Positions 1-32,000 of a stretch of 32,000 nucleotides of DNA are shown piece by piece. A program made the translations under genes and the position numbers. Every line of letters starts with the position of its first letter. Positions within the stretch are counted from its first letter, which is position 1. Source of the stretch: Wigglesworthia glossinidia endosymbiont of Glossina brevipalpis (GTDB taxonomy: Bacteria > Pseudomonadota > Gammaproteobacteria > Enterobacterales > Enterobacteriaceae); the NCBI GenBank assembly GCA_000008885.1, contig BA000021.3, positions 180,001 through 212,000 on the forward strand, read 5' to 3'. The notes under the pieces were generated by a model. That model searched no databases, was not told the origin of the DNA, and saw only the letters and a list, made by a program, of their open reading frames with translations.

Positions 1-322
1 TTAAATTAATTTTTTTTGCATATTGCTTTAATAAAGTGTTTTCTATTATTTTTAATAACACTTGATTTTTAAAAAAATTTAATTTGTGTTCATTTATATC
101 TAAATTGTCATTTATATTATTATTTATTTTAAAATTCATCATATTTTGTTGAAATTTATCATAAGAAATTTTTTCGTTATTTATTTTGATAATGTAACTT
201 TCATTATTTCCTGAAAAATATGTTCCTAATCCTGTTAAAAACAAAGATAAAATTAAGAAAATCAAAATAAATTTGTATATAATTTTTTTTGGTTTAAATA
301 ATAATTTTTTTTTGATAATCAT
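1..322 (-). CDS. ppiD: Periplasmic chaperone PpiD, N-terminal part (gene continues past the left window edge)
   Basis: Not in the ORF track. Manual minus-strand translation from ATG 322..320 stays open to position 2: MIIKKKLLFKPKKIIYKFILIFLILSLFLTGLGTYFSGNNESYIIKINNEKISYDKFQQ...NQVLLKIIENTLLKQYAKKINL. The N-terminal TM helix followed by TG..Y..G.N.Y..K.N...IS...F and QVL..LI...LL.QYA matches recalled E. coli PpiD. Its position downstream of lon matches E. coli. Confidence 0.8.
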   Translation of the reverse strand, partial: MIIKKKLLFKPKKIIYKFILIFLILSLFLTGLGTYFSGNNESYIIKINNEKISYDKFQQNMMNFKINNNINDNLDINEHKLNFFKNQVLLKIIENTLLKQYAKKINL

Positions 323-381
323 ATCAATAAAATAATTTTATAACATTTATTCAAATATTTAATTAAAAATACTATATTTAT

Positions 382-2712
382 TTAGAAAATAGAATCTTGC
401 AAAGATATATTAAACACTTCATCAATAATTTTTACTGGATGAATATTAAGTTCTTTAATTACATTTTCTGGCATATTTTCTAAATTTCTTTTATTTTCAT
501 AAGGAATTAAAACTGTTTTAATACCTCCTCTATGAGCAGCAAGAAGCTTTTCTTTTAACCCTCCAATTGGTAAAATTTGTCCTCTTAAAGTTATTTCTCC
601 TGTCATTGCTAAGCTTGAATTTACTGGATTTTTTGTTAAACATGAAACCAAAGCAGTACACATAGCTATTCCAGCGCTGGGACCGTCTTTAGGAGTAGAA
701 CCTTCTGGAACATGAACATGTATATCGTTTTTTTCATAAAAATCTGATTTTATTCCTAGTTTATTCGCTCTAGACCTGACAACTGTCAAAGCTGCTTGTA
801 TAGATTCTTGCATTACTTCTCCCAAAGATCCTGTGTAAATTAATTTGCCTTTTCCAGGCACGCAAGCAGTTTCTATAGTTAATAAATCACCTCCTACCTC
901 AGTCCATGCTAAACCTATTACTTGTCCTATTTTATTTTCTATTTCTGCTTTTCCATAATCAAATTTTTTAACGCCGAGAAAATCTTTTAAATTTTTTTTA
1001 TTTATTTTTATTCTATTTATGTTTTTGTTCATTAGTATAATCTTTACAGATTTTCTACATAGTTTCGAAATTTCTCTTTCTAAATTTCTTACTCCTGCTT
1101 CTCTAGTATAATAACGAATTATCCCCATCAGAGCATTATCTTCAACGTAAATTTCATTTTCTTTTAAAGCATTTCTATTTACCTGTTTAGGAAAAAGATG
1201 TTTTCTAGCAATATTTAATTTTTCATCTTCGGTATAACTAGATAATCTAATTACTTCCATGCGATCTAGAAGTGGAGCTGGTATCCTCATCGAGTTGGAA
1301 GTCGCAACAAACATGACGTCTGATAAATCATAATCCACTTCCAAATAATGATCATTAAATGCAATATTTTGCTCTGGATCTAACACTTCTAACAAGGCTG
1401 ATGCAGGATCACCTCTCATATCTGTAGACATTTTATCAATTTCATCAAGCAAAAATAATGGATTTTTTACTCCTACTTTAGACATCTTTTGTATTATTTT
1501 ACCTGGCATAGAACCTATATAAGTTCTTCTATGTCCGCGAATTTCCGCTTCATCTCTCATACCTCCTAAAGCCATTCTTATATATTTTCTTCCCGTGGCT
1601 TTTGCTATGGATTGACCTAAAGAAGTTTTTCCTACACCAGGTGGTCCCATTAAACATAAAATTGGACCTTTTATCTTTAAAACCCTGCTTTGAACAGCCA
1701 AGTATTCTAATATACGATCTTTAACTTTTTTTAATCCATAATGGTCTTTATCTAATATTTTTTGAGCAATTGATAGATTTTTTTTTATTTTACTTCTATT
1801 GTGCCATGGAACGGAGATCATCCAATCTATATATCCACGTACAACAGTTGCTTCTGCTGACATAGGAGACATCATTTTTAATTTTTGCAATTCAGAATCT
1901 GCTTTTTTCTTTACTTCTTTTGGCATTTTAGATAATTCAATTTTTCTTTTTAAAGATTCATGTTCGTCTGGATTATCTTCCATTTCTCCTAGTTCTTTTT
2001 GTATTGCTTTTATTTGTTCATTTAAATAATATTCTCTTTGACTTTTTTCCATTTGCTTTTTTACTCTATTTCTTATTCTTTTCTCTATTTGCAAAAGATC
2101 CATTTCTGATTCCATCATAGCCATTAAATATTCTAATCTTTCTGCAACAGATATCATTTCTAAAACTGCTTGTTTTCCAGATAGTTTTAAAGGCATATGG
2201 GAAGCTATAGTATCTGCTAACCTAGCTGCATCATTGATAGAACTCAAAGATGACAAAACTTCTGTTGGAATTTTTTTATTTAATTTAATATAATTTTCAA
2301 ATTGATTTATAGTAGCTCTTATTAAAACCTCTTGTTCTTGTTCATTAACTGATGTTGTATTAAAATAATTAGCTTCTGCAGTAAAATAATCTCCATTGTT
2401 TTTTAAAGAAATAATACGAGCTCTAGAAATACCTTCTACTAACACTTTTACTGTACCATCAGGAAGCTTTAACATTTGCAAAATTGAAGAAATAGTTCCT
2501 ACTAAAAAAAGATCATCTATATTTGGTTCATCTTTTGATGCTTCTTTTTGAGCAATCAACATAATTTTTTTATCTTTATCCATAGAAATTTCGAGACATC
2601 GAATTGATTTTTCTCTTCCTACAAAAAGAGGTACGACCATATGAGGATATACGACAACATCTCTTAAAGGAAGTACTGGAATATCTATTTGTTGGGAGTG
2701 CTCAGGATTCAT
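382..2712 (-). CDS. lon: ATP-dependent Lon protease
   Basis: 776 aa ORF. Walker A GPPGVGKTS, catalytic-Ser context PKDGPSAG, and a Lon N-domain start (IPVLPLRDVVVYPHMVVPLFVGREKSI). AGAGAG Shine-Dalgarno-like motif 5 nt upstream of the ATG. Sits in clpP-clpX-lon synteny. Confidence 0.97.
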   Translation of the reverse strand: MNPEHSQQIDIPVLPLRDVVVYPHMVVPLFVGREKSIRCLEISMDKDKKIMLIAQKEASKDEPNIDDLFLVGTISSILQMLKLPDGTVKVLVEGISRARIISLKNNGDYFTAEANYFNTTSVNEQEQEVLIRATINQFENYIKLNKKIPTEVLSSLSSINDAARLADTIASHMPLKLSGKQAVLEMISVAERLEYLMAMMESEMDLLQIEKRIRNRVKKQMEKSQREYYLNEQIKAIQKELGEMEDNPDEHESLKRKIELSKMPKEVKKKADSELQKLKMMSPMSAEATVVRGYIDWMISVPWHNRSKIKKNLSIAQKILDKDHYGLKKVKDRILEYLAVQSRVLKIKGPILCLMGPPGVGKTSLGQSIAKATGRKYIRMALGGMRDEAEIRGHRRTYIGSMPGKIIQKMSKVGVKNPLFLLDEIDKMSTDMRGDPASALLEVLDPEQNIAFNDHYLEVDYDLSDVMFVATSNSMRIPAPLLDRMEVIRLSSYTEDEKLNIARKHLFPKQVNRNALKENEIYVEDNALMGIIRYYTREAGVRNLEREISKLCRKSVKIILMNKNINRIKINKKNLKDFLGVKKFDYGKAEIENKIGQVIGLAWTEVGGDLLTIETACVPGKGKLIYTGSLGEVMQESIQAALTVVRSRANKLGIKSDFYEKNDIHVHVPEGSTPKDGPSAGIAMCTALVSCLTKNPVNSSLAMTGEITLRGQILPIGGLKEKLLAAHRGGIKTVLIPYENKRNLENMPENVIKELNIHPVKIIDEVFNISLQDSIF

Positions 2713-2894
2713 AATAAGTCTCTCTTAATTTATTTTATTATTTATTTATAACATTAATAATATAATAATTATTTAATATAAAGAATTAGCGAATTCCAAA
2801 TTTGTAATTTATTTGCTAAATTAGTATTTAAAATAAAAATAAAAATTTTTATATTTTAAAAATTTTTATTTATTTAATTCATTATTATTTATTT

Positions 2895-4142
2895 TTAATT
2901 GAAAATAAATAATGGTTTTTCTTTTCTTAAAATTACTCCATCATTAATAACTATTTTTTGAACATTCTTCTTAGAAGGAAGAGAATACATAGTATCCAGC
3001 AAAATATGTTCTATAATTGATCTTAATCCGCGAGCACCAGTTTTTTTATGAAGAGATTCTTTTGCTATAGAAATGAGTGCATTTTCATTAAATTCTAATT
3101 CTACTCCTTCTAAATTAAATAATAATTTATATTGTTTGACCAATGCATTTTTTGGTTGTATTAAAATTTCAATCAATTCTGATATATTTAATTCTTTTAA
3201 TACTGATATAATTGGTAATCTACCTACAAACTCTGGTATTAATCCAAATTTAATCAAATCTTCTGGCTGTACTTGTGATAAAAAATTTTTTTTATTATTT
3301 ATATTTAACTTATTATTTATATCGACATTAAATCCTATACTGTTTTTTACTAAAACCCTTTGTTCAATTATTTTATTGAGACCAGAAAATGCTCCTCCGC
3401 AAATAAATAAAATGTTAGTAGTATCTACATGAAAAAATTCTTGTTGAGGATGTTTTCTACCTCCTTTTTTAGGAACAGCTGAAATTGTACCTTCAATTAA
3501 TTTTAATAAAGCTTGTTGTACACCTTCACCCGAAACATCTCTTGTTATAGATGGATTGTCTGATTTTCTTGATATTTTATCAATTTCATCTATATATATA
3601 ATACCATGTTGTGCTTTCTTAATATCAAAATCACATTTATTAAGCAATCTTTGTATTACATTCTCGACATCTTCTCCTACATATCCAGCTTCTGTTAGCG
3701 TAGTTGCATCTGATATTATAAATGGAACTTTAAGAAATCTAGCTAAAGTTTCTGCTAAAAGAGTTTTTCCACTTCCAGTTGGTCCTATTAACAATACGTT
3801 ACTTTTACCTAATTCAACTTTATTATTAGATTTTAGGTTTTTTAGCTTTTTATAATGATTGTATACTGATACAGATAATATCTTTTTTGCTGTTTCTTGC
3901 CCGATAACATAACTGTTTAAATAGTTGAATATTTCACATGGTTTAGGTAAATACATATTTTCATATAAAGAAAATTCTAATTGTTTTTTTTCTTCTTGTA
4001 CTATATTGTTGCATAAAATTACACATTCGTCGCAAATATATACTGACATTCCAGCAATTAATTTTTTTACTTCATTTTGATTTTTTCCGCAGAAAGAGCA
4101 GCAAAGAAATTTATTGGAAACATTTTTACGATTATCTATCAT
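2895..4142 (-). CDS. clpX: ATP-dependent Clp protease ATP-binding subunit ClpX
   Basis: 415 aa. N-terminal C4 zinc-binding module (CSFCGK...CDEC), Walker A GPTGSGKT, and IYIDEIDK Walker B region. Lies between clpP and lon. Confidence 0.97.
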
Positions 4143-4235
4143 TAATAACTCTCTATTAAATATTAATTTATATGATAAGTTAAGATCAATTTTTAATAAA
4201 AATTAATTTAATATTTAATTTTTTAAATTAAAATA

Positions 4236-4820
4236 TTATTTACGACATGTTATTACTTTATCAATTAACCCGTAAATAACAGCTTCTGATCCGGAAAAAA
4301 ATCTATCTCTTTCTGTATCTTTAGAAATTATTTCTGCAGACTGTCCTGTATGTTTTGATAATAATTCAATCATGCATTTTTTTATTTTTAAAATTTCTGT
4401 AGTATGTATTGCAATATCAGTCGCTTGCCCTTGAGATCCGCCTAAAGGTTGATGAATCATTATTCTAGCATTAGGCAAAGAAAATCTTTTTCCTTTTTCT
4501 CCAGATGCTAGTATTAAAGCTGCCATAGAGGATGACTGCCCTATACATAATGTACTAACTTCGCACTTTATAAATTGCATAGTGTCATAAATAGACATTC
4601 CAGATGTTACAACTCCTCCTGGAGAATTGATATATAAAAATATATCTTTTTCTGGATCTTCTGATTCTAAAAATATCATTTGAGCAATAATCAAATTTGC
4701 CATATAATCTTCTATTTTTCCAGTTACAAAAATTATACGTTCTTTTAATAGGCGTGAAAAAATGTCATAAGATCTTTCACCTCTAGCATTTTTTTCTACA
4801 ACTGTTGGAATTAAATTCAT
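4236..4820 (-). CDS. clpP: ATP-dependent Clp protease proteolytic subunit ClpP
   Basis: 194 aa. Ser-His-Asp contexts [14 protein letters not shown] and TERDRFFS. It starts at the equivalent of the mature E. coli N-terminus, so there is no propeptide. Confidence 0.97.
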
Positions 4821-4933
4821 TTTTATATTTTAAAATTATTATATATTAGATGTGATATTAGAAAAAATTAAGTATAAAAATTTCAAAAAAAAATTATTTT
4901 ATTATATCAATTTTTTAAAATTTTTTATTTATT

Positions 4934-6241
4934 TTATTTATAATTTTCTAAATTTTTAATAAGGTTTTTTAAATTTATTTTTTTTTCTTTATTTACAGAT
5001 TTAGAGAGAATATATTTAATTATATTATTTTCTAAATTAGAATTTATTATTTTTTTTGTAAAATTTTTATTATTTTTATATTTTTTCCAAAATTTTTTAG
5101 GAATTTTATTTTCTTCTAATGTTTTTTCTACCAAATATTTTTCATTTATATTATTTTTTCTTATTTTTTTATGTAAAAAAAATTCTCCAAAAAACATTCT
5201 GTGTTTAGTTTTATTAATTAATTTATTTTTAATGCTACTATGAAGTAATGATAAAACATTTATTTTAGAAAAATCATTTAAATTACAATTTAAATTTGTA
5301 CTTAAAAAATTTTTTATTTCATTCTCGAACAATATGCTAGGAATATTAATTTTGTTATATAAAAAAAATTTTTTTACTATTTGATTTTTTATATACATTT
5401 TAGACAAATATTCTGATTGAATAAATATATTCTTTTTAATTAAAATTTTAAATTCTTCATAAGAAGAAATTCCTTCTATTCCAATCTTTTTAAAAAATTT
5501 TGAATTAAAATTATGTAATACTTTTTTTTCTACTTTTTTTATTTTTATTATATAGTTTAATGATAATTTATTATATTTTACAATATTTTTTTGTTTATTT
5601 AAAAATAAAGGTAAAATAATATATTCTCCAGATTTCTTATCTAAAAGATTATCTTCAATATAATTACAAATTATATTTTTTCCTGTTATAAAAATTAAAT
5701 TTGAAATTACTTTATTAGGTTTTTTGTTTTTGCATATTTCTTCTATACTTATAGTAACTCTATTTTGTTTTAAAATGCTTGAATCGCTTATATTCCAATC
5801 ACAATTTTCTTCAATTATAGTATTAATAAAAAAATCTATATCTTCATTTTCTATTTTTAATATAGGTTGTTTTATTATAATTTTATCTAAATTATTAAAT
5901 TTTAATTTATTATAATATGAAAATTTTATATATAAATTATAATTTTTGTTTTTATTATCTATTTTTACTTTATAATTTATTTCTCCTAAAATTATAATTT
6001 TTTTATTTAAAATATATTCTGAAAATTTTTTTTTCATTAATTCTTTAATTGTATCTTCATATATATGAGCTTCATATTTATTTTTCAAAATTAATTTAGG
6101 AACTTTGCCTTTTCTAAAACCATTAATACAAATTTTTTTTTGCATTATTTTAAGTTTTTTATCTACTTCTAATTCAACCTCATAATAAGAAATAATAATT
6201 TTTATTTCTTTTTTTAAATTTGAAATTTCTTGAATTTGCAT
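4934..6241 (-). CDS. tig: Trigger factor (highly diverged)
   Basis: 435 aa. Keeps the ribosome-binding signature GFRKGKVP near the N-terminus and a KKVEKKVL...FFKKIG block collinear with E. coli TF. Position upstream of clpP fits. The rest is Lys/Asn/Ile-rich and poorly conserved. Confidence 0.85.
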   Translation of the reverse strand: MQIQEISNLKKEIKIIISYYEVELEVDKKLKIMQKKICINGFRKGKVPKLILKNKYEAHIYEDTIKELMKKKFSEYILNKKIIILGEINYKVKIDNKNKNYNLYIKFSYYNKLKFNNLDKIIIKQPILKIENEDIDFFINTIIEENCDWNISDSSILKQNRVTISIEEICKNKKPNKVISNLIFITGKNIICNYIEDNLLDKKSGEYIILPLFLNKQKNIVKYNKLSLNYIIKIKKVEKKVLHNFNSKFFKKIGIEGISSYEEFKILIKKNIFIQSEYLSKMYIKNQIVKKFFLYNKINIPSILFENEIKNFLSTNLNCNLNDFSKINVLSLLHSSIKNKLINKTKHRMFFGEFFLHKKIRKNNINEKYLVEKTLEENKIPKKFWKKYKNNKNFTKKIINSNLENNIIKYILSKSVNKEKKINLKNLIKNLENYK

Positions 6242-6667
6242 ATTTTATATTTAAAATTTTATATAAAAATAAATATTATGTATATTTTAACTTAAAGTAA
6301 AATATTTTCAAAAATAAATATATTGAATAATACATATAAATTTTAGTATTAAATTAATTTTTGTAAAAATATTAATTTTATTATTCATTATATGAGAAAA
6401 AAAAATATTTACAAAAAATATTTTTATGTACTAATTTTTATTAAAATATAAATAATAAATAAAAGTGATTTATGTAAAAACTATTTATAATTTATATAAA
6501 AATATTTATTTTAAAATTCTTATATATAATAATTTTTATAAATTAATTAATAACAAATAAATTTTATTGTTTATTATGAATGTTAAATAAATGCTTATTT
6601 TTTTCATCAAATTTCAAATTAACTTTTTAAATTTTTTTAAAAATTAAATACATATATTTTTATATAA

Positions 6668-7834
6668 TTAAAAATTATTTTTGTATGAAAAAGTAATATA
6701 TATCCAAATTAAAATAATTAATATTAAAAATAAAAATACTAAAAAATCATTTTTATTATAAAATAATAATCCTCCTATTAACCCTCCAAAAGCTACTCCA
6801 AAAAATTGACTAGTAGAATATATTCCCATTGCAGTTCCTTTATATTTTAAAGGTGCTATTTTACTAATACATGCTGGTAATATAACTTCTAATGCACTAA
6901 ATCCTAAAAAAAACATCTGAATTCCAATATAAGAAATATATATATTTTTACTATTGAATAGTAAAAATATTTCTGAAATTAATAACATAGAAATAAAAAA
7001 ATATAATTTTTTATTAATGTTCTTTGAATAATTAAATTTAAAAAAACTAAATAATATTGATAATATTAATAAAGAAATCAAAATGCTTAAAAAGTATACC
7101 TTCCAGTGGTTTTTCAAAGAACATCCTGCATTAGAAATTAAAAACGGAAATACTATAAAATTAGAAATTAAAATAGAATGTAGAAAAAAAATACTTAAAT
7201 TAATATACATAATAAATTTATTATTAAAAATACTTGTAAATGCATTTTTAAATGTTTTTATATTTTTATTGTTTGTTTTATTTGAACTTGGAATTATAAA
7301 TAAAATCAAAAAAATGCTTAAAATAGACAAAAATAATGTAATCCAAAATATACTTTTTATTCCAAAATTTATAGCTAAAATTGGCCCAAATATAATAGAC
7401 AAAGCAAATGTTATTCCAAAGCTAGAACCAATAAAAGCCATAGATTTTATTCTATTTTTTTCACTAGTTAAATCTGTTATTAAAGCCATAATTACAGAAG
7501 AAATCGCACCCATTCCTTGTATTGCACGTCCTAATATTATTATCCATATATTATTGAATATTCCACATATAAAACTTCCTATTATTATTAATAAAAAACC
7601 AATTATTATTATATTTTTTCTTCCATATTTATCTGAAAGTAATCCGAATGGAATTTGAAATATTGATTGAGTTACTCCATAAATCCCAATAGATATACCT
7701 ATTAAAAAAGAATTAGCTCCATTAAATGACATTCCATAATTACTCAAAACAGGCAATATCATAAAAACTCCAAACATACGAAATGAAAATATTATGCTTA
7801 ATACATATAAAAATTTTTTTTCTAAATTGTTCAT
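6668..7834 (-). CDS. yajR: MFS transporter, YajR-like, without the C-terminal YAM domain
   Basis: 388 aa and about 12 hydrophobic segments. A long N-terminal half is collinear with recalled E. coli YajR (FS.RM.G.FM.LPVL..YGM...GA....IG..IGIYG.TQ..FQIPFGLLSD..GRK; ILGRA.QG.GAI....MAL..DLT.E.NR.K.MAFIG.SFGITFA). Contains MFS motif A. Confidence 0.8.
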   Translation of the reverse strand: MNNLEKKFLYVLSIIFSFRMFGVFMILPVLSNYGMSFNGANSFLIGISIGIYGVTQSIFQIPFGLLSDKYGRKNIIIIGFLLIIIGSFICGIFNNIWIIILGRAIQGMGAISSVIMALITDLTSEKNRIKSMAFIGSSFGITFALSIIFGPILAINFGIKSIFWITLFLSILSIFLILFIIPSSNKTNNKNIKTFKNAFTSIFNNKFIMYINLSIFFLHSILISNFIVFPFLISNAGCSLKNHWKVYFLSILISLLILSILFSFFKFNYSKNINKKLYFFISMLLISEIFLLFNSKNIYISYIGIQMFFLGFSALEVILPACISKIAPLKYKGTAMGIYSTSQFFGVAFGGLIGGLLFYNKNDFLVFLFLILIILIWIYITFSYKNNF

Positions 7835-8009
7835 AATTATTTATAATTAAATTAATATAAAATTTATTTTTATATAAAAAATAATTATATATTAATTTTT
7901 TAAATTTATTATTTTGTATTAAATTTTATTTAAATTTAATTAAATTTAAAAATAAATAAAATAGTTAAATTTTTTACAAATTTATATTCATGTTTAAATA
8001 TGTTTAGAA

Positions 8010-9023
8010 TTAAATTACTTTTTGTGAAAATTTTAACATTCGCATTAATGGTTTTAGCGCCTTTTTTTGTAGATCATGTGGTATATTTATTTCATTATGT
8101 TTTTTTTTATTAGTTAAACTTTTTATAATCCTATTTATATTATTCATTTTCATCCATGGACACCTTGCACAACTTAAACACGTTAATCCTTCTCCTGATG
8201 TTGGAGCTTCTATTAGTATTTTATCTGGACAAGCTTGTTGCATTTTAAAAAAAATTCCTTTATCAGTAGCAATAATGATCGTTTTTTGATTTATTGATTT
8301 AGCAGCTTGTATTAATTGACTTGTAGATCCTATAAAATCTGCTAAATTCAGAACGTTTTCCGGAGACTCAGGATGAGCTAATATAGCAGATTTTGGATAA
8401 ATTTTTTTCATATTTAATAATGATTGTGATTTAAATTCATCATGAACTATACAAGTTCCATTCCATATTAATATATCTGCTCCAGTTTGTTTTTGAATGT
8501 ATCTGCCTAAATGTTTATCTGGAGCCCATATTATTTTTTCACCAAGTCTATCTAAATAATCAATAAGATCAATTGCTATACTAGATGTAACTATCCAATG
8601 AGCTCTTGCTTTTATAGCAGCTGATGTATTTGCATATACAACTATAGTTCTATCTGGATGATTATCACAAAATTTATTAAACTCTTTTTCTGGACAGCTT
8701 AAGTCTAAAGAACATTCTGCTTTTAACGTAGGCATTAAAACTATTTTTTCTGGATTTAAAATTTTAGCAGTTTCACCCATAAATCTTACTCCAGCAACTA
8801 ATAAAGTTTTTGCTTTATGATTTTTCCCAAACTTTGCCATTTCTAAAGAATCTGCTACTTTTCCTCCTGTGGCCTCAGTAATAGCTTGTATATCAGGAGT
8901 AGTATAATAATGAGAAACAATAACGGCATCATTGATTTTTAATAAATTTGATATTATTTTAAAATCTTTAGATTTTTTTATATCAGACGATAAATATGAA
9001 TCGGTTTCTTTTTTTTTACTCAT
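8010..9023 (-). CDS. nadA: Quinolinate synthase A
   Basis: 337 aa, collinear with E. coli NadA ([70 protein letters not shown]). The three Fe-S cysteine contexts are present. GGAGA Shine-Dalgarno motif upstream. Confidence 0.95.
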
Positions 9024-9446
9024 AAATATATATCTCCAAAAATTAAAATAAATAATTATATTAAAAGTAAAGCAAGTACAAATATTTTATTTGATAAAAA
9101 TAAATATTGAATTTTTATTTAAAAATTTTTATTTAATTTATTTATACATAAAACATATTATTAATAATATAATTTATAATTAATGTTTATTATGAAAATA
9201 ACATAATTAAATATTTTTGTAAAAAGCTTTTATAAGTATAAAATATATATTTTATAAAATATTAAAATTAATAAATTTTATATTTAAATATTTTTAATAA
9301 TATTATTAATTATAAAATAGAAAATTAAAAAATATAAAATGAAACATTTAAAAAATTTTTAATACTTATATATGGTGTGTTATATTTTATAAAAAATGAT
9401 TTTTGTTTTAATGAAGTTTAAAAATTTTTAAATATTAAATATATTT

Positions 9447-10418
9447 ATGTTAAATTTTAAAAAATTATCAATAATAATACCTGTATACAACGAACAAGAT
9501 AGTTTAATTGAACTAATTAAACGTACTGTTAATACTTGTTCTAAATTAAAAATAAAATATGAAATAATAATAATAGATGATGGAAGTAACGATAAATCTA
9601 TAAATATTTTAGAAAAAGAAGCTTTAAAACAAAATAGCAAAATAGTAGCAATTTTTTTAAAAAAAAATTATGGGCAACACTCTGCAATTATGGCTGGATT
9701 TAAGCATTCTAGTGGAGACCTAGTTATTACTATGGATGCAGATTTACAAAATCCTCCAGAAGAAATTCCTAAGTTAATTTTAAATGCTGAAAAAGGATAT
9801 GATGTAATAGGAACTTTTAGACAGAATAGAAAAGATAATTGGTTCAGAAAAATTAGCTCTAGATTAATTAATATTATAATTCAAATAGTTATTGGAAAAA
9901 GCATGAAAGATTATGGATGTATGCTTCGTGCTTACAATAGAAATATAATAAATTCTATTTTAGAATATAACAAAAAAAATATTTTTATTCCAATTTTAGC
10001 AAATACATTATCTAAAAATATAATTGAAATACCAGTGTTACATTATGAAAGAGAATTTGGGTGTTCTAAATATAATCTTATTAAATTAATTAAATTAATA
10101 TATGATTTATTCTTTTGTATTTCTTTTAATTTAATAAAAAAAAACAAAATGTTCAATATTTTTATTATATTAATATTTTTGGCTGTTTTAATGTCAATAG
10201 TATTTTTTTTTATTTTTTTTCTTAAAATAAAATTAAATATTTTTTATAAAATATTATTTATCCCAATTATAATAACTTTATTCTTAATAAAATCATTTAT
10301 AATAATAATATTAAAAATACTTATTGATATCTTTTTTGTCAAAGCTAAAAAAAATTCTATTTATTATATAAATAAAATTATTAAAAATAATTTTTCTAAA
10401 AAAAAGGATGTTACATGA
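9447..10418 (+). CDS. arnC: Undecaprenyl-phosphate 4-deoxy-4-formamido-L-arabinose transferase
   Basis: 323 aa. GT2 N-terminus IPVYNEQ.SL.ELI.RT, then [31 protein letters not shown] and [10 protein letters not shown], as in E. coli ArnC. Two C-terminal TM helices. Its stop overlaps the arnA start (ATGA at 10415-10418). Confidence 0.93.
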
Positions 10419-12379
10419 AAGTAATTGTTTTTGCTTATCATGAAATTGGATATATAGGGTTATCTTGTTTGATAAAGCTTGGATTTAAAGTTTTAAGTGT
10501 TATAACTCATATAGATGATCATGCTTCTGAAAAAATATTTTTTAGTTCTGTAAAGAAAAAATCTTTAAAACATAAAATACCAGTATTTTATCCAAAAAAT
10601 ATAAATAATTTAAAATGGATTGACTATTTATCAAAATTAAAACCAGATATAATTTTTTCTTTTTATTATAGAAAGATTTTAAGCGAAGATATTTTAAAAA
10701 TACCAAAATTAGGATCATTTAATTTACACGGATCATTGTTGCCAAAATATAGAGGATGCTCTCCTTTGAATTGGGTTTTAATAAATGGAGAAAAAACAAC
10801 AGGAGTTACATTACATAGAATGACAAAAAAAATAGATCATGGATCTATATTGTCTCAATACTCAATAAAGATAGAAGAAAAAGATACCTCCAAATCTTTA
10901 TATAAAAAATTATGTTATGCATCTATGTATATTTTGAATAAAACATTACCTATGATTTTAAAAAATAAAATAAATGAAATTGATTGTACAGATGATTTTT
11001 CTAGTTATTTTCATAAAAGATATCCAAAAGATGGATTAATAGATTGGAATCAATCGGCTAATAATATATATAATTTAATAAGAGCTTTAACAAAACCCTG
11101 GCCTGGAGCATTTAGTTATTTATTTGATAAAAAAATAATTATTTGGAAATCAAAAATAAGTTTTGAAAGTTATAAAACTCCTGGAACAATATTAAATTTT
11201 AATCCATTAATTATATCTTGCAAAAAAAAATCATTAGAAATTTTATCTGCTCAATACACAGAATGTAATATTCTTAACAAAAGAAATATTGAAAATATAT
11301 CAAGAATTAAAGGAAAAAAACTAATTATTAAAAATATAAAATCTTTTAAAAATTTAAAAAAAATATTAATACTAGGAGTTAATGGATTCATTGGATATCA
11401 TATTACAAATTTATTATTGAAATATAATAATTACAAAATATACGGTATAGATATAAAAAATAATTTAGTTAAAAGCTTTATAGGAAACGAAAAATTTTGT
11501 TTTATCAAAGGAGATATAAAACAATATTATAACTGGGTAAAGAAAAAGATAAAAAAATGCGATATTATTTTGCCTTTAATTGCTATAGCTAGACCAATGC
11601 AGTATATAAAAAATCCATTAAAAGTTTTTAAAATTGATTTTGAAGAAAATTTGAAAATTATACGTTATTGCGTAAAATATAAAAAAAGGATAATATTTCC
11701 TTCTACATCAGAAGTATATGGAATGTGCAAAGATGATTATTTTGACGAAGAAAATTCAAATTTAGTTACAGGTGCTATAAAAAATCAAAGATGGATTTAC
11801 TCTTCTTCAAAACAACTGTTGGATAGAATAATATGGGCTTATGGTGTAAAAAATAATTTAAATTTTACCATATTTAGACCTTTTAATTGGATAGGACCAG
11901 GCTTAGATGATTTTAAAATAGCTGAAAAACAAAACGCAAGAGTTACAACTCAAATTATTTTTAATTTAATTAATGGACTTCCTGTTACTATTGTTAATAA
12001 TGGAAATCAAAAAAGATGCTTTACAGATATTGATGATGGAATAGAAGCTTTGTTCGAAATAATAAAAAATAAAAATAATAAATGTAATAAAAAAATTATT
12101 AATATAGGAAATCCTCATAATGAATATACAATAATGCAATTAACGAAAATTATAATAAATATTATTTATTCTAATAATAGAAATTATAATTTTCCAAAAT
12201 TTTCTGGTTTTAATATGTTAAGTGGAACAAATTATTATGGAGAAGGCTATCAAGATATAGATCGTAGAAAACCAAATATTGATATTGCTAAAAAATTATT
12301 AAATTGGACACCAAAAACTAAAATAAGAATTACTTTAAGAAAAATAATAAATTTTTTTATTAATAATAATACATCATAA
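10415..12379 (+). CDS. arnA: Bifunctional UDP-glucuronate oxidative decarboxylase / UDP-Ara4N formyltransferase
   Basis: 654 aa. Formyltransferase motif [13 protein letters not shown] plus a conserved Asp (IDHGSI). The C-terminal SDR half has [57 protein letters not shown] and GYQD...RKP. AAGGA Shine-Dalgarno motif 6 nt upstream. Confidence 0.95.
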
Positions 12380-12389
12380 CTACATTAAT

Positions 12390-13297
12390 ATGAAAAAAAA
12401 AAATATGTTGCAATAAGAATTGACGTAGATACTTTAATGGGGACTAAGTTAGGTGTACCTAACCTATGGGAAATTTTAAACAAAAAAAAAATAAAAGCAA
12501 CTTTTTTTTTTACTGTTGGCCCTGATAATATGGGAAGACATTTTTGGAGATTAATAAAACCAAAATTTTTATTTAAAATGTTTAGAATAAATCCTTTTAA
12601 AATTTATGGGTTAAACATATTAAGATCTGGATTTATAGGAAAAGGTAAAAATATAGGTAAAATATGTAAAAATGAAATAAAATCTGCATCAAAAGACCAT
12701 GAAATCGGATTGCATGCATGGGATCATTTTTCTTGGCAAACTTGGATAAATATGTTCAGTAAAAAAAAAATTATTAAACATATAAACCTAGGTAAAAATG
12801 CTTTGCAACACATCATAAAATATCCAGTTACATGCTTTGCTTCTCCAGGCTGGAGAACAAACGAATATGTATTACGTACATTAAAAAATAATTTTAATTT
12901 TTCATATAACAGTGACTGCAGAGGAAGCAATTTATTTTTTCCATATTTAGGTGATGGTAAAATTGGATCTTTGCAAATACCAGTGACACTTCCAACGTTT
13001 GACGAAGTTATTAACATAAAAACCACGATTAAAAAATATAATAGTTTTATTATAAAATTAATTAAAACACAATTAAATTTTTCTGTATATACTATTCACG
13101 CTGAAATAGAAGGAATGAAATATAAAAAAGAATTCGAAGAGTTTTTAAACATAGCAATAAACGAAGGAATTAATTTTTGCAGATTAAAAGATTTAATACC
13201 TAAAGAAATTGAAAATATACCAATATATAAAATAAATCATAAAACAATACCAGGAAGAGATGGATGGATTGCATATCAACAAAAAATAATAAAATAA
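12390..13297 (+). CDS. arnD: 4-deoxy-4-formamido-L-arabinose-phosphoundecaprenol deformylase ArnD; start codon and gene body are in different frames across an A11 tract
   Basis: The track ORF 12437..13297 (286 aa) matches E. coli ArnD (FFF.VGPDNMGRH.WRL.KP.FL.KM, HE.GLHAWDH, QIPVTLPT.DEV, YTIHAE.EG). The same frame upstream (12404-12436) encodes YVAIRIDVDTL, the conserved ArnD N-terminus, but has no start codon. ATG 12390 followed by A11 lies one frame off. Confidence 0.8.
12393..12403 (+). repeat. A11 homopolymer at the arnD frame break
   Basis: Counted directly: ATG(12390-12392) + 11 A + TATG. A tract of 12 or 9 A would join the ATG to the ArnD frame. Confidence 0.9.
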
Positions 13298-14952
13298 ATA
13301 AAATTAAATTTTCAATAACAATAATTGCATTTATTTTGTTGTATTATTTAATACCACTAAACTATAGGGATTTATGGCAACCAGATGAAACTAGATATGC
13401 AGAAATTAGCAGAGAGATGTTGCAAAATAAAAATTGGAGTATTCCATATTTATTGGATATAAGATATTTTGAGAAACCAATTTTTGGATATTGGATAAAT
13501 AGCATAAGTCAATTTTTTTTTGGTCATAATAATTTTTCAGTTAGATTTGGATCTTTTTTATTTACTTTATTTAGTGCTAATTTAATTTATTTATTTTCTA
13601 AAAAAATATGGAAAAATAAAATTTTATCTTTAAATTCAGTAATAATATTTTTATCCATTTTATTAGTATATATCATAGGTACATATTCTGTATTAGATTC
13701 AATAATATCTTTTTGGATTAATTTATCTATGATTTCGTTTTGGTTAGCAAGTACTTCAAAAGTTAAAAAATATAAAATAAAAAATTATATTATACTCGGA
13801 ATATCTATTGGTATAGGTTTTATAACAAAAGGATTTATATCTTTATTAATTCCTTTCATTAGCATTTTTATTTGGTTATTTTTAACAAAAATAAATATTA
13901 ATAAAACTATAATTCATTGTTTTTTTTCATTATTAATTTCTATTTTAATAATTTTCCCATGGATTTACAAAATATCTTATTTAGAGAAAGATTTTATTAG
14001 ATATTTTATTTTTATAGAGCATATACAAAGGTTTATTGGAGAAAATGCTCAACACAAATCTCCTTTTTGGTATTACTTTCCAATATTTATTATCGGATGT
14101 TTGCCTTGGTCTGGATTTTTATTTAGCACGTTAAATCTTGCTTGGAACACAAGAAAAAATAAAAAAATAGAATTTTATCTTTTACTGTGGATAATAGTTC
14201 AATTTTGTTTTTTTAGTATTTCTAAAGGAAAACTACCAACATATATTTTGCCTTGTTTTTTCCCTTTATCTATATTAATAGCAAAAAATATAGAAAAATG
14301 CAATTTAAAAAATAAAAAAAAATTGTTAAAAATAAATTCTATAATTAATACAATTGTGGGATCAACTTTATTGATTTTTATAATTTTGCATGAAAAATAT
14401 AAATTTTTTGGATGTTCTTTATATAATAAAAATGAATATTATAAACTTATATTATGCATATTTAGTATTTTTGTATGGATTTTTTTAAATTTATGTATAA
14501 TTTTTAATGATTTTAAATTTTGGAGAATTACATCTCTTAGTATTATTGGAATAGCATTTTTATTTGGATTATATGTTCCAGAAAAAATAATTTACGCTAA
14601 ACAACCACAATTATTTATTAAAGAAGTTTTTGATGATTTAGAATCTTCAGATTTTATTTTTTCTAACAACATAGGTTTATCTACTGCTATATCTTGGGAA
14701 ATAAAAAAGAATAATATTTTTATTTTTGAAAACAAAGGAGAACTAGAATATGGATTAAGTTATTTAGATTCTAAACATAGATTCATAAAAAAAGAAGATT
14801 TTAAAAATTGGTTGTCAAAAAATAAAGAAAAAAAAATATCTCTTGTTATGTTATTACCAGATAAACATTATAATTGGAAAAAATTTAATGTTCCAGAAAC
14901 AAAAAAGTTTTTTCAACATGAAAGATTAATTTTATTAAAATATAATTTTTAA
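13264..14952 (+). CDS. arnT: Undecaprenyl phosphate-alpha-4-amino-4-deoxy-L-arabinose arabinosyl transferase
   Basis: 562 aa polytopic membrane protein. LWQPDETRYAEISREM, RYFEKPI.GYWINSI, TKGF, FWYY.P, SKGKLPTYILPCF and GEL.YGL.Y.D...RF are collinear with E. coli ArnT. The ATG overlaps the arnD 3' end by 34 nt. Confidence 0.93.
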   Translation: MDCISTKNNKINKIKFSITIIAFILLYYLIPLNYRDLWQPDETRYAEISREMLQNKNWSIPYLLDIRYFEKPIFGYWINSISQFFFGHNNFSVRFGSFLFTLFSANLIYLFSKKIWKNKILSLNSVIIFLSILLVYIIGTYSVLDSIISFWINLSMISFWLASTSKVKKYKIKNYIILGISIGIGFITKGFISLLIPFISIFIWLFLTKININKTIIHCFFSLLISILIIFPWIYKISYLEKDFIRYFIFIEHIQRFIGENAQHKSPFWYYFPIFIIGCLPWSGFLFSTLNLAWNTRKNKKIEFYLLLWIIVQFCFFSISKGKLPTYILPCFFPLSILIAKNIEKCNLKNKKKLLKINSIINTIVGSTLLIFIILHEKYKFFGCSLYNKNEYYKLILCIFSIFVWIFLNLCIIFNDFKFWRITSLSIIGIAFLFGLYVPEKIIYAKQPQLFIKEVFDDLESSDFIFSNNIGLSTAISWEIKKNNIFIFENKGELEYGLSYLDSKHRFIKKEDFKNWLSKNKEKKISLVMLLPDKHYNWKKFNVPETKKFFQHERLILLKYNF

Positions 14953-14966
14953 TTAAATAAAAAGAT

Positions 14967-15579
14967 TTAATTTAATTTAAATAATTTTATATTAGTCCAT
15001 TTATTTAATATTTTTTTTGTAAAAAGTATTCCGTCTCTGCTTATAGAAGAAAATGTTAATACTTCTATATATATATTTTTTGTATGAGTTGTTTTTTCAA
15101 TATATTTTTTGAACAATGATAATTTTTTTTTTCTTTTTTCAAAATTTATTTTATCGGATTTGCTCAGTAATATTAAAACTGGAATTTTTAAATTAAAAGA
15201 TAAATATATTAATTTTTCATTAAATTCTGATACTGATCTTCTTATATCTTCTAATATAATTAGAATTTTTAAAGATTTGCGTGATTTAAAATAATCATCT
15301 AATAAATATTTAATTTTACTTTTTTTTTTTAGAAATTTTAGAATATCCAAATCCAGGTAAATCTATTATTCTTAATTTTTTATTCATGATAAACACATTA
15401 ATGAAATTTGTTCTCCCAGGTTTTTTACTGCTTATAGATATTTTTTTCTTATCGAATAAAGCGTTTATAGCCTTTGATTTTCCAGAATTAGAACGGCCAA
15501 AAAAAGCTATTTCTAATCCATTATCTTTTGGAAGATTAAATAAATTATTTGCACTTAACAAAAATTTTATATTATTCAT
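14967..15579 (-). pseudogene. engB: Ribosome-biogenesis GTPase EngB/YihA, split into two overlapping ORFs by a frameshift in an A11 tract (formally a pseudogene; may be rescued by slippage)
   Basis: ORF 15316..15579 carries G1 [16 protein letters not shown] and G3 DLPGFGY, then stops after KKKK. ORF 14967..15350 continues collinearly with E. coli EngB (..SLK.LIIL.DIR, then G4 LLSKSDK, then FSS). The two frames meet at the A11 tract (plus-strand T11, 15320-15330). Confidence 0.85.
15320..15330 (-). repeat. A11 homopolymer (T11 on the plus strand) at the engB frame break
   Basis: Counted directly. On the minus strand TCT + A11 + GTAA gives ...SKKKK*. A10 would read [15 protein letters not shown]..., which continues the EngB alignment. 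Confidence 0.9.
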
Positions 15580-15678
15580 TTTAATTATTTATATAATTTT
15601 AATATTATTAGTAATAAAAAATATTTTCAATAAATTAGAATGTTTTAAAAACCGTAAATAACAACCTAAAAATAACTT

Positions 15679-16113
15679 TTATTTTTTAAAATAAATACTA
15701 TTCATCCAACTATCTAGAATAATAACTGCTGATTCAGAATCAATCAATTTTTTTTTCAATCCTTTATATCCATATTTTTTGAATAAAACAGATTTTGCTT
15801 CAATCGTTGTTAAACGTTCGTCATGCATCATAACTGGCATAAAAAATTTATTTCTTAATTGTTTTGCAAATTTTTTGGCTTTAATTGTAGACGTCTGATA
15901 ACTTCCATCCATATTAAGAGGTAATCCTACTATAATATATTTTGGTTCCCATAATAATATTATGTTATTTATTTTTCCCCAGTTTGGCACTCCTTTTACA
16001 TAAGATACTGATTCTAATGGTTTAGAAGTATTTGTTTTCATTTGCCCAATCGCAACTCCTATATTTTTTGTTCCAAAATCAAATGATATTAATAAATTAT
16101 TTCTATACATCAT
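15679..16113 (-). CDS. ruvX: Putative pre-16S rRNA nuclease / Holliday-junction-resolvase-like protein YqgF
   Basis: 144 aa. The N-terminal FDFGTKNIGVAIG motif and DER.TT.EA match E. coli YqgF. ATGA overlap with the yqgE stop (16110-16113). In gshB-yqgE-yqgF synteny. Confidence 0.93.
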   Translation of the reverse strand: MMYRNNLLISFDFGTKNIGVAIGQMKTNTSKPLESVSYVKGVPNWGKINNIILLWEPKYIIVGLPLNMDGSYQTSTIKAKKFAKQLRNKFFMPVMMHDERLTTIEAKSVLFKKYGYKGLKKKLIDSESAVIILDSWMNSIYFKK

Positions 16114-16673
16114 GAGTGACCTATTTCACTAGATATATTTCTAATATCTATTCCTATAATTTTTGCAGATTCATACCATCTATCATAAATTGGAGTATTA
16201 AATAAAATTTTTAAGTTGGCTAAAGTTGTAATCCATGCATTATGTATAACTTCTTGTTCCAATTGCCCCTTTCCCCATTCAGAACACCCTAGAGCAACTA
16301 ATATTTTTTCTGGTTGAGAAGAAGTTCCTATTGTATTAAAAATATCATTTGATGTTGTAATTGTTATTTCTCTAGAAATATTTACGCTTGATTTAAAACT
16401 GTAACATGGAGAATGTAAAATAAAACTACGATCATCACTCAATGGTCCTCCAAATAGAACTGGATGATTTAATTTATCCATATCAATATTTTTTTCTATA
16501 TTTATTTTAAGTTTATTTAAAATATTTTTTATTGTATATTTATGAATAGGTTTATTTATTAAAATACCCATCGCTCCTTCTGTGCTATGTTGATATATAT
16601 AAACAACAGATCTCCTAAACAATGGATTTTTTATAGATGGCATTGCTATAAGAAAATGATGTTTTAAATTCAT
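16110..16673 (-). CDS. yqgE: UPF0301 protein YqgE
   Basis: 187 aa, the same length as E. coli YqgE. Its start [29 protein letters not shown] is almost collinear with E. coli [29 protein letters not shown]. Confidence 0.93.
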   Translation of the reverse strand: [187 protein letters not shown]

Positions 16674-16753
16674 ATATTTTATACTTTTATAATTAAAAAT
16701 TTATTTTAAATAATATTATTATACAATTTTTATTGATAAAAATTATAAAATAT

Positions 16754-17704
16754 TTAATGTTTTATGTTTAAAAGTTTCTCAATACTATCCAATAAAATTC
16801 CAGAAATAGATACCTTGTATACTGATTCAATTTCATTAATACCAGTAGGACTTGTGATATTAATTTCTGTTAAATAATTTCCTATTATATCTAATCCAAC
16901 AAAAATTAATCCCTTATCCTTAAGGAAGGATGAAATATTATTAGAAATTTCATAATCTATTTTCCTTAAAGGAAGAATATCAAAAGAAGCTCCAGCAGCT
17001 AAATTTCCACGTATTTCTTTATCATTTGGAATTCTTACAAGGCAGTATGGTAATGGAGAACCATTAATCATTATAATTCTTCTATCCCCATTTAAAATTT
17101 CTTTTATATACTCTTGTATTAAACAAAAAGAATTTCCATAATTAGTTAATTGATCGATTATTACAGAGACGTTTGGATCATTTTTTTTCACATAAAAAAC
17201 AGAATCTCCTCCCATTTTATTTATGGGTTTTAATATAATATCTCCAAATTTTTCTTGAAACGAATAAATAGCTTTTTTGCTGCAACTTATTAAAGTTTTA
17301 GGAGAGTATTTAAATGATAAAGTAGATATCTTTTCATTATAATCCCTTAGGCTTTTAGGTTTGTTAATAATAAGAACTCCAAAATTTTCTATATGCTCTA
17401 AAATATATGTAATATATAAAAATTCTATATCAAACGGAGGATCTTTTCTCATTAAGATTACGTCTAATTCTTTTAGATTAATCGTATATTTTTTTTTAAA
17501 TGAATACCATTTTTTTTCATCATATTTAACTGATATTAAGTATGAATTTGCGTATACTTCTCCAACTTCATAATATATATCTTTCATTTCTATATAATAT
17601 AAAAAATAATTTCTTTTTTGTGCTTCTAGCATGATAGAAAAACTTGTATCTTTTTTTATTTTAATAGAAGAAATAGGATCCATTATTATTCCTAATTTTA
17701 TCAA
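16754..17704 (-). CDS. gshB: Glutathione synthetase (ATP-grasp)
   Basis: Collinear with E. coli GshB (VILMRKDPPFD.EF.Y.TYILE, SLRD.NEK, IILKP...MGG.S.F, PYCL.RIP....RGNLAAG, KGLIFVGLDIIG..LTEIN.TSPT). The track ORF starts at TTG 17737. I prefer TTG 17704, which gives MIKLGIIMDP (E. coli MIKLGIVMDP) and has GAGAGG 9 nt upstream. Confidence 0.9.
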   Translation of the reverse strand: MIKLGIIMDPISSIKIKKDTSFSIMLEAQKRNYFLYYIEMKDIYYEVGEVYANSYLISVKYDEKKWYSFKKKYTINLKELDVILMRKDPPFDIEFLYITYILEHIENFGVLIINKPKSLRDYNEKISTLSFKYSPKTLISCSKKAIYSFQEKFGDIILKPINKMGGDSVFYVKKNDPNVSVIIDQLTNYGNSFCLIQEYIKEILNGDRRIIMINGSPLPYCLVRIPNDKEIRGNLAAGASFDILPLRKIDYEISNNISSFLKDKGLIFVGLDIIGNYLTEINITSPTGINEIESVYKVSISGILLDSIEKLLNIKH

Positions 17705-17723
17705 AATTATAGACCTCTCAAAA

Positions 17724-18451
17724 TTAAAAATCTCCAAAATACATTTGTAAAATAGAAACTATTGATATTACGCTTGTTTCTGTTCTTAAAATTCTTGGAC
17801 CAAATTTAATCTTATTAAAATTATTTTTTTCTACATGAAATACTTCTTCTTTAGAAAGACCACCTTCTGGTCCAATCAATAAATTAATATTTTTTATTTT
17901 TTGATTTATTTCTTTTATTTTTTTTTCAGAATAAGGATCGGCATAAATTTTAAAAGAAGTGCTTTTTGTATCACACCATTTATATATGGATATTGGATCA
18001 TTTATTTTTAACAAAAAATTTCTTCCGCATTGCTGAGAAGATTGAATAATGATTTTTTCCCAACGATCAATTATTTTATTTAAATTTTTTTTATTTAAAA
18101 ATTCGTTGGAACGTGAAGAAAATAATGGAGTTAATGTATGTATTCCAAGCTCAACAGATTTTTGTACTAAAAAATCCATGCTTTTTTTATTACATAAAAC
18201 TTGCCCTAAATTTATTTTCAAAGTAGATTCGACATATTTGTGTATTTGATGCATTAAGAATATATATGTATTTTTATTTTTATATTTTAAAATTTTTCCT
18301 AGGAATTCTTTTTCTTTTCCATTAAATATCAAAACAAGCATTCCTTTTTTTTTTCTTAAAGAAAATCTTAAATGAGAAGTAGAATCTTCTGAAAGTAAAA
18401 TTATTTGTTTTTTTTTAATAAAAAATTAACATATATTCTAGGAATTTTCAT
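17724..18451 (-). CDS. rsmE: 16S rRNA (uracil1498-N3)-methyltransferase RsmE; the first 16 codons are out of frame with the body across an A9 tract
   Basis: The track ORF 17724..18341 matches E. coli RsmE from about residue 40 (LGQV....K..F..QKS.ELG....TPLFS, QCGRN, LLIGPEGGLS..E, GPR.LRTET). ATG 18451 encodes MKIPRIYV (E. coli MRIPRIYH) and stops at 18403..18401. The body frame is open from 18425. With one extra A the product is 242 aa, against 243 aa in E. coli. Confidence 0.85.
18408..18416 (-). repeat. A9 homopolymer (T9 on the plus strand) at the rsmE frame break
   Basis: Counted directly. Minus strand reads TTA TTA AAA AAA AAC AAA TAA. With A10 it reads ...LLKKKQIILLSEDSTSHLRFSLRKKKGMLVLIFNG, which is continuous with the main ORF. 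Confidence 0.9.
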
Positions 18452-18752
18452 ATTTTTATAAAAAACAATTGTCAAATTTTTTAAAATTAAAAAATTACTG
18501 AATTATAATTCTAACATATTTTTAAATATAAAATTGAAAATAAATTAAATTATTAATTTTTTATTTATTATTAATATAATATTAAGTATTAATTTAAAAT
18601 TTTTACATATAAAATAATATTATATAATTATAAATTTTATATAGAAAATAATAATATATTTTTTATAAAAAATTATATTTATAATTTTATTATATATTAA
18701 TAATAAAATTTTTATAATTTATATTTTATATGTTAAAGGAAAAATTTTTCTT

Positions 18753-21347
18753 ATGAAAAAAGAATACTCTTGCAAAGAAATAGAAAGATTTGTACAAAAA
18801 CATTGGGAAATTAACGACACTTTTAAAGTTTTAGAGGATTCCAAAAAAGATAAATATTATTGTGTTTCAATGATGCCATATCCATCTGGAAAATTACATA
18901 TGGGTCATGTCAGAAATTATGTATTGGGAGATGTAATAGCAAGGTATCAAAGAATGTTGGGAAAAAACGTTTTACATCCAATTGGTTGGGATGCTTTTGG
19001 CTTACCAGCTGAAACAGCAGCAATAAATAATAAAATATCTCCAGAAAAATGGACTATTTCAAGCATTGAATATATGAAAAATCAATTGAAATTATTAGGA
19101 TGCAGTTATGATTGGAGTAGAGAAATAATAACATGTGATCCTAAATATTATAAATGGGAGCAATTGTTGTTTACTAAATTATACAATAAAAACAAAGCAT
19201 ATAAAAAAAAATCAATAGTTAATTGGTGTCCTAAAGATAAAACAGTTCTTGCAAACGAACAAGTAATCGATAATTTATGTTGGCGCTGCAGTTCTAATAT
19301 AGAAATGAAAAAAATTTTTCAATGGTTTATCAAAATAACTGATTATGCAGATGAATTGCTAAATGATTTAAATGATTTGAAACTTTGGCCTAAAAAAGTA
19401 AAAGTTATGCAAAGAAATTGGATAGGAAAGTCTAAAGGAATAGACGTTTTATTTCATATAAAAGATACAAATGAAAAAATTTTAATATATGTTAGTAAAT
19501 TAGAAATATTTATGGGTATTACATTCATAGTAATATCTAAAGAACATAAATTAATAAAATTTATAGAAAATAAACTTCCAAGTATTGCAAAATTAATTAA
19601 AAATTATAATAATGAAAAAACTTTGGAACTAAATTTAAGAAAAAAAACAAAAGATGGGATTTTTACATCTTTATTTGCAATACATCCAATATCAAAAAAA
19701 ATTCTTCCTATATGGATTTCCAACTTTTTTTTCACTAATAATGATATTTATCAATCTATAGCAGCAATACCTGCTTACAACAAGAATGAACTAGACTTTG
19801 CTAAAAAATATAATTTACCTATAAGGTATGTTATAAAAGATTACTTTGAAAAAATAATAGATTTTAAAAAATATAATAATTTAAAAGAAGGTATATTATT
19901 TAACTCTAATATATTTAATGGATTAAATTTAAAAAATGGCTATGATAGAATATCAAAATTTTTAATTAGTAATAAAATTGGAAAACGATCAACTCATTAT
20001 AAATTAAGAGATTGGTGTATTTCTAGGCAAAGATATTGGGGAGCTCCAATTCCTGTTTTAATAACAAAAGAAAACAAAATATTAGTTGTTTCAGAAAATG
20101 AATTGCCTGTTATTCTTCCTAAAGCAAAAAACAATAATATAATACATTCTTTAAATTCTTATAAAGATTGGATTTATGTATTAAATGATAACAAATTAGT
20201 AAAGAGAGAAGTTGATACTTTTGATACATTTATGGAATCTTCTTGGTATCTTCATAGATATACTTGTACAAAATATACAAAAGATATTTTGGATCCTAAT
20301 GCAACAAACTATTGGTTTCCAGTAGATCAATATATTGGAGGAATTGAACATGCTACAATGCATCTTTTGTATTTAAGATTCTACCATAAAATATTGAGAG
20401 ATATGAATTTTGTTAAATGCGATGAACCAGTAAATAGATTGTTATGTCAAGGAATGGTTTTATCTGATACTTTTTATTATTTTTCTAAATCTGGAAATAA
20501 AATATGGACTTCTCCAAAAAATAAAAATTTTGAAAGAAATAAAGATAATAAAATTATTAATGCAATAGATTCATTAGGAAATAAATTAACTCATATTGGA
20601 ATGAGTAAGATGTCTAAATCAAAGAATAATGGGGTAGATCCTCAAGGCATTATTAATAAATATGGATCAGATACTCTTCGTTTATTTATAATGTTTGCAG
20701 CTCCTCCAGAATTATCTTTGGAATGGAGCGATAAAGGAATAATTGGAGCAAATCGTTTTATTAAAAAATTATGGAAAATAACATATAATTATTTAAATTT
20801 AAAAAAAAATAATAATTATGTTTTTTATAAAAAACTAAAAGAACAAGATAATATTTTATTAGAAAAATCTTTTTATGTAATAAATAAAGTAACAAAAGAT
20901 ATAGATAAAAATCAAACTTTTAATACTGCTATCGCAGAAATTATGAAACTTACTAATCATCTGAATTCTTATATTAACAAGAACGAATACAATAATATAT
21001 CAATTATAAAAAAAGTATTAATGATTATTATACGTTTATTATATCCTTTTATACCTCATGTTTGTTTTGTTTTATGGAATGAAATTAATAAAAATAATGA
21101 TATAGATAAAACAAAATGGCCGAAAATAAAAATGCCATTTATAAAAAATAAGAAAAAAAATATAGTTGTCCAAATAAATGGAAAACTAAAGACAGTTATA
21201 TCATTTGATATAAGTTGTAATGAATTTTTAATTAAAAAATGTGTTATAGAAAATAACAAAATAAAAAATCTGTTAAATAAAAAAAAAATAAAAAACATTA
21301 TATATGTTAAAAATAAAATAATTAATATAGTATTAGATGATAAATAA
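18753..21347 (+). CDS. leuS: Leucine--tRNA ligase
   Basis: 864 aa. HIGH-type motif (PYPSGKLHMGHVRNY) and KMSKS present (MSKMSKSKNNG). AGGA upstream. First gene of the leuS-lptE-holA-nadD block. Confidence 0.97.
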   Translation: MKKEYSCKEIERFVQKHWEINDTFKVLEDSKKDKYYCVSMMPYPSGKLHMGHVRNYVLGDVIARYQRMLGKNVLHPIGWDAFGLPAETAAINNKISPEKWTISSIEYMKNQLKLLGCSYDWSREIITCDPKYYKWEQLLFTKLYNKNKAYKKKSIVNWCPKDKTVLANEQVIDNLCWRCSSNIEMKKIFQWFIKITDYADELLNDLNDLKLWPKKVKVMQRNWIGKSKGIDVLFHIKDTNEKILIYVSKLEIFMGITFIVISKEHKLIKFIENKLPSIAKLIKNYNNEKTLELNLRKKTKDGIFTSLFAIHPISKKILPIWISNFFFTNNDIYQSIAAIPAYNKNELDFAKKYNLPIRYVIKDYFEKIIDFKKYNNLKEGILFNSNIFNGLNLKNGYDRISKFLISNKIGKRSTHYKLRDWCISRQRYWGAPIPVLITKENKILVVSENELPVILPKAKNNNIIHSLNSYKDWIYVLNDNKLVKREVDTFDTFMESSWYLHRYTCTKYTKDILDPNATNYWFPVDQYIGGIEHATMHLLYLRFYHKILRDMNFVKCDEPVNRLLCQGMVLSDTFYYFSKSGNKIWTSPKNKNFERNKDNKIINAIDSLGNKLTHIGMSKMSKSKNNGVDPQGIINKYGSDTLRLFIMFAAPPELSLEWSDKGIIGANRFIKKLWKITYNYLNLKKNNNYVFYKKLKEQDNILLEKSFYVINKVTKDIDKNQTFNTAIAEIMKLTNHLNSYINKNEYNNISIIKKVLMIIIRLLYPFIPHVCFVLWNEINKNNDIDKTKWPKIKMPFIKNKKKNIVVQINGKLKTVISFDISCNEFLIKKCVIENNKIKNLLNKKKIKNIIYVKNKIINIVLDDK

Positions 21348-21858
21348 TTTGATAAAAAAAATAAAATTATTTTTTTTTTGCCTTCTTCCTATAGGATGTT
21401 CTTCTTTAAAAGAACAAAATTATTTTAATGATAAAATAAGTATTATTTATTTAAATAATAACAATTTAAATGATTTAGAAACAAAAATAATAAATAGTAA
21501 ATTCTTATTTTATGGAATTAATATTTTAAATCTAACAAATGACAAACAAAATCCAATTATAAGAATTATTGATAAATCAGAACATGTAAAAAAAATAGGA
21601 TCTTTTGATGAAAAAAATATATTTAATATTGATTACGAAATAACAATGTCAATAAGTGCAGAATTTATTTTAAATAAAAATAAAAAATTTTTAATTTCAT
21701 CTACGATAAATCGTAATTACAGCGATAATAACTTTTCTTCATTTCATAGATATGAAGAAAAAAATATTTTTTTTTCAGAATTATACTCTGAAGCTATAAC
21801 AAATTTGGCGAGAAAATGCATATTTTTAATATATAAAAATAATTTTAAATTAACATAA
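21337..21858 (+). CDS. lptE: LPS-assembly lipoprotein LptE (RlpB), diverged
   Basis: 173 aa. Signal peptide ends in a lipobox-like LLPIGC. The C-terminal two thirds are loosely collinear with E. coli LptE. Position between leuS and holA is conserved. Overlaps the leuS 3' end by 11 nt. Confidence 0.72.
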   Translation: MINNLIKKIKLFFFCLLPIGCSSLKEQNYFNDKISIIYLNNNNLNDLETKIINSKFLFYGINILNLTNDKQNPIIRIIDKSEHVKKIGSFDEKNIFNIDYEITMSISAEFILNKNKKFLISSTINRNYSDNNFSSFHRYEEKNIFFSELYSEAITNLARKCIFLIYKNNFKLT

Positions 21859-21871
21859 TAAATGATTAGAA

Positions 21872-22915
21872 ATGTTTTATATGGAAAATTTATCAAAAAA
21901 TAAAAATAAAAAAAAACTTCTTATAAAAAGAAATAAGCATTATATTTTATTTGGAAAAGAAAATTTTTTATTACAAATGAAAACTAAGTCAATATTAAAA
22001 AAAATAAAAAAAAATTTTACTTTAATTTATAAATTTGATATAGATTTAACGACAGATTGGAATTTTTTGATAAAAAAAGTAGAAAACTTAGATTTATTTT
22101 ATAAAGAGTTAATTATTATATTGATCTTGCCAAAAATCATAACCGAAAAAATAAATAAAAACATTTATACTATTGTTTCTTTTGCAAAAGAAAATATAAC
22201 ATTAATAATTAATATCTTTGATATTAATGATATAAACAAAGAAAAATTTTGGTTTTTTAAAATAAAAAGAAATATAACAGTAATAAATTGTAACATTAAA
22301 AACGAAAAACAATTTTTATTTTTTATAAAAGAAATTTTAATATATTTTAAAATAAATGTTGATTCTGATTCAAAAAAATTTTTAATTAAAAATTTTAGAA
22401 AAAATATAAGTTTTACAATAAAATTTTTAAAAAAATTAAGTGTTTTATATGATAAAAAAGAGATAAAAATAAATAATATTAAAAATTTATTAGATAATTA
22501 TATAATACAAACTCCAAAAAAACTAATTAACGAAATTTTTTTAAAAAATCATAAACAATCAATATTTATTTTGAAAAAAATGAAAGTTCAAAATTTATTT
22601 GATCCTATTATAATTTTAAGAAATATACAAAATAATATAATATATTTAATACATATCAAATATAAAAATAAAATTAATAACTTTTATTTAAATTTTTTTC
22701 TATATATAAACAAAAATTATGAAAAAAATAAACATTTAATTATAAATTTTTCTAAAAACACCAGTATATATCAATTGCATGAATCAATAAATTTGATTTT
22801 GTTTTTAGAAATACAAATTAAAAAAAATTGTAAAAGTAAAATTGTTTGGCATGTTTTTGAAAAAATTATTTTAATATTATGTGGATTCAAAACTCCTAAA
22901 ATAAAAAAAAAATAA
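21872..22915 (+). CDS. holA: DNA polymerase III delta subunit, highly diverged
   Basis: 347 aa against 343 in E. coli. Short anchors remain (YILFGKENFLLQ vs YLLLGNDPLLLQ; TDWNFL vs TDWNAI). Conserved position between lptE and nadD. Its stop overlaps the nadD ATG (TAATG). Confidence 0.75.
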   Translation: MFYMENLSKNKNKKKLLIKRNKHYILFGKENFLLQMKTKSILKKIKKNFTLIYKFDIDLTTDWNFLIKKVENLDLFYKELIIILILPKIITEKINKNIYTIVSFAKENITLIINIFDINDINKEKFWFFKIKRNITVINCNIKNEKQFLFFIKEILIYFKINVDSDSKKFLIKNFRKNISFTIKFLKKLSVLYDKKEIKINNIKNLLDNYIIQTPKKLINEIFLKNHKQSIFILKKMKVQNLFDPIIILRNIQNNIIYLIHIKYKNKINNFYLNFFLYINKNYEKNKHLIINFSKNTSIYQLHESINLILFLEIQIKKNCKSKIVWHVFEKIILILCGFKTPKIKKK

Positions 22916-23550
22916 TGAAAAAATCTATTCTTACTGCTTTTTACGGAGGAACATTTGATCCAATACATAACGGTCATATAAAATCTGCGATAGCTTTAGC
23001 AAAGTTAATACATTTAAATCGTATTATTTTAATACCAAACGGTTCTCCCGTGCATAAACCAATACCTGTTGCATCTGCAGAAGATAGGATAAATATGATT
23101 AATCTTGCTATTTCTGAAATATCAGAAGATATATTTGAAATTGATTATAGAGAAATTAATAATAAAATACCTTCTTATACTATAAATACTTTCGAAAATT
23201 TGAGAAAAGAATATGGACCAAAAGCACCTCTGGGTTTTATTTTAGGACAAGACTCATTTATGAAATTACATACATGGTATAGAGGATATGATATATTAAA
23301 ATTTTGTCATCTTTTAATATGTGCAAGATCTAATAATATGATTAATCTAAAAAAAATAAAGTTTAAATTTATAGATCCAAAAATATTGCATTATATTCCT
23401 TTTGGTTTAATTTATTATGCTTTCACTCCAATAATAAAAATTTCTTCTAGAAATATTAGATTAAGATATAAATTTGGAATTTCTTGTAATGGATTAATAT
23501 CTTCATCTGTTCAAAAATATATAAATAAAAAAAATATATATAAAAGATAA
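22915..23550 (+). CDS. nadD: Nicotinate-nucleotide adenylyltransferase
   Basis: 211 aa. Contains GGTFDPIHNGH (the (H/T)xGH nucleotidyltransferase motif) and the C-terminal ISSRNIR motif. Confidence 0.93.
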   Translation: MKKSILTAFYGGTFDPIHNGHIKSAIALAKLIHLNRIILIPNGSPVHKPIPVASAEDRINMINLAISEISEDIFEIDYREINNKIPSYTINTFENLRKEYGPKAPLGFILGQDSFMKLHTWYRGYDILKFCHLLICARSNNMINLKKIKFKFIDPKILHYIPFGLIYYAFTPIIKISSRNIRLRYKFGISCNGLISSSVQKYINKKNIYKR

Positions 23551-23740
23551 ATAGGAATTTTTATAATGTTATTATTAAGAATTTTTATAAAAATTAAAAA
23601 AATTATATTATAAAATAATTAAATAAATAATTTAAATTTTATTAATTTTAAAAAAAACAAAATTTTTATAAAAAATTAAAAATAATCTTTCAAAATTTAT
23701 ATATTTAATTTTTTATTAAAAAATTTGATACAAAAATATT

Positions 23741-25596
23741 ATGAAAAAAATAAATAAATATTTTAATAAACGTGAAACAGAATCAAAAATATTTTTGCAA
23801 AGAATAATGATATCTTTTTTTTTATTATATTTTTAACTGTGATATTAATTTCTAATCTATATTATCTTCAAATATTTTGTTTTTCTATGTATCAAACCAA
23901 ATCTAATGATAATCGAATAAAAATAATTTCTATTCCTCCATCAAGAGGCACTATTTCAGATAGAAACGGAAATTTATTAGCATTGAATCGTACTATTTAT
24001 CAATTAGAAATTAATTTAAAACAAGTTGAAAATATCGAAAAAACTATAAAAGAACTAAAATCAGTAGTTGACTTAAATCAATCAGATATTTTTTATTTTG
24101 AAAAAGAAAGAAAAAAATATAATTATTTAAATAAATTTTTAATAAAATCAAATCTTACAGATATTCAACATGCTAGGTTTTCTATAAATCAATATAGATT
24201 TCCTGGAGTGCATGTCAAAAATTATCAAACAAGGTATTATCCTTATGGAGAGGATATAGCACATGTAATTGGATATGTATCTCAAATAAGCAATAAAGAC
24301 ATGATATGCTTAAGTTACAACAAAGATCTTTTAAATTATTATAAAACAAAATCGGTAGGAAAAATAGGAATAGAAAAATTTTATGAAAAAAAATTACATG
24401 GACAACCTGGATTTAAAGAAGTAGAGGTAAACAGCAAAGGTAAAATAATAAGACAACTTAGATTTTTTCCTCCTCAACCAGGAAAAAATATAATATTAAC
24501 ATTAGATTTAAATATACAAAAATATATTAAAAATTTAATATCTTCAATTCGCGCAGCAGTAGTAGTTATAGATCCAAGAGACGGAGGAATATTAGCTTTG
24601 GTATCTAATCCAAGTTACGATCCTAATATATTTGTAAATGGAATTTCTAACAAAAAATATTTAGAATTATTAACAAATTTAGATCGTCCATTTATAAATA
24701 GAACAACACAAGGGACTTATCCTCCTGCTTCTACAATAAAGCCATATATTTTAATTTCTGCATTACATTCAGGAATAATTAATACAAACTTTTTTTTGTT
24801 TGATCCAGGTTGGTGGAAATTACCTGGATCAGAAAAAAAATATAGAGATTGGAAAAAATGGGGCCATGGTTATTTAAATATAACAAAAGCTATAGAAGAA
24901 TCTTCTGATACTTTTTTTTATCAAATTGCATATAATATGGGAATAGATAGGTTGTCAGAATGGATGAAAAAATTTGGATATGGAACATATACTGGTATTG
25001 ATATTTCAGAAGAAAGCATAGGTGTGATGCCGAATAGAGATTGGAAATTAAAATACATAAAAGATCCTTGGTATCAAGGAGATACAATTTCTGTAGGAAT
25101 AGGACAAGGATATTGGACAGCAACTCCTATTCAAATATCAAAATCATTAATGACACTAATAAATAATGGATTAGTAAAAAATCCTCATTTATTATACGGA
25201 ATTTTAGAAAAAGATAATAAATTTATTCCATACTTTCAATCTAAATATTTACAAATAGGAGACCCGAGATCTAATTTTTGGGAAATAGTAAAAAATGGAA
25301 TGTATGGAGTGGCAAATCATTCTAATGGAACAGCATATAAAAATTTTTATGATGCAAAATATAAAATAGCTGCTAAATCTGGAACAGCTCAATTATTTAG
25401 TTTACAGCCAAACGAAATATACGATCCTAAAAAATTGTCTACTCAATTTAAAGATCATAAACTGATGACTGCATTTGCTCCGTTTAATAACCCTACCGTA
25501 TGTATTGTAGTTATTTTAGAAAACGGCGGAGACTATCTTTCTGCTGGAGAAATTTCAAGAAAAATATTAGATTATATTTTATTAAAAAAATCATAA
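23741..25596 (+). CDS. mrdA: Peptidoglycan D,D-transpeptidase PBP2; the N-terminal cytoplasmic tail and first half of the membrane anchor are out of frame with the body (T9 tract)
   Basis: The track ORF (GTG 23839..25596) is collinear with E. coli PBP2 from inside the membrane anchor onward (NLY.LQI, NRIK..PI.PSRG.I.DRNG, STIKP, EESSDTFFYQ, KSGTAQ). ATG 23741 encodes MKKINKYFNKRETESKIFLQRIMISFFLLYF*, which is collinear with E. coli MKLQNSFRDYTAESALFVRRALVAFLGILLL. The frames differ by one nt. Confidence 0.88.
23815..23823 (+). repeat. T9 homopolymer at the mrdA frame break
   Basis: Counted directly (ATA TCT + T-run). With T10 the reading is ...RIMISFFFIIFLTVILISNLYYLQI, which gives one continuous TM helix. 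A nearby T5 run (23830-23834) is an alternative shift site. Confidence 0.8.
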
Positions 25597-25611
25597 TTTA
25601 TATATTAAGGC

Positions 25612-26718
25612 GTGTACATGTACATTAATTTTTACAAAAAATTTTTTCACAGAAAAATTCAAATTGACTTTATGTTTATAACAGTAATATTGTTACTTCT
25701 AATTTATAGCATTTTTATAATTTGGAGTGCTAGCGGAAAAAATTTAGAAATAATTCAAAGAAAAATTATACAAATATGGATAGGAATGTTAATTATGATA
25801 TTTCTTAGTTACATTACTCCGAAAGAATACGAAAAATTAGCTCCATATTTATATTTTTTATGTATCACATTACTTATATCTGTACATTTTTTTGGAAAAG
25901 TTATTAAAGGAGCAAAAAGATGGTTAGATTTTGGAATAATACAATTTCAACCAGCAGAAATAGCAAAAATAGCTGTTCCATTGATGATATCAAGAATAGT
26001 AAATCGTTCAGATATTTTTATTTCTTTTAGATGTATTTTATTATCTTTTATTCTAATATTGATACCAACTTTTTTAGTAGCAAAACAACCAGATCTTGGA
26101 ACTTCAATTTTGATTTTTTTTTCTGGAATATTTGTATTATTCTTATCAGGAATAAGCATAAAAATAATTTTTTATGGATTTTCTATTTTATTATTTAGCA
26201 TACCAATATTATGGAATTTTTTAATGCATGATTATCAACGTAATAGAATAAAGGCTTTATTAAATCCTGAACTAGATCCGCTTGGTATAGGATATCATAT
26301 TTTGCAATCAAAAATTGCAATTGGATCAGGTGGTTTATATGGTAAAGGATGGCTTTCTGGCACTCAATCTCAGCTAGAATTTTTACCAGAAAGACATACA
26401 GATTTTATTTTTTCTGTATTAGGAGAAGAATTTGGATTTTTAGGAAGTATAATATTACTTCTTTTATATTTATTATTAATAATAAGAGGATTAATAATTT
26501 CAATGCAAGCAAATAACATTTTTTGCAAAGTTATTTCTGGAAGTTTAATTTTAACTTTATTTCTTTATATTTTTGTAAATATTGGAATGGTTTGTGGAAT
26601 ACTTCCAATTGTAGGAGTTCCATTGCCATTAATAAGTTATGGAGGATCTGCATTAATAGCATTAATGTCAGGTTTTGGTATAATAATTTCAATTAATAAT
26701 CATAAAAATGTTAAATAA
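25612..26718 (+). CDS. mrdB: Peptidoglycan glycosyltransferase RodA (SEDS family)
   Basis: 368 aa. RWLDFGIIQFQPAEIAKIAVPLM, QPDLGT, PE.HTDFIFSV.GEE.GF.G and GVPLPL.SYGGS match E. coli RodA. The track start is GTG 25612. ATG 25618, with AAGG 7 nt upstream, is the more likely start. Confidence 0.93.
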   Translation: MYMYINFYKKFFHRKIQIDFMFITVILLLLIYSIFIIWSASGKNLEIIQRKIIQIWIGMLIMIFLSYITPKEYEKLAPYLYFLCITLLISVHFFGKVIKGAKRWLDFGIIQFQPAEIAKIAVPLMISRIVNRSDIFISFRCILLSFILILIPTFLVAKQPDLGTSILIFFSGIFVLFLSGISIKIIFYGFSILLFSIPILWNFLMHDYQRNRIKALLNPELDPLGIGYHILQSKIAIGSGGLYGKGWLSGTQSQLEFLPERHTDFIFSVLGEEFGFLGSIILLLLYLLLIIRGLIISMQANNIFCKVISGSLILTLFLYIFVNIGMVCGILPIVGVPLPLISYGGSALIALMSGFGIIISINNHKNVK

Positions 26719-26757
26719 AACAATATAATAACAACTTTATTTTATTCGAATAATAGT

Positions 26758-27990
26758 ATGAATCCATTTGTTAATAAAAATATATTTTATATAAAAATTT
26801 TTTATAAAAAATTTTTAGAAATATTTAAATTTATTACAATAATTTATTTATTTATAGGAAAAACTTATTCTGAACAATATAATGTAGAAATAAAACCTCC
26901 AAAAATAAATGCAGAATCTTATATTCTTATTGATTATTACTCTGGTCAAGTATTAGCCGAAATGAATGCAGACTCTAAAAGATTACCAGCAAGTTTAACT
27001 AAAATGATGACCAGCTATATAATAGGTATGTATATTAAATCTGGTCATATTAAATCAAGTGATTTAGTAAAAATAAGCAAAGAGTCTTGGATGTTAGGAA
27101 ATCCTTCTTTAAAAGGATCATCTTCGATGTTTTTAAAACCAGGAGATCTTGTTTCTATATCAGATTTAAGCAGAGGAATAATTCTTCAGTCTGGAAATGA
27201 TGCTTGTGTAGCAATTGCAAACTACATATCTGGAAATCAGGAATCATTTGTAGAACTTATGAATAATTATGCTAAAAAATTAAAACTAAAAAACACACAT
27301 TTTAAAAATGTGCATGGATTAGATAACGCAGGTCAATTTACTTCAGCTAGAGATATGTCTATTATTGGAACTTATCTTATTAAAGATGTGCACGAAGAAT
27401 ATATAAAATATAAAGAAAAAGAATTTACATACAACAATATACGACAATTAAATAGAAATAATTTACTTTGGGATAAAACATTAAATGTTGATGGTATTAA
27501 AACTGGGCATACAAAATTGGCTGGATATAATCTTGTTGCGTCTGCAATAAATGAAAATATGAGATTAATATCAGTAATACTTGGAGGAAGATCTATAAAT
27601 GAAAGAGATAATGGAAGTAAATCTCTTTTGAATTGGGGTTTAAGATCATTCAATACAATTTTATTTTTAAGATCTAATGAAAAATTCGTTAAAAAATATA
27701 TTTTTTTTGGAAAAACTAATTATGCTTATTTAGGAGTTAAAAATGATATATATATCACAGTTCCAAGAGGAAAAGAAAAAGAAATAAAAATAGAATATAT
27801 TTTTTTCGATTCAACTTTAAAAGCTCCTTTAAAAAAATATCAGCAAGTAGGAAAAATATTTTTTAAATTAAATAACTCAATTATACAGCAACATCCTCTT
27901 TTAGTTTTAGAAAATGTTGATTCTGGAAATATTTTTAATAAAATATTAGATTATATGAAATTAGCAATAAATCATTTTGTAAATAATTAA
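26758..27990 (+). CDS. dacA: D-alanyl-D-alanine carboxypeptidase (PBP5/6 class)
   Basis: 410 aa. N-terminal signal-like segment, active-site motifs SLTK (SxxK), SGN and KTG, and a C-terminal amphipathic anchor (GNIFNKILDYMKLAINHF) like that of PBP5. Confidence 0.93.
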   Translation: MNPFVNKNIFYIKIFYKKFLEIFKFITIIYLFIGKTYSEQYNVEIKPPKINAESYILIDYYSGQVLAEMNADSKRLPASLTKMMTSYIIGMYIKSGHIKSSDLVKISKESWMLGNPSLKGSSSMFLKPGDLVSISDLSRGIILQSGNDACVAIANYISGNQESFVELMNNYAKKLKLKNTHFKNVHGLDNAGQFTSARDMSIIGTYLIKDVHEEYIKYKEKEFTYNNIRQLNRNNLLWDKTLNVDGIKTGHTKLAGYNLVASAINENMRLISVILGGRSINERDNGSKSLLNWGLRSFNTILFLRSNEKFVKKYIFFGKTNYAYLGVKNDIYITVPRGKEKEIKIEYIFFDSTLKAPLKKYQQVGKIFFKLNNSIIQQHPLLVLENVDSGNIFNKILDYMKLAINHFVNN

Positions 27991-28051
27991 AATTTATTTA
28001 TTTTATATTTTTAAAGCAAATTATTTATTATTAAATAAAATAAAAATTTTC

Positions 28052-28702
28052 ATGAATAAAGTTAATTTTAGAATATTAGGATTACAAAAATATCAAGATA
28101 TATATTATATAATGCAAAAATTTATTACTTGCTTAAAAAAAAACAATATAAATGAAATATGGTTGTTAGAACATTATCCAGTATTTACTCAAGGTAATTC
28201 TGATAACTTTAATAAAAAATATATATTTAACATTCCTGTCGTTAAAACTGATAGAGGAGGCCATATGACATTTCATGGGCCTGGCCAAAAAATTATATAT
28301 TTTTTATTAAATATTAAAAATTTAAATATCAAAATAAGTAAATTAATTTTTTATTTAGAAAATATTATTATTTCTACTTTATCTTATTTTAAAATAAATT
28401 CTTATTCTATAAAAAATTCTCCAGGAGTGTATGTTGACAAAAAAAAAATTTGTTCAATAGGATTGAGAATAAAAGATGGTTATTCTTTGCATGGTTTAGC
28501 ATTAAATGTTGATATGGATTTATATCCTTTTTCGCATATACATCCTTGTGGAGATAAAAATATAAAAATGACTCAAATAAGAGATTTAATATCAAATATT
28601 AATTTAGAAAAATTAAATACACAAATAATAAATAATTGTAAAAAATTTTTAATGATGAATAATTTTGAAATAAATTTTTTAAACTCAATTAAAATATTTT
28701 AA
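28052..28702 (+). CDS. lipB: Octanoyltransferase
   Basis: 216 aa. IWLLEHYPVFTQG, DRGG..T.HGPGQ, KKICSIGLRI..G.S.HGLALNV.MDL and HPCG are collinear with E. coli LipB. Confidence 0.93.
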   Translation: MNKVNFRILGLQKYQDIYYIMQKFITCLKKNNINEIWLLEHYPVFTQGNSDNFNKKYIFNIPVVKTDRGGHMTFHGPGQKIIYFLLNIKNLNIKISKLIFYLENIIISTLSYFKINSYSIKNSPGVYVDKKKICSIGLRIKDGYSLHGLALNVDMDLYPFSHIHPCGDKNIKMTQIRDLISNINLEKLNTQIINNCKKFLMMNNFEINFLNSIKIF

Positions 28703-28728
28703 AAAATCTTATACAAGAGATATAAATA

Positions 28729-29679
28729 ATGAAATCAATATCATATTTAAATACAAAAGAAAAAAATAAAAAAAAATTATCAATACCATCTAAAACTATA
28801 TTTGCAAAAGAAAATGAATATGGTTTAAAAAAACCAAATTGGTTAAAAATTAAATTACCTTTAAATAATAAAAAAATTAATAAAATAAAATTAATAATGA
28901 GAAAAAATAATTTACATACTGTATGTGAAGAAGCAGCATGTCCTAATTTAGCAGAATGTTTTAATAGAGGAACTGCAACATTTATGATTTTAGGATCAAT
29001 TTGTACAAGAAGATGTCCTTTTTGTAATGTTTCGTCTGGAAGGCCATCTTTAGTAGACACAAAAGAACCTGAAAATTTATCAAAGGCTGCTATAAAAATG
29101 AAATTAAAACATATAGTAATTACTTCGGTTGATAGAGATGATTTAAAAGATGGTGGTTCAGAACACTTTTCTAATTGTATTAGATTTATAAGAAAAAAAA
29201 ATCCTGATATAAAAATAGAAATTTTAGTTCCTGATTTTAGAGGATGTACGGAGTTAGCATTAAATAATATTAGTACATATCCTCCAGATATTTTTAATCA
29301 TAATTTAGAAAGCATTCCTAGATTATACTCTAAAGTAAGACCTGGAGCTAATTATAAAAGATCTTTAGAATTATTGGAAAAATTTAATCTCATCAATCCA
29401 AACATTCCTACTAAATCAGGATTAATGCTTGGATTAGGAGAAACCAAAGAAGAGATAATTGAAGTAATGAAAGATTTAAGAAAATCTTATGTAAGTATGA
29501 TAACTATAGGTCAATATCTTAGACCAACTAAAAATCATCTTACTGTTAATAGGTATGTTCATCCAAAAGAATTTAGAGAGCTTAATTTAATAGCTTTTGA
29601 TTTAGGATTTAAACATGCTATGTGCGGACCTCTTGTGAGATCTTCTTATCATGCAGAAAATCAAATTAATTGTTATTAA
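28729..29679 (+). CDS. lipA: Lipoyl synthase (radical SAM)
   Basis: 316 aa. N-terminal auxiliary cluster cysteines [12 protein letters not shown], radical-SAM CTRRCPFC, then [13 protein letters not shown] and SGLM.GLGET. Confidence 0.96.
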
Positions 29680-29686
29680 AACATAG

Positions 29687-29739
29687 AAGGTGCAGTTATC
29701 TATAGATAAAAAGTTTATCTAAAAATATTACTGCACCTT
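29687..29739. terminator. Nested hairpin between convergent lipA and cspE; candidate bidirectional intrinsic terminator
   Basis: A perfect 10-bp outer stem, AAGGTGCAGT (29687-29696) with ACTGCACCTT (29730-29739), has 5 G:C pairs. It encloses an inner 7-bp hairpin, AGATAAA (29704-29710) / TTTATCT (29714-29720). T-rich runs follow in both transcription directions. The 33-nt outer loop is not canonical. Confidence 0.55.
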
Positions 29740-29760
29740 ATTTTCAAAATACAATATTAA

Positions 29761-29970
29761 TTAAATAGTAGTAACATGAGCAGCTGAAGGGCCTTTAGCC
29801 CCATTAGTAATCTCAAATTCTACACGTTGACCTTCTGCAAGAGTTTTAAAACCATTGCTTTGAATAGCAGAAAAATGTACAAATACATCTTTACTACCAT
29901 CTTCTGGAGTAATAAACCCAAATCCTTTAGATTCGTTAAACCATTTTACATTACCTTTAATTTTAGACAT
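29761..29970 (-). CDS. cspE: Cold-shock-domain protein CspE
   Basis: 69 aa. It differs from my recollection of E. coli CspE at only about 5 positions. RNP1 KGFGFI and RNP2 VFVHF are present. AAGGTAAG Shine-Dalgarno motif upstream. It neighbours lipA as in E. coli. Confidence 0.96.
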
Positions 29971-30257
29971 TAAACTTACCTTTAATAAAATTATAGATGT
30001 AAATCATATGAAAAAATAATAAATAAAATAAACTTAATTTTTAATATTTAATCATAAAATTTTAAATATTGCCAAATAGGCTTTTATTTAATATCTTTAA
30101 ATTTTTGAAAAATTTAAAGTATTATATTTTATTTAAATAAAATTTTAGATATTTATCTTATTCAAATTTATAAAAATTTAAATTTTAATATATCTAATTT
30201 TTTAATTTAAATATTCATTAATATTATTATTTTTTTTTAAAAAATCAAACAAATAAT

Positions 30258-31010
30258 TTAACTAACATTAAATTTATTTAAATAATTTTTGCGAATAATT
30301 TCAAATATACAAATTCCAGTTGCTACTGATATATTTAAAGGTAAATTATTTTTTACGGTAGGTATATTTAATATATTATCGCAATTTTCTTTTACCAAAC
30401 GGCTTATTCCTAAATTTTCTGATCCCATTACAACGGCTATTGATTGTTTTAATTTTTTATTACAAATATCTAATTGTGCTTTTCTAGAAGTTCCAATAAT
30501 TTGTATATTATATTTTTTTAATAAATTTATTGTACGCACTAAATTAGTAACATAAATTAATGGAATAAGATCTAGTGAACCACTAGCCACTTTTTTTACA
30601 GCAGAACTAATTTTTGCAGATCTATTTTTTCTAATAATTACAGCTTGGACTCCAAATATATAAGCTGATCTAATACATGAGCCTAAATTTCTTGGATCCA
30701 TAATACCATCTAATATCAAAAAAAAGTAATTTTTTTTATTTTCAAGCATTTTTAATAAAAAAGGTTCTTTTAAAATTTTAGAATTTTTAATATAAGCTAC
30801 AATTCCTTGATGTTTTTTATTATTTGTTATTTTATTTAAAAATTTTTTATCAACAAATTTGATTTTAATATTTTTTTCATTAGAAATTAATATTAATTTT
30901 TTAAATTTAATATCTTTTCTAGATTTAAGAAAAAGAATGCATAAAATTTTATTTGATTTGTTTTTAATAAATTCTTCTATTACATGAATCCCATAAATAA
31001 TTTCATTCAT
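30258..31010 (-). CDS. rlmB: 23S rRNA (guanosine2251-2'-O)-methyltransferase, SpoU/TrmH family
   Basis: 250 aa. SpoU motifs LDGI.DP.N.G...R.A, VMGSEN.GIS and IP......LN.SVA.GI. Lies downstream of purA as in the E. coli purA-nsrR-rnr-rlmB region. Confidence 0.88.
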   Translation of the reverse strand: MNEIIYGIHVIEEFIKNKSNKILCILFLKSRKDIKFKKLILISNEKNIKIKFVDKKFLNKITNNKKHQGIVAYIKNSKILKEPFLLKMLENKKNYFFLILDGIMDPRNLGSCIRSAYIFGVQAVIIRKNRSAKISSAVKKVASGSLDLIPLIYVTNLVRTINLLKKYNIQIIGTSRKAQLDICNKKLKQSIAVVMGSENLGISRLVKENCDNILNIPTVKNNLPLNISVATGICIFEIIRKNYLNKFNVS

Positions 31011-31150
31011 ATTTATTTTTTAAAATTTTTTATAATATTATTATTTAACATTTTTTATAAAAATTTATTACTTATAACAACAAATATTAAAATTTAAACA
31101 TAAATTTAATATGTAATATGTTTTTATAAAAATTTAATTAATATAAATTT

Positions 31151-32000
31151 TTATTCAACTAATTTCTTATTTAATACAATAATATCATTTCTATCAGATC
31201 CAGTTGAAATAATTTCAATTGGAATTTTTATAATACTTTGTAATTTTTTTATATAATTTTTTGCTAGAATAGGTAAATTTTTAAAATTTTTAACTCCTTT
31301 AGTTTTAGACAACCATCCAGGCATAGATTTATATATAGGTTTCGCTTTATTCCAATCGTCTATATTAGAAATATTATCCAATATTTTTCCATTTGGTAAA
31401 ATATATGAAGTGCAAATTTTTATTTCTTTTATATTATCTAATACATCTATTTTAGTTAAACAAAATCCTGAAAAAGAATTTATTTGTATAACTCTTTTAA
31501 CAGCAACTGCATCAAACCAACCGATTCTTCTTTTTCTTCCAGTTGTAGATCCAAATTCTTTTCCTTTTTCTAATATAATATTTTTTGTTTCATCAAAAAT
31601 TTCTGTAGGAAAAGGTCCATTTCCAACTCTAGTAGAATATGCTTTTATTATTCCTAATATATATTTAATACTAAATGGAGATATTCCTGTGCTTGAAATA
31701 ATTCCACCAACAGTTGTATTAGAAGATGTTACATAAGGATATGTTCCGTAATCAATATCTAAAAGAGCACCTTGAGCTCCTTCAAATATAATAGATTTAT
31801 TTTTTTTGTTAATACTGTTCAAATAACTTGGTATATCTATTGATATATTATTTAATAATTTAGATTTATTAATTAATTCATTAAAAATTTTTTCGTGATT
31901 TACAGGTTGTTCTTTATAATAATTTATTAATTGAAAGTTATAATACTCAACTATATTTTTCAGTTTTTTTTTGAATTTGTCTTTGTTTATCAAATGATGA
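31151..32000 (-). CDS. purA: Adenylosuccinate synthetase, C-terminal about 280 codons (gene continues past the right window edge)
   Basis: FEGAQG.LLDID.GTYPYVTSSNTT.GG, KAYSTRVG.GPFPTE.FDE, GSTTGRKRRIGWFD, FCLTK.DVLD and ISTG.DR match E. coli PurA. The track start at 31993 is a TTG artefact, because the frame stays open to the window end. Confidence 0.95.
   Translation of the reverse strand, partial: HHLINKDKFKKKLKNIVEYYNFQLINYYKEQPVNHEKIFNELINKSKLLNNISIDIPSYLNSINKKNKSIIFEGAQGALLDIDYGTYPYVTSSNTTVGGIISSTGISPFSIKYILGIIKAYSTRVGNGPFPTEIFDETKNIILEKGKEFGSTTGRKRRIGWFDAVAVKRVIQINSFSGFCLTKIDVLDNIKEIKICTSYILPNGKILDNISNIDDWNKAKPIYKSMPGWLSKTKGVKNFKNLPILAKNYIKKLQSIIKIPIEIISTGSDRNDIIVLNKKLVE

Follow-up and report, generated by a model that had tools for sequence, protein, structure and literature searches.

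Can a protein still be made when its start codon is offset by one base from the frame that encodes the remainder of it? This question is raised by arnD of the Wigglesworthia glossinidia endosymbiont of Glossina brevipalpis, in which an ATG is followed by eleven adenines and then by a long ArnD reading frame in a different register. The gene lies in a stretch of 32,000 nucleotides (contig BA000021.3, positions 180,001 to 212,000, forward strand), called the window here, and its positions are given in window coordinates. The analysis suggests that arnD is a working gene, that one base has really been lost from it, and that the loss is made good by slippage of RNA polymerase or of the ribosome; this reading is considered somewhat better than evenly probable.

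Organization of the arn locus

The genome under study (G000) comprises a 697,724 bp chromosome (C1) and a further 5,280 bp, with 22.5% G+C, and was compared with the assemblies of two Wigglesworthia congeners (G001 and G002). The genes arnC, arnA, arnD and arnT are contiguous in the window (Table 1), and the identical order, adjoining nadA, is found in both congeners. The arnC product scores below the strict NF007986 equivalog cut-off of 529 bits; the match is nevertheless end to end. The stop codon of arnA (TAA, 12377-12379) is followed 10 nt later by the ATG of arnD. Sequence inspection revealed no Shine-Dalgarno-like purine stretch upstream of this ATG, and promoter and terminator matches around arnD are no more frequent than expected by chance.

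The first-pass annotation had described the ATG, the run of eleven A and the short product MKKKNMLQ* with its stop, and the sequence agrees with it exactly. It had also stated that the ArnD frame, although open from 12389, offers no ATG, GTG or TTG before 12437, which the codons confirm. The frame is opened by the TAA at 12386-12388 and reads YEKKKYVAIRIDVDTLMGTK... from 12389 up to the next stop at 13295-13297; ahead of 12437 it consists of TAT GAA AAA AAA AAA TAT GTT GCA ATA AGA ATT GAC GTA GAT ACT TTA. As none of these is an ATG, GTG or TTG, the open reading frame listing starts arnD at 12437.

No arnB, arnE or arnF was found in the flanks of the cluster (9024-9446 and 14953-14966) or in the genome, the search being a weak one for arnE and arnF. 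The sole DegT-type aminotransferase of the genome, encoded at C1:356800-357948 on the minus strand, is a WecE equivalog (564 bits) and scores 176 bits against the ArnB model, the cut-off of which is 631. WecE might act as a stand-in for the absent ArnB. The wecE gene itself begins with ATG and A11, in frame, and a UDP-sugar dehydrogenase gene is located at C1:428041.

Table 1. Features of the arn locus and conserved genes split at homopolymer runs in three Wigglesworthia assemblies
Feature	Location	Strand	Remarks
arnC	window 9447-10418	+	intact, heads the arnC-arnA-arnD-arnT cluster; NCBIfam NF007986, 341 bits, E 4.9e-102
arnA	window 10415-12379	+	intact; matches all 649 positions of NCBIfam NF005998, 1083.7 bits
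Full open ArnD frame	window 12389-13297	+	302 codons and stop; NF011923, 387 bits; match to PDB 8T0J
ATG	window 12390-12392	+	ancestral arnD start, now one base off the register of the gene body
Dead-end ORF MKKKNMLQ*	window 12390-12416	+	8 codons, product without a slip; TAA at 12414-12416
A11 homopolymer	window 12393-12403	+	site of the frame break, proposed slippage site
Start-less codons YVAIRIDVDTL	window 12404-12436	+	11 codons; ArnD beta-strand 1 and DVDT block
ATG (Met)	window 12437-12439	+	first canonical start in the ArnD frame; start in the deposited annotation
arnT	window 13264-14952	+	intact, overlaps the 3' end of arnD; NCBIfam NF009784, 727 bits
engB/yihA split	window 15320-15330	-	ribosome-assembly GTPase; A11; end-to-end TIGR03598 match when joined
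rsmE	window 18408-18416	-	A9; first ~39 codons in the other frame: MKIPRIYVNFLLKK, then QIILLSEDS...
mrdA (PBP2)	window 23815-23823	+	T9; first ~30 codons (MKKINKYF...ISFF) in the other frame
hemW split	G000:C1:82466		A9-A10 run; end-to-end NCBIfam match when joined
lolE split	G000:C1:109627		A9-A10 run; end-to-end NCBIfam match when joined
ubiE split	G000:C1:130237		A9-A10 run; end-to-end NCBIfam match when joined
rlmE split	G000:C1:274449		A9-A10 run; end-to-end NCBIfam match when joined
trmD split	G000:C1:294194		A9-A10 run; end-to-end NCBIfam match when joined
amiC split	G000:C1:317238		A9-A10 run; end-to-end NCBIfam match when joined
pyrH split	G000:C1:453371		A9-A10 run; end-to-end NCBIfam match when joined
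ung split	G000:C1:333717-333726	-	A10
ung split	G001:C10:51542-51551		A10
ung split	G002:C1:508546-508555		A10
dapF split	G001:C10:64077		A9-A11 run
amiC split	G001:C10:66947		A9-A11 run
recD split	G001:C10:67529		A9-A11 run
lpxK split	G001:C10:88536		A9-A11 run
lipB split	G001:C10:177194		A9-A11 run
zapE split	G001:C10:218375		A9-A11 run

The N-terminus of ArnD

The NF011923 profile (from its position 3) and the Salmonella ArnD of PDB entry 8T0J (from chain residue 4) both align with the open frame from the valine encoded at 12407, the match to 8T0J having an E value of 2.9e-85. A genome search found eight relatives, and in each of them x-V-G-[LI]-R-I-D-V-D-T follows right behind a short N-terminus. 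The block [VI]GLR[IV]DVDT recurs in 80/80 further orthologues, each of which begins 3 or 4 codons ahead of the valine and none of which starts downstream. DVDT itself is invariant in 88/88 orthologues, that is, the eight relatives and the 80 others.

Both congeners initiate arnD at TTG, reading MKKEKKVGIRIDVDT in G001 and MNNLKKVGLRIDVDT in G002, and both are in frame and devoid of a slippery A run at this place, so that the break is private to the genome under study. The distance from the start codon to the conserved GTT is 15 nt in both congeners and 14 nt here, which identifies ATG 12390 as the ancestral start, now one base out of register; its placement 14 nt before GTT, as judged from this alignment, is not due to chance. 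Addition of one A, or a -1 ribosomal slip, yields MKKKKYVAIRIDVDT, which aligns codon for codon with MKKEKKVGIRIDVDT. The earlier proposal that either 12 or 9 A would join the ATG to ArnD holds by arithmetic; A9 is nevertheless less likely than A12 as the in-frame state, because the spacing of the congeners and the codon alignment are reproduced by A12 alone.

The residue encoded at 12437 is R or K in the eight relatives and R, Q or S in the 80 other orthologues, and never M. This lineage-specific methionine may have been substituted by chance, or it may serve as a back-up start acquired after the break.

The annotated 286-residue form

Public protein collections, in which six alternative N-termini were looked up, contain the 286-aa form only. 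The curated ArnD equivalog cut-off of NF011923 is 382 bits. It is exceeded by the open frame from 12389, which reaches 387 bits (profile positions 3-294), and by ArnD of the two congeners, with 390.3 and 385.7 bits; the 286-aa form, matching positions 14-294, attains 368.3 bits and fails the cut-off. The 11 start-less codons contribute 18.7 bits to the score, and the first-pass assignment of these codons to the ArnD N-terminus holds. The Pfam NodB match begins at profile position 21 in the short form as against position 5 in the open frame, with loss of positions 5-20. The open frame contains RIDVDT as well as the NodB-like histidine motif HAWDH, the DVDT block being unlinked to a canonical start.

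An AlphaFold2 model (31 sequences, mean pLDDT 85.3, pTM 0.87) places the first beta-strand at residues 5-13 (KYVAIRIDV) and the first helix from residue 16 onwards; a start at residue 17, which is Met-12437, deletes the entire strand 1 and the DVD loop of this model. In NodB-type enzymes, catalytic and metal-binding Asp residues are located in the first conserved motif. A PDB search for classical NodB enzymes gave no match reaching the ArnD N-terminus, so that a catalytic role of D12 and D14 is argued from their position and invariance only. The loss of strand 1, DVDT and NodB positions 5-20 and the failed cut-off strengthen, without proving, the first-pass suggestion that a protein begun at 12437 has no activity; a form without the putative catalytic Asp residues would be expected to be inactive. 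The 286-aa public protein is unlikely to be the form used by the cell, and probably represents a mis-annotation of ArnD.

Integrity of the remaining gene

The 302 codons of the ArnD frame are stop-free at about 21% G+C and carry no second lesion; other A10 and A11 runs within arnD, such as that at 12482-12491, are in frame. The identity of ArnD to its two congeners (0.644 and 0.610) is close to that of ArnA (0.648 and 0.629), and the values for ArnC and ArnT are lower than those for ArnD. Identity to the outgroup is 0.455 here as compared to 0.466 and 0.452 for the congeners, which indicates that the arnD lineage has not accelerated. Where all eight of the remaining sequences agree, G000 deviates at 6/95 positions, each congener at 2/91 and one other reduced genome at 8/97; within the first 20 columns, 1/11 invariant positions is changed in G000, as in each congener. 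Stops, identity, invariant positions and the intact neighbours arnC, arnA and arnT give no sign of decay of arnD beyond the frameshift.

Poly(A) breaks in other genes and species

The chromosome holds 33 A/T 11-mers as against 15.5 expected from composition, and an A11 run is by itself unremarkable in it. On the sense strand, runs of A greatly outnumber those of T over the whole chromosome (86 vs 4 for 10-mers, 22 vs 1 for 11-mers). When the genome was scanned for long frames shifting at A/T runs, at least nine other conserved genes were found to be split at A9-A11. The joined halves of LolE, UbiE, TrmD, Ung, PyrH, EngB/YihA, HemW, RlmE and AmiC each give a single end-to-end profile match. The engB break is 2.9 kb from arnD and needs the removal of one A or the addition of two. 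Two more genes of the window have their first codons in another frame: the rsmE ORF (17724-18341) covers profile positions 40-241 of 243, and the mrdA ORF from 23839 covers positions 35-615 of 634.

A single 245-kb contig of G001 carries splits at A9-A11 in seven conserved genes, each being end to end once joined; amiC is broken in both G000 and G001, at different runs. The addition of one A, as in arnD, is required in 8/10 candidate splits of G000 and in 5/7 of G001, an excess which fits either a deletion bias of the DNA or selection for breaks mendable by insertion-type slippage.

All three species share one break in ung, the gene for uracil-DNA glycosylase: it lies in a common A10 run and needs +1 A in each of them, and the two halves of the gene are conserved at 56-62% identity. 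Since an error is unlikely to repeat this break in three assemblies, the ung split argues for rescue of breaks that need one more A in the genus. On this comparative evidence, ung looks like an ancient, maintained frameshift, and some rescue of poly(A) breaks probably works in Wigglesworthia. In the text available from Rio et al. 2012 (PMC3280448), the shared pseudogenes named are ftsK, nusB and nlpB, and ung is not among them; the same text gives 8 pseudogenes for this genome, and the splits found here are well above that number.

Proposed mechanism and alternative explanations

Under the preferred reading, arnD would once have consisted of ATG, four Lys codons (A12) and TAT GTT, from which one A was then lost. 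RNA polymerase could slip backwards on the T11 template and add one A in a fraction of the transcripts, and the RNA:DNA hybrid could re-pair anywhere in the 11-nt A:T run. As an alternative or additional route, the ribosome may slip -1 on the all-A codons, in which case an identical protein, MKKKKYVAIRIDVDT..., would be produced. Full-length ArnD would thus arise from a fraction of expression events, and the unslipped events would end after 8 codons at low cost. The reading supposes that the tract is truly A11 in the living bacterium and that slippage takes place there at a useful rate. No stimulatory RNA structure was detected downstream of the A11 (fold z = 0.06). With neither such a structure nor a Shine-Dalgarno-like stimulator nor conservation of the site, the predicted slippage is adventitious and has no programmed site.

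Published work on similar systems is consistent with such a mechanism. Insertions during transcription are reported as single matching bases in A/T runs, and they become exponentially more frequent as the runs lengthen to 11 nt (PMC5574713); for related symbionts, a share of 12-50% corrected transcripts has been published. Ribosomes are described as sliding on poly(A) in the available text of PMC4363877, and homopolymer-frameshifted genes have been treated as intact in Blochmannia (PMC3017870). On the other hand, Baranov et al. 2005 (PMC1088944) argued from run statistics that Wigglesworthia may be without transcriptional slippage; the argument is an indirect one, and the conserved ung break does not agree well with it.

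The tract may instead have been miscalled, the living genome carrying A12 and arnD being an ordinary intact gene that is broken in the deposited sequence alone. This is a serious possibility, although a doubtful one. Sequencing errors of this sort are most likely to fall in homopolymers, the A12 form is the exact congener-like reading, arnD shows no decay at all, and the break is confined to this assembly; in metagenome and genome collections, scans for the exact DNA pattern gave no second copy of the arnD tract. For the sister-species assembly, obtained by Sanger shotgun sequencing, the stated accuracy is less than 1 error per 10,000 bases, and a like bound, if it holds for this 0.7-Mb genome, would leave room for tens or dozens of homopolymer errors. 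Most long runs are in frame, however: 27/39 runs of at least 11 nt sit well inside intact ORFs, which indicates no wholesale homopolymer problem in the assembly. The assembly of another species bears a comparable load of splits, and the recurrence of the ung break at one run in three assemblies argues that at least some of the breaks are real. It is improbable, by comparison, that arnD is newly dead, or that only the inactive 286-aa protein is made, with the arn pathway being lost in the lineage. The lineage-specific break would agree with this, as would the failure to find a dedicated arnB, arnE or arnF where the only DegT aminotransferase is a WecE equivalog, the larger share of changed invariant positions in this genome than in either congener, and the turning of a conserved basic residue into the Met which is now the sole canonical start. 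Against this stand the 302 codons without a second lesion, the intact arnC, arnA and arnT, and rates equal to those of the neighbours and congeners. The congeners, moreover, have the same four-gene layout; if they too are without arnB, arnE and arnF, the incomplete operon predates the break. The genes trmD, lolE and engB are essential in E. coli, and since they share this kind of break here, such a break does not imply loss. Among slippage dependence, recent death and a miscalled tract, the three outcomes proposed in the first-pass annotation, the healthy gene, its displaced ancestral start, the many similar breaks and the shared ung break favour a functional arnD, by slippage or by a longer tract, over a dead one.

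Two further explanations were considered. Translation in the ArnD frame could begin at ATA 12413 or at ATT 12419, perhaps through re-initiation once the 8-codon ORF has ended, and so retain (R)IDVDT without slippage. Both codons are in frame just ahead of or inside the conserved block, and the dead-end ORF stops 2 nt before the ATT. However, E. coli initiates only very weakly at ATA or ATT, no ribosome-binding motif precedes these codons, most of beta-strand 1 (residues 5-13) would be lost, and the start position common to the 80 orthologues would be abandoned; such a start is barely credible. It is also very unlikely that selection maintains the A11 as a dosage limiter or stochastic switch, with ArnD made from slipped transcripts, by slipping ribosomes or from an A12 subpopulation among the chromosomes of the polyploid symbiont, and with slippage as a regular part of Wigglesworthia expression, at which the ung break, preserved while three species diverged, hints. 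If true, the switch would set the L-Ara4N share of lipid A and hence the response to tsetse antimicrobial peptides. The same lesion in housekeeping genes throughout the genome means that no gene-specific switch is needed to explain the arnD break.

Comparison with known systems

Tolerated or rescued poly(A) frameshifts in Blochmannia have been described by Wernegreen and colleagues, according to PMC3280448 and PMC3017870. In Buchnera aphidicola, poly(A)-frameshifted genes are rescued by transcriptional slippage, according to Tamas et al. 2008 as cited in the available text of PMC5009743. The present case resembles those of Buchnera and Blochmannia (Blochmannia vafer, PMC3017870) in several respects: the host genome is that of an AT-rich, reduced insect endosymbiont, a one-base indel lies in a coding stretch of 9-12 A, the gene is conserved and has no other defect, and several such genes occur per genome, some frameshifts being shared across species. 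The sequence features of this class, namely a break in an A/T run of at least about 9 nt within an otherwise intact conserved gene, are all present in arnD, where rescue is predicted. Unlike the Buchnera and Blochmannia cases, the arnD run occupies codons 2-5, so that the start codon is detached rather than the body split, and a downstream Met masks the break.

Within the genus, the frameshift 'pseudogenes' of Wigglesworthia morsitans are the nearest parallel. As far as the available text of Rio et al. 2012 (PMC3280448) goes, 6/11 of them carry only 1-2 indels and rescue at homopolymer tracts is suggested; the main text does not name arnD. Reliance of Wigglesworthia on slippage, as in Buchnera and Blochmannia, has thus been suggested previously and never measured for the genus; arnD, together with the other splits and ung, again suggests it. 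Poly(A) frameshifts of this kind are well known, and the by-products here are the probable mis-annotation of ArnD and the three-species ung frameshift.

A -1 frameshift of the dnaX type shares with arnD the all-A slippery stretch, re-pairing of tRNA-Lys in the -1 frame and a product equal to that of the +1 A mRNA. It differs in that arnD has no downstream structure, no upstream Shine-Dalgarno-like element and no conservation of the site in relatives. A programmed -1 site was therefore considered and set aside: the slippery A run is present, the fold score is at chance level (z = 0.06, as above) and the relatives are in frame. Phase-variable contingency loci of host-adapted bacteria have a homopolymer at the 5' end of genes for surface structures, and arnD, whose product modifies lipopolysaccharide, resembles them in the run right behind its start codon; unlike them, arnD is accompanied by the same lesion in housekeeping genes genome-wide, and it is known here from one sequence copy.

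For metabolic reconstructions of the envelope, arnD is best marked as 'frameshifted, probably expressed', or else the tract length should be fixed. The locus also illustrates a blind spot of annotation: where a homopolymer break falls in the first codons, gene callers choose the next Met, and the gene is missing from lists of pseudogenes.

Follow-up and report, generated by a model that had tools for sequence, protein, structure and literature searches.

A frame break in a T9 tract of mrdA shared by Wigglesworthia of three tsetse subgenera, with lineage-specific tract breaks in arnD, engB, and rsmE

Frameshifts in long A/T tracts have been described in the endosymbionts Blochmannia and Buchnera, where, according to Williams & Wernegreen 2010 (PMC3017870), who draw on Tamas et al. 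2008 (PNAS) and Wernegreen, Kauppinen & Degnan 2010 (MBE), they are corrected by transcriptional slippage, and some of them are conserved between species. Whole genomes of Blochmannia contain 4 to 8 such frameshifts (PMC4389277). A comparable case is mxiE of Shigella flexneri, in which a non-templated U added within a U run joins two open reading frames (ORFs), as far as the work of Penno et al. 2005 is described in PMC1088944. For Wigglesworthia, the slippage idea has been mentioned only in a general way (Rio et al. 2012, PMC3280448). Baranov et al. 2005, who saw A/T runs to be as frequent in coding as in non-coding DNA, even argued that this organism may lack slippage altogether (PMC1088944).

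We analyzed a 32-kb stretch of the genome of Wigglesworthia glossinidia, the symbiont of Glossina brevipalpis (here called the window). This obligate insect endosymbiont is AT-rich (GC content, 21.4%). An earlier note on this DNA had claimed that the only runs of at least 11 nt are frame-breaking, and a homopolymer census found this to be exact: there are two, an A11 at 12393-12403 in arnD and a plus-strand T11 at 15320-15330 in engB. The census also gave 32 9-mers and exactly nine 10-mers, where the note had counted at least nine, the first being an A10 on the plus strand of arnD (12482-12491) and the others lying at 12502-12511, 12761-12770, 15123-15132, 18345-18354, 21279-21288, 21370-21379, 22903-22912, and 28439-28448. 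Each of them lies in frame within a coding sequence, and in seven the sense strand reads poly(A). Their description as tracts inside intact ORFs is loosely true, in that the frame is kept at every one of them, but five of the nine sit in arnD, engB, or rsmE (p = 2.8e-4), three genes that are broken at another tract. By tract length, the frame was broken at 2/2 11-mers, 0/9 10-mers, and 2/28 coding 9-mers, the last two being the A9 of rsmE (18408-18416) and the T9 of mrdA (23815-23823), just as had been proposed. When homopolymers of at least 9 nt were checked against frame continuity throughout the window, all four breaks fell in tracts, and neither tblastn of sister-lineage proteins nor full-length NCBIfam matches revealed a further disrupted gene there. 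The purA gene is cut by the end of the window and is not disrupted.

The chance that four of four random indels land in tracts of at least 9 nt was P = 2.5e-8, and that both 11-mers fall among the four broken tracts of 39 was p = 0.008. When four Wigglesworthia loci were pooled, runs of at least 11 nt were broken in 3/3 cases versus 1/19 for 10-mers (p = 0.0026). However, this bias in tract position alone cannot separate the possible interpretations, because replication slippage or sequencing error would yield the same bias. In the window, 39 of the 43 runs of at least 9 nt are coding (90.7%), versus a coding fraction of the window of 90.1%; this is an equality like that reported by Baranov et al. 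2005, and it counts against a slippage reading.

The four breaks are not alike. One is that of mrdA (23741..25596, plus strand), which encodes the PBP2 transpeptidase. Codons 1 to 27 share one frame and the body of the gene follows in the -1 frame, the two meeting at the T9 tract (23815..23823, plus strand) within the transmembrane helix of PBP2. The 0 frame ends at a stop codon at 23834-23836 and specifies a product of 31 aa, and the public record of 585 aa starts at a GTG at 23839. The gene would be in frame as T10, so that either the mRNA must gain one U or the ribosome must shift by -1. The T10-corrected PBP2 matches NF008061 over positions 1-615 of 634 and TIGR03423 with 715 bits (cutoff, 455), and its alignment to full-length E. 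coli PBP2 (8tj3_C) begins at residue 4 and passes gapless through the helix that bears the break. A search of protein clusters found no full-length (~618 aa) PBP2 of Wigglesworthia of the kind that a transcript assembly might have contributed.

The sequence context ATATC-T9-ATTAT and the frame break were identical in this genome, in the symbiont of G. m. morsitans (Wgm, or L002), in a lineage with 92.8% nucleotide identity to the latter (L004), and in one of G. palpalis type (L003). These four lineages, all those compared, span three tsetse subgenera, and they are represented by two Sanger genomes and two Logan short-read assemblies. Since four independent assemblies and two technologies agree, the mrdA T9 is not an artefact. 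The hosts of the lineages that share the break split 50-80 My ago. Upstream of the tract, variable sites were concentrated at codon position 3 of the ATG frame (14/24 versus 15/50; p = 0.019), and downstream of it, at position 3 of the -1 frame (26/45 versus 16/92; p = 2.6e-6), so that third-position variation changes frame exactly at the tract. Purifying selection acts on both mrdA frames. PBP2 identity between the lineages is 73-88%, among the highest of the 18 genes compared. Because the break is identical in four lineages, the third-position variation switches frame at it, and PBP2 is strongly conserved, the sequence comparison indicates that the break is ancient, arose before the three tsetse subgenera separated, and was retained from then on; it also implies that the break must be bypassed, which RNA polymerase slippage would accomplish most simply. 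Some persistence of the T9 run is to be expected, as it encodes Phe-Phe-Phe in a membrane helix. A T9 in rodA is as conserved as that of mrdA, yet it is in frame.

The other three breaks are specific to this genome and known from one Sanger assembly (2002), in which a recent mutation and a homopolymer miscall would look alike. In arnD (12390..13297, plus strand), encoding the Ara4FN-undecaprenyl-phosphate deformylase, the frameshift directly follows the start codon: the ATG at 12390-12392 runs into A11 (12393..12403, plus strand), and the 0 frame encodes MKKKNMLQ before a stop at 12414-12416. The tract is in frame only as A12 (+1) or A9 (-2), and A12 restores an N-terminal length equal to that of the sister lineages, which have in-frame A7 or A6+A8 Lys codons at this site and an intact ArnD of 298 aa. 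The A12-corrected protein matches NF011923 over positions 3-294 of 294 (387 bits; cutoff, 382) and aligns to structure 8t0j from residue 4, including an RIDVDT motif that is encoded upstream of the internal ATG at 12437, the start of the public record of 286 aa (BAC24307, Q8D340).

The rsmE gene (yggJ; 17724..18451, minus strand), which encodes the 16S rRNA U1498 methyltransferase, is shifted at codons 13-15 by a sense A9 (18408..18416, minus strand) that would be in frame as A10 (+1), with a 0-frame stop at 18401-18403. The corrected RsmE matches NF008692 over positions 1-246 of 246 (211 bits; cutoff, 196), and its residues 1-241 align to residues 1-241 of E. coli RsmE (4e8b). The public record (BAC24313, 205 aa) starts at an internal ATG at 18341. 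The sister lineages have no tract at the break site (run lengths of 4) and an intact RsmE of 242 aa. In engB (yihA/ysxC; 14967..15579, minus strand), encoding a ribosome-assembly GTPase, the gene is split in the middle, right after the G3 motif DLPGFGY, by a sense A11 (plus-strand T11; 15320..15330, minus strand) that is in frame as A10 (-1) or A13 (+2). The corrected EngB matches TIGR03598 over positions 2-179 of 186 (171 bits; cutoff, 124) and aligns to E. coli EngB (1pui) with no gap over the break. Both sister lineages have an A9 at the corresponding site, and it is in frame. The sister lineages also have tract breaks of their own, with Wgm engB independently broken at a different A10 and L003 lipB at an A11; engB is thus broken differently in two lineages and intact in a third.

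Each of the four genes has one indel in one tract and is otherwise full length, with the catalytic motifs intact as had been claimed, and a search for further lesions found just this one per gene. In four of four cases, correction of the tract by one base gave a protein that corresponds over its whole length to NCBIfam equivalog models and to solved homologues, and the alignments to the latter were gapless across the break. Orthologues of all four were kept in every Wigglesworthia lineage compared. As judged by identity ratios, the relative divergence of arnD, engB, and mrdA (0.83-0.88) was typical of 14 unbroken genes (0.62-0.92), and rsmE, the lowest of the four with 0.74, was also within this range. 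Multiple lesions, accelerated divergence, and loss in sister lineages, the marks of an eroding pseudogene, were not seen in any of the four. The earlier note had argued for ongoing selection and against long-standing pseudogenes; the support for this is strong only for mrdA, whereas for arnD, engB, and rsmE, the breaks are specific to this genome and the genes show no excess divergence. In public annotation, three of the four breaks are masked as N-terminally truncated genes (arnD, rsmE, and mrdA).

We consider it probable, although not assured, that the four lesions are true products of replication slippage and that the genes are kept working by unfaithful reading of the tracts. In a repair-poor genome with 21% GC, runs of about 9 nt or more would often gain or lose a base. 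Above about 10 nt, tracts probably grow mainly by slippage rather than by substitution, so that a newly arisen 11-mer may be frame-breaking by origin. RNA polymerase would slip on the weak rU:dA or rA:dT hybrid and produce a mixed mRNA pool, a part of which, with an extra or missing base, could encode the full-length protein, and -1 slippage of the ribosome on A AAA AAA or U UUU UUU may contribute. For mrdA, such a bypass would be obligatory and old, with full-length PBP2 of Wigglesworthia depending on recoding, and the breaks of arnD, engB, and rsmE would have arisen later, by the same process, in single lineages and in genes rich in tracts. We infer, from the sequences compared here, that full-length proteins are made from all four genes, and that correction is due mainly to the polymerase, not the ribosome.

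That the ribosome itself restores the frame, by -1 slippage on U UUU UUU/A or A AAA AAA or by sliding on poly(A) Lys codons, is possible but not probable. All three tracts that require +1 (arnD, rsmE, and mrdA) show X XXY YYZ heptamers in the 0 frame, namely T TTT TTT and T TTT TTA in mrdA and A AAA AAA in arnD and rsmE, and Baranov et al. inferred no selection against slippage-prone runs in this genome (PMC1088944). T9, A9, and A11 in the right frame thus also form classical -1 slippery heptamers, and the ribosome could be the corrector. However, the efficiency would be low at mrdA, where neither a conserved downstream structure nor a Shine-Dalgarno-like stimulator was seen: RNAalifold gave zero pairs over 121 nt in the four lineages, single-sequence folding after the tract gave z-scores of -0.07 to +0.85 with no stimulatory structure, and no GGAGG-like element was found upstream of the tract. 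In addition, to restore engB the ribosome would have to shift by +1, or two bases would have to be added, neither of which -1 slippage on poly(A) gives. Slippage of the polymerase needs only the run, which fits the lack of stimulatory RNA structure at mrdA.

It is rather unlikely that the genome itself keeps arnD, engB, and rsmE in frame and that the breaks are one-base errors of the 2002 Sanger consensus, made in sequencing or assembling their homopolymers. Their breaks are confined to one assembly, no second assembly of this strain was present in the collections, and the two longest tracts of the window are among those affected. For mrdA, however, miscalling is excluded by the T9 common to all four assemblies from two technologies; similar lesions occur in the assemblies of other lineages (the A10 of Wgm engB and the A11 of L003 lipB), and none of the nine 10-mers of the window is out of frame.

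Equally doubtful is the reading that arnD, rsmE, and perhaps engB were recently inactivated in this lineage and, with nothing to rescue them, have just begun to erode. Inactivation of endosymbiont genes usually starts with a tract indel (PMC3017870), and consistent with such a start, the three breaks are lineage-specific, the genes are unusually rich in long tracts, and the relative conservation of rsmE is the lowest of the four. Against it, there is the single lesion per gene, and the downstream ORFs of 115-286 codons are still open where a random codon would be a stop with a probability of 0.093. Neither arnD nor engB has diverged in excess, and EngB (YihA), a GTPase essential for ribosome assembly in model bacteria, was kept in all lineages. 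Finally, the case of mrdA demonstrates that a gene with such a break can stay undecayed over tens of millions of years.

Another reading takes the truncated proteins from internal starts, like those of the public records of arnD, yggJ, and mrdA, as the functional products and the upstream pieces as relics. At mrdA, the GTG lies 2 nt past the 0-frame stop, making termination-reinitiation conceivable, and L003 has an ATG right after the tract. We regard this as very unlikely, since the upstream pieces are orthologue-like in their own frame (MKIPRIY in RsmE, RIDVDT in ArnD), that of mrdA keeps the cytoplasmic tail and half of the membrane helix of PBP2 and shows third-position-biased variation, and the mrdA junction is of constant length across lineages and gapless against E. 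coli. Furthermore, past the break, Wgm mrdA offers no canonical start in frame and is annotated from ATC, ATT, or a far-downstream Met, and the explanation is inapplicable to engB, which is split mid-gene. Just as improbable is tract-length heteroplasmy at the DNA level, by which minority in-frame copies in a polyploid symbiont supply the protein and the consensus gives the majority length: such symbionts have a high genome copy number and long tracts turn over fast (only 5/32 tracts are at least 9 nt in both sister lineages), but all four assemblies have T9 at mrdA, and a useful in-frame allele should have swept in at least one lineage over 50-80 My.

Compared with known systems, a homopolymer or slippery heptamer in an essential gene also leads to two products in dnaX, by transcriptional slippage on A9 in Thermus thermophilus and by -1 ribosomal frameshifting on A AAA AAG in E. 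coli (PMC1088944). In dnaX, however, standard reading yields the long product and recoding the short one, whereas in mrdA, standard reading yields a peptide of 31-35 aa and the enzyme would need recoding; moreover, mrdA lacks counterparts of the internal Shine-Dalgarno sequence and the hairpin that act as stimulators in dnaX. Shigella mxiE is similar in that two overlapping ORFs give one longer protein by +1 U, the same direction and base as for the mrdA T9. It differs in that it encodes a regulator on a virulence plasmid and its slippage was shown experimentally, whereas mrdA encodes a housekeeping cell-wall enzyme, for which such slippage is proposed. The analogy to Blochmannia and Buchnera, drawn in the earlier note, fits: all are AT-rich obligate insect endosymbionts with single indels in tracts of 9-12 nt in genes that are otherwise intact, and there, too, some breaks are conserved between species without decay, as in mrdA, and others are lineage-specific or recurrent in one gene (ytfM there, engB here). 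The differences lie in the genus and the genes (mrdA, engB, arnD, rsmE, and lipB), in slippage being deduced from sequence here, and in the local density, which is much higher than in Blochmannia, with four breaks in 32 kb versus 4-8 per genome. Taken together, this is a known endosymbiont phenomenon in a new organism and a new gene, Wigglesworthia mrdA.

The genes of the window (GC, 21.4%) in the 697,724-bp genome of the Glossina brevipalpis symbiont (Wgb) were placed in order by NCBIfam, Pfam context, and tblastn. A minus-strand block (lon, clpX, clpP, tig, an MFS transporter gene, and nadA) is followed by arnC, arnA, arnD, and arnT on the plus strand, engB, ruvX, yqgE, gshB, and rsmE on the minus strand, leuS, lptE, holA, nadD, mrdA, rodA, dacA, lipB, and lipA on the plus strand, and cspE, rlmB, and purA on the minus strand, with purA cut by the window end. 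The leuS gene (18753-21347, plus strand) encodes a protein 100% identical to the LeuS of W. glossinidia from G. brevipalpis, and neither an Rfam match nor a tRNA was detected in the window. A regex census returned exactly the homopolymers that the earlier note had listed by eye, i.e., only two runs of at least 11 nt (A11 at 12393-12403 and T11 at 15320-15330) and nine 10-mers, and it added 32 9-mers. Among the 43 runs of at least 9 nt, 39 are coding, 32 of them as sense-strand poly(A). Such runs are not rarer in coding DNA, since 90.7% of them are coding and 90.1% of the window is coding sequence.

The observation in the earlier note that four reading frames are broken on long A/T tracts was confirmed by reading the sequence and then testing one-base corrections against NCBIfam equivalogs and solved homologues. 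In arnD, the ATG is followed directly by A11; only A12 or A9 would keep the frame, and the uncorrected product is MKKKNMLQ followed by a stop. In engB, the sense A11 comes immediately 3′ of the codons for the G3 motif DLPGFGY, and a length of A10 or A13 would keep the frame, whereas the sense A9 at codons 13 to 15 of rsmE and the T9 at codons 26 to 28 of mrdA (23815-23823), which encodes PBP2, are in frame as A10 and T10, respectively. Each corrected protein gave a single unbroken match: ArnD to NF011923 (positions 3-294 of 294), EngB to TIGR03598 (2-179 of 186), RsmE to NF008692 (1-246 of 246), and MrdA to NF008061 (1-615 of 634). They also aligned without gaps across the break with 8t0j, E. 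coli 1pui, E. coli 4e8b, and full-length E. coli PBP2 (8tj3_C), respectively. No further disrupted genes were found in the window; the A10 at the holA/nadD junction was checked as a fifth hidden break and rejected. The location of all four breaks in tracts departs strongly from a uniform expectation (P = 2.5e-8), and both 11-mers are among the four broken tracts (p = 0.008). Such a position bias is expected from replication slippage or sequencing error, whatever the interpretation.

Three of the four breaks are hidden in public records as N-terminal truncations because the annotated starts are internal (arnD, 12437; yggJ, i.e., rsmE, 18341; mrdA, 23839). The public ArnD has 286 aa (BAC24307, Swiss-Prot Q8D340) and YggJ has 205 aa (BAC24313), while MrdA is modeled with 585, 603, 590, 583, or 500 aa, the Wgb record having 585. 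The symbiont of G. m. morsitans (Wgm) has models of 603, 583, or 500 aa, two with a noncanonical start: the first codon is ATC or ATT or specifies a Met over 100 residues into the protein, and we found no canonical in-frame start 3′ of the break in that mrdA. The truncated models lose RIDVDT of ArnD, MKIPRIY of RsmE, and half of the PBP2 membrane anchor. The arnD, rsmE/yggJ, and mrdA models in all Wigglesworthia records are thus N-terminally truncated, lacking catalytic or membrane-anchor residues, which implies that the 8 and 11 pseudogenes counted in these genomes leave out breaks close to 5′ ends.

Three syntenic loci were compared with the window: L002, from Wgm (CP003315); L003, from a Logan assembly whose PBP2 equals the protein from a G. 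palpalis gambiensis assembly; and L004, from a Logan assembly 92.8% identical to Wgm in nucleotide sequence. A fifth lineage, seen through LeuS on 3.2-kb contigs (L005 and L006), stops short of all four break sites. Since synonymous sites are saturated, with LeuS identity between lineages at only 59%, we used protein-identity ratios (Wgb-to-sister identity over sister-to-sister identity) in place of dN/dS. The sister lineages have breaks of their own: an A10 in the minus-strand engB of Wgm (L002:6774-6783), at a site other than that in Wgb, which needs A11, and an A11 in lipB of L003 (L003:19424-19434), which needs one extra A. Over the four loci, runs of at least 11 nt are frame-breaking in 3 of 3 cases versus 1 of 19 10-mers (p = 0.0026). 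Among the 32 long Wgb tracts, only 5 have counterparts of at least 9 nt in both sister lineages; only two, one being the mrdA T9, are unchanged in length. Five of the six frame breaks over the window, L002, and L003 need one additional nucleotide, the tract being one base short, and the engB break of Wgb is the sole one needing -1 or +2. In this small sample (n = 6), the +1 excess could stem from a bias toward deletions or from better rescue where the slipping polymerase inserts bases.

The mrdA break is the one that is conserved. The T9, its flanks (ATATC-T9-ATTAT), and the identical frame break are common to all four lineages. Variable columns are enriched at third codon positions of the ATG frame 5′ of T9 (14/24 versus 15/50, p = 0.019) and at third positions of the -1 frame 3′ of T9 (26/45 versus 16/92, p = 2.6e-6), indicating that both pieces of mrdA are under purifying selection, each in its own frame. 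The length of the joined PBP2 through the membrane helix exactly equals that of E. coli PBP2, and its identity between lineages (73-88%) is among the highest of 18 proteins compared. A sequencing artefact is ruled out by the agreement of four assemblies from two technologies, and a decaying pseudogene by the age and conservation of the break. With these two readings gone, full-length PBP2 must, as judged from the sequence comparison, come from recoding at T9. A protein search with the first 228 aa of corrected PBP2 for further Wigglesworthia lineages or transcript assemblies returned only fragments from free-living enterobacteria. Standard decoding of mrdA (23741-23836 and the equivalents in L002, L003, and L004) gives a conserved 31- to 35-aa peptide with a basic N-terminus and a hydrophobic tail.

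Two mechanisms may restore the mrdA frame. RNAalifold predicted no conserved base pairs over the 121 nt beginning at T9, and single-sequence folds of the same region were no better than shuffles, so mrdA lacks the stimulators that usually make -1 ribosomal frameshifting efficient. Unstimulated -1 ribosomal slippage on U UUU UUU/A could still operate here. RNA-polymerase slippage would be the simplest mechanism, as the run alone would suffice. Its closest experimentally shown parallel is Shigella mxiE, in which a nontemplated U, added within a run of Us, fuses two ORFs (PMC1088944). We would go further only tentatively, with rather less than even confidence, and suggest that the mrdA T9 is a selected, obligatory recoding signal rather than a tolerated lesion, and that slippage dependence is wide in Wigglesworthia. 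If so, all PBP2 would have been made for 50 to 80 million years through a nontemplated U or a -1 shift falling amid the membrane-anchor codons; PBP2 would thereby be kept at a low dose in a regulator-poor genome, and the conserved 31- to 35-aa membrane peptide would be an additional product. A substantial hidden share of Wigglesworthia genes, masked as "N-terminally truncated" coding sequences, would then need polymerase infidelity, and an earlier inference that Wigglesworthia lacks slippage would be contradicted.

The arnD (12390-13297), engB (14967-15579), and rsmE (17724-18451) breaks are specific to Wgb when compared with Wgm and L003. Both of these encode intact ArnD (298 aa) and RsmE (242 aa) and have no tract whatever at the rsmE break site; the engB break site is an in-frame A9 in both, with EngB intact in L003 (213 aa) but broken at another tract in Wgm. 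The identity ratios (arnD, 0.83; engB, 0.88; rsmE, 0.74) lie within the range of 14 unbroken genes (0.62-0.92) and so give no sign of relaxed constraint, and the ORFs 3′ of the breaks stay open over 115 to 286 codons where a random codon is a stop with a probability of 0.093. These data are compatible with continued function, and equally compatible with mutations that arose very recently or with miscalled homopolymers in the Sanger consensus of 2002. No second assembly of the Wgb strain was found: an exact look-up of the LeuS of the window returned no contig, and the clusters of its LeuS, MrdA, ArnD, and RsmE were single-member. The three genes make up 7.8% of coding sequence, yet hold five of the nine in-frame 10-mers (p = 2.8e-4), and this richness makes them large mutational (slippage) targets. 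In the sister lineages, arnD and engB likewise abound in tracts. The proposal in the earlier note, of continuing selection on products of slipped transcripts, is supported in part, strongly for mrdA, with its break in four lineages, whereas the three Wgb-only breaks fit several readings.

A YqgE/AlgH family gene (yqgE, 16110-16673) has a full-length equivalog match in Wgb and is absent from the ruvX-gshB gap (about 130 to 190 nt) in Wgm and L003. The CspE-like cold-shock protein (29761-29970; 69 aa) has 100% amino acid identity with both sister lineages, and its neighbors are 33 to 77% identical. An extremely AT-rich spacer of about 300 nt (18452-18752) separates the divergent rsmE and leuS. 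At 9024-9446, arnC is the first gene of the arn cluster and adjoins nadA, as it does in all lineages, and no arnB was found 5′ of arnC at this locus, unlike the E. coli order arnBCADTEF.

In our literature search, no paper tied Wigglesworthia mrdA to a frameshift. Rio et al. reported that 6 of 11 Wgm pseudogenes have just one or two indels and suggested homopolymer correction in Wigglesworthia as possible; they did not name the four genes broken here (PMC3280448). Baranov et al. (2005) found A/T runs equally frequent in coding and noncoding Wigglesworthia DNA, read this equality as suggesting that slippage cannot occur in this species, and left such genomes out of their search for functional 9A/9T sites (PMC1088944). 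The window reproduces that genome-wide equality; despite it, the conserved mrdA break argues, at the sequence level, that some recoding must occur in Wigglesworthia. The mrdA T9 is a clean, anciently conserved test locus, and a cDNA sequencing assay, possible in any tsetse colony, can directly test the suggestion that the Wigglesworthia RNA polymerase does not slip (PMC1088944). The most useful product of this analysis is this conserved recoding site, which is easy to assay and lies in an essential cell-wall gene; the symbiont is medically relevant because tsetse fertility depends on it. In Buchnera and Blochmannia, transcriptional slippage that corrects poly(A)/poly(T) frameshifts is established; some tract frameshifts there are conserved between species without decay, and such genes, 4 to 8 per genome, are routinely scored as intact (PMC3017870, PMC4389277). 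Wigglesworthia is a candidate third major insect-symbiont genus, after these two, with slippage-dependent gene expression.

What the first reader, a model, noticed from the sequence alone, without database searches (positions are those of the whole stretch)
15311..15350. engB (essential ribosome-assembly GTPase in E. coli) split in two by an A11 run
The G1 (GRSNSGKS) and G3 (DLPGFG) motifs lie in ORF 15316..15579. The G4 motif (SKSD) and the rest lie in ORF 14967..15350, one frame away. The switch point is the minus-strand A11 (plus-strand T11, 15320-15330). As written it reads ...[10 protein letters not shown]. With A10 it reads ...[38 protein letters not shown]..., collinear with E. coli ...[36 protein letters not shown]. 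Neither half can be a GTPase alone. EngB/YihA is essential in E. coli and is usually kept in reduced genomes. A functional product therefore needs an RNA or ribosome shift of -1 or +2 nt.
Basis: partly seen in the sequence, partly recalled or inferred. Interest (0 to 1): 0.65.

Follow-up and report, generated by a model that had tools for sequence, protein, structure and literature searches.

The report
Poly(A) frameshift splitting symbiont engB gene
In the tsetse-fly symbiont Wigglesworthia, the ribosome-assembly GTPase gene engB is broken by a run of 11 A's, the kind of break that AT-rich insect symbionts are already known to survive because RNA polymerase (or the ribosome) slips on such runs, so this is a real but largely ordinary example.

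Summary
The window comes from the 697,724-bp Wigglesworthia glossinidia (Glossina brevipalpis) genome. A minus-strand A11 at 15320-15330 splits engB/yihA into an 87-aa ORF (G1-G3) and a 117-codon out-of-frame remainder (G4-G5). Only the fusion passes the EngB equivalog cutoff.

A10 or A13 restores the frame. A13, not A10, is gap-free against E. coli EngB. The original GenBank protein (BAC24309.1/Q8D338) is the A10 fusion.

This is the only lesion in the gene. The restored frame is open for 117 codons (0 of 20,000 shuffles).

W. morsitans and two related lineages carry a different engB frameshift, a shared A10 tract about 45 codons downstream. Their downstream sequence is still under purifying selection in the restored frame. 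Wigglesworthia therefore tolerates such frameshifts in engB.

Most likely mechanism: transcriptional slippage, perhaps with ribosome sliding, gives a minority of full-length EngB. This is already known in Buchnera, Blochmannia and Citrobacter tssM1 (also A11). I could not test it here.

A homopolymer miscount in the 2002 Sanger assembly is not excluded. rsmE and mrdA in the same window carry similar hidden frameshifts.

Verdict: new member of a known kind, modest interest.

The parts
15316..15579 (-). engB 5' reading frame: 87 codons plus stop, with G1 GRSNSGKS and G3 DLPGFG. It ends KKKK-TAA immediately after the tract.
   Evidence: ORF list. TIGR03598 positions 2-84, 110.3 bits, below the 124.45 cutoff.
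15320..15330 (-). A11 homopolymer (plus-strand T11). This is the frameshift site and the presumed slippage site. A10 or A13 restores the frame.
   Evidence: Sequence. Homopolymer census: longest coding run in the window. Restored translations.
15316..15318 (-). 0-frame stop codon TAA, reached one codon (AAG) after the last full AAA codon of the tract.
   Evidence: Sequence.
14967..15320 (-). engB 3' part in the restored frame: AGT... [11 protein letters not shown]...SKSD...KLN, 117 codons plus stop, with G4 SKSD and G5 FSS.
   Evidence: ORF list. TIGR03598 positions 82-179. Open for 117 codons against 16 and 13 stops in the other frames, and 0 of 20,000 shuffles stop-free. Gap-free alignment to E. 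coli EngB 1PUI when read as A13.

Best explanation
The window is part of the Wigglesworthia glossinidia brevipalpis chromosome. Its single engB/yihA gene carries a genuine length change in a lysine-coding poly(A) tract: A11 where A13 (ancestral length) or A10 would be in frame.

Inferred: the gene is still used. During transcription RNA polymerase slips on the 11-nt A:T homopolymer and makes mRNAs with varying numbers of A's. The A10 and A13 species encode full-length EngB of 203 or 204 aa. Ribosome sliding on the A11 run may add to this. The unslipped mRNA gives an 87-aa dead-end peptide that terminates right after the tract. The net effect is a reduced level of EngB, which the symbiont tolerates.

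Shown here: the anatomy, the single lesion, the intact downstream frame, and tolerance with purifying selection of an analogous engB frameshift in sister lineages.

Not shown here: slippage itself, its efficiency, and the presence of full-length protein.
For: Organism and gene:
- The A10 fusion is 100% identical to BAC24309.1/Q8D338, 'yihA' of W. glossinidia (G. brevipalpis), recorded on a 697,724-nt contig.
- Neighbouring window proteins (RuvX, NadD, ArnT and others) are recorded on the same contig.
- No second EngB of this organism is among the hits.

Single lesion:
- The two halves are collinear on TIGR03598, and only the fusion passes the cutoff.
- The restored frame is open for 117 codons.
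- G4 and G5 are kept, and the A13 form aligns gap-free to E. coli EngB.

The genus tolerates this:
- W. morsitans CP003315 (L084), L002 and L003 share an A10 frameshift at a different tract in engB.
- Adding one A gives a full-length 207-aa EngB with its stop in the expected place.
- Downstream of that frameshift, in the restored frame, omega is 0.06-0.28, against 0.17-0.23 upstream.
- Differences by codon position are 5/2/9, 6/4/15 and 3/3/14. Synonymous excess has p = 0.02, 6e-6 and 8e-6.

Experimental precedents:
- Citrobacter tssM1: a genomic A11 gives mRNAs with 10-15 A's and about 20% restoration of the same frame, the one reached by deleting one A (PMC4256274).
- Buchnera and Blochmannia: 12-50% of transcripts corrected at long poly(A) runs (PMC5009743; PMC3017870).
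- E. coli ribosomes slide robustly on A11 but little on A9 or A10 (PMC4363877).
- Rio et al. proposed such rescue for W. morsitans pseudogenes that carry 1-2 indels (PMC3280448).

Data quality:
- An independent Logan contig (L085) is 100% identical to window 15652-16697, including an A9 run.
- The W. morsitans frameshift, from a Sanger shotgun genome, is reproduced in two independent assemblies.
Against: - No transcript, protein or read-level data for W. brevipalpis could be reached. The A11 count rests on one assembly.
- Site 1 is frameshifted only in this lineage, so its age is unknown.
- For window versus relatives, omega downstream is 0.42-0.48 against about 0.2 upstream. The C-terminal half is also the faster half in intact comparisons, and dS is near saturation.
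- Baranov et al. found that in W. glossinidia A/T runs are equally frequent in coding and non-coding DNA. They read this as suggesting that transcriptional slippage does not occur there (PMC1088944).
- Rescue here needs -1 or +2 nt, whereas the simplest slip (+1) gives a dead frame.
- Three homopolymer frameshifts in 32 kb (engB, rsmE, mrdA) is a high density compared with the 8 pseudogenes reported for the genome. That is also what assembly errors would look like.
Confidence: 0.52

Rival explanations
1. Assembly artefact. The true genome has an in-frame tract (A10 or A13), and the 2002 Sanger shotgun consensus miscounted the homopolymer. Nothing unusual happens in the cell.
For: - The deposited protein BAC24309.1 is the in-frame A10 reading, not what the DNA encodes.
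- Two other genes in the same 32 kb (rsmE at an A9, mrdA at a T9) are also off by one nucleotide at homopolymers. This density is well above the 8 pseudogenes reported for the genome.
- No independent assembly covering the tract could be found.
Against: - The submitters kept A11 in the consensus although they wanted a full-length protein. This suggests their traces supported A11 (inference).
- An independent run reproduces 1,046 adjacent bases exactly, including an A9 run.
- The W. morsitans Sanger genome reports a poly(A) frameshift in the same gene, and two independent assemblies confirm it.
- Relative to its relatives the window is 2 nt short, so an error would have to be -2 on A13, or +1 on an allele that had already lost one codon.
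Confidence: 0.18
2. Recent pseudogene. The frameshift is real and not rescued to a useful level. engB is being lost in this lineage and has not yet accumulated further damage.
For: - Homopolymer indels are the usual first step of gene erosion in symbionts (PMC3017870).
- The frameshift at this site is unique to this lineage.
- Omega downstream is somewhat higher for the window (0.42-0.48) than for intact comparisons (about 0.25).
Against: - There is no second lesion in 203 codons. The restored frame is open for 117 codons in a roughly 20% GC gene where the other frames hold 13-16 stops.
- All GTPase motifs are retained.
- EngB is kept intact in Buchnera and Blochmannia.
- EngB is kept under purifying selection, despite a frameshift, in the W. 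morsitans group.
- No second copy is seen.
Confidence: 0.1
3. Rescue is mainly translational. Ribosomes pause and slide on the A11 lysine run and re-enter the +1 frame (K-K-K then AGU Ser). Transcriptional slippage is minor.
For: - In a reconstituted E. coli system A11 gives robust ribosome sliding, while A9 and A10 give little (PMC4363877).
- The 0-frame stop lies directly after the tract.
- tRNA-Lys can re-pair perfectly anywhere in the run.
Against: - Sliding is unfocused and mostly yields truncated products.
- There is no stimulatory downstream structure: fold z = -0.56. No Shine-Dalgarno-like element precedes the tract.
- For bacterial A11 (tssM1) and for symbiont tracts, the measured heterogeneity was in the mRNA.
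- The sister-clade frameshift sits on A10, where sliding was weak.
Confidence: 0.08
4. DNA-level heterogeneity. The tract length varies among genome copies or cells through replication slippage. A11 is only the consensus, and in-frame A10 or A13 copies supply EngB.
For: - Replication slippage at long A/T runs, giving heterogeneous genomes ('pseudo pseudogenes'), is discussed as an alternative by Baranov et al..
- Homopolymers are indel hotspots in symbionts.
Against: - There is no evidence for a mixture in any sequence available here.
- In the W. morsitans group the out-of-frame A10 length is identical in three diverged lineages. That argues for a stable genomic length rather than rapid switching.
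Confidence: 0.06

Closest known systems
Poly(A)-tract frameshifts in Buchnera and Blochmannia genes rescued by transcriptional slippage (Tamas et al. 2008; Wernegreen et al. 2010; summarised in PMC3017870 and PMC5009743)
   Same: - AT-rich obligate insect symbiont.
- A single indel in a tract of 9 or more A's inside an otherwise intact housekeeping gene.
- Information-processing genes are affected (dnaX, dnaG and pth there; engB here).
- Some frameshifts are conserved between species without gene decay, as seen here for the W. morsitans-group engB site.
   Different: - Different genus and gene.
- Slippage has not been measured in Wigglesworthia.
- The window's site is lineage-specific rather than shown to be conserved.
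- Rescue needs -1 or +2 nt rather than the single insertion.
Citrobacter rodentium tssM1 transcriptional frameshifting on an A11 tract (PMC4256274)
   Same: - Enterobacterial RNA polymerase and the same tract length (A11).
- The same frame is needed, the one restored by deleting one A or adding two.
- mRNAs with 10-15 A's and about 20% full-length product were measured.
   Different: - There both the short and the long product are needed, and their ratio matters.
- Here the 87-aa product has no plausible function, and the 0-frame stop abuts the tract instead of lying 28 nt downstream.
W. glossinidia morsitans yihA (WP_041944130.1, annotated as a 141-aa truncated protein; CP003315)
   Same: Same gene, same genus, and a poly(A) frameshift as the only lesion. 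The downstream part is conserved in the restored frame.
   Different: - Different tract: A10, about 45 codons further downstream, between G3 and G4.
- Needs +1 or -2 nt.
- Shared by three lineages.
- The window's site 1 is in frame there (A8-T-A3).
Ribosome sliding on homopolymeric A (PMC4363877)
   Same: Iterated AAA lysine codons. A11 is the threshold length for robust sliding in the E. coli system.
   Different: It was described as a cause of lost output, not as a rescue route. It is not known in symbionts.
Programmed ribosomal frameshifts (prfB +1, dnaX -1)
   Same: A slippery run with an adjacent 0-frame stop. The shift is needed to make the full-length product.
   Different: - No conserved stimulators: no Shine-Dalgarno-like element and no structure.
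- The site is not conserved in other Wigglesworthia.
- The A AAA AAG -1 shift of dnaX type leads to a dead frame here.

Membership tests
EngB/YihA/YsxC ribosome-biogenesis GTPase (NCBIfam TIGR03598 equivalog) | Whole-protein score above the curated equivalog cutoff (124.45 bits) | tested here: met
   The A10 fusion scores 171.4 bits over profile positions 2-179. Neither half alone passes (110.3 and 56.4 bits).
EngB/YihA/YsxC ribosome-biogenesis GTPase (NCBIfam TIGR03598 equivalog) | G1 (GxxxxGKS), G3 (DxxG) and G4 ([NTS]KxD) motifs, collinear with solved EngB structures | tested here: met
   [12 protein letters not shown] and SKSD are present. The A13 form aligns gap-free to E. coli EngB 1PUI residues 10-197, E = 2.5e-38.
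EngB/YihA/YsxC ribosome-biogenesis GTPase (NCBIfam TIGR03598 equivalog) | GTPase activity and 50S-assembly function | not testable with these tools
   No biochemical or genetic data are available.
Symbiont poly(A)-tract frameshift rescued by transcriptional slippage (Tamas 2008 type) | Frameshift lies inside an A/T homopolymer of 9 nt or more | tested here: met
   A11 at 15320-15330, the longest coding run in the window.
Symbiont poly(A)-tract frameshift rescued by transcriptional slippage (Tamas 2008 type) | The indel is the only disabling lesion and the gene is otherwise intact | tested here: met
   The restored frame is open for 117 codons, motifs are kept, and the HMM match is collinear.
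Symbiont poly(A)-tract frameshift rescued by transcriptional slippage (Tamas 2008 type) | Frameshift persists across lineages with purifying selection on the downstream, out-of-frame part | tested here: inconclusive
   For the window's site only one genome exists. For the second engB site in three W. morsitans-group lineages the feature is met: omega 0.06-0.28, third-position-biased change, p down to 6e-6.
Symbiont poly(A)-tract frameshift rescued by transcriptional slippage (Tamas 2008 type) | mRNA tract length heterogeneous while genomic DNA is homogeneous | not testable with these tools
   No reads or cDNA were accessible. The only independent contig of this strain ends 73 nt before engB.
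Symbiont poly(A)-tract frameshift rescued by transcriptional slippage (Tamas 2008 type) | Full-length protein detectable | not testable with these tools
   No proteomic data are available.
Programmed ribosomal frameshift site (prfB/dnaX type) | Shift site and stimulators (upstream Shine-Dalgarno-like element, downstream structure) conserved among orthologues | tested here: not met
   Other Wigglesworthia read AAAAAAAATAAA in frame at this position. The 106 nt spanning the tract and the sequence downstream of it fold no better than shuffles, z = -0.56.
Eroding pseudogene | Several disabling mutations, loss of motifs, neutral substitution pattern | tested here: not met
   There is one lesion only. 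A very recent inactivation cannot be excluded.

The most novel reading that the evidence does not exclude
Out-of-frame poly(A) tracts in ribosome-biogenesis genes are not merely tolerated in Wigglesworthia. They are maintained by selection as a dosage or regulatory device. The evidence that prompts this: engB has been hit twice independently, at two different tracts in two clades, and the out-of-frame A10 has been kept unchanged across three diverged lineages. rsmE in this window is hit as well. Under this reading, slippage-dependent expression would set a low, condition-dependent level of assembly factors in a genome that has lost most transcriptional regulators.
Probability: 0.1. Interest if true: 0.7.

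Novelty: new member of a known kind. Interest (0 to 1): 0.35.

Why it matters
If the A11 is real, an essential ribosome-assembly GTPase in a 0.7-Mb symbiont genome is made only through decoding errors. [quoted passage not shown]

The practical consequences are for annotation. Databases currently show three inconsistent treatments of the same phenomenon:
- a silently fused protein (Q8D338);
- a truncated 141-aa 'YihA' in W. morsitans;
- N-terminally truncated RsmE and MrdA.

Gene-content comparisons and pseudogene counts for Wigglesworthia therefore probably understate homopolymer frameshifts.

The two independent engB frameshifts also give a natural test of whether such frameshifts are only tolerated or are selected.

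Tried and rejected
Searches for independent DNA of W. brevipalpis over the tract, all without result:
- Exact-product look-ups failed for the 203-aa fusion, the 87-aa ORF, RuvX and NadD.
- These look-ups are blind to the window's own genome. RuvX and NadD are NCBI proteins on the 697,724-nt contig, yet they are 'not on record'. I therefore withdrew my first reading as evidence about the DNA.
- Exact look-ups of the A9, A12 and A13 variants, the 87-aa ORF and the 127-aa ORF found nothing.
- The single genome-contig scan returned only one Wigglesworthia MAG, the same lineage as L001, plus distant EngB genes.
- A metagenome scan for the 33-nt flank found nothing.
- A Logan contig of the same strain (L085) was found through a RuvX cluster-mate, but it stops 73 nt short of engB.

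Literature:
- The supplementary pseudogene table of Rio et al. 2012 is not held.
- Tamas 2008, Wernegreen 2010 and Wagner 1990 are not held. I cite them only through papers that summarise them.

Ideas considered and rejected:
- Classical -1 frameshift on A AAA AAG: it leads to a dead frame.
- A downstream stimulatory RNA structure: z = -0.56.
- Independent translation of the C-terminal half from the TTG at 15350: there is no Shine-Dalgarno sequence, and a GTPase split between G3 and G4 is implausible.
- tRNA and Rfam scans of the window found nothing.

Limit on the selection test: dN/dS for window versus relatives is near saturation (dS about 1), so it cannot date the window's frameshift.

Full report
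**What is there**

The window is about 20% G+C. On the minus strand the sequence reads ...GAT TTA CCT GGA TTT GGA TAT TCT AAA ATT TCT AAA AAA AAA AAG TAA..., with eleven consecutive A's at 15320-15330. ORF 15316..15579(-) encodes 87 aa ending [13 protein letters not shown] 14967..15350(-) lies one frame away.

Against the NCBIfam equivalog for YihA/YsxC (TIGR03598, cutoff 124.45 bits):
- the 5' ORF matches profile positions 2-84 (110.3 bits);
- the 3' ORF matches positions 82-179 (56.4 bits);
- the fusion made by dropping one A matches positions 2-179 (171.4 bits).

Pfam gives the same picture for MMR_HSR1.

It is not a chance juxtaposition. From the tract to the natural stop the restored frame is open for 117 codons. 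The other two frames of that stretch contain 16 and 13 stops, and none of 20,000 composition-preserving shuffles is stop-free.

First, A10 restores the frame but gives a protein one residue shorter than its relatives. With A13 the protein aligns without a gap through the junction to E. coli EngB (PDB 1PUI, E = 2.5e-38) and to the other Wigglesworthia EngB sequences. The window is therefore effectively 2 nt short of the ancestral length.

Second, '-1 or +2 nt' is right for the RNA. For a ribosome the required event is +1 or -2. The dnaX-like -1 shift on A AAA AAG leads to VKLNIY*.

**Source organism and annotation**

The A10 fusion is 100% identical over its full length to BAC24309.1 / Swiss-Prot Q8D338. 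That entry is 'yihA' of Wigglesworthia glossinidia, the endosymbiont of Glossina brevipalpis, recorded on a 697,724-nt contig. Other proteins encoded in the window are recorded on the same contig: RuvX, NadD, YqgE, ArnT, LptE, LipB, the 205-aa RsmE and the 585-aa MrdA.

So the original submitters deposited a fused protein that the DNA as written does not encode. Only the GenBank and Swiss-Prot accessions are attached to it, with no WP_ accession. From this I infer that RefSeq does not predict an intact protein. No other EngB from this organism appears among the hits, so there is no sign of a second copy.

Gene order around engB is lon-clpX-clpP-tig ... nadA, arnC-arnA-arnD-arnT, engB, ruvX, yqgE, gshB, rsmE, leuS, lptE, holA, nadD, mrdA, mrdB, dacA, lipB, lipA, cspE-like, rlmB, purA.

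**Comparative evidence**

Four other Wigglesworthia engB loci were recovered, all in the same arnT-engB-ruvX context:
- L001/L004, a MAG that also appears in a Logan assembly;
- L002;
- L003;
- the finished W. morsitans chromosome CP003315, L084.

At the window's site all four read AAAAAAAATAAA (K-K-N-K) in frame. The A11 frameshift is therefore specific to the brevipalpis lineage.

W. morsitans, L002 and L003 are all frameshifted at a second tract about 45 codons downstream...TTA AAA AAA AAA TTC CTA..., an A10. In W. morsitans, RefSeq (WP_041944130.1) lists a truncated 141-aa 'YihA/YsxC'. Adding one A gives ...LKKKIPILFLLSKSDK..., a full-length 207-aa EngB with G4 and G5 and its stop at the expected place.

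Downstream of this shared frameshift, read in the restored frame, substitutions between the three lineages are strongly synonymous-biased:
- Differences at codon positions 1/2/3 are 5/2/9, 6/4/15 and 3/3/14.
- Omega is 0.06-0.28, against 0.17-0.23 upstream.
- The synonymous excess has one-sided binomial p = 0.02, 6e-6 and 8e-6. The three pairs are not independent.

The frameshift therefore predates the divergence of these lineages (dS about 0.2-0.5), and the out-of-frame part has continued to evolve as coding sequence. This is the pattern called 'ancient frameshifts maintained' in Blochmannia (summarised in PMC3017870). It shows that the genus can live with a poly(A) frameshift in this gene. 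The lineage L001 is intact at both sites.

**Window lineage alone**

For the window lineage by itself the selection test is uninformative. dS to any relative is about 1. Omega downstream (0.42-0.48) is higher than upstream (about 0.2). However, the C-terminal half is also the less conserved half in intact-versus-intact comparisons.

**Mechanism**

No test of RNA or protein was possible, so the mechanism is inferred from precedents.
- In Citrobacter rodentium tssM1 a genomic A11 yields mRNAs with 10-15 A's. About 20% of product is in the frame reached by deleting one A, which is exactly the frame needed here (PMC4256274).
- In Buchnera and Blochmannia 12-50% of transcripts are 'corrected' at long poly(A) runs (PMC5009743; PMC3017870).
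- Rio et al. noted that 6 of 11 W. morsitans pseudogenes have only 1-2 indels, and they suggested the same rescue (PMC3280448).
- E. coli ribosomes slide robustly on A11 but little on A9 or A10 (PMC4363877). This could contribute.

There is no sign of a programmed ribosomal site. The 106 nt spanning the tract and the sequence downstream of it fold no better than shuffles (z = -0.56). No Shine-Dalgarno-like element precedes the tract, and the site is not conserved.

One dissenting observation exists. Baranov et al. found that A/T runs are equally frequent in coding and non-coding DNA of W. glossinidia, and they suggested that slippage does not occur there (PMC1088944). Weak selection would explain the same pattern.

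**Rivals**

The main rival is a homopolymer miscount in the 2002 Sanger assembly. I could not exclude it. Every route to independent DNA over the tract failed, and the look-up tool turned out to be blind to the window's own genome.

Points in favour of an error:
- The same window holds two more homopolymer frame breaks, described under 'Noticed in passing' below.
- That makes 3 of about 27 genes, or 3 of 34 coding runs of 9 or more. The genome as a whole is reported to have 8 pseudogenes.

Points against an error:
- The submitters left A11 in the consensus although they annotated a full-length protein.
- A Logan contig from an independent run (SRR22299856, L085) is 100% identical to window 15652-16697, including an A9 run.
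- The W. morsitans genome, also a Sanger shotgun assembly, reports an engB frameshift that two independent assemblies reproduce.

A recent, unrescued pseudogene is made less likely by the absence of any second lesion. It is also made less likely because EngB is retained in Buchnera, Blochmannia and the other Wigglesworthia. Tract-length heteroplasmy at the DNA level is possible but unsupported.

**Noticed in passing: rsmE and mrdA**

rsmE begins at 18451(-) with MKIPRIYVNFLLKK, the canonical RsmE N-terminus. It leaves the frame at a minus-strand A9 (18408-18416). The annotated protein is the 205-aa remainder.
- The A10 fusion matches NF008690 positions 1-241 and passes the NF008692 cutoff (210.8 against 196 bits).
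- The 205-aa form matches positions 40-241 and fails that cutoff (186 bits).

mrdA begins at 23741(+) with MKKINKYFNKRETESKIFLQRIMISFF. It leaves the frame at a T9 (23815-23823). The annotated protein is the 585-aa GTG-start remainder.
- The T10 fusion matches NF008061 positions 1-615 (959.9 bits).
- The truncated form matches positions 35-615 (931.7 bits).

Both genes need +1 or -2 nt.

**Novelty and verdict**

The kind of feature is well known, and it had already been suggested for Wigglesworthia. No paper in the searched library links engB/yihA with such a frameshift.

What appears new:
- engB is hit independently at two tracts in two Wigglesworthia clades.
- There is clear purifying selection after the older event.
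- Further frameshifts in this genome are hidden behind truncated gene calls.

I rate this a new member of a known kind, with interest about 0.35. My confidence is about 0.5 that the A11 is real and rescued mainly by transcriptional slippage, and about 0.2 that it is an assembly error.

Noticed in passing
window 18401-18451 and 17724-18425 (minus strand); tract 18408-18416: rsmE (16S rRNA m3U1498 methyltransferase) is also frameshifted at a poly(A) tract. The canonical N-terminus MKIPRIYVNFLLKK is in one frame. The rest, annotated as a 205-aa protein from an internal ATG, is in another. The switch is at an A9, and A10 restores a 242-aa protein. That protein matches the RsmE profile from position 1 and passes a curated cutoff that the truncated form fails. 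W. morsitans rsmE is intact.
   Followed up: yes
window 23741-23838 and 23839-25596 (plus strand); tract 23815-23823: mrdA (PBP2) has its first 27 codons (MKKINKYFNKRETESKIFLQRIMISFF, cytoplasmic tail and start of the membrane anchor) in a different frame from the annotated 585-aa GTG-start ORF. The switch is at a T9. T10 gives a 618-aa protein that matches the MrdA profile from position 1 (959.9 against 931.7 bits).
   Followed up: yes
L084 3396-3405 (W. morsitans CP003315), L002 3396-3405, L003 about 1057-1066: engB of three W. morsitans-group lineages shares an out-of-frame A10 between G3 and G4. The downstream part is conserved in the restored frame with synonymous-biased change. RefSeq lists only a truncated 141-aa YihA (WP_041944130.1).
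   Followed up: yes
window, whole: There are 43 A/T runs of 9 or more in 32 kb, against about 22 expected from a first-order Markov model. Only two runs reach 11 and none is longer, against 4.4 expected at 11 or more. Runs of 8-9 are over-represented, and the distribution looks cut off at 11. This fits Baranov et al.'s remark that very long runs are selected against in this genome.
   Followed up: partly
window 15123-15132 (minus strand): engB contains a second long tract, an in-frame A10 (E-K-R-K-K-K-L) in its 3' half. Transcripts or ribosomes that pass the A11 correctly meet another slippery run about 190 nt later.
   Followed up: no
L001/L002/L084 between gshB and ruvX, compared with window 16110-16673: yqgE (187 aa) is present between gshB and ruvX in the window. 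No gene is called at that position in the three other Wigglesworthia loci, where the gap is only about 130-210 nt. This suggests lineage-specific loss.
   Followed up: no
L085 (Logan SRR22299856 contig, 1,046 nt) = window 15652-16697: An independent public sequencing run contains this exact strain at 100% identity. Its raw reads should settle the true length of the engB, rsmE and mrdA tracts.
   Followed up: partly
window 29761-29970 (minus strand): A 69-aa CspE-like cold-shock protein gene lies between lipA and rlmB. It falls below the 80-aa ORF listing threshold.
   Followed up: no
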